From an uncultured Alphaproteobacteria bacterium (lineage in GTDB: Bacteria > Pseudomonadota > Alphaproteobacteria > HIMB59 > GCA-002718135): a DNA stretch of 64,000 nucleotides. The position numbers and the translations under genes were made by a program. The notes beneath the pieces are model-generated. The model did not search any database. It was not told the DNA's origin and saw nothing but the letters and a program-made list of their open reading frames with translations. The DNA lies in the NCBI GenBank assembly GCA_902623255.1, contig CACNSY010000001.1:152328-216327 (forward strand). The letters are read 5' to 3'. This document shows, one piece after another, positions 1-64,000 of this stretch; the first letter of the stretch is position 1, and every line of letters starts with the position of its first letter.

Positions 1-854
1 AATAATATAAATATTATTTTTACAGTAAACCAGATTACTCCAGGAACAACATTTAATGGGTATACATCAAATGGAGGAAGCCATCCGCCTAAAAAAAGAA
101 TGACAGTCATAGAAGACATTAAAATCATACTCGCGTATTCACCTAAAAAAAATAATACAAATGAAGCAGATGAATATTCAGTAAAAAATCCTGCAACAAG
201 TGTTGATTCATCTTCAGGAAGATCAAAAGGTAATCTATTTGTTTCAGCTAATGCAGAAATAAAAAAAATAATAAACATAGGTAATAATGGAATTGCAAAC
301 CATACAGTCTGCTGAGCTAAAACTATCTTTGATAAATTTAAAGAACCTACACATAATAATACTGTAATAATTACAAATCCAATAGATACTTCATATGAAA
401 CCATTTGAGCAGCTGATCTTAATGCTCCTAGAAAAGGATATTGAGAGTTACTAGCCCATCCAGCCATTATTATTCCGTATACTCCAAGAGATGATACTGC
501 AAACAGATACATGATACCTACGTTAATATCAGAGACTACCCATCCTGGAGCAAAAGGTATTACTGCCCAACCTGCTAAGCTAAGTACCATTGTTATTATG
601 GGTGCTAAAATAAAAACAATTTTATTTGATCCACTAGGTATAATATTTTCTTTAGTAATAAGTTTTAATGCATCAGCAAAGCTTTGTAATATACCAAAAG
701 GCCCTACTATATTTGGACCTCTTCTTAATTGAATTAATGCTAAAACTTTTCTTTCAGCATAAACTAAAAAAGCTACAGATATTAAAACTGGCACAACAAC
801 AGCAAGTATTTGGGCAATTATTATTAACCCTGTAATTAATATATCATAAGTCAT
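1..854 (-). CDS. nuoH: NADH-quinone oxidoreductase subunit H (3'-truncated by window edge)
   Basis: Manual translation from ATG at 854: [65 protein letters not shown]; follows nuoG; absent from ORF track because incomplete. Confidence 0.95.
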
Positions 855-861
855 CTAATTA

Positions 862-2901
862 TTATGCTGCCTTATTTAAAATATCTTTAGTACATTTTGC
901 CATTGTTTCAGAAGATCTAGAAATAGAATCATTCATATAAAAATTTTCAATGTTATATTTAATTTTAATATTCTCAATTTTATTATTTTTAGCAAAAGTT
1001 ATTTCACCAATAGAATTAACTTCATTTAAGAGAGCAAATTGACCATAGGTACTTGTAAGCTCATTTCGAAGCTCCCCAAGATTATTAAAATTTAAATTTT
1101 TTTCAAATAAGTCACTTAAAACTCTAAAAATTTTCCACTCCTCTTTTGCTTCACCTATTGGATTATGACACTTAGTTGTTTGAATAACTCTACCTTCTAT
1201 ATTCATATATGTAGAACTTTTCTCAGTATATGCAGGGGTTGGTAAAATTATATCCGCTATAGATGCTGAAACATCTCCATGATGACCAAGATAAACAACA
1301 AAAGCATTTTCAAATGTTGAAAAATTTATCTCATCTAACCCCATTAAGAAAACTACAGGCTTTGTTTTATCAATATGTTTTTTTAATTGTTTATTGTAAT
1401 CATTATCAAATTTTTTATTATAAAATTTCAAATCTAATGCTCCTACTCTAGAAATATCTTGGTTAAGAATATTTAACGGATTTGTATTTTTATTTTTTTG
1501 AATTTTTTTCGCAATTAATCCTGCAGTTTCTAATATTTTTTTACCATGATCATTATTTATTGCTGAAGTACCAAGTATTATAAGTGGGTTTTTTGCAGAT
1601 TTTAAAACTTTATTGAACTCAGATTTATTATTAGATAATTTATTAAGGTAATCTAAAGAATCAGATAAATGATGATAATCGTAAGTAAGATCTAATTTAG
1701 GACCTATAAGACCAATTTTGCAGTTATTTTCAATATATGCCTTTCTAATTCTAGCGTTTAGTACCGCTGCTTCCCATCTAGGGTTTGATCCAATTAAAAG
1801 AATAGTATCAGCCTTTTCAATTTCTTGAATTGTTGAATTAAATTTATAACTTGAAGATGAATTATCGATAATTTGTGTATTATCAAATCTGCAATCATAG
1901 TTTTTTGATTTTAGTGAATTACTAAATTTTTGTGCAGAATATAAAGTTTCAATATCGGTAAACTTACCAGATAGGAATACAGTATTTTCTTTACCTCTTT
2001 TTGTAATTTCTTTTTTTATTAATTCAAATGCATTATCCCATGAAGATTTTTGGAGTTTTTTATTTGATTTAGAATATACATTATCCAATCTTTGACTTGA
2101 GAGTCCGTCAACTGCAAATCTAGATTTATCACTTATCCATTCTTCATTGGTTTCTTCATTTATTCTAGGAAGAGCTCTTAAAACTTTTTTTCCTCTTGTA
2201 TCAATCCTTATACTTGAACCTATACCATCGAACACATCAAATGTTTCTGTCTTGGTTAGCTCCCATGGTCTAGATTTAAATGCATATGGTTTACTTGTTA
2301 AAGCACCTACGGGGCATAAATCAATTACATTTCCAGATAATTCTGACTCAATAGTTTTTTCTAAGTACGTCGTGATCTCAGCATTTTCACCTCTGCCAAG
2401 TAAGCCTATATCATCAACACCCGCAACTTCTGTAGAAAACCTTACGCATCTTGTACAATGTATACATCTTGTCATAATTGTTTTGACAAGTGGTCCCATA
2501 TTTTTATTTTGAACTGCTCTTTTGTTTTCTTCATATCTAGTTTTATCAAAACCATAATACATCGCTTGATCTTGAAGATCACATTCTCCTCCTTGATCAC
2601 AAATAGGGCAATCCAATGGATGATTAATGAGAAGAAACTCCATTACACCTTTTCGAGCTTTTTTAACTGTTTCTGTTTTTGTTTTTATAACCATTCCATC
2701 TGCTGCTGGCATGGCACATGATGCAATAGGTTTTGGAGCTTTTTCCATTTCTACTAAACACATTCTACAATTTCCTGCTATTGAGAGTTTTTCATGATAA
2801 CAAAATCTTGGAATTTCTGTTCCTGCTTGTTCACAAGCTTGCATTACGGTCATGCCGTTTTCAAATTCGTATTCTTTATTATCAATTGTTATCTTTGGCA
2901 C
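862..2901 (-). CDS. nuoG: NADH-quinone oxidoreductase subunit G
   Basis: IPRFCYHEKLSIAGNCRMCLVE, HPLDCPICDQGGECDLQ, CIHCTRCVRF Fe-S motifs. Confidence 0.98.
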   Translation of the reverse strand: MPKITIDNKEYEFENGMTVMQACEQAGTEIPRFCYHEKLSIAGNCRMCLVEMEKAPKPIASCAMPAADGMVIKTKTETVKKARKGVMEFLLINHPLDCPICDQGGECDLQDQAMYYGFDKTRYEENKRAVQNKNMGPLVKTIMTRCIHCTRCVRFSTEVAGVDDIGLLGRGENAEITTYLEKTIESELSGNVIDLCPVGALTSKPYAFKSRPWELTKTETFDVFDGIGSSIRIDTRGKKVLRALPRINEETNEEWISDKSRFAVDGLSSQRLDNVYSKSNKKLQKSSWDNAFELIKKEITKRGKENTVFLSGKFTDIETLYSAQKFSNSLKSKNYDCRFDNTQIIDNSSSSYKFNSTIQEIEKADTILLIGSNPRWEAAVLNARIRKAYIENNCKIGLIGPKLDLTYDYHHLSDSLDYLNKLSNNKSEFNKVLKSAKNPLIILGTSAINNDHGKKILETAGLIAKKIQKNKNTNPLNILNQDISRVGALDLKFYNKKFDNDYNKQLKKHIDKTKPVVFLMGLDEINFSTFENAFVVYLGHHGDVSASIADIILPTPAYTEKSSTYMNIEGRVIQTTKCHNPIGEAKEEWKIFRVLSDLFEKNLNFNNLGELRNELTSTYGQFALLNEVNSIGEITFAKNNKIENIKIKYNIENFYMNDSISRSSETMAKCTKDILNKAA

Positions 2902-4175
2902 TAGGCTACTCTTTTATTTCTTTCTTGAATTCTTTTTTCAATTTCAGGTCTAAAGTGTCTAAACAAACCTTGAATAGGCCAAGCAGCGGCATCACCTAAT
3001 GCACAAATAGTATGACCTTCAATTTGCTTAGTCACATCTAAAATTTTATCAATATCTTGATGTTCAACATTTCCATGAACCATTTTTTCCATCATTCTGT
3101 ACATCCATCCAGTACCTTCTCTGCAAGGTGTACATTGACCGCAGCTTTCATGTTTATAAAAATGTGATAATCTAGCTATTGCTTCAACAATATCTGTTGA
3201 TTTATTCATTACAATAACAGCAGCAGTTCCTAATCCACTTTGAACTTCTTTTAGGCTATCAAAATCCATTTTAACTGTATCGCAAATAGACTTAGGTAAT
3301 AAAGGCACACTTGCACCTCCAGGAATTACAGCTAATAAATTTTCCCAACCACCAATTACACCTCCTGCATGTTTTTCAATCAGTTCTTTTAATGGTATCC
3401 CCATTTCCTCTTCTACATTGCATGGGTTATTAACATGTCCTGAAATACTAAAAATTTTTGTACCTGTATTGTTGGCACTTCCTAAATCAGCGAACCATTT
3501 TGAACCACGTCTTAAAATAGTTGGTGCAACGGCAACTGTTTCAACATTTGTAACTGTTGTTGGACATCCATATAAACCTGCACCAGCGGGAAACGGAGGT
3601 TTTAATCGAGGTTGGCCTTTTTTACCCTCTAAACTTTCAAGTAAAGCAGTTTCTTCACCACAAATATATGCTCCTGCTCCTCTGTGAAGATAAATATCAA
3701 AATCCCACCCTGTACCACATGCATTTTTACCAATTAAATTATTTGCGTAGGCTTCATCTATTGCTTTTTGTAAATTAGAAGATTCAGAATAATATTCACC
3801 CCTTATATAAATATAACAAGTATGTGCATGCATAGCAAAGGCAGCAACTAAACAACCTTCTAAAAGAAGATGTGGGTCGTTTCTCATAATCTCTCGATCT
3901 TTACATGTGCCTGGCTCTGACTCATCTGCATTAACAACTAGGTAATGATCTTTTCCAGAGTCTTTTGGCATAAATGACCACTTAAGTCCCGCAGGGAAAC
4001 CTGCTCCTCCCCTTCCTCTTAATTGACTATTTTTAATTTCCTCAACAATTTTTTCGCTACCCATTTTAATAAGTTCTTTAGTATTTGACCAAATACCTCT
4101 TTTTTTGGCACCATCTAATTTCCAGTCTTCAAAACCGTATAAATTTTTAAAAATTTTATCTTTTTCCCTAAGCAT
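2901..4175 (-). CDS. nuoF: NADH-quinone oxidoreductase subunit F
   Basis: [35 protein letters not shown]; probable start MLREKDKIF at 4175. Confidence 0.98.
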
Positions 4176-4767
4176 CAAATTTTCTTTCAGGTTGTGATGA
4201 TTTTCTACCAATTTGTGAACCTACTTTTATTGATTTATTATCTTTTAAATCTTGAAGTATTTTTTTAAAACTCTCTTCATCTAAATCTTCATAATAATCA
4301 TCATTGATCTGGACCATAGGAGCATTGCAACATGCACCTAAGCATTCAACTTCAACAACTGTAAATATTCCATCATCACTTGTCTCGCCAATATTAGTTT
4401 CACAAACTTCTTGTGCAACCTTAGACAGTTTATCACTCCCTCTTAGCCAACAAGGTGTCGTTCTACAAATTTGTACAAAATTTTTACCAATAGGTTCTAA
4501 ATTAAACATCGAATAAAAAGTGGCAACTTCTAACACCCTTATATAAGACATACTTAGAGTTTCAGCTACTTTTTCCATTGAGTTTTTACTTAGCCATCCA
4601 TTATTTTGTCTTTGTGCTAAATCAAGTAAAGGAATAACTGCGCTTTGAATACGGTTTGATGGATATTTTTTTATTATTTCAGAAATTTTTCTAAAATTTT
4701 CTGATGACCATTCAAAATTATCATTAATTTTTTTATATACTTTATTATTTGAACCAGGATGATGCAT
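4168..4767 (-). CDS. nuoE: NADH-quinone oxidoreductase subunit E
   Basis: [29 protein letters not shown] 2Fe-2S motifs. Confidence 0.97.
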
Positions 4768-5945
4768 TATCTATCTATCTCTCCAAAAACAATATCTAAG
4801 CTACCTAGTATAGCGGCTATGTCAGCCATTAAGTGGCCTTTAGATAAATGATCCAATGTTTGAAGGTGTGCAAAACCTGGTGCTCTTATTTTACATCTAT
4901 ATGGTTTACTAGATCCATCAGAAACAAGGTAAACGCCAAATTCACCCTTTGGAGCTTCTACTGCACTATAAACTTGACCAGCGGGAACACGGTAACCTTC
5001 AGTGAAAAGTTTAAAATGATGAATTAAAGCTTCCATTGATTTTTTCATTTGATTTCTTTTAGGAGGTGTAATTTTATTATCCTCAATTGATATTGGACCT
5101 GGTTTGATTTTATTTAAACATTGGTTAATAATACTAATGCTTTGTCTCATTTCCTCTATGCGAACCAAATATCGATCAAAACAATCACCCTTTTTTCCAA
5201 CAGGAACTTCAAAATCAACTTGATCATAGGCGTCATAAGGTTGAGATCTTCTTAAATCCCATGCTACACCTGCACTTCTTAATACAGGACCAGAACACCC
5301 CCATTCAATTGCTTCGGACTTTGAAATTATTCCTATATCAACTGATCTTTGTCTTAAAATTCTGTTATTAGTAAGCAAGCTTTCAAGATCATCAATAAAT
5401 TTTGGAAGAGTTTTAAAATGGTCAAATAATTTTTCTTCCATTCCTTCTGGCATATCCTGATGAACGCCGCCAGGTCTAAAATAGGCTGCATGAAATCTTG
5501 CTCCAGATACTGCTTCATGAAACTCCAAAAGCTTTTCCCTTTCTTCAAAACACCATAAAAAAGGTGTCACTGCACCAATGTCAGCAGCATAGGCAGGTAT
5601 ATTTAATAAATGATTTAGTATTCTAGTAATTTCGGCAAAAATAACCCGAATATATTTAGCTCTTTCAGGAACATTGATACCTAGGAGATTTTCAGTTGCC
5701 AATGCAAAAGCATGTTCTTGACACATTGGTGAAACGTAATCAAGTCTATCAAAATAAGGGACAGCCTGAAGATAAGTTTTATATTCAATTAATTTTTCTG
5801 TCCCCCTATGTAACAATCCGATGTGTGGTTCTGCTCTTTGAACTACTTCACCTTCAAGCTCAACTACTAAACGTAAAACACCATGCGCAGCTGGATGTTG
5901 AGGGCCAAAGTTAATTGTAGTTGTATTAAGCTCTACTTCTTTCAT
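4767..5945 (-). CDS. nuoD: NADH-quinone oxidoreductase subunit D
   Basis: [27 protein letters not shown]-terminal DIVFGEIDR. Confidence 0.98.
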
Positions 5946-6527
5946 TTAATTTTCACCAGTAGATTTCTCATCACCAAAAAGTTTGTTTTCCATTCCTTCC
6001 CAAGGAGATTCACTATCGAAATTTCTAAATTCTTGAGTTAACTTAACAGGCTCATATATTACTTTTTTTTCAAGGTCATCGTAGCGAACTTCTGTATGTC
6101 CTGTTAAAGGAAAATCTTTGCGCAACGGATAACCTTCAAAATTGTAATCCGTCATTATTCTTCTTAAATCAGGATGGTTAATAAATTCAATTCCAAATAA
6201 ATCATAGCATTCTCTTTCATACCAATCTGCAGATTTGTGAATATTGGTTATTGATTCTATGTTTTCGTTTTCTTTAATGAAAGTTTTAAGAATAATTTTT
6301 TTATTTTTTGTTAAACTTTGCAAAATATAAATCAAATCAAATCTAAATTCTCTTGAAGGATAATCAACAGCTGTAATATCTAATAATTGATTAAAATTAA
6401 ACTCATTGTTATCTTTTAATTCAGTAAAAATTTTTATAATGTTATGTTTTTCAAATTCTATTTCCAACAGATTATTATTCTCTAAAACATCATTTATGCC
6501 ATCTATTTTAGTAAGAATTTTAATCAT
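5946..6527 (-). CDS. nuoC: NADH-quinone oxidoreductase subunit C
   Basis: ADWYERECYDLFG, HPDLRRIMTDY..GYPLRKDFPL. Confidence 0.97.
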   Translation of the reverse strand: MIKILTKIDGINDVLENNNLLEIEFEKHNIIKIFTELKDNNEFNFNQLLDITAVDYPSREFRFDLIYILQSLTKNKKIILKTFIKENENIESITNIHKSADWYERECYDLFGIEFINHPDLRRIMTDYNFEGYPLRKDFPLTGHTEVRYDDLEKKVIYEPVKLTQEFRNFDSESPWEGMENKLFGDEKSTGEN

Positions 6528-6533
6528 ATAAAA

Positions 6534-7046
6534 TTATCTTTTAAATTTATTTTCTCTTCTAATTTTTTTCTGTAATTGCAATATGCCGTAAACTAATGCT
6601 TCTGCTGTTGGGGGGCATCCTGGAACGTAAACATCAACGGGGACGATCCTGTCACAACCTCTAACTACTGAATACGAGTAGTGATAATATCCGCCACCAT
6701 TTGCACATGAACCCATTGATATTACCCACCGAGGTTCTGGCATTTGATCATAAACTTTTCTTAAAGCTGGTGCCATTTTATTTGTTAATGTGCCAGCAAC
6801 AATCATTACATCAGATTGTCTAGGGCTACCTCTTGGTATGACTCCATAACGATCTAGATCATATCTTGCCATGTAAGAATGGATCATTTCTACTCCACAA
6901 CATGCCAATCCGAATGTCATTGGCCATAAGGAACCAGTTCTAGCCCAAGTAAGAATTTTATCGTAGCTAGCCACTAAGAAACCTTTAGAGGATAATTCTG
7001 TATTTAGAGTGTCATCAACAATTTTTTTTGCTTCATCTACTCCCAT
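6534..7046 (-). CDS. nuoB: NADH-quinone oxidoreductase subunit B
   Basis: [31 protein letters not shown]; probable start MGVDE at 7046. Confidence 0.97.
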
Positions 7047-7402
7047 TCTAAAGCTCCTTTTTTCCATTCATAAATAAAACCAATAGTTAAAACAGTTAGA
7101 AAAATCATCATTGACCAAAAACCAAACAATCCAATTTTACCAAGTGTTATTGCCCATGGAAACAAGAAAGCAACTTCTAAATCAAAGATAATAAATAAGA
7201 TTGCTACTAAATAAAATCTTACGTCAAATCTTCCACGAGCGTCGTCAAAAGCCTCAAATCCACACTCATAAGCAGATAATTTTTCTTGATCTGGCTGAGA
7301 GTCTCCAACTACAAAAGATAATAAAGTCATTCCAAAAGCCAATGCTAAAGCTATAAATATAAAAATTAATATTGGTAAATATTCAAATAGAAACTCTGAC
7401 AC
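7037..7402 (-). CDS. nuoA: NADH-quinone oxidoreductase subunit A
   Basis: [30 protein letters not shown]; GTG start. Confidence 0.97.
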
Positions 7403-7502
7403 TATAATCTCACAAATAAATTAGTAATGTATTTAACGATTTATTCAACAATAACAACGTGTCTCGTTGCGACTTTAGTACACAAAAAAACACTGAAATA
7501 AG

Positions 7503-7579
7503 TGGCGCGAGAGACGGGATTCGAACCCGCGGCCTCTGCCGTGACAGGGCAGCGTTCTAACCAGCTGAACTACTCCCGC
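7503..7579 (-). tRNA. tRNA-Asp(GTC)
   Basis: Reverse complement GCGGGAGTAGTTCAGCTGGTTAGAACGCTGCCCTGTCACGGCAGAGGCCGCGGGTTCGAATCCCGTCTCTCGCGCCA, cloverleaf with CCA. Confidence 0.97.
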
Positions 7580-7582
7580 GCA

Positions 7583-7658
7583 TGGTGGGTGTTGAGAGAC
7601 TTGAACTCCCGACCCTCTCGGTGTAAACGAGATGCTCTACCAACTGAGCTAAACACCC
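7583..7658 (-). tRNA. tRNA-Val(TAC)
   Basis: Reverse complement GGGTGTTTAGCTCAGTTGGTAGAGCATCTCGTTTACACCGAGAGGGTCGGGAGTTCAAGTCTCTCAACACCCACCA. Confidence 0.97.
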
Positions 7659-7659
7659 A

Positions 7660-7693
7660 AATAAAAGCGGCTGTTAAATTCATTTAACAGCCG
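7660..7693 (-). terminator. Intrinsic terminator after hupB
   Basis: Inverted repeat CGGCTGTTAAAT/ATTTAACAGCCG followed by T-rich run on minus strand. Confidence 0.65.
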
Positions 7694-7710
7694 GTGCAAG
7701 AAAAAAATAA

Positions 7711-7986
7711 TTAATTATTTACTGAGTCTTTAAGAGCTTTTCCCACAGTAAATTTAGGTCTCTTAGATGCTGGGATTTGGATTGATTCTCCTGTTCTAGG
7801 ATTTCTACCAGTAGTTGCTTTTCTATGACTAACACTAAAATTACCAAATCCAACAATACTAACCTTTTCATCTCTTTTCAAAGCGTTAGTTATTGAATCC
7901 AAAAAGCTTTCAATTGCTCGAGTTGCGTCAGATTTAGATAGTCCAGCGGAAGAAGCTACAGATGCGATAAGATCATTTTTGTTCAC
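7711..7986 (-). CDS. hupB: DNA-binding protein HU
   Basis: MNKNDLI, GFGNF, GRNPRTGESIQIPA; downstream of lon. Confidence 0.95.
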   Translation of the reverse strand: MNKNDLIASVASSAGLSKSDATRAIESFLDSITNALKRDEKVSIVGFGNFSVSHRKATTGRNPRTGESIQIPASKRPKFTVGKALKDSVNN

Positions 7987-8122
7987 TTTTATTCTCCTTT
8001 AATAAATTTTCTAGATAATTATTTGTTTTATGAACAAGTCAACAATATTATAAAATTTTTCGCAGAAATAAGGGAATTTGACAATAAAATGGCTTAATAG
8101 CTGATTTTTTTAAATTAAAATA

Positions 8123-10489
8123 TTAGTGAGTACTAGTGGTGTTTTGATTATTTTTTAATTGAGATTCGCTTAAATTTAATGGAATAATGGGCTTTGTTAA
8201 AGTGTGTTCAAGAATTGAGAATGCATCAGAAACAGCAATAATTTTTATACCTTTTATAACTTCCTTATCAAACTCTGCAATTTCCCTAAAGTTTTCATGA
8301 GGAATAAGAATTTTTTTAATCCCTGCTCTACTAGCTGCATATATTTTTTCTTTCAAACCACCAATTGGTAAAACTCTACCTCTCAGTGTAATTTCTCCAG
8401 TCATTGCAACATCTCTTTTGATTTTGTTGTTTGTTAAAGATGAAACTAATGAATTAAAAATAGCTATACCTGCACTAGGTCCATCTTTTGGAGTAGCGCC
8501 CTCAGGTACATGGATGTGGATATCATAATTCTCAAAGTCTCTAGGATTAATTCCAAGAGTTACCGATTTTGATTTAACATATGAAGTTGCAGCCTGAATG
8601 GATTCTCTCATAACTTCACCTAATTTACCTGTTATTGTAAGTTTACCTTTACCGATTGATAAAATAACCTCAACTGACAGAATTTCTCCCCCGACCTCCG
8701 TCCAAGCTAAACCATTAGTTACTCCTACTAAATTTCTTTTTTCAATTTCACTTGTTCTAAATTTTGAAATGCCTAGAAATTCTTGTAAAGATTTCTCATT
8801 TAATTTAATTTTTTTTAATCTCGTTGTCTCTAATTTTTTAACTGCTTTTCTACATACTTTAGATATTTCTTTTTCAAGATTTCTCACTCCAGCTTCTTTA
8901 GTATAATTTCTGATAATCAAACTCAAAACCCTAGAGTTAAATGTTATTTCAGAATTTTTAATTCCATGGTTTTTAATTTGCTTTGGTAACAAATATTTTT
9001 TTGCAATTTGATTTTTTTCTTTTTCAGTATAACCTGGTATTCTTATTACTTCCATTCTATCTAAAAGTGCAGGCGGTATATTTAATGTGTTAGCAGTACA
9101 TACAAACATTACATCAGATAGATCATAATCCAATTCTAAATAATGATCATTAAATTTACTATTTTGTTCAGGGTCAAGAACTTCTAACAAAGCAGAGGAT
9201 GGATCTCCTCTCCAATCAGATCCCAACTTATCAATTTCATCTAATAAAATTAATGGGTTAGAAGATTTTGATTTTTTCATAGCTTGTATAAATCTACCTG
9301 GCATAGAGCCTATATATGTTCTTCTATGACCTCTAATTTCAGCTTCGTCCCTTACACCCCCCAATGACATTCTTACAAAACTTCTGCCAGTTGAATTTGC
9401 AATTGATTTACCTAGGGATGTTTTTCCAACACCGGGAGGACCAACTAAACATAATATAGGTCCTTTAAGTTTATCAGTTCTTTTTTGAACAGCTAAATAT
9501 TCAAGAATTCTCTCTTTTACTTTCTCTAAACCATAATGATCATTTTCTAAAATCGTTGAAGCTTTATTAATATTTTTTGAAATTTGATCTGGATTATTCC
9601 AGGGTATAGACATAACCCAATCCAGATAATTCCTAATTACAGTTGCTTCTGCTGACATAGCGCTCATATTTTTTAATTTTTTAATTTCAGATGCACATTT
9701 ATCCTTGGCCTCTTTAGAAAAGTTATACTGATTTATTTTTTTTTCTAATTCTGCAATTTCATCTACGTCATCATTTTCACCCAATTCTTTTTGAATCGCC
9801 TTCATTTGTTCATTTAAATAATATTCCTTTTGAGTTTTCTCCATTTGCCTTTTTACACGGCCTTTAATTTTTTTTTCAACTTGGAATGAATCAATTTCTG
9901 AAACAAGATGACCATAGGTTTTATTTAATCTATCTTCTGTATTTATGATTTCTAAAATTTCTTGTTTTTGAGATATAGATATTGAAATATTTGATGCAAT
10001 TATATCAACTATTTTATCAGGATCAGTAATAGATTTAACATTGTTTATGATATCAAGTGAAACTTTTTTATTAATCTTTTGAAACTCGGTAAATTGCTCA
10101 ATAATGAGCTTTTGTAGAGCTCTTATATTAGAATTTTTTTTTGTTTTATAATTAATTTCACTAATGGAAGCAGAAATAAAATCTTTGTTAAAATTTATTT
10201 TTTCAACTTTTGCTCTGTGTATACCTTCCACTAATACTTTAAGTGTTCCATCAGGGAGTTTAAGCAATTGAATTACTTTAGCAACCGTACCAAAAGAATA
10301 TAGATTATCTTTATTAGGATTATCTATTTTTGAATTTTTTTGTGATATTAAAAAAATCTTTTTATCAGTAGTCATTACATTATTAAGTGCATTAACTGAT
10401 TGATCTCTGCCAACAAAAAGTGGGGCAATCATATTAGGAAAAACTACAATATCTCTTAAGGGAAGAACGGGTATAGTATTTTTTACCAT
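8123..10489 (-). CDS. lon: Lon protease
   Basis: LPLRDIVVFP, GPPGVGKTS, PKDGPSAG catalytic Ser, GGLKEK. Confidence 0.98.
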   Translation of the reverse strand: MVKNTIPVLPLRDIVVFPNMIAPLFVGRDQSVNALNNVMTTDKKIFLISQKNSKIDNPNKDNLYSFGTVAKVIQLLKLPDGTLKVLVEGIHRAKVEKINFNKDFISASISEINYKTKKNSNIRALQKLIIEQFTEFQKINKKVSLDIINNVKSITDPDKIVDIIASNISISISQKQEILEIINTEDRLNKTYGHLVSEIDSFQVEKKIKGRVKRQMEKTQKEYYLNEQMKAIQKELGENDDVDEIAELEKKINQYNFSKEAKDKCASEIKKLKNMSAMSAEATVIRNYLDWVMSIPWNNPDQISKNINKASTILENDHYGLEKVKERILEYLAVQKRTDKLKGPILCLVGPPGVGKTSLGKSIANSTGRSFVRMSLGGVRDEAEIRGHRRTYIGSMPGRFIQAMKKSKSSNPLILLDEIDKLGSDWRGDPSSALLEVLDPEQNSKFNDHYLELDYDLSDVMFVCTANTLNIPPALLDRMEVIRIPGYTEKEKNQIAKKYLLPKQIKNHGIKNSEITFNSRVLSLIIRNYTKEAGVRNLEKEISKVCRKAVKKLETTRLKKIKLNEKSLQEFLGISKFRTSEIEKRNLVGVTNGLAWTEVGGEILSVEVILSIGKGKLTITGKLGEVMRESIQAATSYVKSKSVTLGINPRDFENYDIHIHVPEGATPKDGPSAGIAIFNSLVSSLTNNKIKRDVAMTGEITLRGRVLPIGGLKEKIYAASRAGIKKILIPHENFREIAEFDKEVIKGIKIIAVSDAFSILEHTLTKPIIPLNLSESQLKNNQNTTSTH

Positions 10490-10519
10490 TTATTATAAAT
10501 GTTCATATAATATTTAAAA

Positions 10520-11788
10520 TCAAGAGTTATTAGACATTAATTTTTGATTATTTTCTTTATTTGAATAAATTAAAATAGGGTCAGATTTTTTTGCAATTAC
10601 ATCTTTGTTTATAACAACTTTATATAAATCTTTTTGATCAGGAACTTTGTACATAAGTTCCATTAGTGAATCTTCAATAATTGATCTCAAACCTCTTGCG
10701 CCAGTATTTTGAACAACTGCTAACTTAGCAATTTCCTTTAATGCATCTTCTTTGATTTCTAACTTGACCCCATCCATTTTCAAAAGAGCCTCAAATTGCT
10801 TAACTATAGCATTTTTTGGTTGAGTCATAATTCTTATCAACATATCTTCATCTAATTCATTTAAAGTAGTTATCACTGGAAGCCTTCCAATAAATTCTGG
10901 TATCATACCAAATTTGAGCAGATCTTGATTTTCAAGTTTTTTAAGTGCCTCACCAATAGTCTTCTTTTTTGGATCAGTGTCTAATTTAGAATTAAATCCT
11001 ATTGCAGTACCTTTTAATCTATAATTTATAATTTCCTCTAGGCCTGAAAAAGCGCCTCCACATATAAAAAGTATATTAGATGTATCTACTTGCAAAAATT
11101 CTTGCTGAGGATGCTTTCTTCCACCCTGTGGAGGGACACTTGCAATTGTACCCTCCATAATTTTTAGTAATGCTTGTTGAACACCCTCTCCTGAAACATC
11201 TCTTGTAATAGAAGGGTTGTCACTTTTTCTTCCTATTTTATCAATCTCATCTATATAAACTATTCCTTTTTGAGCCCTTTCCACATTGTATTCGGAGGCC
11301 TGTAGCAATTTAAGAATAATATTTTCTACATCTTCACCAACATAGCCTGCCTCAGTTAAACTAGTTGCATCTGCTACAGTAAAAGGAACGTCTAAAATTT
11401 TAGCTAAAGTTTGAGCAAGTAATGTTTTTCCTGTACCAGTAGGCCCAACCAAAAGAATATTTGATTTTGATATCTCAACACTTTCATTTTCTGATTTAGA
11501 CGAAAGTCTTTTATAGTGATTATAAACAGCTACAGAAAGAATTTTTTTAGAATCTTTTTGACCAATAACATAATCATTTAAAAATTTATTTATTTCTGAA
11601 GGTTTCGGAATATCTTTTTTTATTTTAAATTTATTATTCTTATTGTCTTCTTTTATAATATCCATGCATAATTCAACACATTCATCACAAACGAAAACTG
11701 TTGGTCCTGCAATTAATTTTTTTACTTCTTTCTGATTTTTTCCGCAAAAAGAGCAAAATAATGAATCTTTATCATTTTTTTTATTCAT
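10520..11788 (-). CDS. clpX: ClpX ATPase
   Basis: CSFCGK..CDEC zinc finger, [21 protein letters not shown] loop. Confidence 0.98.
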
Positions 11789-12399
11789 TATTTCCTACCT
11801 TTTACAACTTTGTCAATAAGTCCAAATTTAATAGCTTCATCAGCGGAGAAATACTTATCTCTTTCCATTATACTTGATATTTCTGAAATTTTTTTTCCGG
11901 TATGTTTTGAATAAATTTCATTTAATTTTGACTTTGTTTTTTTTATCTCGTTAGTTTGTATTTCAATATCTGTTACTTGACCTTGATAACCCCCACTAGG
12001 TTGATGAACCATTATCCTTGAATTAGGTAAAGAAAATCTCATACCTTTTTCCCCAGCAGTTAAGAGAAGTGAGCCAGCAGAAGCAGCTTGGCCAATACAA
12101 ATAGTCATAATTTTTGAAGAAACGTATTGCATTGTATCATAAATAGCCAATCCTGACCAAACGATACCACCCGGTGAATTAATATAAAATGAAATTTCTT
12201 TTTTGGGATTTTCAGACTCTAGAAATAATATTTGAGCACATATTAAACTCGCAATATTATCATCAATAGGACCAGTCAGAAAAATTATTCTTTCTTTTAA
12301 TAAGCGTGAATAAATATCATAAGATCTTTCGCCCCTAGATGATTGTTCAACAACCATTGGAATTAAGTTATTAGAAATATTATCTATTGGATCTTTCAT
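11788..12399 (-). CDS. clpP: ClpP protease
   Basis: [32 protein letters not shown]. Confidence 0.98.
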
Positions 12400-13748
12400 T
12401 TTCTTTTATCTTTAATGTCAAAAGTTTTAACTTCAAGTTTTTTATAATCATCTTCACTTAATTTTATAACATTTGTTTTCGATTTGGAAATAATTGAATC
12501 TATTACTTTTTGTTCAATAAGAGGTGCTCGAATCGTATCCAATGATGATGGATTTTTTTCAAAATATTCCATAATCTGCTTTTCTTGACCAGGATATTGC
12601 CTAGTATATTCTAATATACCTTTGTTAATTTCTTCTTCAGAAACAACAACTTTTTCTTCTGAAGCTATATGTTGCATTAATAAACCAAGTTTTACTCTTC
12701 TTTCTGAAATTTTTTTATATCTTTTTTTGAGATCGTCATCTTTTAGTAGCTTATCATCCTCATCTAAACTACCTTCTTTTTTAGCCTGCTCTAAACGATT
12801 CCATATTTGATTAAAATCATCTTCTAGTACTCCATCAGGTAAGTCAAATTTATAATTATTATCTAAAAGGTCCATCAACTCTTTTTTTTCAATTTGCTTT
12901 ATACCTTGTTCGTATTGAGATTTCATATTTTTCACTAGAAAATCTTTAAGATCCTTTTCAGTTTTGAAACCATTCTTATCTAAAAACTCTTTTGTAAGTT
13001 CAAATTTAATTTTTTCTTCAATTGAAATTATTTCAAAATTAAATGTTATTTTTTTAAATTTATCATCTTTAAGAATTTTAGATAAGTTGATTTTTAATTC
13101 AATTTTATCTCCAGTTTTTACTTTTCTATTAATCAATTCTTTATTTAAACCTGGAAGTATTCCATCATCAAATCCCAAATCAATTGGAAAATTTTTTTGA
13201 GATTTTAAATATTCTGGAAGATCTTCTTGAGAGGATTCAAAATTAACAATAACCTTGTCAGTATTTTTAACATGTCTCAAACTATCAATTTTTTTAAAAT
13301 TTTTTTGTGAATCAATAAAACTCTTAAATTGATTATCTTCTGCTTTTTTACCTAATTCAATTTCATACTTATTAATTTTAAGATCCTTAAAATCTTTAAG
13401 TTTAATTTCAGGTTTTAAATCAAATTTTAAATTTATAATTATTGGCTTATTTTTTTCATAGTTACTAAGCTCAACTTTAGGAGCTCTAAAAAGAGAAAAC
13501 TTTTTTTTATCAATTAATTTTTTTGTGTTTGTATCTATTACTTTTTGAATTACTTCATTTAAGACGTTATCTTCATATTTTTTCTTAACAATATTTAGTG
13601 GTGCTTTACCTTTTCTAAAACCAGGAATATTTACTGTAGGTAATATTTGATTTATCTTATTATCTACTTCAATATCAATTTCTTCGTAAGGAATTTCTAA
13701 TGAGAATTCTTTATAAAGTTTTGTAGATTTTAATTCTTTTGTGTTCAT
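12396..13748 (-). CDS. tig: Trigger factor
   Basis: [10 protein letters not shown] ribosome-binding motif; tig-clpP-clpX-lon synteny. Confidence 0.95.
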
Positions 13749-13764
13749 AACTCTTTATACCTAA

Positions 13765-13849
13765 TGGTAGGCCGGAAAGGACTTGAACCTTCACACCTCG
13801 CGGCACTAGAACCTAAATCTAGCGTGTCTACCAATTCCACCACCGGCCC
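13765..13849 (-). tRNA. tRNA-Leu(TAG)
   Basis: Reverse complement GGGCCGGTGGTGGAATTGGTAGACACGCTAGATTTAGGTTCTAGTGCCGCGAGGTGTGAAGGTTCAAGTCCTTTCCGGCCTACCA, long variable arm. Confidence 0.96.
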
Positions 13850-13916
13850 TATTATTATTAGCCTTTTATGTACAATAAATTAAAAAACAATAGAGAAAAT
13901 TAATTAATATTGAGAA

Positions 13917-13994
13917 TGGGGCGAACGATGGGATTCGAACCCACGGCATCAGGCACCACAAGCCTGCGCTCTAACCAACTGAGCTACGCTCGCC
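13917..13994 (-). tRNA. tRNA-His(GTG) with encoded G-1 and C73
   Basis: Reverse complement G-GCGAGCG-TAGCTCAGTTGGTTAGAGCGCAGGCTTGTGGTGCCTGATGCCGTGGGTTCGAATCCCAT-CGTTCGC-C-CCA. Confidence 0.96.
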
Positions 13995-14046
13995 ATAGAA
14001 CTTAATTAAAAGTTTAATTTTTATATTAAATCGCTATATCAAAAAT

Positions 14047-15542
<1,496 letters not shown>

Positions 15543-15583
15543 TTTTTCTTTACTTTTATATAAAACCTAGTAATTATCCAATA

Positions 15584-15633
15584 ATCGTTCAACTCTTTTA
15601 GAGTCGGAAGTAGGCATTGTGCCGAAGGAACGC
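15584..15633 (+). ncRNA. Glutamine riboswitch (glnA motif), aptamer 1
   Basis: ATCGTTCA-ACTC(TTTTA)GAGT-CGGAAGTA-GGC(ATTGT)GCC-GAAGGAACGC: P1 CGTTC/GAACG, two hairpins, AGTA/GAA E-loop, as in glnA RNA motif; in glnA leader. Confidence 0.85.
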
Positions 15634-15648
15634 ATGCAAAAGTTATAA

Positions 15649-15701
15649 ATCGTTCAACCTATTTTTATAGGTCGGAAGTAAGCCATAAGCTGAAGGAACG
15701 C
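15649..15701 (+). ncRNA. Glutamine riboswitch (glnA motif), aptamer 2
   Basis: ATCGTTCA-ACCTA(TTTTA)TAGGT-CGGAAGTA-AGC(CATAA)GCT-GAAGGAACGC: same conserved core as aptamer 1 with covarying stems. Confidence 0.85.
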
Positions 15702-15741
15702 GCATCAAAAGCAGATTTCATAACTAGAGCATGATTTAACC

Positions 15742-15771
15742 GGGTAACGCTGGATAGCATACCCTTTTGTT
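15742..15771 (+). terminator. Candidate leader terminator (riboswitch expression platform)
   Basis: GGGTA-AC-GCT(GGAT)AGC-A-TACCC followed by TTTTGTT, just upstream of the glnA RBS (AAGGAG). Confidence 0.55.
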
Positions 15772-15788
15772 GAAGTAAGGAGATAGAT

Positions 15789-17219
15789 ATGAAATTAAAA
15801 AGCTCGACTCCAAAAGATTTAATGTCTGAAATTAAAGATATGGACATTAAGATGGTTGATATGCGCTTTACTGATATACCAGGAACAACTCAACATTTTA
15901 CAATACCAATTAAATTTTTAGACGAAGATATATTTTCTGACGGACTTGGTTTTGATGGATCTTCGGTAAGAGGTTTCCAAGAAATTCAAGACAGTGATAT
16001 GATTGTTTTGCCAGATGCAACAACAGCTTATATTGATCCATTTTTTTCAGAAAAAACTTTGGCATTACATTGTAATATTAAAGATCCTGTAACTTTGGTT
16101 GACTATAGTCGTGACCCAAGAAATATTGCTAAAAAAGCTGAAGCCTATTTGAAATCATCTGGTATTGGTGACACAGCATTTTTTGGTCCAGAAGCAGAAT
16201 TTTTTGTGTTTAATAACGTTCAGTTTGACTCAGGATCAAATTTTGCATTTCATGAAGTTGATTCTGTTGAAGGTACTTGGAATAGTGGTGCTGATGAAAA
16301 CCCAAATTTAGGTCATAAGCCTAGACATAAAGAAGGTTATTTTCCTTTACCGCCAGTTGATACACTTCAAGATGTAAGAACTGAAATGGTAATGACAATG
16401 CAAGACATTGGTCTTACAGTTGAAGCACATCACCATGAAGTTGCAACAGGTGGACAATGTGAAATTGATTTAGAATTTTCGCCTTTACTAAAAATGGCTG
16501 ATGATATGATGAAATATAAGTACGTTGTTAAAAATGTTGCAAGACAACATGGAATGACAGCTACATTTATGCCTAAACCTTTATTCGAAGATAATGGTTC
16601 AGGTATGCACGTTCATCAAAGTGTTTGGAAAGACGGTGACACATTAATGTATAAAGAGGGTAACTATGCTAACCTAAGTGATTTAGCTCTAAATTATATT
16701 GGTGGTATACTTAAACATGCACCTGCTCTTTTAGCTTTTTGTGCTCCTACTACTAATTCTTATAAAAGATTGGTCCCAGGCTTTGAGGCTCCAGTGAACA
16801 TTGTTTACTCTCAAAGAAATAGAACTGCATCTGTTAGAATTCCTGCTTATTCTCAAAGCCCTAAAGCAAAAAGAATGGAATTTAGATGTCCAGATCCAAG
16901 TGCAAATCCATACTTAGCATTCTCAGCAATGTTAATGGCAGGATTAGACGGGATTAAAAATAAAATTAATCCTGGTGATCCAACAGATATAAATCTCTAT
17001 GCTGCTAGCGATGAAGTTTTGTCTAAAATTCAATCTACGCCTGGATCTTTAGCTGAATCTCTTGAAGCTCTTGAAAAGGATCATGCATTTTTATTAGAGG
17101 GTGATGTATTCACCAAAGATGTAATTGAAACTTATATTAGCTATAAAAAAGAGAGTGAGGTTGATCCAATTAATATTAGACCTCATCCACACGAGTTTAA
17201 ACTATACTACGACGTGTAG
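15789..17219 (+). CDS. glnA: Glutamine synthetase type I (GSI-beta)
   Basis: [56 protein letters not shown] adenylylation-site Tyr. Confidence 0.98.
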
Positions 17220-17241
17220 AATTATACTTATCTCTATAAAG

Positions 17242-17267
17242 AAAACCGCCTTAGGGCGGTTTTTTTT
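17242..17267 (+). terminator. Intrinsic terminator after glnA
   Basis: AAAACCGCC(TTAG)GGCGGTTTTTTTT. Confidence 0.9.
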
Positions 17268-17303
17268 ATGTTTTTAGAACAACACTTTTGATAAGAAATA
17301 TAT

Positions 17304-19238
17304 GTGGCTAAAAAATCTACTTATAATGCCAAAGATATTGAAGTACTTGAGGGTCTTGAGCCTGTTCGTAAAAGACCAGGTATGTATATTGGAAGCACAA
17401 ATCAAGATGGTCTTCATCATTTAGTTAACGAAGTACTAGATAATAGTATAGATGAAGTTTTAGCTGGTCATGCAACTGATATAAGTTTTCAATATAAAAA
17501 AGATGGTTCGATAAAAATAAAAGATAATGGAAGAGGTATTCCTATTGATTTTCATCCAAAATATAAAAATAAAAGAGCACTTGAAGTAGTTTTAACTACA
17601 CTTCACGCAGGTGGTAAATTTAACAGTAATGCTTACAAAACTTCTGGTGGATTACACGGTGTTGGGATTTCTGTTGTAAATGCATTAAGTTCTTTATTAC
17701 AAGTTAAGGTATTCAAAGATGGAAAAGTGTATAGACAAGATTACTCAAAAGGAAAGGTTAAGACAAAAATAAAAATTGAAAAATGTAGCAAAAAATTAAA
17801 AGGTACAGAAATTTCTTTTATTCCAGATGAAAGTATATTTGAAGAAACACAATTTGTTCCAAAAAAATTATATAATTTTATAAACATGAAATCAGTATTA
17901 GTTGGAGGCACAACTATCAACTTTGAAATTGATAAAGAATTAATAAAAGATAAAACCCCTAACAAAAAAAGTTTTTTTTATAAAAAAGGAATTGAAGATT
18001 ATTTTCAATTAGAATACGCAAACAACTCTAAATTATTTGAAAAAAATTTTTTATTAAAATCAAAAATTAAAGATAATGAAAATTTTGAGACTTTAATTAC
18101 ATTTAATACAAATGAAAATTCAAGTTTAATGTCATATTGTAACACTATTGAAACACCAGATGGCGGCTCTCATGAAAATGGTATTCGTAATGGAATTCTA
18201 AAAGCTATAAAACTTTATGGCCAAAAAAATCAATTCTCAAAAATCAGTAATATCAATCACAGTGATATTTTTGATTACTCTAACGTTATTATTTCAATCT
18301 TTATAAATGATCCAAGTTTTGAAGGTCAAACTAAAAAAAGAATAATAATGCCAAATTTACAAAAAGAAATTGAAACAAAAACACAACAAGAATTTTTATT
18401 ATGGTTAAATGCTAATAAGAAAAATTCAAAAATACTTTTAGATAATTTAATTGAAAGAGCTCTTCAAAGATCTGATTTATCAAAAATTAAAGAGTTAGAT
18501 AGAAAAAGTATTAAAGAAAGAAATCGTCTTCCAGGTAAATTAGTAGATTGTTCGAGTAAATCAATAAAAGATTCTGAAATATTTATTGTTGAAGGTGACA
18601 GTGCTGGAGGTTCTGCTAAACAAGCAAGAAATAGAGAATTTCAAGCAATACTTCCTTTAAGGGGGAAAATATTAAATGTTTATAATGTTGGGCTATCTAA
18701 AATTGCTGATAACAATGAAATACAAAATCTTATTCAATCTTTAGGTTGTGGTATTGGAAAAAACTTTGAAATTTCAAAACTTCGATATGAGAAAATAATT
18801 TTAATGACTGATGCGGACGTAGATGGTTCACATATTGCAACTCTACTTATTACTTTTTTTTATAAATATATGAAAAGTTTAATTGATGAAAATAAACTAT
18901 ATCTAGCAATGCCTCCTTTATTTAAAATTTATAATAAAAATAAATCTTTTTACGCATATGATGAAAAAGAGAGGGATAAATTAATTGAAAAAGAATTTAA
19001 GTCTGACAATTATAACATTACAAGATTTAAAGGTTTGGGTGAAATGCCAGCTGATCAATTGAAAGAGACTACCATGGATCAAAACAAAAGAAATCTAATA
19101 TTAATTAACTCTGAAAAAGCTAAGAAAGATATGAAGAATACCGAAAGTTTATTCGAAACCTTAATGGGAAAACAAGCAGAGTTACGTTTTAAATTTATTC
19201 AAAATAATGCTAACTTCATTAAAAATTTAGACGTCTAA
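17304..19238 (+). CDS. parE: DNA topoisomerase IV subunit B
   Basis: LEGLEPVRKRPGMYIG, VEGDSAGGSAKQAR, PLRGKILN, DADVDG, RFKGLGEM; 644 aa, lacks the GyrB insertion. Confidence 0.92.
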   Translation: MAKKSTYNAKDIEVLEGLEPVRKRPGMYIGSTNQDGLHHLVNEVLDNSIDEVLAGHATDISFQYKKDGSIKIKDNGRGIPIDFHPKYKNKRALEVVLTTLHAGGKFNSNAYKTSGGLHGVGISVVNALSSLLQVKVFKDGKVYRQDYSKGKVKTKIKIEKCSKKLKGTEISFIPDESIFEETQFVPKKLYNFINMKSVLVGGTTINFEIDKELIKDKTPNKKSFFYKKGIEDYFQLEYANNSKLFEKNFLLKSKIKDNENFETLITFNTNENSSLMSYCNTIETPDGGSHENGIRNGILKAIKLYGQKNQFSKISNINHSDIFDYSNVIISIFINDPSFEGQTKKRIIMPNLQKEIETKTQQEFLLWLNANKKNSKILLDNLIERALQRSDLSKIKELDRKSIKERNRLPGKLVDCSSKSIKDSEIFIVEGDSAGGSAKQARNREFQAILPLRGKILNVYNVGLSKIADNNEIQNLIQSLGCGIGKNFEISKLRYEKIILMTDADVDGSHIATLLITFFYKYMKSLIDENKLYLAMPPLFKIYNKNKSFYAYDEKERDKLIEKEFKSDNYNITRFKGLGEMPADQLKETTMDQNKRNLILINSEKAKKDMKNTESLFETLMGKQAELRFKFIQNNANFIKNLDV

Positions 19239-19241
19239 TTT

Positions 19242-20723
19242 ATGAAAAAATATTTTTTGGTAATAGATCAAGGAACAACAAGTTCAAGAATTGTACTGTA
19301 TAATAAAAAATTTGAAATATTCGATATTGTCCAAAAAGAATTTAAACAATATTTTCCCAAAGAGGGATGGGTAGAACATAATGCAACAGAAATTTGGGAT
19401 GATGTTAGAAATTTAATTTCAAAAATATTAAGAAAAAATAAGTTAAATTCAAAAAATATAATTTCAATTGGAATTACCAATCAAAGAGAAACAACAGTTT
19501 TGTGGAATAAGAAAACAGGGAAACCAGTTTACAGAGCAATAGTCTGGCAAGATAGAAGAACAGCTAATCTTTGTGAAAATTTAAAAAGAAAAGGGATTGA
19601 TAAAAAAATTCAAAAAATAACTGGTCTAGAGCTTGATCCATATTTTTCAGCTACTAAAATTAAATGGATTATTGATAATGTTAAGGAAGTAAATAAGAAT
19701 TTAAAAAATAATAATTTACTTTTTGGAACAATAGATACCTGGTTATTATGGAAATTAACTAAGGGAAAATCTCACCTAACAGATATATCAAATGCTTCAA
19801 GAACCATGATTTTTGACTCGCAAAAAGAGCAGTGGTCTTACAAAATTTTAAAAATATTTAATATTCCAAAAAATATTTTACCAACTGTAGTTGAAAATGC
19901 ATGTGATTTTGGCTCTACTAAATTATTTGGTGATTCAATACCAATTGGAGGCATGGCTGGAGACCAACAGTCAGCAACAATTGGTCAAGCTTGTTTTAAA
20001 AAAGGGCAATCAAAAAGTACGTATGGTACAGGCTGTTTTCTTCTTATGAATATTGGAGAAAAATTTAAATTATCTAAAAATAGATTACTAACAACTGTTG
20101 CTTTTAAAATAAATGGTAAAAAAATGTTTTGCTATGAAGGAAGTATTTTTGTAGCAGGATCTGCCATACAATGGCTTCGCGATAATTTAAAATTTATAAA
20201 AGATTCTAGTGAAACTGATAAATTGTATAAAAAAGCTAATAAAGATGAAAGTTTATTTTTTGTCCCAGCCTTAACTGGACTTGGCGCCCCATATTGGAAC
20301 CCTAATGCAAGAGGAACATTTTTTGGCATCACTAGAAATACGTCTAAAGAAGATATCATTAAAGCAACTTTGGACAGCCTATCTTTTCAAACTTATGAAT
20401 TAATTGAGTGTATGGAAAAAGATTCTAAGACTAAGATTAGTGAAATAAGAGTTGATGGAGGTATGGTTAAAAATAATAGCTTTCTACAAAGTTTAGCAAA
20501 TATTTCTCAAATTAAAATTATTAGACCAAGTAATGTTGAGACTACTTCGCTTGGCGCAGCATATCTTGCAGCAATTCAATCTGGATATTTAAAAAATACA
20601 AGCCAAATAAGTAAACTTTGGAAAAAAGATAAAACAGTAAAAGCAAATATTAACAAATCCATTTCAACTTCTAGTATTAGTAAGTGGAAATCAATTATAA
20701 ATGTAGTCAATAATTTTTATTAA
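19242..20723 (+). CDS. glpK: Glycerol kinase
   Basis: IDQGTTSSR, TNQRETT, AIVWQDRR, GDQQ, KSTYGTG. Confidence 0.95.
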   Translation: MKKYFLVIDQGTTSSRIVLYNKKFEIFDIVQKEFKQYFPKEGWVEHNATEIWDDVRNLISKILRKNKLNSKNIISIGITNQRETTVLWNKKTGKPVYRAIVWQDRRTANLCENLKRKGIDKKIQKITGLELDPYFSATKIKWIIDNVKEVNKNLKNNNLLFGTIDTWLLWKLTKGKSHLTDISNASRTMIFDSQKEQWSYKILKIFNIPKNILPTVVENACDFGSTKLFGDSIPIGGMAGDQQSATIGQACFKKGQSKSTYGTGCFLLMNIGEKFKLSKNRLLTTVAFKINGKKMFCYEGSIFVAGSAIQWLRDNLKFIKDSSETDKLYKKANKDESLFFVPALTGLGAPYWNPNARGTFFGITRNTSKEDIIKATLDSLSFQTYELIECMEKDSKTKISEIRVDGGMVKNNSFLQSLANISQIKIIRPSNVETTSLGAAYLAAIQSGYLKNTSQISKLWKKDKTVKANINKSISTSSISKWKSIINVVNNFY

Positions 20724-21528
20724 GATTTAACCAATTTGAAAGTTCTAAAGAATGGATTTCTTCATCAACTACATCATCATATATATGTAATTCTTTTTTC
20801 TCAAGATTATCAGGGTTTTGTAAAATCATTTTTTCATTTTCAAATTCTGATAAATTTTCATATACTTTTTGTTCCAACAAAATATCTTTTCTCATTTCCA
20901 TAAGTCCGGCCATCCATTTTGAACTAAATTCTGGATGGTATTGCACTGCCCAAACACTTGATTGATTTACTTCAAAGCTTATAGATTGGAATTGACTGAT
21001 ATTATTTGAGGCTAGTACCTTAGTTTCTTTTGGAAGCTTTTCTGCTTCATCATAATGCCAACAGAGTGCATTAAATGATTTTTTTTTGTTTTTATACATG
21101 GGATGAATTTCACCATCTTGATTTAATGTAATATTTTTAGCTAAAACTGCTTCAAGGCCATTTGGATTTTTTCTTACTTTACCTCCTGCAGCAGTTACTA
21201 AAACCTGAAGCCCCCAACAACTACCAAATATTTTATTCTTTTTTTTAAATAATTCTTTAGCTAAATCTATTTGATTAGTTATGGATTTTGTCATGTTATA
21301 TATATTAAGTAAGCTTCCTGTCCAAGCAACCGCTTCGAAATCGTCAAGACTTAAGCCTAAAGGAAGATAATTATTATGAACAGCAGGATGAATTGTTGTA
21401 ATATTGATAGTTGAACTAGAATATTTTTTTAAAATTTTTTCATATACTTGAAATTGAGTATCCATACCCAATTTTGTATATCGATCAGAAGCTTCTTTTT
21501 CATTTCCATCGACTAATAATATGTTCAT
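20707..21528 (-). CDS. Type 1 glutamine amidotransferase-family protein
   Basis: GSCWGLQ nucleophile elbow and QYHPE His-Glu. Confidence 0.85.
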   Translation of the reverse strand: MNILLVDGNEKEASDRYTKLGMDTQFQVYEKILKKYSSSTINITTIHPAVHNNYLPLGLSLDDFEAVAWTGSLLNIYNMTKSITNQIDLAKELFKKKNKIFGSCWGLQVLVTAAGGKVRKNPNGLEAVLAKNITLNQDGEIHPMYKNKKKSFNALCWHYDEAEKLPKETKVLASNNISQFQSISFEVNQSSVWAVQYHPEFSSKWMAGLMEMRKDILLEQKVYENLSEFENEKMILQNPDNLEKKELHIYDDVVDEEIHSLELSNWLNLNKNY

Positions 21529-21571
21529 ATTTATCTTTATTTTTCATCTATCATGAAATATGTAAAACTTC

Positions 21572-22465
21572 ATGAAAATTAAACTTGGTATCGCGCCTAT
21601 TGCCTGGAGTAATGATGATATGCCAGAACTAGGAGGTGACACTCCTATTGAAAAATGTTTAGAGGATGCAAGCACATCTGGATTTTCAGGTATTGAATTA
21701 GGTGGAAAATTTCCGAGAAATCCTGGAATAACAAAATATCTTTTAGAAAAATTTAATTTAAAAATGCCAGGTGGTTGGTATGGGGCAATGCTTAGAGAAA
21801 GAAGTGTAAAAGAAGAATGGATAGCACTCCAAGATCATTTAAATTTATTAAAGTTAATTAATGCGGATGTTTTTGTTTTTGCTGATGTATCTGATTCAAT
21901 CCAAGGCGATCAATCAAAAGCTCTTAGTAAAAGACCAATACTTGAAAAAGATGAATGGGATAGCTATTGCAAAAAAATCAGTGAATTATCTGATATGCTG
22001 ATGGATGAAGGAATGCCAATGTCGTATCATGAGCATATGGGAACTATTATACAGTCCGAGGAAGATGTAGATCGATTTATGGATATGACAAATCAAAATA
22101 CATTTTTGCTTTACGATACTGGACACTTAATGTTTGCCAAAGCAAATTACGAAAGAGTATTAAAAAATTATATTTCTCGAATTAACCATGTTCATTGTAA
22201 AGATATTAGAAAAGATGTTTTTTTAAAATCTATTAAAGATGACTTAAGTTTTAGAGAGTCTTTTTTAGATGGTGTTTTCACTGTTCCAGGAGATGGTTGC
22301 ATCGATTACGATCCATTAATTAAGATACTATATGATGCAAAATATCAGAAATGGTTAATTATTGAAGCTGAGCAGGATCCTAAAAAAGCAAACCCTCTTG
22401 AATATGCAAAATTAGGACATAATTACTTGCATAATATAATAACAAAAAATGGGTATATTCTTTAA
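21572..22465 (+). CDS. iolE: myo-inosose-2 dehydratase
   Basis: GIAPIAWSNDD, YHEHMGT, DTGH, HVHCKD, VPGDGCID, EAEQDP. Confidence 0.92.
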   Translation: MKIKLGIAPIAWSNDDMPELGGDTPIEKCLEDASTSGFSGIELGGKFPRNPGITKYLLEKFNLKMPGGWYGAMLRERSVKEEWIALQDHLNLLKLINADVFVFADVSDSIQGDQSKALSKRPILEKDEWDSYCKKISELSDMLMDEGMPMSYHEHMGTIIQSEEDVDRFMDMTNQNTFLLYDTGHLMFAKANYERVLKNYISRINHVHCKDIRKDVFLKSIKDDLSFRESFLDGVFTVPGDGCIDYDPLIKILYDAKYQKWLIIEAEQDPKKANPLEYAKLGHNYLHNIITKNGYIL

Positions 22466-22898
22466 AATAACGATAAGTACTTTAATTTCATTCATTCCTT
22501 TATATGTTTTAGCTCACAAAGTAACTTTAGAGGACAAATCATTAGAAAATGTTGTTAACGAAAGAATGGCAATAATGCAAAAAATTAAAAGCACATCATC
22601 GAAACTTTACAGATTAATAAATTCAGATCAATATGAAGAAATGTTGGAGCTTAATGAAACTCTTCTTCATTCAGCATCTGAATTTAAAGATTTTTATCCT
22701 GAAAATAGTCAAGCAGAAGGAGCTAGTGATAATATTTGGAGTGATCGTGAGACATTTAATGAATATAACCAAAACTTTGTAGATGATATCGAAATGATAT
22801 CTTTAAGTATAGAATTAGAAGATAAAGAGATGATAAGTGATGCTATTAAAGCAATGGCTGCAAATTGCAGCACTTGTCATAAAAAATTTAGAAATTAA
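22449..22898 (+). CDS. Class II cytochrome c (c'/c556)
   Basis: Signal peptide, A.DNIW motif, C-terminal CSTCHKKFR heme motif. Confidence 0.88.
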   Translation: MGIFFKITISTLISFIPLYVLAHKVTLEDKSLENVVNERMAIMQKIKSTSSKLYRLINSDQYEEMLELNETLLHSASEFKDFYPENSQAEGASDNIWSDRETFNEYNQNFVDDIEMISLSIELEDKEMISDAIKAMAANCSTCHKKFRN

Positions 22899-23605
22899 TT
22901 ATTTAATCTTAAGTGTGGATTATATTTCCATTCTAAATATTTAACAAATTGAACCATTAGAAAATTTAAAAAAAGATAAAGAATTCCTGCAGCAATAAAT
23001 GCTTCAACAGGTGCAAATGTTTTAGCCATTATCTTTCTAGCAATACCTGTCATTTCCATGTATGTTGTCAGACTAACTAAAGAGGTTGCTTTAACCATTA
23101 GTATTAATTCATTACCGTAAGACGGTAGAACTTTTCGTATAGCAATAGGTAGAATAATTTTTCTTAAAAGTAAAAATTTTCCAAACCCAAGAGATAGGCC
23201 TGATTCAACCTGACTTTTCTCAATTGATTGAATACCACCTCGAAAAATTTCTGCTCCATATGCAACAGTATTAATTGTAAGTGCTATTACTCCGCACCAA
23301 AAAGGTTCTTTCAATGCGTACCATAAAAAACTTTCTCTAATAAATTTTACTGAACCTAAACCAAAATAAATTAAATATATTTGAACAAGTAAAGGCGTTC
23401 CTCTAATAACAAAAATATAACTAGCAATTGTTCTTGATAATAATGCAATTTTAGAAACTCTTCCTAGAGCAAATAATAATGCTAAGACAAAACCAAGTGG
23501 TAATGAAATTAATAATAATAAAATTGTATTATCTAAGCCAGATAGGACCAAAAAGAAATTTTTATAAATAAGAGAATTTTGAATACTATTTAAATATTCA
23601 ATCAT
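22895..23605 (-). CDS. Polar amino-acid ABC permease (HisM/OccM-like)
   Basis: RGTPLLVQIY, AYGAEIFRGGIQS, GNELILMVKATSL. Confidence 0.9.
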   Translation of the reverse strand: MIEYLNSIQNSLIYKNFFLVLSGLDNTILLLLISLPLGFVLALLFALGRVSKIALLSRTIASYIFVIRGTPLLVQIYLIYFGLGSVKFIRESFLWYALKEPFWCGVIALTINTVAYGAEIFRGGIQSIEKSQVESGLSLGFGKFLLLRKIILPIAIRKVLPSYGNELILMVKATSLVSLTTYMEMTGIARKIMAKTFAPVEAFIAAGILYLFLNFLMVQFVKYLEWKYNPHLRLNN

Positions 23606-24309
23606 GTCGAAAATCCTTTTGAATAATTTACTTCTAGCGTTTTAAAAACCCTGCCAGAGATTGTTGTTAAACATAAATACAATATTGCGGCTGTTATTAA
23701 GAAAGTTAAAGGTGAATGCTCAACGTTAGAAGATATTCTAGATTGACGCATAATTTCAACAAGACCAGTTACGGAAATAAGGGAAGTATCTTTAAGAGTT
23801 ATTTGCCATACATTCCCTATTCCCGGTAAAGCATGTCTTATAACTTGAGGCGAAATAACTTTAAAAAAAATACTAAATTTATTCATACCCAGTGCTCTTG
23901 CAGCTTCTATTTGACCCTTAGATATAGCCAAATAAGAAGCTCTTAAAACTTCACTCGAATATGTAGCTGATATTACTGCAATGGCTATTGTCGCAATTGT
24001 AAGTGCGTTTAGTTCTATATATTTATTATATCCAAATACTTTAGCTATACTCATAACAACAGCATTGCCGCCAAAGAAAATTAGATAGATAACTAATAAT
24101 TCAGGAACACCTCTTATTACTGTTGTATAAAAATTTGCAATAAATCTTGTTATTCTGTTTTGTATTATCTTTGCCCAAACTGTAATAATTGCTAAAAAAA
24201 GACCTAAGCCCATTGATAAAATGCTTACTAGTAAAGTCATGAGTGTTGCTATAAGAAATTCATCGCCCCACCCTGCATCGCCAAATACAAGTTTATCAAA
24301 TTTGAACAT
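23602..24309 (-). CDS. Polar amino-acid ABC permease (HisQ/OccQ-like)
   Basis: GWG N-terminus, RGVPELL, GQIEAARALGM, LKDTSL. Confidence 0.9.
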   Translation of the reverse strand: MFKFDKLVFGDAGWGDEFLIATLMTLLVSILSMGLGLFLAIITVWAKIIQNRITRFIANFYTTVIRGVPELLVIYLIFFGGNAVVMSIAKVFGYNKYIELNALTIATIAIAVISATYSSEVLRASYLAISKGQIEAARALGMNKFSIFFKVISPQVIRHALPGIGNVWQITLKDTSLISVTGLVEIMRQSRISSNVEHSPLTFLITAAILYLCLTTISGRVFKTLEVNYSKGFST

Positions 24310-24368
24310 ATAAAAGTAAACAAGTAATGATGAAAAATATACTTGTCTACCTTCTAATATATGAAATT

Positions 24369-25343
24369 TTAAATCAGAACTTTTTCTATTTCTTCAATCA
24401 CTCTAGAGACAGGTATTTTATTGATATTTTTTGAGTTAAAATCACTTGAAGATATAGAAAATAGATTTGGATTTTCAGGAGTAAATTTTGTAGAATCTTT
24501 TGGACCAAACAGTTTAATTAATGGGCAATATCCAGTGGACAACATATGACTAACACCGCTATCGTTCGATATGGCTAATTGTAAATATTTGGTGGTAGCC
24601 ATAATAATTTCTATATTTTGAAATCCAGTAATATGATCCTCGATAAATATTGAGTGAGGAAATATATTTTTTAATTTTTCTTTTAAATAAAGTTCATCAG
24701 GTCCAATAAAAAAAACTATAGTCTTATTATTTACTTGAAGATAGTTACATAACTCGATGTATTTTTCTAAAGACCAAATCTTATTTTTTTCACCTGCACC
24801 AGGTGCAATTCCTACATAGCTTTTATGTTTTAATAAAATATTACTTATTATTCCTTCGAGATTTTCACTTATTGGAATTTTAAAATCACTTCTATTTTTT
24901 TTAAAAACTATTAAATCTAATAAATCTAAAATGTAGTTTAAATAATACTTTCTTTTCTTGTTACTTTTAAATTTTTTAGAAGAAAAAAAACCATTAGCTG
25001 ATCCAGAAATAAAATTTTTATGCTTGATTCGTTTTAATGCTATAGTTCTTATTACTGATTTTTGTGTATCTAAAATATAATCAAAAAAATCACTCTCTAA
25101 ATTATATTTTTTTGATATTTTATTCCAAAAAAATGGACTAAGATTTGATTGATCAAGAATCTCATCAATATAATTACTTGCAATGAATTTAAGAGTACTT
25201 GAATAAACAGTTTTACCCTTATTAGTAAGCCAATATAATTTATAGTCTGGAAGTCTTGTTTTAATTTCGTGAAGAAGTTGTAATTTAATTATTCCATCTC
25301 CAATTTTTTCACCATTTGAAAAAACTAAAATTTTTTTAGTCAT
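24369..25343 (-). CDS. Glycosyltransferase family 9 (heptosyltransferase-like)
   Basis: IGDG near N-terminus, PGAG..K.W, SNDSGVSH, LFGP. Confidence 0.85.
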   Translation of the reverse strand: MTKKILVFSNGEKIGDGIIKLQLLHEIKTRLPDYKLYWLTNKGKTVYSSTLKFIASNYIDEILDQSNLSPFFWNKISKKYNLESDFFDYILDTQKSVIRTIALKRIKHKNFISGSANGFFSSKKFKSNKKRKYYLNYILDLLDLIVFKKNRSDFKIPISENLEGIISNILLKHKSYVGIAPGAGEKNKIWSLEKYIELCNYLQVNNKTIVFFIGPDELYLKEKLKNIFPHSIFIEDHITGFQNIEIIMATTKYLQLAISNDSGVSHMLSTGYCPLIKLFGPKDSTKFTPENPNLFSISSSDFNSKNINKIPVSRVIEEIEKVLI

Positions 25344-25556
25344 ATTAGAACACTTTAACACAAATTTTTTAAGAGTCTAATTTTCAAGAATTGTAGGATT
25401 AAATAGCGTAAATAAAACAAAACATTTCTAGGGTAATAAAAAGTAACATTTACGACCTAATTAACTAACCAATAATTATCAAAACTTAGACTTTTCTCTA
25501 ATAAAAGCTGTGTAGTTTATCTTTGAAAAAGCAAAAAAGTTACCCTCAAAAAAAAG

Positions 25557-25632
<76 letters not shown>

Positions 25633-25684
25633 ACAAGTCATCAGATAAAGTATTTATAATTAAATTCAATTAAAAATAGGATAA

Positions 25685-25864
25685 TTAATCAGATTTTATT
25701 TGCAGCCCATGTTCATCAGTGAGCCATTTCATCAAATCAAGACTAGCGCATTTTTTTGAACAAAAAGGTATAAATGGTTCCTTAGAAACCTTTTTACATG
25801 TTGGGCATTTAGATTTTTTTTTTAAAGAAATGATATTATTTTTTTTAGATTTTTTTATTTCCAT
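25685..25864 (-). CDS. yacG: DNA gyrase inhibitor YacG (59 aa, below ORF-track cutoff)
   Basis: Manual translation [59 protein letters not shown]; CPxC..PFCSxxC..DL..WL motif; infA-yacG-tRNA-Phe synteny. Confidence 0.9.
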
Positions 25865-26073
25865 CTAAAAGTAATTCTGCCTTTTGTTAAATCATAAGGT
25901 GTCATTTCTACTGTCACTTTATCACCAGCTAATACTCTTATTCTATTTTTTCTCATTTTTCCTGATGAGTGAGCTAGAATTTCATGATCATTTTCTAATT
26001 TTACTTTAAACATTGCATTTGGAAGAAGTTCTAATACAACTCCTTGAAATTCAATCGATCCTTCTTTTGGCAT
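25855..26073 (-). CDS. infA: Translation initiation factor IF-1
   Basis: [38 protein letters not shown]. Confidence 0.98.
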
Positions 26074-26097
26074 ATTTGTATAAGCTTATAGTAAAAA

Positions 26098-27378
26098 TTA
26101 TTTCTTTTGTCTAATTTTAACTGACAATTTGTGTCCATCTAGACCTTCAAGTCCTGACATTTTTTCAGTATCTTCCGAAAGAGCATTAAAAGATTTTTTA
26201 TTCATACCAACAACAGATGTTCTTTTCATAAAATCTAAAACACCTAGACCTGATGAAAATTTTGCCGCTCCTGATGTCGGCAATACATGGTTAGTTCCTA
26301 CAATATAATCACCAAAAGCTTCGACAGAGTATTCACCTAAAAATATACCGCCAGCATTATTTATATTCGATAATAATTTTTTATTATTAGAAATGTGAAT
26401 ATGTAAATGTTCTGGTGCAACAAAATTTATGATTTCTGAAGCAAGTTCTATATTATCGACCAAAGCTATAATTCCATTATTATTTAAACTTTTTTCAATT
26501 ATTTTCTTTTTTGATAAATCTTTTTTAATTTTTTTAATTGAACTTAAGACTTTAGTTGCAAAATCTTTACTATCCGTAATTAAAATTGCTTGTGTATTTT
26601 CATCATGTTCTGCTTGAGCTATTAGATCTGAAGCTACCCAATCTGGATTATTATTGTTATTTGCAACAACTATTATTTCAGATGGTCCTGCTAGCAAATC
26701 TATACCTACTTTTCCATACAATTGTTTTTTTGCCTCTGCTACATAAGCATTACCAGGTCCAAATATTTTATTGACTGGCTTAATAGTTTGAGTGCCAAAC
26801 GTTAGTGCACTAATAGCTTGAGCTCCTCCTACAAAATATGTTTCTTTAATACCTAATTCCCTTATTAATTTTATAAAATATGGATTAATTGATTTAGTTG
26901 GTGGCGTGATACAAACAATTCTTTTTACTCCAGCTATGATTGCAGGTACTGCATTCATAATTAAAGATGAGGGATAAAAAGCCCTTCCTCCAGGTACGTA
27001 CAAGCCAACTGAATCAATAGGCTTCCATACAGATTTCAATGTTGCACCATTATTAGTATAGGTAATATTTTTAGGTAATTGTTTTTTGTGAAATGATGAA
27101 ATATTTTTTATAGCTTTTTTAAAACTATTAAATATTTGTGGCTCAACTTTAGGTTGTATTTTTATTTTAGATAAATCTAAACTAAGATCTTGTTTACTAA
27201 TTTTAACTTTATCAAATTTTGCTGCATACTTAATTAGAGATTTATCGCCATTTTTTTTTACATCATAAATAATTTTTTTTACATCTTCTTGAATTGATTT
27301 ACTTGATAATGAATTTCTTTTTTCAATCTTTGTCTGAAATTGATTATAAAAATTTTTATTAAATTTTATTATTTTCAT
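26098..27378 (-). CDS. hisD: Histidinol dehydrogenase
   Basis: GLYVPGG, GPGNAYV, AGPSE, QAEHD, APEHL, GTNHVLPT. Confidence 0.96.
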   Translation of the reverse strand: MKIIKFNKNFYNQFQTKIEKRNSLSSKSIQEDVKKIIYDVKKNGDKSLIKYAAKFDKVKISKQDLSLDLSKIKIQPKVEPQIFNSFKKAIKNISSFHKKQLPKNITYTNNGATLKSVWKPIDSVGLYVPGGRAFYPSSLIMNAVPAIIAGVKRIVCITPPTKSINPYFIKLIRELGIKETYFVGGAQAISALTFGTQTIKPVNKIFGPGNAYVAEAKKQLYGKVGIDLLAGPSEIIVVANNNNNPDWVASDLIAQAEHDENTQAILITDSKDFATKVLSSIKKIKKDLSKKKIIEKSLNNNGIIALVDNIELASEIINFVAPEHLHIHISNNKKLLSNINNAGGIFLGEYSVEAFGDYIVGTNHVLPTSGAAKFSSGLGVLDFMKRTSVVGMNKKSFNALSEDTEKMSGLEGLDGHKLSVKIRQKK

Positions 27379-28022
27379 TTAACAAAAGTACCTATTTCAG
27401 AAATAATTTTTGAAACCTCATTCATATTTGTCTTATAAGCTGATCTATTGACAATTAATTTAGATTGAATTTTCATTATTTCTTCAATTTCAGTCAAACC
27501 ATTTTCTTTCAATGTTTTTCCTGTAGAAACTAAATCTACAATTCTTCTACACATATTTAAAGAAGGGGCTAATTCCATAGATCCACTTAGTTTTATAATT
27601 TCTACTTGTATCCCCTTATTATAAAAAAATTTTTTAGTAATATTTGGGTATTTAGTAGCAATTCTAATATTACTCCAAGTTTCTGGATCCTCTTTTTTTA
27701 ATAAAGATTTCAAAGCAGCTACAGAAATTCGACAATGCCCAATATTTAAATCAAGCGGAGCATATATTTCTGAGTAATCAAATTCATTAATTACATCCTC
27801 ACCAGCTATTCCTATTTGAGCAGCTCCAAATGCAACAAATGTACATGCATCAAAGGCTCTTACTTTGATATACTCAATGTTTCTTTTTTTAGATTTAAAA
27901 GTTAACTTTCTTGTATCTTTATCAAATAGTAAAGGATCAGGGGCAAAACTTGTTTTAAGTAACAAGTTTTTACATTCTTTTGTTATTCTGCCTCTTGGTA
28001 CTGCAATAACTATTTTGCTCAT
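27375..28022 (-). CDS. hisG: ATP phosphoribosyltransferase, short form
   Basis: IAVPRGR, IATKYP, GSMELAP, IVDLVSTGKTLKENGL; 215 aa. Confidence 0.95.
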   Translation of the reverse strand: MSKIVIAVPRGRITKECKNLLLKTSFAPDPLLFDKDTRKLTFKSKKRNIEYIKVRAFDACTFVAFGAAQIGIAGEDVINEFDYSEIYAPLDLNIGHCRISVAALKSLLKKEDPETWSNIRIATKYPNITKKFFYNKGIQVEIIKLSGSMELAPSLNMCRRIVDLVSTGKTLKENGLTEIEEIMKIQSKLIVNRSAYKTNMNEVSKIISEIGTFVK

Positions 28023-28068
28023 AAATTGCAGGCTTTTATATTGTGATCAAAGAAAAAACTAGAAAAAG

Positions 28069-29325
28069 TTAGTTTTTCTGTCTTTTTATTTTTGCTCCCA
28101 AACTACCTAATATTTTTTCAATATTTTCATAGCCTCTATCAAGATGATAGACACGATTTAGTGTCGTTTGACCATTCGCATTCATAGCAGCTAACACTAA
28201 ACTTATACTAGCTCGTAAATCACTAGCCATTACCTGCGCTCCTTTAAATGTTTGATTGCCTATTATTGTGGCGGTATCTTTTTCTACTGTAATATTCGCA
28301 CCTAATCGATTCAGTTCAGGAACATGCATGAATCTATTTTCAAAAATTGTTTCTTTAATTTTTGACTTCCCATCAGAGATACACATAAGAGACATTAACT
28401 GAGCTTGTAAATCGGTGGGAAATCCTGGATATGGACTAGTTGAAAGACTAGTAGATTTTAGTTTTGATCCTTTAGAGACTTTTATCGAATTTTTACTTAC
28501 TTTTAATTTTGCACCCATTTTTTTTAAAATATCAATTAAGGATTTTAAATAAATAGTGTTAAAGTTATTTATTTCTAAAGCTGAATTTAACATTAAAGCT
28601 GCAATTATATATGTGCCAGCTACAATTCTATCAGCAATTATCTCATGCTCTGCTTTTTTTAAATTTGTTACACCTTGTACAAGAATAGTTTTTGTTCCAT
28701 GACCTTCAATTTTTGCACCCATTTTTATAAGACATTTTGACAAATCTTCTATTTCTGGTTCTCTTGCAGCATTAGAAATTTTAGTTTCACCTTTTGCCAA
28801 TACTGAGGCCATTAGTATATTTTCAGTTGCTCCTACACTTGGAAATGGTAATTTAATTTTATTTCCAATTAATTGTGATTTAACACTACCAACAACAAAA
28901 CCATTTTGAATTTCAAAATTAGCTCCCAATTTTGATAAACCAGCAAGATGTATATCTATTGGCCTAGTTCCAATAGCACATCCTCCTGGTAAAGATATTC
29001 TAGCCTCACCAAATCGAGAAAGTAATGGACCTAGAATCAATATGGAGGCTCTCATTTTTCGCACAACATCATAATCTGCTGATAGATTCTTAATTTTTGA
29101 TGGATTTATTTTTAATTTATTTTTTTTGTGTTCAATTTTTACACCATAATTTTTCAGTAATTTTATTAAATTTAAAACATCAACCACATTAGGTACATTT
29201 GAGAGTTTTAAAGTTTTTTTAGATAAAAGAGAAGATACTATAATCGGTAGTGCAGAATTTTTTGAACCATGAACATTAACTGCTCCAGAAATTTTTGAAC
29301 CTCCTTTTATTATTAATTTATCCAT
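28069..29325 (-). CDS. murA: UDP-N-acetylglucosamine 1-carboxyvinyltransferase
   Basis: GSKNS, LPGGCAIGTRP, SVGATEN, PGFPTDLQAQ, HLDRGYE. Confidence 0.97.
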   Translation of the reverse strand: MDKLIIKGGSKISGAVNVHGSKNSALPIIVSSLLSKKTLKLSNVPNVVDVLNLIKLLKNYGVKIEHKKNKLKINPSKIKNLSADYDVVRKMRASILILGPLLSRFGEARISLPGGCAIGTRPIDIHLAGLSKLGANFEIQNGFVVGSVKSQLIGNKIKLPFPSVGATENILMASVLAKGETKISNAAREPEIEDLSKCLIKMGAKIEGHGTKTILVQGVTNLKKAEHEIIADRIVAGTYIIAALMLNSALEINNFNTIYLKSLIDILKKMGAKLKVSKNSIKVSKGSKLKSTSLSTSPYPGFPTDLQAQLMSLMCISDGKSKIKETIFENRFMHVPELNRLGANITVEKDTATIIGNQTFKGAQVMASDLRASISLVLAAMNANGQTTLNRVYHLDRGYENIEKILGSLGAKIKRQKN

Positions 29326-29467
29326 TTTTGCTAATAGCTTTTTTTCTTTTTAAAATATTTGATTTCAGTTTTTTTTCTAACCTTTTTAATCTTGTTAAGC
29401 GTATTTCTTTTTTAGAATCATCTTTTACTTGATGTGTATCTTTTTCTTTATTTAATTTATCTGTCAT
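29318..29467 (-). CDS. Small basic protein upstream of murA (49 aa)
   Basis: Manual translation MTDKLNKEKDTHQVKDDSKKEIRLTRLKRLEKKLKSNILKRKKAISKNG; stop overlaps murA start; RL..(L)..N..RRK pattern resembles small proteins preceding murA in alphaproteobacteria. Confidence 0.7.
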   Translation of the reverse strand: MTDKLNKEKDTHQVKDDSKKEIRLTRLKRLEKKLKSNILKRKKAISKNG

Positions 29468-29476
29468 AAATAAGAT

Positions 29477-29623
29477 TTAATTTTTATTATTTTTTTTTAA
29501 TCCATTTTTAGAGCATTTCTTAGAACAATATAAAACATTCTTCCAATCTCTTTCCCATTTTTTTCTCCATGAGAATGGCTTATTGCAAACAATACAAACT
29601 TTAGATGGTAAGTTTTTCTTCAA
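29477..29623 (-). CDS. DUF2256-like small Cys protein
   Basis: [33 protein letters not shown]; likely TTG start at 29623. Confidence 0.8.
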
Positions 29624-29627
29624 GATT

Positions 29628-30776
29628 TTACTCAAATAGGTAAAAATATCCGTAGGCAACAACTAATGCAGGAATTGCACTATAAAGGGTTGCTAAAATC
29701 GCAGCTTTTGGGGCAAGAGCAATTGCTGGGAATAAAGCATCACCATCATTTGAAATAGCATTACCAAGCTCTGCAGAAAGAGGAATGTAGCCATTTAGAT
29801 AAAACGTTGCTACAACAACTTGCGGTCCACAACCAGGTAAAAAACCAAATAGAATTGCTACCAATGGAACAAACGGTAGCCATAAATCAAAAAATATTTT
29901 TAAATCTAAACTTGTAAAATACATAAATATTTCAAAGACAAGAAAACCACTAATGACCCAGGTGGTTACAAAATTAGTTGTATCTACTACTCTTGATAAT
30001 AATCCTCTACTTTTATCAGTTGAGCATTGAAAATCACTTAATGGATTTAATGACCACATAAATATTGAAAGTATTGCTCCAGCAGAAGCAACAAAAACTA
30101 AAAGTGAGTTATAAGCTGGTGAAAATTCTATCTGGAATGCAACTAGAATACCTAAAATAAAACCAGGGATAAATAAAAAAAGCCAAAAGAAATTAAAATT
30201 CGATACAAAAGTTTTATTTATTTTTTCAAATTCAACTTTTATTTTCGTCTCTGATTGCATAAAATTTATGCCATGAATAAAATCAATTATATAACCTGAA
30301 ATAGATCCAACAATTATTCCAATACCAAATATTAAAAGTCCTGTTGTGGGCTCAATAGCAAGTATTAAAAAAGCTGCATCACCCATTGTTGCTGTTAACA
30401 CAGCGACTAAGGATCCAAAAGAAATACGGCCCTGAATATATTGCGTTACAACTATTATAGCTCCACCACATCCAGGTATTGCACCTAAAAAAGCAGCTAT
30501 ACCGACATGGAACTTTTGTGTCTTAGATAAAAAATTCTTAACATCAAATTTTGTTAAACTATCCAAGCCAATAAAAACAAATAGAGTAAATCCAACAAAA
30601 ACAGATACCTGGATATAAGCATCTATCATTGATGATCGTATAACTTCTCCAAACTCTCCTCCTTGAAAAACAAGAGAAAGTAATAATAGACCAAAGAAAG
30701 ATTTCTTTAATAACCTTCCATCATTCTCAAGAATGACCTTTGTTTTTTCATTAATAGCGTTAATTAGAGCATTCAT
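29628..30776 (-). CDS. Putative manganese transporter (10-TM DUF2899/ArsP-like)
   Basis: Duplicated PGCG motifs, [20 protein letters not shown]; divergent from MntR. Confidence 0.82.
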
Positions 30777-30796
30777 TGAATGTATATATAGCTAAT

Positions 30797-30818
30797 AAAT
30801 ATAGCTATGGCTACATTT
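30797..30818. promoter_or_regulatory. MntR operator
   Basis: AAATATAGC-TATG-GCTACATTT resembles the proteobacterial MntR box AAACATAGC-N4-GCTATGTTT; lies between transporter and mntR. Confidence 0.7.
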
Positions 30819-30856
30819 TCTGTTAATTTTTGTTGATAATTATGCTAAAAAAAAGG

Positions 30857-31246
30857 ATGTCATTCAGTAAAGTCCGAAATGCTCATAAAACAGAAAATAC
30901 TGAAGATTATTTAGAACTAATTGCAGAACTTTTAAATTCCAAAGGTGAAGCTCGTATTGTTGATATTGCTGAAAGCTTGGGTATTGCACAAGCCACAGCC
31001 AATAAAACAATACAAAGATTACAAACACAGGGTTTCATTAAAAGAGAACCTTATCGATCAATTTTTTTAACTTTTAAAGGTCAAAAAATAGCAAGTGAAT
31101 CAAGAAAAAGGCATAATATTGTATACAATTTTTTACTAAATCTTGGTTTAGACAAGAATACGGCCTCTGAAGATGCTGAAGGAATAGAGCATCATGTTAG
31201 TGAAAAGACACTTAGAAAAATGGATAATTTTAACTCGAAAAAATAA
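30857..31246 (+). CDS. mntR: Manganese-responsive DtxR-family regulator
   Basis: EDYLELIAEL, ARIVDIA, PYRSIFLT, RH, DAEGIEHHVS. Confidence 0.92.
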   Translation: MSFSKVRNAHKTENTEDYLELIAELLNSKGEARIVDIAESLGIAQATANKTIQRLQTQGFIKREPYRSIFLTFKGQKIASESRKRHNIVYNFLLNLGLDKNTASEDAEGIEHHVSEKTLRKMDNFNSKK

Positions 31247-31286
31247 ATTTAATTTATTGCCAAATCAATTTTATCTAGTGTATAAA

Positions 31287-31319
31287 AAAAGAAGGGACAC
31301 GGCGAATATCCCTTCTTTT
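31287..31319. terminator. Bidirectional terminator-like hairpin between convergent genes
   Basis: AAAAGAAGGGA-N11-TCCCTTCTTTT. Confidence 0.55.
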
Positions 31320-31410
31320 CATCATTGGTTTATGGATAGAAAATAAACCTAAGTAATAAATACCCGATTCTCGGTTTTGGCTCAAATTTTTTAATTAAAA
31401 AGCCTAAATT

Positions 31411-32034
31411 TTAATATTTTTGTAATAAAACAATTTTTATTTTTATTTTATTTTTGAAATCATTGTTCAAAGGTAGATAATTTAATGGTCTTGAAATTTT
31501 ATTGATTTTTAATGACTTTTGATGTTTTTTTAAAATACTTAAAAAATCCTGTTTCTCCCATAAATCTATTCTATGGGTAAATAGTACAAAGCCTTTTTCT
31601 TTAATATTTTTATTAATATTAGCAAAAAATCTGTCAAAGTTTTTGCAATACGTCATGGAGCCAATCAGGGAAATGAGATCAAATTTTATTTTATAATGAT
31701 GTAATTGTTCAAAATTTTTTATTTGTAATTTTTTATAAATTTTTTTTCCTGATGAAATTATCAGGCTTTTTTTTGAAATATCTGAACCATAAATATGACT
31801 TTTTGGATAAACTTTTTTTAATTCAGCACCAAATAAACCAGTTCCACATGCTAAGTCTAAGATATTTTTTGGTTTGATATTAATCGTTTCTTTTAAAAAT
31901 TTAATGCTTTTTTTAGGTGCTTGATAATTCCATAACTTGAGTGTTGCATCATAATTTTTTGACCAATCATCATAATATTTTGTTGTTTTACTCAAATTGC
32001 CAACGCCAGAAACTAGTGATTTAAAATTACTCAT
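31411..32034 (-). CDS. Class I SAM-dependent methyltransferase
   Basis: YYDDWSKNYD, ILDLACGTG, GSDIS. Confidence 0.85.
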   Translation of the reverse strand: MSNFKSLVSGVGNLSKTTKYYDDWSKNYDATLKLWNYQAPKKSIKFLKETINIKPKNILDLACGTGLFGAELKKVYPKSHIYGSDISKKSLIISSGKKIYKKLQIKNFEQLHHYKIKFDLISLIGSMTYCKNFDRFFANINKNIKEKGFVLFTHRIDLWEKQDFLSILKKHQKSLKINKISRPLNYLPLNNDFKNKIKIKIVLLQKY

Positions 32035-32833
32035 ATTTTAAAGAAGGAATTTTTTTTCTTATTTTATCTACATCAGAAATATTAATAGTTGAGTTAATAA
32101 TTGCAGGTTTATTTTTGGTACTATTTATAATCTTCCCCCATGGATCTACTAAAAGAGAATATCCATAGGTCTTCCTTTTCATATGATGATTTCCACACAT
32201 ACCTGTTGCCACAATAAATACATTATTCTCTATAGCTCGTGATCTATTCAAAACCTCCCAATGATCTTTTCCGGTTGGTCTAGTAAAAGCAGCAGGAACT
32301 AAAATAATTGAACAATCTTTTTTTGCAAGTTGCCTATATAAATTAGGAAATCGTAAATCATAACAAATTGTCATTCCTAATTTAATATTATTAATTTTTG
32401 TAAAAATTATTTTATTACCAGCTTTGAACAAAGATGATTCCTGATGTTTTTCTTTATTATTAATTTCAACATCAAACATATGTATCTTATCATATGTTTT
32501 TTTTATGACTCCATAATTGTTTATAAAAAAAGACCTGTTAATGAGCTTTTTGCGATTTTTGACTTTTAAAAGTAAAGAACCAAGATTTATACTAACTTTG
32601 TTTTTTTTAGCAAAATCTTTAGCCATTTTCAAAACTGGACAGGAATTTTGATAAGGTGCGTTTAACATTAAATAATTTTTGTCATTTGTAATTATATTCG
32701 AACATTCTGGAGTGCATATTAAGTGAGGTTTAAATTTGATTGCCTTGTTAAAATTTTGTTCAAGAAGTTTAGAATTAAAATTCGGTAGATGACTTGCAGA
32801 AAATTGGACTTGAGATACTTTAAGCTTATTCAT
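32027..32833 (-). CDS. Carbon-nitrogen hydrolase (Nit1/deaminated glutathione amidase-like)
   Basis: TPE, YDKIHMFDV, TICYDLRFP, PAAF..TGKDHW, RAIEN. Confidence 0.9.
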   Translation of the reverse strand: MNKLKVSQVQFSASHLPNFNSKLLEQNFNKAIKFKPHLICTPECSNIITNDKNYLMLNAPYQNSCPVLKMAKDFAKKNKVSINLGSLLLKVKNRKKLINRSFFINNYGVIKKTYDKIHMFDVEINNKEKHQESSLFKAGNKIIFTKINNIKLGMTICYDLRFPNLYRQLAKKDCSIILVPAAFTRPTGKDHWEVLNRSRAIENNVFIVATGMCGNHHMKRKTYGYSLLVDPWGKIINSTKNKPAIINSTINISDVDKIRKKIPSLKYE

Positions 32834-33990
32834 TTAAATTTTAGTAAGAAAACTAATCCAGAGGTAAACACTATAATACATAATAAATACATATTTAATG
32901 TAAGAGAATAAGCTTCAGCTAAAAATCCAATTCCAGCAGGCATAATCATTGTTGATGATAATCCGATTGTTATAAGGTTAGTCACAGTCATAGGAATACT
33001 CTCATTAGACTGTTTAACTGCCTGTCTAATAATAATGGGTACTAAATTGGCTATAGCAAATCCATAAAAGCTTAAAACAACAAGAATAATATAAAAATTA
33101 TTGGTTAACAAAGATAAAAGCATTATTGATGCACCAATCATCACAAAGTGGCAACCTACAACTTTTTCACTAAATAAATTGATTAATGAATTAGAAAATA
33201 AATTAGCAAAAATTGCTCCAATACTAAAGAAAATTAAACCCATACTTGCCAAGTAAAGTGGGGCATTTAAATCTTTTGATAACCATAATGTTGACCAATC
33301 CATAATTATTCCACCGGAGCCAAAAATAAAAAATAATAAAAACCCAAATAATAGAACATTAGTTTCAGGTATTTTGAATTTTTCACCAACACCTTTAAAG
33401 TCTAAATTACGCGGTAATCCAAATGAGAATACAAAAAAAGATATAAAGATTGATAAAAAAGACAAGATAGTTAAAAATATATAAGGTTCATAATTATATC
33501 TCATAATTATACCTGCTAACCCTCCTCCAATTAGAATACCTAAATTAAATCCCATCGCATAATATGGAGTAATAATTTTCTTAAAATGTTGTTCAATTAA
33601 TTGAGTATGAATTCCACCTATAGGGCCAGATGCGCCCCAACCTATTCCAGCTGGTATCGATGTTAATAAAAAATAAAAATACGAAGGAGACACAATTGAA
33701 AGTAAAGTAGAAAAAGTAACAAGTGGAAAAGCCAAAGACATTATCAATTTTGTTCCATATTTTGGAACAAGTATTCTTCCAGCTATCTGGTTAGAGATGA
33801 TAAAAAATATTCCAAATAATAGTATTGCAAAGCTTAAATCAGACTCATCTATTGATAGTCTATTCATATTCCATGGAGTTACACCAAAGTAGCAGCCAAC
33901 TACTATCATGGGATAAGTTGATGTAATTATTGAAGCAAGTGTTGCTCTTCTAAATATTTTAATTTCTTCTGACACAAAAATTTTTACCAA
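32830..33990 (-). CDS. MFS transporter (YbjJ-like)
   Basis: About 12 hydrophobic segments, DWSTLW motif; overlaps AKR stop. Confidence 0.75.
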   Translation of the reverse strand: MVKIFVSEEIKIFRRATLASIITSTYPMIVVGCYFGVTPWNMNRLSIDESDLSFAILLFGIFFIISNQIAGRILVPKYGTKLIMSLAFPLVTFSTLLSIVSPSYFYFLLTSIPAGIGWGASGPIGGIHTQLIEQHFKKIITPYYAMGFNLGILIGGGLAGIIMRYNYEPYIFLTILSFLSIFISFFVFSFGLPRNLDFKGVGEKFKIPETNVLLFGFLLFFIFGSGGIIMDWSTLWLSKDLNAPLYLASMGLIFFSIGAIFANLFSNSLINLFSEKVVGCHFVMIGASIMLLSLLTNNFYIILVVLSFYGFAIANLVPIIIRQAVKQSNESIPMTVTNLITIGLSSTMIMPAGIGFLAEAYSLTLNMYLLCIIVFTSGLVFLLKFK

Positions 33991-34967
33991 CGATGATGAA
34001 CATCATCAAAAAAATATTTTGTGTAAACACTATTGATTTCATTCATTAAGGATGAAATTTCATTTAATTCTGATGCAGAAGTATTCAAACCTACGTGATC
34101 TTTATTTTTAGCGCCAGGAATAACAATACTTACTGCATCATGCATTAAAATCCATTTCAGTGACAATTGAGACAATGTAATCCCTTCTGGTAATATATTT
34201 TTTAACTCATCAACAGCTTCTAATGCTTTATTAAAATTTACCCCAGAAAATGTTTCACCTACATCAAACGCATCTCCATTAATATTGTAATTACGATGAT
34301 CATCAGGAGCAAATGAGGAATCTTTATTAAATTTTCCAGTTAATAATCCACTTGCAAGGGGTACTCTCACAATAATTGCAACTTTTTTTTCTTTTGCAAT
34401 TTTAAATAATTTTTCAGCAGGTTTTTGTCTGAAAATATTGAATATAACCTGAATAGATTTTGTATTTGGTCGTTTGATGCATTCAAGAGCCTCGTCAACT
34501 GTTTGAACACTAAAACCATAATTTTGAATTTTACCTTTACTCACTAAATAATCTAACATTTCGAATGTGTTGTCAGATGAATACACTTCTGTTGGAGGAC
34601 AATGCATTTGTAAAAGATCAATTGTTTCAACATTAAGGTTTGATAAAGATTGATTTACATAAGATTCCATTAAATCTTTATCATAGTATCCCTTTGCAAC
34701 ATGGGGGTTGATTTGTCTTCCAGCTTTTGTTGCTACATAAATTCTTTCAGATACTGATTTAAGGAACTCGCCTACAAATTTTTCACTTCTGCCCATTCCG
34801 TAAACATCAGCGGTATCGAAGAAGTTTACACCATTTTCATACGATGATTTTAAAATTTCTTGAGCGCTGTCTTCAGTTACATTCCCCCAATCAGCTCCTA
34901 TTTGCCAACAACCTAAACCAACTTCGGAAACATTCCAATCCAGTGAGCCAAATTTTCTATATTTCAT
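33984..34967 (-). CDS. Aldo/keto reductase
   Basis: GLGCWQIG, FFDTADVYG, YVATK, IDLLQMH, PLASGLLTGK. Confidence 0.93.
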   Translation of the reverse strand: MKYRKFGSLDWNVSEVGLGCWQIGADWGNVTEDSAQEILKSSYENGVNFFDTADVYGMGRSEKFVGEFLKSVSERIYVATKAGRQINPHVAKGYYDKDLMESYVNQSLSNLNVETIDLLQMHCPPTEVYSSDNTFEMLDYLVSKGKIQNYGFSVQTVDEALECIKRPNTKSIQVIFNIFRQKPAEKLFKIAKEKKVAIIVRVPLASGLLTGKFNKDSSFAPDDHRNYNINGDAFDVGETFSGVNFNKALEAVDELKNILPEGITLSQLSLKWILMHDAVSIVIPGAKNKDHVGLNTSASELNEISSLMNEINSVYTKYFFDDVHHRW

Positions 34968-34970
34968 TAT

Positions 34971-37130
34971 TTATTCTACAATGACTTCATCGGTCACCAT
35001 AGTTCCATCTTCAACAATTAATCCCATAGCTCCATTTTCAAGCACATCCGAATTATCAGTGAACTCTAAAACAACTTTATTATCAAGATAACCAGATAAT
35101 TTATTATCCTCAACTTTAAGCGATAATTTATAATCTTTATAATATTCAAGATCAAAATCTATTTCTTTCAACACTTTTGGCTCATTAATTACTTTTATTA
35201 ATTGAAGTTTATTTGATGCATTAATCACTAAACCATAATATCTATTTAATCCTTGCACTCTTACAGCAAGACCGCCTGTTTTTACTCGCTGAATTGCAAT
35301 ATCGGAAGTAACCTTATAGTTTTTCCATAAATCAGTTCCTGTAATTAACATTCCTCTACCACTATCTTTACACACTCTAAAAGTTCTCTCTCCACTATCC
35401 CATTTATCTAGAGCATCGACCCAACTAGCTTTCCACATTTTAGCATTTGAAAATTTAACACCCCTTTTATGTTTTCCAATGTGGTTAGGTTTAGAAAATT
35501 TACAATTTGGCTCACCCGTGAAAGTTAAATAATTTAAAATTAAACTGCCAGAATTTGCTTCATCTGATTCTATAGAAAAACCAACTTGTGTAATAGGATT
35601 GCCTTCTGTTGAAGGAATTTTCCATTTAAGTTTTTGTGATTTATCAGGAAAAAGCACAACGCTATCAGAATTTATTCTTTCGTAATTATCCTCTTCTCCA
35701 AAAACATTGATAAAACAAGTAACCGTTATTGGTTTTTGAGAATTCGACTTAAAAATGATTTCGCTTTCTATATTTTGTCCTGAATATAAAAGTGGACAGG
35801 AAATAAAGTTATAACTTTGAAAAAATCTTTCTCTTGCAGAGCCTGTCAACTCATACAATTCCTGAGGAAAAAAAGTATCAACAACAGCCTCAGAACAAAC
35901 ACCAGGCGCAACTCTGTCAAATTTAATTTCTAATGCTCTTTTTCCTATACTACTCTCATACTCTGTATTTTGGACAATAGTTGAAATATTTTTGTTATTT
36001 TTAAAACTTGATCTCCAACCTTGAACGGAACCAGGCATTTCAAAATGAAATCTTGAACCATTTTTAGGCTCAACAGTTTCTTCTTTATTCATTTTTTTAG
36101 CAGTATTAATAACCTTATAAGCTTCTGTTAAGGCATCAGTTTGTGTTTCACCTCCGTTAGCAGTCGGACAATACATTCTATCTTGTATAGGTGTTAAATA
36201 ATCTGGACCATTCCTTAAGCCTTCAAGACCATTTTTAATACCCATAATGCAACCAACGTTACCAGAATTACAATCAGTGTCATGACCAGCGGTATTTACT
36301 ATCATAAGAGTTTTTTGAAGATCATCATCACCAAATAATAGTGACAGTATAATTATTGCATGGTTAGGTATCATATGACATCCACCAAGATATTTATCAT
36401 ATCCATATGTTTCAGCTTGAAATTCTCTTGCCTGCATCCAATCATTATTACCAGCTCTCATATTTTGAAGTTCACCTATCAGTTTATAAATAAGAGAACT
36501 ATTTGGGATATATTTTTTTGACTCATCAATAATTTTGTTAATATCAGTCTCAACAAATGCTAGTGACTCCATAGCTGCAACCATCTGAGCACCATAGATT
36601 GCTTCCCCGTCATGACTGACACTTCCTGCTCTTCTTGCAAGATCTGCTGCTTTTTCTGGATCACCAGGAGTGACTAAAGCCCAACCGTCAATAAATATTT
36701 GCGCACCTATTTGTTCCGCAACTACTTTACCATTTGTTTCTATTGATCCACTCATAGGAGCTTCTATTCCAGCTTTTAAATTTTGATATGCGGTATCTTC
36801 AGCTGAATGACCTCTTCCTCCCCACCATAAAACTGTTTTGTTCTCAATTAAATTATTTAGCCAAGACTGACCAATTTGTTTTGGACTTATATTAGGGTCA
36901 TAATTATTTTCTCTTAGAGCGCGAAGAAATGTAAATGTTCCAGTTATATCATCGTCAGTTACAACTAATGGAACATTTAATTGCTCATTAACATAGTAAT
37001 TTATTTCACCTAGCTCTTCCATGATCCTTTCATGTGACCACTGCTCAAAAGGACGGCCTAAATACACACCAATTAATTTACCGAGCACTCCAGCGTATAC
37101 TTTTTCTTCATAAATCTTATCTAATTTCAT
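34971..37130 (-). CDS. ADP-ribosylglycohydrolase-family protein with C-terminal beta-sandwich domains (paralog B)
   Basis: YAGVLGKLIGV.LG.PFE, TDDD, SHDGE, DTDCNSGNVG acidic metal-binding motifs; ~380-aa C-terminal extension. Confidence 0.85.
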   Translation of the reverse strand: MKLDKIYEEKVYAGVLGKLIGVYLGRPFEQWSHERIMEELGEINYYVNEQLNVPLVVTDDDITGTFTFLRALRENNYDPNISPKQIGQSWLNNLIENKTVLWWGGRGHSAEDTAYQNLKAGIEAPMSGSIETNGKVVAEQIGAQIFIDGWALVTPGDPEKAADLARRAGSVSHDGEAIYGAQMVAAMESLAFVETDINKIIDESKKYIPNSSLIYKLIGELQNMRAGNNDWMQAREFQAETYGYDKYLGGCHMIPNHAIIILSLLFGDDDLQKTLMIVNTAGHDTDCNSGNVGCIMGIKNGLEGLRNGPDYLTPIQDRMYCPTANGGETQTDALTEAYKVINTAKKMNKEETVEPKNGSRFHFEMPGSVQGWRSSFKNNKNISTIVQNTEYESSIGKRALEIKFDRVAPGVCSEAVVDTFFPQELYELTGSARERFFQSYNFISCPLLYSGQNIESEIIFKSNSQKPITVTCFINVFGEEDNYERINSDSVVLFPDKSQKLKWKIPSTEGNPITQVGFSIESDEANSGSLILNYLTFTGEPNCKFSKPNHIGKHKRGVKFSNAKMWKASWVDALDKWDSGERTFRVCKDSGRGMLITGTDLWKNYKVTSDIAIQRVKTGGLAVRVQGLNRYYGLVINASNKLQLIKVINEPKVLKEIDFDLEYYKDYKLSLKVEDNKLSGYLDNKVVLEFTDNSDVLENGAMGLIVEDGTMVTDEVIVE

Positions 37131-37154
37131 AACCCATCCTTTTTAAATTAAAAT

Positions 37155-39317
37155 TTATTCAATTGAAATTGATTCACTCTGAATAGCTCCATTTTCAGTT
37201 ATGAAACCAATCATCCCTTGTTCAAATGAATTTTCATTATCTTCAACCTCAATCATTAATTTATCATCAATAAAACCTTGTAAATGATTACCTTTAACTT
37301 TGAATTGTAAATTGTAATCTTTAAAAAATTCTAAATCAAAATCTATTTCTTTTAGAGTTTTTAATTCATACTCCATTTTATTTATTTTTAATTTTTTGTC
37401 AGAAGTGAGCTCAAGAGAGTAATATCTTTTTAAGCCTTGAGATCTTAGTATCAGACCAGCAGCAGATGCGAGTGGAATGGATATCTTTGATGAGATTGTA
37501 TAATCTTTCCATGTCTCACTTCCAGTCATAATGTGACCCCTTCCAATACCTCTTACAATTTTAAAAGCTTCTTGCCATCTAAATTGCCATTTATCTACAT
37601 CATTCACCCAAGCCCTTTTCCATAATTGACCGTAAGGCTGTTCTTTATAAAAAATACCTCTTGTATATTCATCAATGTGATCAGGTCTTTTGAATGTCAT
37701 TTTAGGTGTTCCAGAAATATCTAAATAATTCATTAGAATTTTGCCATTATTATTATTATCTGAGTTAATACTAATACCAATCTGACCAATTGGATTTGAT
37801 AAAGTATCAGGTACAATCCATTCTATAATTTTATTTTCTTTATTCTTAATATTAAAATCATCAGATGATACTTTAATGAGCTTATCATCAGCACCCCAAT
37901 ATTTGATAAATAAATTAATTTTTAAATCTTTATCAGTATCTGAGATCAATTCTGTCTTAATTTTTTGACCGCTATATACGGTTGGACAAGCTACATAATC
38001 ATAATGAAAATATCTTTGGAATTGATAACCTTCTAACCTTGTAAACCATTCAGGAAAAAAACTTTCTACATAAATTTCACTTGATAAACCAAAAGATAAG
38101 TCAGTAAAATTTATCTCTAGCGCTCTCTGTCCAATATTTGATTTATAATCAACATTTGAAATTTTAGTGTTTAAATTATTATCATTTGATTTATCTACCA
38201 TCCAACCTTGTGTCGATGTTTCCATTTCAAAATTATATCTTGCGTTATTTTTTATAGACTTACTTTCTAGTCCATTCATTCTTCTCGTAATATTAATAAT
38301 ATTCTGACTTTCTATTAAGGCATCGGTCATTGTTTCCGAGCCATATGCGGTAGGTAGATATATTATATCGTTAACAGGCGTAATATAGTCTGGACCATCT
38401 TTAATACCTTCTAGGCCATTTTTGATTCCTAAAATACATCCAACATTACCAGAGTTACAATCAGTATCCCAGCCAGCAGTATTTACAATCATTAAAGATT
38501 TTTGAAAATTATCATCACCAAAAAGTAGTGCGAGAATAATTAAAGCATGATTGGGAACGATATGACAATTACCTGGAAATTTAGCATAACCATATTTATC
38601 TTCAATTTTAGTTCTTGCTTGCTCCCAGTCTAAATTACTTGAACTCCAATCTTGAATATCAGAAATAAGTTTGTAAATTGTCGAGTCAGAAGGAACAAAC
38701 TTTTTACTTTTTTCAATTATTTTTTTAATATCATTTTCAATAAAAGAATATGCTTCCATTGCAGCTACCACTTGAGCACCGTAAACAGATTCACCATCAT
38801 GACTTACACTGCCAGCTTTTTTTGCTAATTCAACTGCTTGCTCAGGATCTCCTGGCGAAACCATTCCCCATCCATCAATAAATATTTGAGCACCTATTTG
38901 CTCAGCAATTACTTTTCCATTCATTTTAATAGAACCACTTTCAGGAGCATGAATACCTTGTTTCAAATTCATGTAAGCACTTTCTTCAGTTAAGATTCCT
39001 TTTCCAGCCCATGCAAGAACAGTTTGGTTTTCTAAACAATAATTTAACCAGGTTTGACCAATTTGTTTTGCGGTAATATTTTTATCAAAATTAAAATGCT
39101 TCAAAGCATTAATAAATCTAAATGTTCCTGTTAAATCATCATCTGTTACATGAATGGGAAAATCTAATTTATCATTTACATAGTAATTAATAGGACCAAG
39201 TTCTTTCATTATTCTGTCGTAATACCAACCTTCAAAAGGACGGCCTAAGTAAACGCCAATGATTTTTCCTAATACACCTGCGTATACTTTATCTTCAAAA
39301 GTCTTGTTAAGGTCCAT
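37155..39317 (-). CDS. ADP-ribosylglycohydrolase-family protein with C-terminal beta-sandwich domains (paralog A)
   Basis: YAGVLGKIIGV.LG.PFE, TDDD, SHDGE, GWDTDCNSGNVG; colinear with the neighbouring paralog. Confidence 0.85.
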   Translation of the reverse strand: MDLNKTFEDKVYAGVLGKIIGVYLGRPFEGWYYDRIMKELGPINYYVNDKLDFPIHVTDDDLTGTFRFINALKHFNFDKNITAKQIGQTWLNYCLENQTVLAWAGKGILTEESAYMNLKQGIHAPESGSIKMNGKVIAEQIGAQIFIDGWGMVSPGDPEQAVELAKKAGSVSHDGESVYGAQVVAAMEAYSFIENDIKKIIEKSKKFVPSDSTIYKLISDIQDWSSSNLDWEQARTKIEDKYGYAKFPGNCHIVPNHALIILALLFGDDNFQKSLMIVNTAGWDTDCNSGNVGCILGIKNGLEGIKDGPDYITPVNDIIYLPTAYGSETMTDALIESQNIINITRRMNGLESKSIKNNARYNFEMETSTQGWMVDKSNDNNLNTKISNVDYKSNIGQRALEINFTDLSFGLSSEIYVESFFPEWFTRLEGYQFQRYFHYDYVACPTVYSGQKIKTELISDTDKDLKINLFIKYWGADDKLIKVSSDDFNIKNKENKIIEWIVPDTLSNPIGQIGISINSDNNNNGKILMNYLDISGTPKMTFKRPDHIDEYTRGIFYKEQPYGQLWKRAWVNDVDKWQFRWQEAFKIVRGIGRGHIMTGSETWKDYTISSKISIPLASAAGLILRSQGLKRYYSLELTSDKKLKINKMEYELKTLKEIDFDLEFFKDYNLQFKVKGNHLQGFIDDKLMIEVEDNENSFEQGMIGFITENGAIQSESISIE

Positions 39318-39339
39318 TTAATTACTCCCGTTTTAAATA

Positions 39340-40182
39340 TTAACCTTTAGTTGCTCCACTCGTTAAACCAGCGATAAACCTTCTTTGGAAAAACATAAAT
39401 AAAATAGCAATTGGTGCAGCCATTAAAATTGAAGCTGCGCTTACCAATCCATAATCATTTGCAAATCTACTTTGGAATGTAAACAAAATTGATGAAATAG
39501 GTTTGTACTCATCAGTAATAATAAAAGTAATAGCAAATAAAAACTCATTCCAAACTGTTAATGACACAATAAGCGCTGTTGTTAAAAAAACTGGCCAAGA
39601 TAAAGGTAGGGCAACCCTTGTAAACAATTGCATAACAGATGCCCCATCTAGTTTAGCAGCTTCAAATAGTTCTGTAGGTAGTTGCAACATATATGATCGA
39701 ATTAAGAAAGTTGCGAAAGGGGCATTTAAGGCGCTATAAATAATAACTAAACCAATCCTTGTGTCTAGGAGATATAAACTTTTCCACATTAAAAATAATG
39801 GTAAAATAAATAATTGAGCAGGAATACTTATTCCAACTAAAAGGTATAAGCCAACAACAATTGTTTGAATTCCTCTTGGGTTTAAAATTGCCAAACTGAA
39901 AGCAGCAAGGCCTGAAACAGTCAAATTTAATATCAATGTCCCGATAACCAAAGTAAGTGAATTCATAAATATTTGAGTGTAATTTCCATTTACCCAAGCA
40001 TCATAATAATTCATCAATCTTATTTCATTTGGAAAACCTAAAGGATTTGCTCCAAATTCAGAAGATGGTTTTATAGAATTAAAAGCTAAAACTAGTAATG
40101 GTAAAATAATTGTTAAAGCCATAAAAATCAAAATGGCGTGATTTATATAGCTAGATCTTTGTCTAAATCTTGCAGTTGCCAT
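39340..40182 (-). CDS. Carbohydrate ABC permease (MalG-like)
   Basis: LPTELFEAAKLDGA EAA loop, WNEF. Confidence 0.92.
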   Translation of the reverse strand: MATARFRQRSSYINHAILIFMALTIILPLLVLAFNSIKPSSEFGANPLGFPNEIRLMNYYDAWVNGNYTQIFMNSLTLVIGTLILNLTVSGLAAFSLAILNPRGIQTIVVGLYLLVGISIPAQLFILPLFLMWKSLYLLDTRIGLVIIYSALNAPFATFLIRSYMLQLPTELFEAAKLDGASVMQLFTRVALPLSWPVFLTTALIVSLTVWNEFLFAITFIITDEYKPISSILFTFQSRFANDYGLVSAASILMAAPIAILFMFFQRRFIAGLTSGATKG

Positions 40183-40190
40183 TTATAATT

Positions 40191-41069
40191 TTATACCTCC
40201 CAACCCATCCGCCTTAAAATTGCAAAAAAACCAACTATAATACCGACATAGAAGAACATCATAACACCTATAGTAGACGCGTAACCAACATTCATTCGTT
40301 GAAAGGCTTGAGAGTACAGATGATTTGCTACAACTTCAGAACTGTATGCTGGCCCACCCATTGTTAAAATGTATACATAATCAAATGTTGGGACAGACCA
40401 GATAATGATAATTATTAAAGATAAAACAAAAATTGGGCGTATCATTGGTAAAGTAATGTATCTAAATTTTTGAAATTTTGTTGCTCCTTCAATATCTGCT
40501 GCTTCATAAAGAGAATCATCAACTTGATACATTCCAGTTAAATAAATAATAACTAAGAAGCCCCAGAAGTGCCACATATCTACCCAGGCAACAGCGTATA
40601 AAGCAGTCTCTTTCATTGCAAAAGGTGACTTAGCAAGAAAATCAATACCTTGATTCTCAAACCAACCACCTAAACCATGTCTTGGATGGAATATGTATCT
40701 CCAAATCAAACAGTTAACGATACTGGCTAAAATATATGGAAAAAAATATACTAGCCTATAAAAAAGTTGTCCTCTTTTTATTCCAGTTAAAAGATAGGCT
40801 ATAATAAGTGCTACTATTACTGGTATTGTTAAGAACATTACTGTCCAAATTATGTTGTGTTTAACTGCTTTCTTGAAAACACGGTCTCTAAATAATTCTT
40901 GAAAGTTTTCTAATCCAACGTAATTTATTCTGCCAAAACCATTCCAGTCCGTTAAACATAACAATAAACTTAGTACCGATGGAAACATCACCACAAAGAA
41001 ATGAATAAATATTACTGGAAATAAAAAGTACCAGGAAATTGCATTTATACTTGTTAAAAATTTTGGCAT
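40191..41069 (-). CDS. Carbohydrate ABC permease (MalF-like)
   Basis: VGLENF, LYEAADIEGA, ITLPMIRP, TMGGP. Confidence 0.92.
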   Translation of the reverse strand: MPKFLTSINAISWYFLFPVIFIHFFVVMFPSVLSLLLCLTDWNGFGRINYVGLENFQELFRDRVFKKAVKHNIIWTVMFLTIPVIVALIIAYLLTGIKRGQLFYRLVYFFPYILASIVNCLIWRYIFHPRHGLGGWFENQGIDFLAKSPFAMKETALYAVAWVDMWHFWGFLVIIYLTGMYQVDDSLYEAADIEGATKFQKFRYITLPMIRPIFVLSLIIIIIWSVPTFDYVYILTMGGPAYSSEVVANHLYSQAFQRMNVGYASTIGVMMFFYVGIIVGFFAILRRMGWEV

Positions 41070-41084
41070 AATTTTATTATTTTT

Positions 41085-41111
41085 AATAAGGGGAAAATAT
41101 TTCCCCTTATT
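41085..41111 (-). terminator. Hairpin between SBP and permease (attenuator/mRNA stabiliser)
   Basis: AATAAGGGGA-N7-TCCCCTTATT. Confidence 0.6.
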
Positions 41112-41123
41112 TAAATTTATAAA

Positions 41124-42452
41124 TTATCTTTTTCCAACTGGAACTAATGCATCGTCTGCACGAGCTTGATCCCAAAGTCTTTGAGATTCTTCCATGAATT
41201 CAAGTGGAGTAATATCTCCAGCCCAAACCACTTCCATGTCTTTCCAAATATGAACACCTGGATCATTCGGATAGAACGTCCATGTTGTATATCCATAGTT
41301 TCCAGAATCAGAAGCTTCTGCGAATTCAGTTAAGAATCTTTTTTGTCTTGGATCAATATTAGGATCAAAGTCAGCATCAGTGTATTTTAGTGGTAACAAC
41401 CAAGCGCCATAACCTAAACTACCAGTAACTTTAAGAGCTCTTTCTTTATCAGAAAGAATCCAATCAATTACTTTTGCAGCTCCATCAGCATTTTTAGATG
41501 CTGCATTAATGGACATTGTTCCACCTGTTGCAAGTTGGTAATTAGGAGCACTTCCTGCCTGTGAATTCAGAATCGGTAAAGGATTCCAATCCCAATCATC
41601 AGAAGTTTCTCCAAAATTCGTTGCCGTTACATTGAAACCCCAAGTTCCAATCATGAGCATCGCAGAACCTCTAGTAGCAAACTCGTTATTAAAATCATCC
41701 CAATCTAAAGAATAATATGTCTCTAAATCCCCAGACCAATAACCTTCATCTACCATGTGTTTTCTTAAAAGTTCAATTGCTTCTACAAACTCTGGATCAG
41801 TCCACTTTTTTTCACCAATTAATGCTTTATAGACATTATCTGGTCCAGCATAAGTGTTGAAATAGTTTCCTACTAAATGTTCGTGAGTTGGCTGCCATCC
41901 AGCAGAACCATACGCGTAAACATTCATTCCCTTAGCTTTAATTTTAGCAGCTAAAGATTCAACTTCTTCTAAATTATTTGGCGTACTCCATCCATTTTCT
42001 TCAAACAAAGTTTTATTATAAAAATAAATCATTGTTTCATAGTTTTTTGGAATTGAATATAATTCACCATCAAATACTCCTGAGTTGTAAGCCCAACCTA
42101 GAAGTTTATCTTGCCAACCATATTGATCAGCATACTCTTGCATAGATTTAACAAGACCTGCATCTTGGTAAATTTTTATGTAAGAAGCACCAGGTGTATC
42201 AAACATGTCCGGTCCACTTCCAGATAAAAGAGCTGGTCTGATAGTATCATTAATGTCTTCTTTGAATACACATTCTAATTCTACTTCATCTTGTTCAGCA
42301 TTAAAAGCATCACACATCATTTCTTGAACTGTAGGGTCAGTATCTGCACTACTTTCCATCCACCAAACTACTTTAGTGGCAGCAAATGTTGAAGTTGCGA
42401 AAAAAGCTGTAAGAATAAAAGTTAAAAAAATATTTAAAATTTTATTCATCAT
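41124..42452 (-). CDS. Carbohydrate ABC substrate-binding protein
   Basis: Signal peptide ending TFA-A, GSGPDMF, YSIP, YNKTLFE; GGAGG RBS. Confidence 0.9.
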   Translation of the reverse strand: MMNKILNIFLTFILTAFFATSTFAATKVVWWMESSADTDPTVQEMMCDAFNAEQDEVELECVFKEDINDTIRPALLSGSGPDMFDTPGASYIKIYQDAGLVKSMQEYADQYGWQDKLLGWAYNSGVFDGELYSIPKNYETMIYFYNKTLFEENGWSTPNNLEEVESLAAKIKAKGMNVYAYGSAGWQPTHEHLVGNYFNTYAGPDNVYKALIGEKKWTDPEFVEAIELLRKHMVDEGYWSGDLETYYSLDWDDFNNEFATRGSAMLMIGTWGFNVTATNFGETSDDWDWNPLPILNSQAGSAPNYQLATGGTMSINAASKNADGAAKVIDWILSDKERALKVTGSLGYGAWLLPLKYTDADFDPNIDPRQKRFLTEFAEASDSGNYGYTTWTFYPNDPGVHIWKDMEVVWAGDITPLEFMEESQRLWDQARADDALVPVGKR

Positions 42453-42758
42453 TTCCTCCATATATAAGAAATTTATACTACAAATAGAAACCCTGTAAAT
42501 CTATTTATGAAATATTTTGACCCAAAAAAACGAAGAAAATTAGGAATTGCGACAAAAAATTAATCTAAAGCATAAAAATCATTTGCTCCCTAATTAAACT
42601 TAAAAAATAGTTAAAAGAAAAATAAAAAATAACTATTAAAAAAATTGCTATTAAAGACCAAATTATAAATTTTATCATTTTATAGTTTTTATAAATTAAA
42701 TAATGTTTAAGGATAGTAATAATATAATATAAATTATAAGTATATTCTAATCATAATT

Positions 42759-43547
42759 ATGAAAAACAAATTATTTGATATTTGGAAAAAAGATAAAGCA
42801 TCTATCAATGCGTGGCTTTCTATACCTAATTCTTTTACGGCAGAAGCCTTTGGTAAAATGGGTTGGGATTCAGTAACCATCGATATGCAGCATGGCCAGA
42901 ATGATTATTCAAGTTCAATTGCAATGATACAAGGTTTAACAAATAGTGATACTGTACCTATGACAAGAGTTCCATGGAACGAGCCAGGTATAATTATGAA
43001 AATGTTAGATTTAGGTATTCAAGGAATTATTGCGCCAATGATTAATACTAAAGAGGACTGTGAAAAATTTGTTTCATATTGTTATTATCCTCCCATAGGT
43101 CAAAGAAGTTTTGGCCCTATGAGAGCTCAAGTAGTTTATGGTTCAGATTACTATCAACACGCAAATGATAATATTGTAAGTTTAGCAATGATCGAAACAA
43201 AACAAGCAGTGGAGAACCTAGATGCCATTCTCTCGGTTCCAAACTTGACTGGTATTTATATTGGGCCTGCGGATATGAGTTCTTCTTACGGTTTACCACC
43301 TAAATTTGATGTTCGTGAAGATCCGGTATTCTCAAACATTAAAATGATTGCAAAAAAAACAAAAGAAAAGGGAAAGATTGCTGGTATTCATAATGGATCA
43401 GTAAAGTATATGAAAGAAATGATGGAATACGGTTTTCAATTTACCACCTTACTTTCTGATTTTAGAATGATGACATCACATGCTGAAAGTTTATTAAAAG
43501 AATTGAAAGATGTAAATACTAAGTCTGATAATACTAGCGCGTATTAA
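42759..43547 (+). CDS. HpcH/HpaI-family class II aldolase
   Basis: IDMQHG, RVPWNEP, LDLG..GIIAPM, YPPIGQRS, MIET, YIGPADM. Confidence 0.9.
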   Translation: MKNKLFDIWKKDKASINAWLSIPNSFTAEAFGKMGWDSVTIDMQHGQNDYSSSIAMIQGLTNSDTVPMTRVPWNEPGIIMKMLDLGIQGIIAPMINTKEDCEKFVSYCYYPPIGQRSFGPMRAQVVYGSDYYQHANDNIVSLAMIETKQAVENLDAILSVPNLTGIYIGPADMSSSYGLPPKFDVREDPVFSNIKMIAKKTKEKGKIAGIHNGSVKYMKEMMEYGFQFTTLLSDFRMMTSHAESLLKELKDVNTKSDNTSAY

Positions 43548-43554
43548 TAGTCGC

Positions 43555-45369
43555 TTAATTACTAACTAAATCTTCTTCCATTTTAATTAATTCATACCAT
43601 CTATTTTCTTTTATATTGAGATCACTATTAAGATCTTCCATTTTAGAAGTTATTTCTTGATAGCGTTCATAATTTTCTAAATATAAATTTGTATCCTTCA
43701 ATTCATTTTTAATATCTTCTAATTCTTGTTGAATATTTTTTATTTGGTTTGGTAATTGTTCTAATTCATATTGAAACTTATAGGATAATTTTTGTTTTAA
43801 ACTTTTTACTTTATTGTTTTCTGAAAGTGATTTTTTAGTTTCTTTATTTTTAGTAACTTGTTGATTTTCAGATTTTAAAAAATCACTATATCCTCCAAAA
43901 AACAATGATACATTTCCATCCTCTTTGAAATGTAGAATTTTATTTACAGTTTGATCTAAAAAATCTCGATCATGCGATACTATTAATAACGTTCCATTAT
44001 AATTAGATAACATTTCAGTTAATAGATCTAATGTTTCTAAATCTAGGTCATTTGTCGGCTCATCTAAAATAAGTCCAGTCTTTGGATTAGCTAATACTTT
44101 TGCCAAAAGTAATCTATTTTGCTCTCCTCCTGATAATGTTTGTATAGTATGATTGACATTTTTAGGATCAAACTGAAAATCTTTGACATAACTACAAACA
44201 TGCCTATCTCTTCCTTGAACTTTTAAATAATCTCCTCCAGAGGGTACTAAGATATCTTTAATAGATTTTCTGCCATTAAGATCATTACGCATTTGATCAA
44301 AATAAGAAAATTCTAAATTTTTTTTCAGCTTGATTTTACCTTTAGAAATTTTTATTTCATTAAGAATTGTTCGAAGAAAAGTTGATTTACCACTTCCATT
44401 ATTCCCTAACAGACCGATACGATCATTTTTTGAAATTTTAATAGATAGATTTTTAAAAACAAATTCACTTTGATTTGGATATTTCACAAACACTTCTTGA
44501 AGTTCAGCAATAAATTTAGATTGATCAGTAGATTTTTTAGAAACTTGCGGTCTTAAAGATTTAATTGCACTTCTGTAAGATGCTTCATCTTTTTCTAATT
44601 GCGCTTTTAATTCTTTTGCTCTTTTTAATCGTTTTTCATTTCGCTTAACTCGCGCCTTTACACCTTTATTTGCCCACTCGAGTTCAATATTAACAAATTG
44701 CTTTCTATTTCTTAATTCTCTATATTCTTGATCGAGTAACTCCTCTGACCATTTATCAAAATCCTTAAATCCTCTTGGGCTTACCCTTAATTTTCCTCTA
44801 TCTATCCAAAAAACTTTATTGGTAAAATTACTGAGAAAAGTTCTATCATGACTTACACATATAATTGTCTTATTTAAATTGCGTAAATAACTTTCTAGCC
44901 ATTCGATGCATTGCAAATCTAGATGATTGGTTGGCTCATCTAATAACAAAACATCGGAGTCTTTTAATAAAGATCGAATTAAATAAACTTTTCTTTTTTG
45001 ACCTCCTGAAAGATCTTCAACATTAGCAAGTTTATCTAAATTGAGTTTATTGCAAAATATATCAACAAAATGTTTATTTTGTTCGTTAAGTAAGTCTGAA
45101 AAATTCTCTTCAATGGTTTTATTATCAAGTTTTTCAAATTTCTGATTAAAATATCCAACTTTTAGATTTGGATAATTCCATAATTCTCCTGCATCTAAAT
45201 CTTGATCACCATTTATAGTTTTCATAAGTGTTGTTTTGCCAACACCATTTTTACCAACAAGCGCAATCATATCACCCTTGTGTAAATTTAAGTTTAGATC
45301 TTGGAAAATAACTTTTTTGCCAAATTTGATTTCTACATCTCTTAGAGAAAATAATAAATCACTAGCCAC
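43555..45369 (-). CDS. uup: ABC-F family ATPase (Uup-like)
   Basis: Two ABC domains (GKNGVGKTT, GNNGSGKST, LSGG, DEPTN), no TM helices, C-terminal KLSYK..ELEQLP coiled coil. Confidence 0.85.
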   Translation of the reverse strand: MASDLLFSLRDVEIKFGKKVIFQDLNLNLHKGDMIALVGKNGVGKTTLMKTINGDQDLDAGELWNYPNLKVGYFNQKFEKLDNKTIEENFSDLLNEQNKHFVDIFCNKLNLDKLANVEDLSGGQKRKVYLIRSLLKDSDVLLLDEPTNHLDLQCIEWLESYLRNLNKTIICVSHDRTFLSNFTNKVFWIDRGKLRVSPRGFKDFDKWSEELLDQEYRELRNRKQFVNIELEWANKGVKARVKRNEKRLKRAKELKAQLEKDEASYRSAIKSLRPQVSKKSTDQSKFIAELQEVFVKYPNQSEFVFKNLSIKISKNDRIGLLGNNGSGKSTFLRTILNEIKISKGKIKLKKNLEFSYFDQMRNDLNGRKSIKDILVPSGGDYLKVQGRDRHVCSYVKDFQFDPKNVNHTIQTLSGGEQNRLLLAKVLANPKTGLILDEPTNDLDLETLDLLTEMLSNYNGTLLIVSHDRDFLDQTVNKILHFKEDGNVSLFFGGYSDFLKSENQQVTKNKETKKSLSENNKVKSLKQKLSYKFQYELEQLPNQIKNIQQELEDIKNELKDTNLYLENYERYQEITSKMEDLNSDLNIKENRWYELIKMEEDLVSN

Positions 45370-45380
45370 TAATTTAAGTC

Positions 45381-45497
45381 TTATATAATTTTGAAATAAA
45401 CAACAATAAAATCAAGGATCATAAATATTATAAATAGTATTGCCACTCTAGTTAATGACCATTGACCTTTTGGAAAAATAAAATTTAGGAACTTCAT
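45381..45497 (-). CDS. Small single-TM protein (38 aa)
   Basis: Manual translation [38 protein letters not shown] fills the gap between co-oriented genes. Confidence 0.55.
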   Translation of the reverse strand: MKFLNFIFPKGQWSLTRVAILFIIFMILDFIVVYFKII

Positions 45498-45503
45498 ATT
45501 AAT

Positions 45504-46109
45504 TTACTTACCCTTTAACCTAATCCATTTAATGCAATCTTCAAGTCTGTCATCTCCCCAAAATACTTCTTTGCCATCATATACAAATGTAGGACTTCCA
45601 AAAACTCCTTTTTTGTAGGCATATTCAGTATTGCTTAGATATTTATCTTTTATTTCCTGTGTATTAGCTTTCTTTATAGTTTCTTCTGAATCTAGGTTAA
45701 GCTCTTTAAATATTTCGTTTAAGTTTGGCTGTGTAGCTGGTTCTTTTCCTTGCTGAAACCATCTTTGATATGTTTTGTAAACATAATCAACTCCCCAACC
45801 TTCATTCATTCCAAGAATTGCAATTTGATTTGCTAAATCAAATTCTTTTAATGGATATGGTGCTGGCACCTTAGCTTCAAAGCCATAAAATTTTGCTCGT
45901 CTTTCAATATCTCTCCACATGTAATCTGATTTTATTTTTTTGGCTGGTGGCGTGAATGGAATGTTATCCATATCCATCATAATTTTTCTTACACTAAAGG
46001 GATGCCAATTAAATTTGATGTTTTCTTTTTCTGCAACCTCATTCAACCTATTGACTGTTAAATACGTATAAGTACTTCCTATTGAAAACCAAAAATTTAC
46101 CTCTTCCAT
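45504..46109 (-). CDS. 2-hydroxychromene-2-carboxylate isomerase / kappa-GST (DsbA-like) protein
   Basis: FWFSIGSTYTY, YMWRDIERRA, GVFGSPTF, EVFWGDDRL. Confidence 0.88.
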   Translation of the reverse strand: MEEVNFWFSIGSTYTYLTVNRLNEVAEKENIKFNWHPFSVRKIMMDMDNIPFTPPAKKIKSDYMWRDIERRAKFYGFEAKVPAPYPLKEFDLANQIAILGMNEGWGVDYVYKTYQRWFQQGKEPATQPNLNEIFKELNLDSEETIKKANTQEIKDKYLSNTEYAYKKGVFGSPTFVYDGKEVFWGDDRLEDCIKWIRLKGK

Positions 46110-46135
46110 AAAATTACTTTATAAATTTTATATTT

Positions 46136-46987
46136 TTATTCAACAATTATTTCATCCGGTGTTGTATCGATATCAATACTTGGATCCCACGTAATACCAC
46201 TTTTACCTGATCCAAATTTTGCACCTTTGTTTGTGAATGGAAGTTTGTATAATTCAGATTCAAAATATTTTTGCATTTTGGGAAGTTGTTTAAAGTTATT
46301 AAAAAAATCTGAAATCAGAGGATATTTAAGCAACGCAAAAACATTATTTTTATCTGCATGTTCAACAAAATTATAATAAAGTAAGAACTCACAATAAAGA
46401 TCTAAAGTATCAAAAAGGTTAAAGTCTGGAGAAGAAATTTTATTACCTACTAAATATAATTTTGTTTTGCTTTTCTCTTTTGAAGAAAGCCAATGTTCAA
46501 ATTTTTGAAGTTTACCAGAATTAGAATTTTCAAATGCAGTATTGTAAACTTCTTTAGCTGCTAATAATTCTTCATCTTTAGAATTAAAATGAGTGTAAGC
46601 AAATCTTGTTACAATTGATCTTAAATCTACAGTTTCTTGGAGTAACTGCTCACATTCCAGTTCTTCCTCTTGCGTCTCACCAAACATACCAAATTCTTTG
46701 CCCAAAAAAGTAAGACAGGTATTGGAATGAGATATTATGAATTCTTTATCATCCTTAAAATATTTTAAGTATGGCAAATTAATTAAACTATTTTTTTTCT
46801 TTAAATCAATTTTATCATTATCATGCCATGAACTTCCCTCATATATAATCTGATTATTTTCTTCTTTAGGAAGTACTTTATAAATTTTTGCTATTAGAGG
46901 AACACCTGCATAAATAATCATTTGTCTTGATGCAGAGCCAAGTCCTTTTGTACTCCAATATCCTAGTGTAATTTTATTCACATCCAT
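46136..46987 (-). CDS. Glutathione S-transferase, mu-class-like
   Basis: LGYW..KGL, NLPYL, SHSN, YLVGNKISSPDF, LPFTNKGAKFG. Confidence 0.8.
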   Translation of the reverse strand: MDVNKITLGYWSTKGLGSASRQMIIYAGVPLIAKIYKVLPKEENNQIIYEGSSWHDNDKIDLKKKNSLINLPYLKYFKDDKEFIISHSNTCLTFLGKEFGMFGETQEEELECEQLLQETVDLRSIVTRFAYTHFNSKDEELLAAKEVYNTAFENSNSGKLQKFEHWLSSKEKSKTKLYLVGNKISSPDFNLFDTLDLYCEFLLYYNFVEHADKNNVFALLKYPLISDFFNNFKQLPKMQKYFESELYKLPFTNKGAKFGSGKSGITWDPSIDIDTTPDEIIVE

Positions 46988-47183
46988 ATAAATTATAATT
47001 TAAATTAAATATTATTTTATAATCATTCTAAATTTAATTTATAACAAAATCATAATAATTCTTTATTTTTAGAGCTTTCTTGGAATAAAATACATTAAAA
47101 ATATTATTAAAAAAAAATATTTTTAATCTCTATGTAATAAATTCATAATAATCATCTTATTGCAATTAACAAAGGAGGTAAAT

Positions 47184-47798
47184 ATGTTTGCAACATGGAA
47201 AATAAGAACTGACTACGCAAATGCTGTAGATATTTTTGATAAAGTTTCACCTTGGTTTAAAGAAAGTGGAGCTCGAATGACTAATGTTACGCATAATATT
47301 GGTGGTGATGATAATACATTCACTATGGTAGCAGGATTTGAGAGTTATGAAGCATTTGGAAAAAATGATGATGCTTGGGCTTCATCTCCAGAATGGTGGC
47401 AAAAAATGCAACCAAATTTTGTAAACAATCAATTAGTTGAAGCTGTATATTTAACTGAATTGATTGGAAATATTAAAGGTGCTACTGAGGAAATGCCTGT
47501 ATGGGCACATTTTGTTTTTAGTCATCCAGATGTGGATGCTATAAAAAAAAGTTTTGAAATTGATGAAAAACACTACATGTCAAATGGTTCATCAGGAATT
47601 GCAATTCATAGAATGTTTGGTGATAGAAATAATCAATATTTATTTGCTGCAAGGTTTAAAAGTATGCAAGAGTTAGGCAAGTGCATGGATGCTAACCAAA
47701 ATTCTCCAGATTATTGGGAAAGTCATAAAGATTATTATGCAAACTTAACTATTCATCTAAATTATAATGCTAGAGTAATTAGAAGAGATATTTATTAA
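47184..47798 (+). CDS. Hypothetical protein, two internal ~100-aa repeats (NIPSNAP/dimeric alpha+beta barrel-like)
   Basis: AGGAGG RBS before ATG 47184; repeats ..GFESYEAFGKNDD..SPEWW and ..RFKSMQELGKCMD..SPDYW. Confidence 0.8.
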   Translation: MFATWKIRTDYANAVDIFDKVSPWFKESGARMTNVTHNIGGDDNTFTMVAGFESYEAFGKNDDAWASSPEWWQKMQPNFVNNQLVEAVYLTELIGNIKGATEEMPVWAHFVFSHPDVDAIKKSFEIDEKHYMSNGSSGIAIHRMFGDRNNQYLFAARFKSMQELGKCMDANQNSPDYWESHKDYYANLTIHLNYNARVIRRDIY

Positions 47799-47811
47799 AA
47801 AAGGAGGAAAT

Positions 47812-48426
47812 ATGATTGTAGGAAGTTGGACATACAGTATATCTAATGCGAATGCTATTAAAGCATACAATACTGCAGCAGAATATTTTAAAAAATATGG
47901 TGCTGTTGGATCATCACTTGCAAGCCATCTTGGAAGAGATAATGGTTTGTACACAACAAACATTGGATATGAAAATTATGCTCATTTTGGAGAGGTAGAT
48001 GATAAATTATCTAATGATGAAAATTGGGCAAAGGATATGGAGCCATTCTTTTCTGACACTAAATGGGAAACAAATAATTTTTACGAACCATTGGTTCATA
48101 ATATGCCTTCAGATGCTGGTATTAAACCTGTTTTTGCACAGTGGATGTTTTATCATAAAGATATCAACTTAATTCAAGATAAAGGTGATATTTTTATTAA
48201 AGCTTGGATGGATAATGGCGCAACAGGAGGATCTGTTGGTAGGATGAATGGAAAAGATAATGGCTCCTTCGGATTTGCTGTTCGTTTCAATACTATGAAA
48301 GAATATGGTTTAGCTCAAGACAAACTAAATGGTGATAATTTTTGGTCGGATCATAAAGATTTTCTAGATGAAGTAGAGCCAAGAGGCATGAGTCTTGTAA
48401 GAATCTTAGAAACAAATTGGGAATAA
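47812..48426 (+). CDS. Hypothetical protein, paralog of upstream gene
   Basis: AGGAGG RBS; repeats ..GYENYAHFGEVDD..DENW and ..RFNTMKEYGLAQD..DNFW. Confidence 0.8.
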   Translation: MIVGSWTYSISNANAIKAYNTAAEYFKKYGAVGSSLASHLGRDNGLYTTNIGYENYAHFGEVDDKLSNDENWAKDMEPFFSDTKWETNNFYEPLVHNMPSDAGIKPVFAQWMFYHKDINLIQDKGDIFIKAWMDNGATGGSVGRMNGKDNGSFGFAVRFNTMKEYGLAQDKLNGDNFWSDHKDFLDEVEPRGMSLVRILETNWE

Positions 48427-48430
48427 TTTT

Positions 48431-48458
48431 ATAGCAGGAATTTTATTCCTGCTATTTA
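48431..48458 (+). terminator. Intrinsic terminator after the paralog pair
   Basis: ATAGCAGGAA-TTTTA-TTCCTGCTAT followed by TT. Confidence 0.75.
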
Positions 48459-48738
48459 AATAGATTTTAATATGTATTTATTATCAGTTATCTGGGGTTT
48501 TAATGGTTTGGCTATATTTTACTTAATTAAAAAAAATCAAAATTCATAATAATTATTTTTAATGTGGATAATATGCTCAAATAATTAAAATTTTTTTTGG
48601 CAAAAAAAAGCAATTCTTTCCTGAATCCTCAATCAAAATAGAGAGGCATAATCCATAAGTTATTAATATTTAATAATAATTTTTAGAAACTTTTATGTCA
48701 TATTCTTCAAATATTTATTTAAAAAAATGGGGGTAAAA

Positions 48739-50067
48739 ATGAAAATTATATCAATTTTTATTAGCTTCTTGTTTTTATCATTTTCGTTAAACGCTGACAC
48801 TATCAAGTATTGGACTACTGAAGAACAGCCTGCAAGAATGATGAAGCAAGTTCAAATGGCTGTGGACTTTAATAAGGCGTCTGGCCATAATGTTACTGTT
48901 ATACCAATTTCAGAGAGTGAAATGGGTAAAAGAGCTGTAGCTGGTTTTGCTGCAGATGATTTGCCGGATGTAATCTATACTACTTTGCAGTATATTTTAC
49001 CATGGGCTGAAGAAGGTATAATTGATGTAGATGCTACAAACGAAGTAGTTAATATGTTAGGTGCTTCTACTTTTGGGGAAAAAGCTCTAGGCATGGCAAG
49101 TTACGATAGTAAATTTGCTGGTGTGCCAGTTGATGGTTGGACTCAAATGGTAGTATACAGAAAAGATCTTTTTGAAGAAAAAGGTTTAGCTGCACCAAAT
49201 ACTTTTGATAACATTCTAAAAGCAATTGATGCACTACACAATCCACCAAATATGTATGGATTTGTGGCAGCAACAAAAACTGATGAAAACTTTATGAGTC
49301 AGGTATTGGAACACGTGCTTTTAGCAAATGGATGTTCGCCTGTTGATTCTTCAGGGATTGCCGAAATGGGTAGTGCTTGTGTTGAAGCAATTGATTTTTA
49401 TGAAGAATTAGCAAAAGCAAGTCCTCCAGGTGATTTATTCTGGCAACAATCTCGTGAATTATATTTTGCTGGTAAAGCAGCTATGATTATTTGGTCACCT
49501 TTTATTATGGATGAATTAGCTGGTCTTAGAGACTCAGCGCCTCCAACAATAAATGATGATCCAACTTCACCAGAATTAGCAAGTAAAACTGGTTTCATTA
49601 CTAACTTTGCTGGTCCAAGTAACCCAAGTGGTGCTGCATGGGCGGATGTTAGATTTATGATTATTACAGATTCTGCTAATACAGAAGTTGCACAGGAATG
49701 GATAAAATATGCTGTTGGCGATGGTTATGTTCAAACTTTAAGTATCGCTCCTGAAGGTAAATTTCCTGTTCGTAGAGGAGATGCTTCAGACTCAGATAAA
49801 TTTGTCCAAGCTTGGAGTAGCTTACCTGTAGGTGTAGATCGAAAAGCACCACTTAAAGATTTATATGATGCATCAGTTATTAATGACATTGTTGCAGGGC
49901 TAGATGTTGCTGAAAGATGGGGAGTCAAAGAAGGCCAGCTATCTGCAGCTTCAAAAGTAATTAATAGTCAAATTATAAATCGTGAGGTTAGAGAAGTTAT
50001 AGATGGTAACAAATCTGCTAGTGATGCAGTAGCTGCTATCAATAGCCAAATTAGCGATATAGACTAA
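48739..50067 (+). CDS. Carbohydrate ABC substrate-binding protein
   Basis: Signal peptide ending LNA-D, DLPDV, GVP, YRKDLFE, GKAAMII. Confidence 0.9.
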   Translation: MKIISIFISFLFLSFSLNADTIKYWTTEEQPARMMKQVQMAVDFNKASGHNVTVIPISESEMGKRAVAGFAADDLPDVIYTTLQYILPWAEEGIIDVDATNEVVNMLGASTFGEKALGMASYDSKFAGVPVDGWTQMVVYRKDLFEEKGLAAPNTFDNILKAIDALHNPPNMYGFVAATKTDENFMSQVLEHVLLANGCSPVDSSGIAEMGSACVEAIDFYEELAKASPPGDLFWQQSRELYFAGKAAMIIWSPFIMDELAGLRDSAPPTINDDPTSPELASKTGFITNFAGPSNPSGAAWADVRFMIITDSANTEVAQEWIKYAVGDGYVQTLSIAPEGKFPVRRGDASDSDKFVQAWSSLPVGVDRKAPLKDLYDASVINDIVAGLDVAERWGVKEGQLSAASKVINSQIINREVREVIDGNKSASDAVAAINSQISDID

Positions 50068-50086
50068 ATTTTTTTTTTATCGTATT

Positions 50087-50112
50087 AAAGGCGACATATA
50101 TTGTCGCCTTTT
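50087..50112 (+). terminator. Hairpin between SBP and permease
   Basis: AAAGGCGACA-TATAT-TGTCGCCTTTT. Confidence 0.65.
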
Positions 50113-50117
50113 CATTA

Positions 50118-51359
50118 ATGTTTAACTTAAATAAAGAAGCAAAATTAGCATACACAATGCTAATTCCTACAATTAGTATCGTTTTTTTAATTATATTATT
50201 TCCTATTTTTGGAAATTTTTGGTTAAGCTTTAAAGAAGTTAAACTTGGAGATTTAAGAGCGCCACAACCTATCATAAAAGAAAAACTTAAGACTAAGGAT
50301 ATAGAACCTGGAGATGATATTTTAATTGAATATAGATTCAAAAATAGTTCACAAAAAAAACCAATATTTAATATAGAAATTACTGATAAAATTTCAGAAT
50401 TTATTTCACCTGTAGAAATTGCTGAAGGATGTTCAGTAAATAATAATTTATTGAGTTGTTATTTTGAAGAATGGAAACCAAAATATAATGAAAAAATAAT
50501 TTTTAAATTTAAAGCGAATGATAATTTTGAAATAGATAATTTCAATCCAAAAGAAAGCAAACCAAGAGGTGTTGCTGATGCAGATAATATTTTAACAAAC
50601 TTAAAATTTTCTCTTAAAAATTTTCAAAAAATATTACAAAAAAATGAAACAATAGAAAATATAAAGGTAACTTTTTTATATTCTTTTTTTGCTACTATCG
50701 GAGCATTATTTTTAGGTATAAGTGCTGCTTTATTACTTGAAAAAAATTTTTTAGGAAAAGGGTTTTTTAGAGGGTTATTTTTATTTCCGTTTGTTTCTCC
50801 TGTAATAGCAGTAGCATTTACCTGGGTTTACATTTTAGATCCTTTTAAGGGCTTTCTTAATAATTATTTATTAAACAACGAATTTATAAGTGAGCCAATT
50901 TTTTTCTTAGGACTAAAAAAAGTTGATTTTCTTGGGTTTGATTTTCCATTTACTCTATTTATTGTAATTCTTTTTGAGAGCTGGAGATATTTTCCATTAG
51001 CTTTTTTATTTATACTAGCAAGATTACAAGCTATTCCAAAAGATCTTTATGAGGCATCGGATATTGATGGAGCAACAAGAATACAACAGTTTTTTTACAT
51101 TACATTACCGCAATTACTTGGAGTTATTTCCCTACTTTTCATTTTACGTTTCATTTGGAACTTTAATAAGTTTGAGGATATATTTTTATTAACGGGGGGT
51201 AATGCTGGAACTAGAACATTAACGGTTCAGGTGTACGATGAAGCTTTTGCACTTTCAAATATGGGCACTGCATCTTCAGTAGCTGTACTTATATTTATTC
51301 TTCTGGCAATTTTTGTTTTCATTCATCAAAAAATAGCACCTAAGGATATAGAAGAATGA
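50118..51359 (+). CDS. Carbohydrate ABC permease (MalF-like) with extra extracytoplasmic domain
   Basis: LYEASDIDGA EAA loop, ITLPQL, LLTGG; ~110-aa hydrophilic insert after TM1. Confidence 0.9.
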   Translation: MFNLNKEAKLAYTMLIPTISIVFLIILFPIFGNFWLSFKEVKLGDLRAPQPIIKEKLKTKDIEPGDDILIEYRFKNSSQKKPIFNIEITDKISEFISPVEIAEGCSVNNNLLSCYFEEWKPKYNEKIIFKFKANDNFEIDNFNPKESKPRGVADADNILTNLKFSLKNFQKILQKNETIENIKVTFLYSFFATIGALFLGISAALLLEKNFLGKGFFRGLFLFPFVSPVIAVAFTWVYILDPFKGFLNNYLLNNEFISEPIFFLGLKKVDFLGFDFPFTLFIVILFESWRYFPLAFLFILARLQAIPKDLYEASDIDGATRIQQFFYITLPQLLGVISLLFILRFIWNFNKFEDIFLLTGGNAGTRTLTVQVYDEAFALSNMGTASSVAVLIFILLAIFVFIHQKIAPKDIEE

Positions 51360-52561
51360 CAAATAATATTTATCAGTTTTTTTTCATTTATTTATATTCA
51401 ATAATTACGCTATTTTTATTAGCTGTAATTGGAGATTTTGTTTCAATATCAATTTTTCTCTCAAAAAATATATTTATTTATAAAAATATTTTTCTATATT
51501 GTTTCCTTTACGCAATTTGTTTTTTTGCAATACGAATTATAATTACCAATCAAGTCTCTAACATTTTTATTTTTATAATATCTTTAGCCTTATCGTATTT
51601 TTTTCTAATTAATAAAGAAATTAATGCCTATCAATTATTAATTATTTTATCAGTGTTTATAGCTTTTAATCTACTGTTACAAAAATATTTTACAGCTAAA
51701 AATTTTAGTAATTTTTTATTTGAAGTTTCTTTTTTAAAATTTCTTAAAACAAATAGTTTAATATTTTTTTCTTTTATAATTATTTTTCCTTTTTATTTAA
51801 TGTTTGTATCAAGCTTAAAAAGCCAAATGGTTTTGTTACAAAACCCAACTGATTTAAGTATTCCATTTTTTTATTCAATATCAGATTTTTTTTCGAGCTA
51901 TATTGCTGTTATCACTCAATACAACTTTTTAAATTTTGCTTTAAACAGCACTATTGTCTCATTTGTAACTGTTTTCGTCAGTTTGTTTTTTTCTATTCCA
52001 GGTGCATATGCAGTTGCACGCTTAAGATTTGCAGGAAGATCAAAAATATCATCATCTATTTTAATAATATATATGGTTCCGGCAATAGTACTTGTAATTC
52101 CACTTTATGTTATATTCAGTCAACTTGGTTTTAGAAATAGCTTGTTTAGTCTAATGATTGTTTATCCGGCAACAACTATTCCTGTTGCACTTTACATGTT
52201 GCAAGGATATTTCAAAGGTATCCCATATGAACTAGAAGAGTCTGCTCTTATTGATGGATGTTCTCGTATTGGGGTCATATTAAGAATTACATTACCATTA
52301 AGTGTGCCAGCTATTTTATCTGTTTCATTGTACGTATTTATGATTGCTTGGAATGAATTCTTATTTGCCTTTATGTTTTTAGATAATCAAGAATATTTTA
52401 CTATACCAAGAGGTCTTTATACTCAACTTGATGATCAAGAAGTGCCAAGACAATATTTGATGGCTGGGTCTGTGATGATAACTGTGCCTGTACTATTATT
52501 ATTTTTTATTTTTGAAAGATATTTGGTAGGAGGCTTAACTGCAGGAAGCGTTAAAGGATAA
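51356..52561 (+). CDS. Carbohydrate ABC permease (MalG-like) with N-terminal TM extension
   Basis: IPYELEESALIDG, WNEFL, GGLTAGSVKG; ~125 extra hydrophobic residues at N-terminus. Confidence 0.9.
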   Translation: MTNNIYQFFFIYLYSIITLFLLAVIGDFVSISIFLSKNIFIYKNIFLYCFLYAICFFAIRIIITNQVSNIFIFIISLALSYFFLINKEINAYQLLIILSVFIAFNLLLQKYFTAKNFSNFLFEVSFLKFLKTNSLIFFSFIIIFPFYLMFVSSLKSQMVLLQNPTDLSIPFFYSISDFFSSYIAVITQYNFLNFALNSTIVSFVTVFVSLFFSIPGAYAVARLRFAGRSKISSSILIIYMVPAIVLVIPLYVIFSQLGFRNSLFSLMIVYPATTIPVALYMLQGYFKGIPYELEESALIDGCSRIGVILRITLPLSVPAILSVSLYVFMIAWNEFLFAFMFLDNQEYFTIPRGLYTQLDDQEVPRQYLMAGSVMITVPVLLLFFIFERYLVGGLTAGSVKG

Positions 52562-52619
52562 TCAAGTCAATTATGAATGATTTGAGTAAATATTTTGCTT
52601 ATGCTAATATTACATAAGT

Positions 52620-52694
52620 GCTGATATAGTATAATGGTTATTACAGGCCGTTGGTAACGGTCAGATTCAAGTTCGATTCTCGGTATCAGCACCA
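52620..52694 (+). tRNA. tRNA-Thr(GGT)
   Basis: GCTGATATAGTATAATGGTTATTACAGGCCGTTGGTAACGGTCAGATTCAAGTTCGATTCTCGGTATCAGCACCA. Confidence 0.92.
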
Positions 52695-52699
52695 TAGAA

Positions 52700-53083
52700 A
52701 TGAAATATGCAATTATAATTCTAATTTTTTTTATAAATTTTGAAATAATGGCCAAACAAATATCTGATTTTAATTGGGAGAAAAGAATAGTTATAATTTC
52801 CTTTGAAAAAAAAGAGGATCAAATATTTCTTTTTACTCAAAAATTTGTTTCTGAAAATAAATGTTCAATAAACGATAGAAATTTGAAATTTATATACTTT
52901 GAAAAATTCAAAAATAAGGAATTTGAAACACCAACTTTTCTAAATAAATATGGAATATGGTTAATCGGATACGACGGCTCAATTAAAGATTATAGTATAA
53001 ATGAAAAAATTTTTATACGCTTATTTAAATTGATTGATTCTATGCCTATGAGAAAAAATGAAATGATAAATGATCAATGTTAA
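52700..53083 (+). CDS. DUF4174-like secreted protein
   Basis: WEKRIVII, DRNL, LIGYDG.IK, LFKLIDSMPMRKNEM. Confidence 0.8.
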   Translation: MKYAIIILIFFINFEIMAKQISDFNWEKRIVIISFEKKEDQIFLFTQKFVSENKCSINDRNLKFIYFEKFKNKEFETPTFLNKYGIWLIGYDGSIKDYSINEKIFIRLFKLIDSMPMRKNEMINDQC

Positions 53084-53481
53084 ATTTTTTTGAAATTTCT
53101 AAAGATAAAAAATAAATTTAAAATACTCAATATAGAAAAGAAAATTGCATTAGTTGCAATAATGTTTAGACTTGTTTCACCAGGATTATTCGTAAAAACA
53201 TATCTCCAGAAATTTAATGATACTAAAACTTGAAAAATAAATATTAAAATAATAAATGGTAGTTGTTTTTCTATTCCTCTGAACATAATTATTATGTAAG
53301 CTAAAACAAAAGTAACAAATATTATTCCTACAATTTCTGATAAACCCGCTACTGCATGATTAAAAAAACCTAAATTGTTCATAGCAAATTCATCAGTGAA
53401 TATTAAAAGTTGAATAGCGTAGTATGAAAAGAAAATAATATTTAGAATAATGATAAAAATATCTATATTTTTTTTGAACAT
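53080..53481 (-). CDS. Hypothetical 4-TM membrane protein
   Basis: 133-aa ORF with four hydrophobic segments filling the gap. Confidence 0.65.
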   Translation of the reverse strand: MFKKNIDIFIIILNIIFFSYYAIQLLIFTDEFAMNNLGFFNHAVAGLSEIVGIIFVTFVLAYIIIMFRGIEKQLPFIILIFIFQVLVSLNFWRYVFTNNPGETSLNIIATNAIFFSILSILNLFFIFRNFKKI

Positions 53482-53516
53482 AACTGTGTATCATGTAAAA
53501 AAATTAAATAATCAAT

Positions 53517-54173
53517 ATGGAAATTACATTATACTATTTTAAAATCCCTTTTTGGAGAGCAGAAGTTACAAGATTAGCTTTATTTATAGGAGGCATTCCA
53601 TTCAATGATTATCGTGTTGAAGGAAAAGAAATAGATGACTTGAAGGCAACGGGATTATTACCAAACAAACGAAAAGCTCCTTTTAAGCAATTACCTGTAT
53701 TGGATATTGATGGAAAAATAATTGCGCAAACAGGAGCAATTGCCAGATTTTGTGGGAAGTTATCCGGCTTATATCCAAAAGATAATGATTTTGATGCAGC
53801 ACAAATTGATCAAATAATTGATACGGCACAAGACATAAACTATCTGGTAACTCTGTCTAGTAGAGATAAAGAGAAGGAACGATTAGAATTGGCTAGAAAA
53901 ATATTAGCAACAAAACATCTACCAAAATGGTTTCAGTTTCTTGAAAATTTACTTGAGAAAAATAATGAATCTAATTTTTTTGTTGGTAAAAATATTTCTA
54001 TTGCTGATTTGGCAATATGGAGACTACTTGGCTGGCTAACCTCTGGACTTTTAGATGGTGTACCAATAGATATATTAGAACCTTATGAAAGGTTAAAAAA
54101 ATTCAGAGAAGAAGTATATAATCATCCTAAAGTTCATGAATGGATGATTAAAACATATGGGAAAGTTATATAA
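53517..54173 (+). CDS. Glutathione S-transferase, sigma-class-like
   Basis: LYYF...RAE..RLAL, PFKQLPVL, IAQTGAIARF, FFVGKNISIADL. Confidence 0.88.
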   Translation: MEITLYYFKIPFWRAEVTRLALFIGGIPFNDYRVEGKEIDDLKATGLLPNKRKAPFKQLPVLDIDGKIIAQTGAIARFCGKLSGLYPKDNDFDAAQIDQIIDTAQDINYLVTLSSRDKEKERLELARKILATKHLPKWFQFLENLLEKNNESNFFVGKNISIADLAIWRLLGWLTSGLLDGVPIDILEPYERLKKFREEVYNHPKVHEWMIKTYGKVI

Positions 54174-54182
54174 TTTATAAAC

Positions 54183-54917
54183 ATGACAGCCTTAAGTGTT
54201 AATGTAAACAAGTTTGCTTTAGTAAGAAATGCTAGAGGAGCTGATTTACCAAACTTAATTGATATTAGTGATAAATGTTTAAACTATGGTGCTGATGGAA
54301 TTACAGTACATCCGCGTCCTGATGAAAGACACGCAAAATTTTCTGACCTAGAACCTTTAAAAAACTTATTATCAAAATTTGAAAATAAAGAATTTAATAT
54401 AGAGGGATACCCATCAGATTTTTTTGTCAAAAAAGTAATTGAAGTTAAACCAGATCAAGTAACTTTAGTTCCAGATCCACCTGGTGCTCTTACCTCTTCT
54501 TTTGGTTGGGACTGTGAAACTAACAAAAATTTATTAACAGATATAGTTAGTGAATTTAAGAGTAATAATATTCGCGTTTCAATATTTATTAACCCTTCTA
54601 TAAAAACACTGGAAAATTTAGAAGTAATAAAAACTGATAGAGTAGAACTTTATACTTTTGATTATGCTCATAACTTTAATGAAAATAAGGAAAAAGCAAT
54701 TAAAGATTATATTAACGTAAAAAACTATTTAGAAAAAGAGTTTCCAAAAATTCAATTAAATGCTGGTCATGATTTAAATTTAGAAAATTTAAAGTTTTTT
54801 TTAGATAAAATAAATAATATTAAAGAAGTATCTATTGGTCATGCTCTCATCTGTGATACTTTTGAATTTGGCTTACAAGAAACAATCAAAAAATATTTAA
54901 CCCTAACAAATAATTAA
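54183..54917 (+). CDS. pdxJ: Pyridoxine 5'-phosphate synthase
   Basis: LSVNVNK..RNAR, GITVHPRPDERH, NIEG, TLVP, NAGHDL, EVSIGHALI. Confidence 0.93.
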   Translation: MTALSVNVNKFALVRNARGADLPNLIDISDKCLNYGADGITVHPRPDERHAKFSDLEPLKNLLSKFENKEFNIEGYPSDFFVKKVIEVKPDQVTLVPDPPGALTSSFGWDCETNKNLLTDIVSEFKSNNIRVSIFINPSIKTLENLEVIKTDRVELYTFDYAHNFNENKEKAIKDYINVKNYLEKEFPKIQLNAGHDLNLENLKFFLDKINNIKEVSIGHALICDTFEFGLQETIKKYLTLTNN

Positions 54918-55526
54918 GTGACTTTTATATTTTGGCTTCAGTTTGCTACTGTCTGTGTTGCAGGAGCAATGTCACCTGGCCCAAGTTTAGCGTTAATTAT
55001 AAGAAATAGTATTACAATTAGCCGATTTGCTGGATTTATGACTGCTATTGGTCATGGGATTGGTATGGGTGTGTACGCAGTTTTTGCAGTTACTGGGCTT
55101 ATAATTATTTTAACTACAAATGAAATACTATTTCAATTTATACAAATTATTGGAATTCTATTTTTATTATTTATTGGCTTCCAATTTCTTTTCAAAAAAA
55201 ATCAAGAAATTGAACATATACATAAGCAAAAAAATTTTAATTCATTCTTACAAGGTTTTTCTATAGCAATTTTAAATCCTAAAATTCTAATATGGTTTTC
55301 AGCAGTATTTTCACAATTTGTAAAAATTGATGCTTCCTTTTTTTCACACTCAATTCTTGTCATTACTGCATCTGTAATAGATGGAATTTGGTATATTATA
55401 GTTACAGTTATAGTAACAAGTTATGGAATGGGTGATTTTTTTCAAAGAAGAAAACATATTATTCAAAAGATATCAGGATTAATTTTAGTCTTAATTGGTG
55501 TTTTGTTAATTATCGATTTCTTCTAA
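54918..55526 (+). CDS. LysE/RhtB-family exporter
   Basis: MSPGPS, LNPK, six TM segments. Confidence 0.88.
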   Translation: MTFIFWLQFATVCVAGAMSPGPSLALIIRNSITISRFAGFMTAIGHGIGMGVYAVFAVTGLIIILTTNEILFQFIQIIGILFLLFIGFQFLFKKNQEIEHIHKQKNFNSFLQGFSIAILNPKILIWFSAVFSQFVKIDASFFSHSILVITASVIDGIWYIIVTVIVTSYGMGDFFQRRKHIIQKISGLILVLIGVLLIIDFF

Positions 55527-56588
55527 AACTCTTAAGATATTTTTTCCCATAATTTTTTCAATTTCATTACTTTTATATCCTCTTTTTTCTAAACTTTCTT
55601 GAATTATCATGTGATTTAAACAATCATTCCATTTATTTGGCAAACAATCAAGACCATCATAATCACTACCTACTCCGACATAATCAATACCTATTTTATT
55701 AATTACATACTCAATATGATCAACAAATACTTCTATACTTGGACATATGTCTGATAATTTTTTTTGAAGAAAATGTTGTTTTGCTATCCACTGGGAAGTT
55801 TTGTTAGAATATTTTCTTTCAATAGAATTTAGTTCATCAAGATATTTTTTTCTTTCTTTAGTTTCTCTCTCTTTAAAAGATTTATCAATAAAAAAAGGAT
55901 ACGGATTAAGACCAATCAAACCTTTTACTTTTTTGATTGCTTCAATTTGATCATCTTTTAAATTACGAAAATGAGGACACAAATTATACACGCTAGAATG
56001 TGAGGCTATAAAAGGTTTGGTACTTATTGATGCAATATCCCAAAAACTTTTCTCTCCAATGTGCGAAACATCAATTAGCACATTATTATCTTGGCAAATA
56101 GAAATAACCTCTTTCCCAAATTCGTTTAAACCATGACTTTTAAGTTTTGAAGAATTGTATGTCTCATCATAATTTGATGAAACCCATTCCAAAGAATGAT
56201 TCCAAGTTGGGCCAAAATAGAAAAGACCTCTTTCTATAAAATGATATAAATTATTAATATCATTTTCTAAACCCTCCCCACCTTCCATTGAAATTGGAAG
56301 CATTAACTTATTATTATTAATCGCCTCATTTATGTCTGAGAGTTTTTTTGGAATGACAATTTCTTCGTGTGATGAAATTCTTTCAATCTCATCATACATT
56401 TTATCAGCTCTTTTAAAAAAATTTGGTTCTTTAGAATTACTTGAAACCCAAATAATTAAAATTTCTAAATCAATTTCAGATTTTAATAATCTTGGTATGT
56501 CCGTATGCCCATGTGATGTAAGCTTTGTAACATCTTCACCTTCGATAACTCTTTGCACAAGATCATTATGCAAGTCAGCTACAAACAT
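55506..56588 (-). CDS. Membrane dipeptidase (peptidase M19)
   Basis: DLHND, SMEG, IDVSH, IASHS, RNLKDDQ, GSDYDG. Confidence 0.9.
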   Translation of the reverse strand: MFVADLHNDLVQRVIEGEDVTKLTSHGHTDIPRLLKSEIDLEILIIWVSSNSKEPNFFKRADKMYDEIERISSHEEIVIPKKLSDINEAINNNKLMLPISMEGGEGLENDINNLYHFIERGLFYFGPTWNHSLEWVSSNYDETYNSSKLKSHGLNEFGKEVISICQDNNVLIDVSHIGEKSFWDIASISTKPFIASHSSVYNLCPHFRNLKDDQIEAIKKVKGLIGLNPYPFFIDKSFKERETKERKKYLDELNSIERKYSNKTSQWIAKQHFLQKKLSDICPSIEVFVDHIEYVINKIGIDYVGVGSDYDGLDCLPNKWNDCLNHMIIQESLEKRGYKSNEIEKIMGKNILRVLEEIDN

Positions 56589-56592
56589 TTAA

Positions 56593-57159
56593 TTATTTAA
56601 TAATCTCCATTTTAATTATTTTATCTGGATCTGCAGGTGGTTCACCTCTTGTGATATTATCAACATATTCCATACCTTTAGTAACTTGAGCCCAAACGGT
56701 ATATTGACCATCTAAAAAAGAGCAATCATTAAAACAAATGAAAAATTGACTATTGGCGCTATTTGGATTTTGAGCTCTTGCCATTGATACTGCCCCTCTT
56801 CCATGATTCTCAGAAGAAAATTCTGCCTCAATATCCGGAAGTTTTGATCCACCTGTGCCTGCTCTTGATAAGTTGAAATTATCATTACTTGAATTTCCAA
56901 ATTCTACATCACCGGTTTGAGCCATAAAGCCATCTATAACTCTATGAAAAACAACTCCATCATATTGTCCTTCTTCAATAAGTTGTTTGATTTGTTTTAC
57001 ATGTTTTGGTGCTACGTTTGGTTTTGTCTCTATTACAACAACACCATCTTTAAGTGTCATATGAATAGTATCTTTCTTTTCATCAGCCATTGAAATCCCC
57101 CCTTTTAGGAATATTGAGAATATGAAGATGAAAATAAATAGTTTTTTAAGTTTATTCAT
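56593..57159 (-). CDS. Cyclophilin-type peptidyl-prolyl isomerase, exported
   Basis: FHRVIDGFMAQTGD, SMARA, SANSQFFI, LDGQYTVW; signal-like N-terminus. Confidence 0.92.
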   Translation of the reverse strand: MNKLKKLFIFIFIFSIFLKGGISMADEKKDTIHMTLKDGVVVIETKPNVAPKHVKQIKQLIEEGQYDGVVFHRVIDGFMAQTGDVEFGNSSNDNFNLSRAGTGGSKLPDIEAEFSSENHGRGAVSMARAQNPNSANSQFFICFNDCSFLDGQYTVWAQVTKGMEYVDNITRGEPPADPDKIIKMEIIK

Positions 57160-57203
57160 ATTTGTTTTCTTTACCTTCACCCAAATTGTTTTATATATAT
57201 GTA

Positions 57204-57668
57204 ATGCACATCTTTGAAGAAAATATCAAGAAATTAGATCTAAAAATTCCAGATATGCCAACTCCACTTGCAAATTACGTACCCTTTAAGGTTGCAGATA
57301 ATACTGTTTATGTATCTGGTCAAGGACCCGTAATTGATGGTAAAATTCTTTATAGTGGAAAAGTTGGTGTAGATATTTCTGAAGAAGAAGGAATAAAAGC
57401 CGCTGAAGCTTGTTGCATTAATATTATTGCAGCTCTTAAAACATCGATAGATGGTGATTGGGATAGACTAGATTCTTTTTTAAAACTTGGAGGTTTTGTA
57501 AATTGCAATGATAACTTTAACAATCAACCAAAGATCATAAATGGAGCATCAGATTTATTAGTCAATATTTTTGGTGACAAAGGAAGACACTCAAGATTTG
57601 CAGTTGGTTCAAACGCACTTCCTTTAAATATTTCTGTTGAAATAGACGCCATCATTAAAATCAAATAA
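57204..57668 (+). CDS. RidA/YjgF-family protein
   Basis: ANYVP, VSGQ, NGASDL, GRHSRFAVG..LP, VEID. Confidence 0.9.
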   Translation: MHIFEENIKKLDLKIPDMPTPLANYVPFKVADNTVYVSGQGPVIDGKILYSGKVGVDISEEEGIKAAEACCINIIAALKTSIDGDWDRLDSFLKLGGFVNCNDNFNNQPKIINGASDLLVNIFGDKGRHSRFAVGSNALPLNISVEIDAIIKIK

Positions 57669-57678
57669 TAAATTTAAT

Positions 57679-58812
57679 ATGAGTAAATATTTTTTTTGCT
57701 CTTCTCTTAATGATATTAAAAAATCAGACTGGAATGAATGTGTTCAAAATGATCATCCATTCTTGCAATATGAATTTCTTTACGCATTAGAAGAAAGTAA
57801 AAGTGCAAATACCAAAACAGGTTGGCAACCATATCATTACATAGAAAAAGAAAATGATAAAATTATTTCATTATGTCCTCTTTACATAAAGAACCATTCG
57901 TTTGGTGAATATATCTTTGATCATTCTTGGGCTGATGCTTATCATCGATATGGAATAAATTATTATCCAAAACTTCAATCTGCAATTCCGTTTACACCCG
58001 TTACTGGTGATAGAATTGTTTTACATAAGTCAGTTAAAGATAAAAAGAAAAAACAAGTTCAAGTAATTAAGAATATTATAGAAGAAGCTAAAAAAATAAA
58101 TGTTTCTTCACTGCATTTTAATTTTGTTAATGATGCTTCTAATTGGAATGATGTTGAGAATATAATGATTAGATCAGGGATACAGTTTCATTGGCATAAT
58201 AATGAATATAAAAAATTTGATGATTTTTTAAATGATTTATCTTCCAGAAAAAGAAAAATAATTAAACGGGAAAGACAATGTATTGAAAAAAATAATTTAC
58301 AAGTAAAATTACTTAATGGAGATGATATTAAAGAAGAGCATATAAGTTTTTTTTACGATTGTTACTTAGATACTACTGGAAGAAAATGGGGATCAACGTA
58401 TTTAACTAAAGAATTTTTCTTTGAAATATTAGATAATTTCAAAAATAACATTTTACTGATAATGGCCTTCCAAGAAGACAAAATGGTTGCCTCTGCAATA
58501 AATTTTATTAGTAAAACTCATTTATATGGTCGTTTATGGGGGTCAAAATACGAAGTTCCCTTTTTACATTTTGAGCTATGTTACTATCAAGCAATAGAAT
58601 ATGCCATAAGAAATAATATTAAAATAGTTGAGGCTGGTGCTCAAGGAGAACATAAGTTGCAAAGAGGATATGTTCCTACTAAAACATGGAGTGCACATTG
58701 GATTAAAGATCAAGAATTTAGCAAGGCAATTCAAAATTTTCTAGATAATGAGAGTCAGTTAATTGATAATCAGAAAGAAAGATTAGATGATTTTCTCCCG
58801 TTCAAAAATTAA
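57679..58812 (+). CDS. GNAT/FemAB-like protein (DUF482)
   Basis: HSFGEYIFDHSWA, YYPKL, PFTPVTG, LHFELCYYQ, EAGAQGEHK. Confidence 0.9.
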   Translation: MSKYFFCSSLNDIKKSDWNECVQNDHPFLQYEFLYALEESKSANTKTGWQPYHYIEKENDKIISLCPLYIKNHSFGEYIFDHSWADAYHRYGINYYPKLQSAIPFTPVTGDRIVLHKSVKDKKKKQVQVIKNIIEEAKKINVSSLHFNFVNDASNWNDVENIMIRSGIQFHWHNNEYKKFDDFLNDLSSRKRKIIKRERQCIEKNNLQVKLLNGDDIKEEHISFFYDCYLDTTGRKWGSTYLTKEFFFEILDNFKNNILLIMAFQEDKMVASAINFISKTHLYGRLWGSKYEVPFLHFELCYYQAIEYAIRNNIKIVEAGAQGEHKLQRGYVPTKTWSAHWIKDQEFSKAIQNFLDNESQLIDNQKERLDDFLPFKN

Positions 58813-61082
58813 GCGAGTTCCTTTTTAACTTCTTGCTTATTTGAAAATTCAAAACTAATTTTTTTATCCTTGCATGTTATTTCTACGTGACCACCCTTAG
58901 ACAATTTTCCAAAAATTAGTTCTTCAGCCATAGGTTTTTTAACTTTTTCTTGTATTACTCTTCCCAATTCTCTTGCGCCATAAACCTCATCATAACCTTC
59001 TTCGGCTAATAATTCTTTTGCTTCCTTATTAATTGATAATGAAACACCTTTGTCTTCAAGTTGAGCCTCAATTTCTATGATGAACTTATCTACGATGGAA
59101 AGAACTATATTTTTAGATAAATGATTAAAATGAATTATTGAATCAATTCGATTTCTAAATTCGGGTGAAAAGATTCTATTAATTGCGTCACTACTATCAT
59201 CGTTAGATCTTTTTGCATTAAATCCTATTTTGTTTTTAGATACATCAATTGCACCAGCATTAGTTGTCATGATTAATATAACATTTCTAAAATCTATAGT
59301 CTTGCCATTATGATCAGTCAATTTTCCATAGTCCATTACTTGAAGAAGTATATTGAATAAATCAAAGTGAGCTTTTTCAATTTCATCTAAAAGAAGAACA
59401 CAATGAGGATTTTGATCTACGCCATCTGTTAATAACCCCCCTTGATCAAAGCCAACATAACCTGGAGGAGCTCCGATCAGTCTGCTTACAGTATGACGTT
59501 CCATATATTCTGACATATCAAATCTAAGAAGTTTAATACCAAGTGTATTACTTAATTGTTTAGCTACTTCAGTCTTTCCAACTCCAGTAGGTCCAGAAAA
59601 TAAGTACGAGCCTATTGGTTTACCATCTTCTCTTAGCCCTGCTCTTGCTAACTTTATAGAAGATGAGAGCTCTTCTATAGCTTTGTCTTGACCAAATACG
59701 AAATTTTTCAAATCTCTTTCTAGATTTTTTAGACTATTCTTATCACTTTGATTAACAGATTTTGTTGGAATTCTTGCCATTAAAGCAACAACTGCTTCTA
59801 TATCTTTTGATAGAATAATTTTCTTTCTTTTCTCTTCGGGCAATAAATATTGTGATGCACCTGCTTCGTCAATGACATCAATGGCTTTATCAGGAAGTTT
59901 CCTATCACCTATATATTTATTTGATAATTCAACAGCGCTAATAATTGCTTCAGGTGAATATTTAATATTATGATGTTCTTCATAGTATGTTTTTAACCCT
60001 TCAAGAATTTTGATTGTCTCATCTTTTGATGGTTCTTTTACGTCAATTTTTTGGAATCTTCTGACTAAAGCTCTATCTTTTTCAAAATAGTTTTTAAACT
60101 CCTTATAAGTAGTTGACCCAATGCATTTAAGAGTACCATTGCCTAAAGAAGGTTTTAATAAGTTACTGGCATCCATTGATCCCCCACTGGTAGCGCCTGC
60201 ACCAATAACGGTATGGATTTCATCTATAAATAAAACAGCTTTGTCTTTTTTTTGTAACTCTTTAAGAACTGCTTTCAATCTCTCTTCAAAATCACCTCTG
60301 TATCTTGTACCCGCAAGTAGTGCGCCCATATCCAGTGAATATATAATTGCGTCCTCCATAATTTTAGGTACTTTTTTTTCTGTAATTCTTTTTGCCAATC
60401 CTTCAGCAATTGCTGTTTTCCCAACACCAGGGTCTCCAACAAATAAAGGATTATTTTTTTGTCTTCTGCATAAAATTTGAATTGTTCTATCTAGTTCTTT
60501 GCTTCTTCCGATTAGCTTATCAATTTTACCATCTTTTGATTTTTCATTTAAGTTAATACAAAACTGACCTAAAGCACTTTTCGGTTTTTGTTGTTCATTA
60601 TTGTCATTTGTTTGGCTATCTACAAATTCTTCATTTTCAAAACTTTCATTACTTTTAGAAATACCGTGTGAAATATATTGCACAGCATCTAATCTGCTCA
60701 TATTTTGTTGATGAAGAAAATATACTGCATGACTTTCTTTTTCAGAAAATAAAGCTACAATCATGTTAGCCCCTGTAACACTCTCTCTTCCACTTGATTG
60801 CACATGAATTGCAGCTCTTTGTAAAACTCTTTGAAAACCATTTGTTAATTTTGGCTCTCCAGTAAAGTTCTCTTTAAGATTTTCTAAATCATTAATAATA
60901 AATTTCTCAACACTTTTTTTTAAATTTGAAATATCTACTGCACACGCTTTAAGAACGCTAATTGCATCTTGGTCTTCTAAAAGAGAAAATAATAAATGTT
61001 CTAGAGTTACATATTCATGCTTATAAGTAGTTGCTAGTTGATATGCTTCTCTTAATGTTTTTTCTAAATTTTGTGACAACAT
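58809..61082 (-). CDS. clpA: ClpA ATPase
   Basis: HEYVTLEHLL, GDPGVGKT, GPTGVGKT, LIGAPPGYVG; probable start MLSQ at 61082; downstream of clpS. Confidence 0.97.
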   Translation of the reverse strand: MLSQNLEKTLREAYQLATTYKHEYVTLEHLLFSLLEDQDAISVLKACAVDISNLKKSVEKFIINDLENLKENFTGEPKLTNGFQRVLQRAAIHVQSSGRESVTGANMIVALFSEKESHAVYFLHQQNMSRLDAVQYISHGISKSNESFENEEFVDSQTNDNNEQQKPKSALGQFCINLNEKSKDGKIDKLIGRSKELDRTIQILCRRQKNNPLFVGDPGVGKTAIAEGLAKRITEKKVPKIMEDAIIYSLDMGALLAGTRYRGDFEERLKAVLKELQKKDKAVLFIDEIHTVIGAGATSGGSMDASNLLKPSLGNGTLKCIGSTTYKEFKNYFEKDRALVRRFQKIDVKEPSKDETIKILEGLKTYYEEHHNIKYSPEAIISAVELSNKYIGDRKLPDKAIDVIDEAGASQYLLPEEKRKKIILSKDIEAVVALMARIPTKSVNQSDKNSLKNLERDLKNFVFGQDKAIEELSSSIKLARAGLREDGKPIGSYLFSGPTGVGKTEVAKQLSNTLGIKLLRFDMSEYMERHTVSRLIGAPPGYVGFDQGGLLTDGVDQNPHCVLLLDEIEKAHFDLFNILLQVMDYGKLTDHNGKTIDFRNVILIMTTNAGAIDVSKNKIGFNAKRSNDDSSDAINRIFSPEFRNRIDSIIHFNHLSKNIVLSIVDKFIIEIEAQLEDKGVSLSINKEAKELLAEEGYDEVYGARELGRVIQEKVKKPMAEELIFGKLSKGGHVEITCKDKKISFEFSNKQEVKKELA

Positions 61083-61417
61083 TAACTTTTTTCCATTGTG
61101 CATTGTAAAGGATGTTCATTTTTTTTTGCCATATCCATTACTGATTTACATTTAGACTCAGCAACCTCATAAGTAAATGTTCCACAAACACCAATACCAT
61201 TTTTGTGAACGTGTAACATAATTTGAGTAGCCTCCTCTTGTTTTTTATTAAATATTTTTTCTAATATCATAACAACAAATTCCATTGGTGTATAATCATC
61301 ATTTAACAGCAAAACATTATACATAGATGGTTTTTTTGTCTTAGGCTTTGTATCTAATAAAAGTCCTCTTTGAAAATCGTCCTTATTATTGTTATTATTT
61401 TGATCTTCATTTGCCAT
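61082..61417 (-). CDS. clpS: ClpS adaptor
   Basis: [25 protein letters not shown]. Confidence 0.97.
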
Positions 61418-61500
61418 ATTTCTTAAATAATATGTTTTAGAATATTTTAAAGTATTTTTCTGTTTGAAAGCATCGAAAATCTTATGTTAATCAAGAAAAA

Positions 61501-62613
61501 ATGAAAAAAAATTTATTATTAATCATAATTTTAAATAGCTTTTTAATATTAGGTTTTTCATCAAATCTTTCTGCTAAAAAAGCAGCAATCGTTATTGATT
61601 TTGACACAGAAGAAGTGCTATTCGAAGTTAACGCCGATACAAGAAATTATCCAGCATCCTTAACAAAAATAATGACTCTCTACATAGTTTTTGATTATAT
61701 TAATAAAGGAAAGCTTAGTTATGATAGTCAATTAAGTGTATCAAATATTGCTGCTTCAAGATCACCAAGCAAACTTTATTTAGAAGCAGGATCAAGTATA
61801 AAAGTTAGAGATGCAATTAATGCCCTTATAATTAAATCAGCAAATGATGTAGCAACTGTAGTTTCTGAAAATATATCAGGCAGTGAAAAAGAGTTCGCTA
61901 AACTTATGACACGCTATGCAAAAAATTTAGGCATGAATAATACAACATTTAAAAATGCGTCAGGTCTTCCCAATAGAGCGCAATTAACAACTGCAAGAGA
62001 TATAGCAAAACTTTCACATGCACTAATTTCAAATTTTCCAGAAGAATATAAATTGTTTAGCAAAACAAAATTTACTTATAAGGGTAATACTTACAAAACG
62101 CATAATAAATTAATGTTAAGCTACGATGGCGCTGATGGAATTAAAACTGGATATATAAAAGCATCTGGTTTTCAGTTAGCTTTTTCTGCTGTTAGAGATG
62201 ATAAGAGATTAATAGGAATTATTTTTGGAGGTGATACAGGAAGCCAACGGAACAAATCTTTAAAAATAATAATGGATAAAGAATTTGCCGAATTAAATAT
62301 TAAGACAAAAAGTAGTAATAAGAAAATAGTTAAAAAAGACGAGACTGCAAAGAAAAAAATTGAAAATAAAAAAAATGCTTATTCCATTGTTGTTGGAACA
62401 TTTAAGTATAGAAACAATGCAGAAAAACAAATCAAATTAATTAAAAGTAAATATCCAGTTTCTACTAAAGATAAAATTTCAAATGTTGTGCTGATAAAAG
62501 TTAGCGGTAAACAACTTTATGAATCTAGATTTGAAAATTTTTCTAAAAAAGAAGCGTATACAGCCTGTAAAAGACTGAAAAAATATAATCGTGATTGTTT
62601 TGTTAGACTGTAA
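61501..62613 (+). CDS. D-alanyl-D-alanine carboxypeptidase (S11) with SPOR-like C-terminus
   Basis: PASLTK, SAND, KTG motifs; C-terminal AC..LK....CF. Confidence 0.9.
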   Translation: MKKNLLLIIILNSFLILGFSSNLSAKKAAIVIDFDTEEVLFEVNADTRNYPASLTKIMTLYIVFDYINKGKLSYDSQLSVSNIAASRSPSKLYLEAGSSIKVRDAINALIIKSANDVATVVSENISGSEKEFAKLMTRYAKNLGMNNTTFKNASGLPNRAQLTTARDIAKLSHALISNFPEEYKLFSKTKFTYKGNTYKTHNKLMLSYDGADGIKTGYIKASGFQLAFSAVRDDKRLIGIIFGGDTGSQRNKSLKIIMDKEFAELNIKTKSSNKKIVKKDETAKKKIENKKNAYSIVVGTFKYRNNAEKQIKLIKSKYPVSTKDKISNVVLIKVSGKQLYESRFENFSKKEAYTACKRLKKYNRDCFVRL

Positions 62614-63991
62614 ACTTATAATTTACACCGCTTAGAGATAACTGATTTTCGATAATTGCTATCAAAGACTTAAGGCCTTCTTGAGAAGTTGACTCTGCTC
62701 TACAGGTTAGTTGGTTTTGGGTATTACTAGCTCTCATTAGAAACCATCCATCATCATTTTCAACTCTTATACCGTCAATATCTATTATTTTACCTTCAGT
62801 ATTTTTTATTCTTTCTTTTATTTCTTTAATAATTAAAAATTTTTTTGTTTCATCAACATCAAACCTTGTTTCAGGAGTCGAATAAGTTTTTGGATATATA
62901 TTAATTAACTCATTCAAGGATTTTTCTTGATTACATAATATTCGCAATAAGCGTAACGCAACATACATTGCATCATCGTAACCATAAAAATCATCTGCAT
63001 AACATACATGACCGCTCATTTCTCCTGATAAAGGCGATTTTAATTCTTTCATTTTTTCTTTTATTGGAGAGTGACCAGTTTTAGACATAATAGGATCACA
63101 ATTAATTTTTTTTGCTTCATCAAAAAAAACTTTACTACATTTAACATCCATAATTATTTTTGGGTTATCGTATAAGTTAGTAATTTCTGTGCATAGTAAT
63201 AACATGTACTGATCTGCCCAAACTAAATTCCCTAAGTTGTCTACAACACCCAAACGATCTCCATCTCCATCAAAAGCAAGACCTATGTCACAACTGTTAT
63301 TTTTGACTGCCTTAATCAATTGTTCCATATTTTTTGGAACAGTTGGGTCTGGATGATGATTAGGGAAATTTCCATCAACTTCTTCATTAATTAATATGTT
63401 TTCAGAATTATTTAAATTATTTGTAACTTCCTTAATAACAGCTCCCATCGCACCATTACCAATATCCCAAGCAATCTTAATTTTTTTATTGAGATTAATA
63501 TTTTGTAATAATCTTTTGGTATATTCAATTTTAATATCTTTATTAATAATTTCACCTTCGATTAATTTTAAATCATTTTGATCAATTAATTTTTGAAGAC
63601 TTTGAATGTCTTCAGCATAAAAAGAATGCTTATTTAAAACCATTTTAAAGCCATTGTATTCCGAAGGATTGTGAGACCCTGTTACCATTATAACTGCGTC
63701 TGCTTTAAGGTGAAAATGGGCAAAGTAAGTCATTGGCGTAGGACCCATACCAATATTAATAACTTTAGCCCCTGAATCTTTTAAACCTTCGCAAAGTGCT
63801 TTATGTAAATCTGGTGATGTTAATCTTCCATCATAGCCAGTAGCTATTTTATTAGATTTTAATCGATTAATTACAGTGTATCCAAATGTTCTTCCTATTG
63901 TATATGCCGTATTTTGATTAATATTATCTCCAACTACTCCTCTGATGTCATACTCTCTGAGGACCTCTTTATCAAAATTTTCAATTTTCAA
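62603..63991 (-). CDS. Phosphomannomutase/phosphoglucomutase (AlgC/ExoC-like)
   Basis: REYDIRG, TGSHNP, DGDGDR, GEMSGH, RASNT. Confidence 0.94.
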   Translation of the reverse strand: MKIENFDKEVLREYDIRGVVGDNINQNTAYTIGRTFGYTVINRLKSNKIATGYDGRLTSPDLHKALCEGLKDSGAKVINIGMGPTPMTYFAHFHLKADAVIMVTGSHNPSEYNGFKMVLNKHSFYAEDIQSLQKLIDQNDLKLIEGEIINKDIKIEYTKRLLQNINLNKKIKIAWDIGNGAMGAVIKEVTNNLNNSENILINEEVDGNFPNHHPDPTVPKNMEQLIKAVKNNSCDIGLAFDGDGDRLGVVDNLGNLVWADQYMLLLCTEITNLYDNPKIIMDVKCSKVFFDEAKKINCDPIMSKTGHSPIKEKMKELKSPLSGEMSGHVCYADDFYGYDDAMYVALRLLRILCNQEKSLNELINIYPKTYSTPETRFDVDETKKFLIIKEIKERIKNTEGKIIDIDGIRVENDDGWFLMRASNTQNQLTCRAESTSQEGLKSLIAIIENQLSLSGVNYKFTV

Positions 63992-64000
63992 TTTATTTTC

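Follow-up and report, generated by a model that had tools for sequence, protein, structure and literature searches.

The window, by which we mean the whole 64,000-nucleotide stretch of DNA that was analysed, carries on its forward strand a P-II gene, glnB, and, downstream of it, glnA, which encodes a type-I glutamine synthetase (Table 1). A profile search of the genome returned glnB as its single P-II match. Two glutamine aptamers lie between these genes, in the 5' UTR of glnA, on the same (+) strand and 85 nt before its ATG. Promoter-like boxes that may give glnA a transcript of its own precede aptamer 1; CTTTAC stands at a constant distance from this aptamer across 72 aligned leaders, and the boxes at 15548-15577 were not flagged by a consensus promoter/terminator scan. 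Two RNA-derived contigs from separate studies both start at 15583, which we take as a weak hint of a separate glnA promoter because strain-variable upstream DNA may break assemblies at this point. The leader and the glnA coding sequence are joined in RNA contigs from four of four metatranscriptome runs, and these assembled contigs show continuity, though neither RNA ends nor levels. The 24 runs consulted, all of them in contig form, listed no site at which RNA molecules end.

At the glnA start, UAUG is invariant and AAAU nearly invariant among the aligned leaders. Mini-ORFs in the linker between the aptamers (AUG CAA AAG UUA UAA) and in the trailer that follows aptamer 2 were considered and set aside as by-products of the GCAUG boxes, since their frames and lengths differ between leader types.

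Table 1. Positions of genes, RNA elements and proposed pairing segments around the glnA leader (window coordinates).
Feature	Position	Strand	Evidence or detail
glnB (P-II gene)	15201-15542	+	Pfam PF00543, 114.8 bits; upstream gene
Terminator-like hairpin closing glnB	15524-15540, then T-run	+	terminator scan
Promoter-like boxes for a separate glnA transcript	15548-15554 and 15572-15577	+	-35-like CTTTAC(T); 17-nt spacer; -10-like AATTAT
Glutamine aptamer 1	15584-15636	+	RF01739, 64.3 bits; P1 = 15586-15590 with 15628-15632
Inter-aptamer linker CAUGC-AAA-AGUUAU	15633-15646	+	proposed 5' strand of long-range helix P0
Glutamine aptamer 2	15649-15704	+	RF01739, 64.7 bits; P1 = 15651-15655 with 15696-15700
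Trailer AUUUCAUAACU-AGA-GCAUG	15715-15733	+	proposed P0 3' strand = 15720-15725 and 15729-15733; invariant columns
Putative anti-start-codon stretch AUUUCAUA	15715-15722	+	overlapped by the P0 3' strand of the trailer
Structured spacer (the 'terminator' of the preliminary description)	15735-15774	+	hairpin 15742-15764; possible lower stem UUUAAC 15735-15740 / GUUGAA 15769-15774
Translation initiation region	15777-15795	+	RBS AAGGAG 15777-15782; ATG 15789; UAUGAAAU 15788-15795
glnA (type-I glutamine synthetase, regulated gene)	15789-17219	+	Pfam PF00120, 463.8 bits; PF03951, 103.8 bits
Strong terminator downstream of glnA	17235-17270	+	terminator scan

Two glutamine aptamers in the glnA leader

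Both aptamers span model positions 1-53 of the 53 in RF01739, and each scores above the Rfam gathering score of 35 (E ~5e-12 over the whole 64 kb window). Aligned to the RF01739 consensus, both contain the junction sequences CGGAAGUA and GAAGGAACG. The covariance model thus places a tandem glutamine riboswitch between the P-II gene and glnA, where a preliminary description of this DNA, made from its letters, had recognised one. That description had also drawn attention to stems that differ between the copies in a compensatory manner, and a wider comparison bears this out: across 40 distinct homologous glnA leaders, 14 of the 26 stem pairs carry changes on both sides (14 of 16 in the inner stems) and 99.2% of cells are paired, a level matched by none of 500 shuffles and compared with 26-43% in slid controls. 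P1 is unchanged in all 40 leaders. On these sequence criteria the element is confirmed as a genuine tandem type-1 glutamine riboswitch in the glnA leader, and it is predicted to bind glutamine.

Directly 3' of P1, both copies have a C (C15633 and C15701). C15633 is equivalent to the C of the G23-C60 pair in the solved aptamer, a pair that glutamine creates while melting a short helix attached to P1 (Ren 2015, as summarised in the portion of Klahn 2018, PMC6212724, used here).

Host lineage and its nitrogen-control genes

GlnA loci 97-100% identical to that of the window belong to marine alphaproteobacteria of the AEGEAN-169/HIMB59 order, in agreement with the alphaproteobacterial host proposed at the outset. 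RF01739 occurs in 112 of 115 genomes of the host family and in none of 60 genomes of the sister family. As had been expected, the locus supplies a host for the glnA-linked marine motifs. We conclude that a single family of AEGEAN-169-type alphaproteobacteria, both abundant and streamlined, accounts for at least a large part of the glnA-linked marine riboswitches.

The preliminary description had viewed the riboswitch as an RNA replacement for Ntr control, and the classical Ntr machinery is indeed largely missing. The sigma-54 DNA-binding domain PF04552 scored over cut-off in none of 40 genomes of the genus, including the window's own genome (87% complete), compared with 4 of 14 controls, and in none of a second set of 24. 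The GlnD/GlnE domain PF08335 is found in 0/40 genomes of the genus and 0/9 further genomes of the family, and in 24/24 of the sister family; PF03710 is absent from the window's own genome (0/1). The sole response regulator with a sigma-54-interaction domain has NtrX as its best score (398.6 bits, below the cut-off of 600) and adjoins a kinase with an NtrY N-terminal region. Neither sigma-54 nor an NtrB/NtrC pair was found; NtrY/NtrX is present. The lineage has lost GlnD, GlnE, GlnK, NtrBC and sigma-54, and keeps one P-II protein and NtrY/NtrX. Loss of the P-II uridylylation tyrosine was examined as a further candidate and rejected: the T-loop is altered, but a Tyr is retained at the likely equivalent position.

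In the AEGEAN-169-type family the riboswitch heads every ammonium-assimilation operon and GlnD, the uridylyltransferase that serves as the protein sensor of glutamine, is missing, whereas in the sister family GlnD is present and the riboswitch is not. The GlnD contrast between the families amounts to one evolutionary event. Two genomes are exceptions, G122 having both aptamer and GlnD and G114 neither. In relatives the same module also heads two amtB paralogues and an ATP-grasp operon, which points to a glutamine sensor that would act regulon-wide.

Linker, trailer and spacer hairpin

Linker and trailer are constant among the aligned leaders, whereas the aptamer stems and the spacer hairpin vary. 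Within the linker, CAUGC is invariant and AGUUAU nearly invariant (40/40 leaders), and the linker type recurs in all 35 tandems found by RF01739 alone and all 69 reached through GlnA. Of these, 32 and 69, respectively, have the trailer core. Among 67 metagenome contigs retrieved with the linker as the sole query, 62 carried the strict trailer core and the remaining five near-variants of it.

Two pairing options are available to the trailer: the linker, to which it is complementary over 11 bp, or the start-codon region UAUGAAAU. P0, the helix with the linker, is paired in 96.8% of 439 cells and the trailer:UAUGAAAU helix in 98.8% of 320 cells; slid controls for long-range helices gave 12-46%. 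Covariation tests found no pair changed on both sides in P0 or in the trailer:start helix, and they are neutral on both because these helices never vary. Natural linker variants, AGUUUG or AGUUAG, break P0 pairs without compensation in seven leaders; an extra AC in the tail of these seven offers AAAGUU x AACUUU instead. Two metagenome leaders have the trailer variant AUAGCA with the linker unchanged, and a compensating linker change, looked for in both, was not found.

The type of trailer varies with its target. In glnA leaders UUUCAUA faces UAUGAAA, in amtB leaders and in the glnA leaders of one genus AAUUUCCAUA faces UAUGGAGGUU at the RBS, and in the ATP-grasp leader CCAUAG faces CUAUGG at an upstream-ORF start. 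The trailer core likewise follows the tandems of amtB and ATP-grasp leaders, and across four different operons the trailer is complementary to the initiation region that comes after it. In the window leader, RNAduplex gave -8.1 kcal/mol for trailer and initiation region, a value equalled by 14 of 499 RBS-bearing control regions; the corresponding counts were 3-37 of 499 for most glnA leaders, 112-117 for leaders L085 and L012, and 30-135 for amtB leaders. Enrichment over these controls is modest for glnA leaders and absent for amtB leaders, the latter because an anti-RBS-like trailer also pairs with the control regions. With both aptamers forced, all 11 leaders compared show a gap of 0.6-6 kcal/mol between the P0 and trailer:initiation states (-40.1 and -41.9, respectively, in the window leader). 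The P0 state leaves the initiation region of the window leader entirely open; in the alternative, 12 of its 20 nt are paired. Whole-leader stability is no better than that of shuffles (z = -0.26) and is uninformative.

Linker and trailer might be kept for a cause other than switching, alongside functional aptamers, as a protein site (for a P-II partner, NtrX, an RNase or an Hfq-like protein), as a processing site or for cooperative tertiary contacts. Such a role would be in keeping with the conservation of sequence rather than pairing, seen in the lack of covariation and in the uncompensated variants of both segments, and with near-invariant loop positions in the spacer hairpin that hint at a specific contact. 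It sits poorly with the 11-bp complementarity of the two segments and with the match of the trailer to whichever initiation region follows in the four operons, and no candidate protein was identified. We consider this explanation very improbable.

The spacer between trailer and RBS contains the GGGTA..TACCC-TTTT hairpin that the preliminary description had noticed ahead of the RBS. In the window it reads GGGUAACGCUGGAUAGCAUACCC and is followed by UUUUGUU (15765-15771), of which UUUU (15765-15768) lies between the strands of the possible lower stem. Among 23 genus-like leaders, five of eight upper-stem pairs vary on both sides, as do nine of ten pairs in the equivalent hairpin of other genera, with 93.8% paired and 0/500 shuffles matching there; the lower stem is 94.9% paired and has no double changes. 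The spacer hairpin is kept as structure, not as sequence.

This hairpin had been interpreted as a transcriptional OFF platform, in which glutamine would lock P1 of aptamer 2 and free GGGUAACG for a GGGUA..UACCC-UUUU terminator, while without glutamine GGGUAACG would pair with CGUUCAACCU and antiterminate. The alternative pairing of GGGUAACG with CGUUCAACCU does exist in the window (-6.0 kcal/mol by RNAduplex), but relatives do not conserve it, and the terminator/antiterminator platform finds no support on this point within the genus or in other genera. The antiterminator depends on AACG within the hairpin's 5' arm, and arms within the genus also read GGGUAAGG, GGGUAUCG, GGGUUAUG, AGGUAUAG, GGGUAAAG and GGGUAACA. 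Its duplex with aptamer 2 ranges from -5.2 to +1.3 kcal/mol in 22 leaders from other genera.

As a terminator, the hairpin gives a divided picture. Besides the double-sided changes in its upper stem, it is followed by UUUUGUUG in most leaders of the genus, and clean hairpins with U6-8 occur in some other genera (L095, L094, L011). Under a lax criterion (a 5-bp stem, then at least five U in 8 nt), 43 of 44 genus leaders retain hairpin and UUUUGUUG, which keeps attenuation under consideration, but that criterion is nearly uninformative in DNA of 29% G+C, where many of the leaders that pass (43/44 and 16/21) do so spuriously. The stem is weak (5+3 bp, -7.3 kcal/mol) and was not flagged by the consensus terminator scan that flagged the glnB and glnA terminators. 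The closest metagenomic sister leaders (CCUAUUAAAUAAAGG) have lost the U-run, as have many other genera, whose tails read CAAUGUUA, UAACUUGA or UAAUGUUA. RNA contigs run through the hairpin into glnA in all four runs; read-through thus exists, and conditional termination is compatible with it as well. Termination would also leave the invariant linker and trailer unexplained. Altogether we regard transcriptional control by this hairpin as improbable.

A proposed inverter and its relation to known riboswitches

We propose instead that the glnA 5' UTR joins its two aptamers to one shared translational platform that is wired as an inverter, a model to which we would give about an even chance of being right. 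In the absence of glutamine, the linker (C15633-AUGC..AGUUAU) would pair with the trailer (AUAACU..GCAUG, 15720-15733) to form P0, a helix that encloses aptamer 2. The trailer would then be occupied, the RBS and AUG would be open, and glutamine synthetase would be made. On glutamine binding, the C just 3' of P1 would be drawn into the long-range G-C pair of the aptamer, and the helix attached to P1 would melt. Once P0 has opened, the freed AUUUCAUA (15715-15722) would pair with UAUGAAAU (15788-15795) across the spacer hairpin and block translation initiation. We infer that P0 and the trailer:start pairing alternate and that glutamine favours the OFF state. Our reading of the linker/trailer element as an inverter comes from the contrast with phage tandems. 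There the tail of aptamer 2 binds the RBS directly: of 60 distinct examples, 57 have the 7 nt following P1 of aptamer 2 paired with the RBS-bearing segment, a direct ON design. The OFF polarity of the preliminary description stays plausible, by a route other than its terminator.

By nearest-neighbour rules alone, P1 can coexist with P0 and the two helices might reinforce one another, which would give an ON switch. Glutamine would then fold both aptamers and stabilise P0 by compaction or stacking, holding the trailer off the start codon; in the ligand-free leader the aptamers would mispair with their P1 strands swapped, the linker would be trapped in a loop and the trailer would block the start codon. 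The unconstrained minimum-free-energy fold of the window leader is this swapped-P1 fold together with the trailer:start helix. Against an ON switch, a rise of glutamine synthetase and ammonium transporters in response to glutamine would contradict the nitrogen control known in bacteria. The ON-type phage tandems, with their direct tail:RBS helix, are without the linker/trailer module in 60 of 60 cases, and an extra module therefore fits an inverted logic. In the sections of Klahn 2018 (PMC6212724) consulted, all experimentally tested glutamine riboswitches are ON switches, in favour of this polarity; in those same sections negative regulation is termed 'reasonable' for glnA-linked copies, and the ligand effect reported for the helix beside P1 is melting, not stabilising. 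We find an ON switch quite unlikely.

A more far-reaching form of the inverter model, which we put forward tentatively and rate as somewhat unlikely, holds that tandem and inverter together are the cell's only glutamine sensor, replacing GlnD, GlnK and NtrBC regulon-wide, and that each aptamer frees half of the anti-initiation sequence in a steep, two-input OFF gate. Aptamer 1 would act through P0 and aptamer 2 through the tail beside its own P1; as each would release one half, repression would need both sites to be filled. A gate of this kind would draw a steep OFF response from an aptamer whose other known examples are all ON switches. If the inverter model is true, one aptamer class has been rewired from ON to OFF by the addition of a single inverter segment. 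The effect of glutamine on glnA can now be tested, because the linker/trailer/start-codon model is concrete and open to mutation.

The closest system with experimental support is the Synechocystis gifB (IF17) leader, where, according to the portion of Klahn et al. 2018 (PMC6212724) used here, the tail of a single type-1 aptamer pairs directly with the RBS and glutamine turns expression ON. The two leaders share the RF01739 aptamer with its conserved junction and with a C immediately 3' of P1. In each of them the stretch following P1 lies in a helix expected to melt on ligand binding, and control is most likely translational. The present leader differs in having two aptamers, in that the tail of aptamer 1 faces a conserved trailer complementary to the start-codon region, and in its targets, glnA and amtB, where gifB encodes a glutamine synthetase inhibitor. 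ON polarity has been shown experimentally for gifB, whereas OFF polarity is proposed for the present leader. The direct gifB-type ON platform, with post-P1 nucleotides paired to the RBS, was seen in none of the 165 present-type leaders.

Phage copies of the glutamine riboswitch have been reported (PMC9004378 and PMC5473149, in the parts consulted). Like the present element, phage tandems place two RF01739 aptamers in head-to-tail order ahead of one shared platform; they differ in that their target is a small basic protein gene, the RBS of which is paired directly by the tail. In leaders of the present type, the aptamer 1 nucleotides that correspond to the phage tail face the trailer instead. 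Phage linkers measure 6-11 nt in 59 of 61 distinct tandems (CAUUAUCAU and CAUCUU are examples), one of the others being 5 nt and one 25 nt. The CAUGC..GUU linker occurs in none of 60 phage tandems, and a viral scan for the present linker pattern returned no viral contigs.

Marine metagenomic glnA RNA motifs, some of them in tandem, were reportedly a subject of work by Ames and Breaker in 2011. Such motifs, again with some in tandem, are described in the part of Weinberg et al. 2010 (PMC2864571) consulted, and they and the present elements are almost certainly the same sequence population. Klahn 2018 (PMC6212724), in the sections used here, calls the taxonomic affiliation of the glnA-linked marine motifs and the effect of glutamine on them unknown. 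No description of this host or platform turned up in the literature searched, which extended neither to Ames & Breaker 2011 nor to the supplementary material of Klahn 2018, both possibly relevant. Where the earlier reports of marine glnA motifs gave neither host nor expression platform, the present analysis defines a host family, a four-operon regulon, a linker/trailer module and the absence of GlnD.

The leader-linker helix of the glycine riboswitch serves as a structural contact inside the sensor, whereas the linker helix of the present element is proposed to be the switching element; fold and ligand of the two are unrelated. What the tandem glycine riboswitch (PMC5066625, in the part consulted) shares with the glnA leader is an arrangement of two amino-acid aptamers on one expression platform, with conserved sequence outside the aptamer cores that ties the two domains together.

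Tandem glutamine aptamers in the glnA leader

Two full-length matches to the type-1 glutamine riboswitch (Rfam RF01739; 64.3 and 64.7 bits, gathering score 35) lie between the genes for P-II (glnB) and type-I glutamine synthetase (glnA), bearing out the two glnA-motif copies that the preliminary description had placed in this leader. Its claim that their stems differ in a compensatory manner also held: in an alignment of 40 distinct homologous leaders, 14 pairs within the aptamers' four inner stems are changed on both sides and 99.2% of cells are paired, a degree of pairing matched by 0/500 shuffles (slid controls, 26-43%), and P1, the aptamer closing stem, is invariant. The locus belongs, as a genuine tandem, to an established riboswitch class, and the tandem arrangement has been known from metagenomes since 2010.

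RNA contigs from four studies link the leader to glnA (15583-16291, 15583-15991, 15687-15991 and 15707-16021). Two of these begin at 15583, which lies 7 nt downstream of a -10-like AATTAT; the metatranscriptome data are contigs only, in which transcript ends and levels are unreadable, and the DNA upstream of 15583 is strain-variable. The 3' end of glnB carries a terminator-like hairpin and a T-run that overlaps the glnA leader's conserved -35-like CTTTAC box, which suggests that glnB and glnA are transcribed as separate units and do not form a simple glnBA operon.

Positions of features in the window, in its own genome (G000) and in a relative (G079)
Feature	Location	Strand	Remark
glnB (P-II)	window 15201-15542	+	upstream flank of riboswitch region
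glnB hairpin, T-run and CTTTAC box	window 15524-15554		
Glutamine aptamer 1	window 15584-15636	+	
Linker mini-ORF	window 15634-15648		
Glutamine aptamer 2	window 15649-15704	+	
Trailer mini-ORF	window 15731-15739		
Spacer hairpin	window 15742-15764		loop about 15751-15756
Ribosome-binding site	window 15777-15782		
glnA	window 15789-17219	+	downstream flank of riboswitch region
Six tRNA genes, four in two close pairs	window 7506-7658, 13768-13993, 25560-25632, 52620-52691		unrelated to riboswitch
NtrY-type kinase and NtrX-like regulator	G000 C1:98274-101742 (L141 3275-6743)	-	
Second G000 tandem	G000 C25:3869-3990 (L001 1435-1556)	-	
Paired ammonium transporters	G079 C1:460733-462894 (L127/L133)		

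Host lineage and nitrogen-control proteins

GlnA is 97-100% identical at loci of uncultured Alphaproteobacteria bacterium AG-... and Pelagibacteraceae bacterium AG-337-I02, and 74-78% identical at MarineAlpha5 and HIMB59-LRMED-201 loci. We infer that the host is an alphaproteobacterium of the AEGEAN-169/HIMB59 order; its genome (47 contigs, 1.47 Mb, ~29% G+C) is 87% complete. Of 115 genomes in the host's family, 112 carry RF01739 matches (as many as eight aptamers in one genome), against 0/60 in a sister family of the same order; among single genomes from each of 150 other alphaproteobacterial families, one had a match, to a single aptamer only. The two relatives whose genomes are most complete (96% and 92%) have four tandems, which precede glnA, a pair of ammonium transporter genes of the 'marine subtype' (TIGR03644, scoring 574 and 535 bits) and an ATP-grasp operon of the circularly permuted type. 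G000 carries the glnA and ATP-grasp tandems, and no ammonium transporter was found in it at 87% completeness. In G079 and G038 (L123/L129), adjacent paralogous TIGR03644 transporters each have a tandem of their own, with no glnK nearby.

The check for ntrB, ntrC and rpoN suggested in the preliminary description showed most of the classical Ntr system to be absent. The sigma-54 DNA-binding domain scored over the cut-off in 0/40 genus genomes and 0/24 sister-family genomes, and just one response regulator bears a sigma-54-interaction domain. It is NtrX-like, and its start is overlapped by an adjoining NtrY-type kinase (NtrY_N, HAMP, HisKA, HATPase); in G000 this regulator persists without detectable sigma-54. 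The GlnD/GlnE domain PF08335 was found in 0/40 genus genomes and in 0/9 further family genomes, which spanned the seven remaining genera and included the two best assemblies, whereas 24/24 sister-family genomes contain it within an ORF of ~860 aa; no GlnE (PF03710) was found in G000. There is one P-II copy in G000 and in the two best relatives, versus two in a complete sister-family genome. The riboswitch/GlnD contrast between the families is a single evolutionary event and has two exceptions: G122, with aptamer and GlnD together, and G114 (genus g8 of the host's family, 93% complete), which is without riboswitch, GlnD or any P-II match and represents a third regulatory state inside one family. 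The P-II protein of the window has an unusual, slightly longer T-loop and keeps a Tyr at the likely uridylylation position, though GlnD was not found in the lineage.

Spacer hairpin, linker and trailer

The sequence contains the hairpin, the U-run and the ribosome-binding site given in the preliminary description, which had proposed a transcriptional OFF switch here. Five of eight upper-stem pairs of the spacer hairpin are changed on both sides among 23 genus-like leaders, as are nine of ten pairs of the equivalent hairpin in 42 leaders of other genera (93.8% of cells paired; 0/500 shuffles as good), and the hairpin is a real structure under selection. The proposed antiterminator, in which the hairpin 5' arm pairs with aptamer 2, is not conserved: the arm is variously GGGUAAGG, GGGUAUCG, GGGUUAUG, AGGUAUAG or GGGUAACA within the genus, and the duplex, -6.0 kcal/mol in the window, weakens to between -5.2 and +1.3 in 22 leaders of other genera. 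The hairpin stem is itself weak (-7.3 kcal/mol), a consensus terminator scan flagged the glnB and glnA terminators and not this hairpin, and the U-run is absent from the nearest metagenomic sister leaders and many other genera. A lower stem, UUUAAC/GUUGAA (94.9% paired, no double changes), could put the U-run inside an internal loop. Attenuation may be possible in the genus, since 43 of 44 leaders pass a lax terminator rule. In the loop (alignment A2 columns 41-47), the closing A-U pair and a loop U are kept in >90% of the 42 other-genera leaders while the stem varies, which hints at a specific loop contact.

Unlike the aptamer stems and hairpin, which vary freely, the linker between the aptamers (CAUGC, one to three A, AGUUAU) and the trailer 3' of aptamer 2 (AUUUC(C)AUA(A/G)CU, two or three nt, GCAUG) hardly vary in sequence, whichever the genus and whichever of the four operons is considered. 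In sets chosen without these motifs, the linker occurs in 35/35 tandems found by RF01739 and 69/69 found through GlnA, and the strict trailer core in 32/35 and 69/69, respectively; when metagenome tandems were retrieved with the linker as the sole query (n = 67), the strict core was present in 62 and a near-variant in five. The second G000 tandem shares the linker and trailer core and precedes a circularly permuted ATP-grasp gene (PF14403/PF04174); its leader holds a 20-codon upstream ORF whose stop overlaps the ATP-grasp start (TAATG) and whose start codon is complementary to the trailer.

Eleven base pairs can form between linker and trailer (96.8% of cells paired) to give a proposed long-range helix, P0, that encloses aptamer 2, and the trailer also shares nucleotides with a stretch able to pair with the translation initiation region. 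This second pairing joins AUUUCAUA and UAUGAAAU at the start codon of glnA (98.8% of cells paired), AAUUUCCAUA and UAUGGAGGUU at the ribosome-binding site of amtB, plus glnA in one genus, and, in the ATP-grasp leader, CCAUAG and CUAUGG where an upstream ORF of 17-20 codons starts. When folding is constrained to form both aptamers, the gap between the two states is 0.6-6 kcal/mol in 11/11 leaders (window: P0 state -40.1, trailer:initiation state -41.9), and only the P0 state leaves the initiation region open. Neither long-range helix shows covariation, uncompensated natural variants occur in the linker:trailer pairing, and whole-leader stability shows no gain over shuffles (z = -0.26). The trailer:initiation duplex of the window is only modestly better than controls (14/499 as good), and 30-135/499 controls equal those of amtB leaders. 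Mini-ORFs lie in the linker (AUG CAA AAG UUA UAA, after an SD-like GAAGGA of aptamer 1) and trailer (AUG AUU UAA); their frames and lengths are not kept in other leader types.

Polarity and comparison with known glutamine switches

According to Klahn et al. (2018), reporting Ren et al. (2015), glutamine induces a G23-C60 pair, C60 lying directly 3' of P1, and formation of this pair causes a short P1-attached helix to melt. In aptamer 1 the nucleotide equivalent to C60 is C15633, with which P0 begins. Bound glutamine would melt P0, and the freed trailer would then close the glnA start codon. The simplest reading is that the leader would act as an inverter, a glutamine OFF switch, and this polarity fits the physiology expected of glnA and amtB. 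The same parts could form an ON switch, which we consider unlikely; that arrangement draws support from the minimum-free-energy fold, in which the P1 strands are swapped and the trailer sits on the start codon. Polarity may also differ at L006 and L131 (loci of G010 and G111), where a single aptamer without the linker/trailer module lies upstream of a third, more distant Amt-family gene (426 aa) and the tail after P1 starts CAGUUAUAG or CAUUCCUUU.

What is new is the host family, the complementary distribution with GlnD, the four-operon regulon and a conserved, putatively inverter-type translational platform unlike the terminator model. In the literature searched, we found no publication assigning glnA-linked glutamine riboswitches to the AEGEAN-169/HIMB59 lineage or describing the linker/trailer platform; Ames & Breaker (2011) and the supplements of Klahn et al. 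(2018) may bear on metagenomic gene associations and tandem architecture. The words 'riboswitch', 'glnA' and 'glutamine' are absent from an AEGEAN-169 genomics paper (PMC10308909), and a 2025 paper (PMC12379486) notes RF01739 in SAR86.

The platform differs from two known arrangements. In phage tandems, seven nucleotides after P1 of aptamer 2 pair directly with the ribosome-binding-site segment (57/60 distinct tandems) and the CAUGC..GUU linker occurs in 0/60, whereas leaders of the present type have the linker and show direct tail:ribosome-binding-site pairing in 0/165. For gifB, Klahn et al. (2018) propose that the P1-attached helix takes in the ribosome-binding site, so that glutamine switches expression ON, whereas here the C60-equivalent, C15633, forms part of P0.
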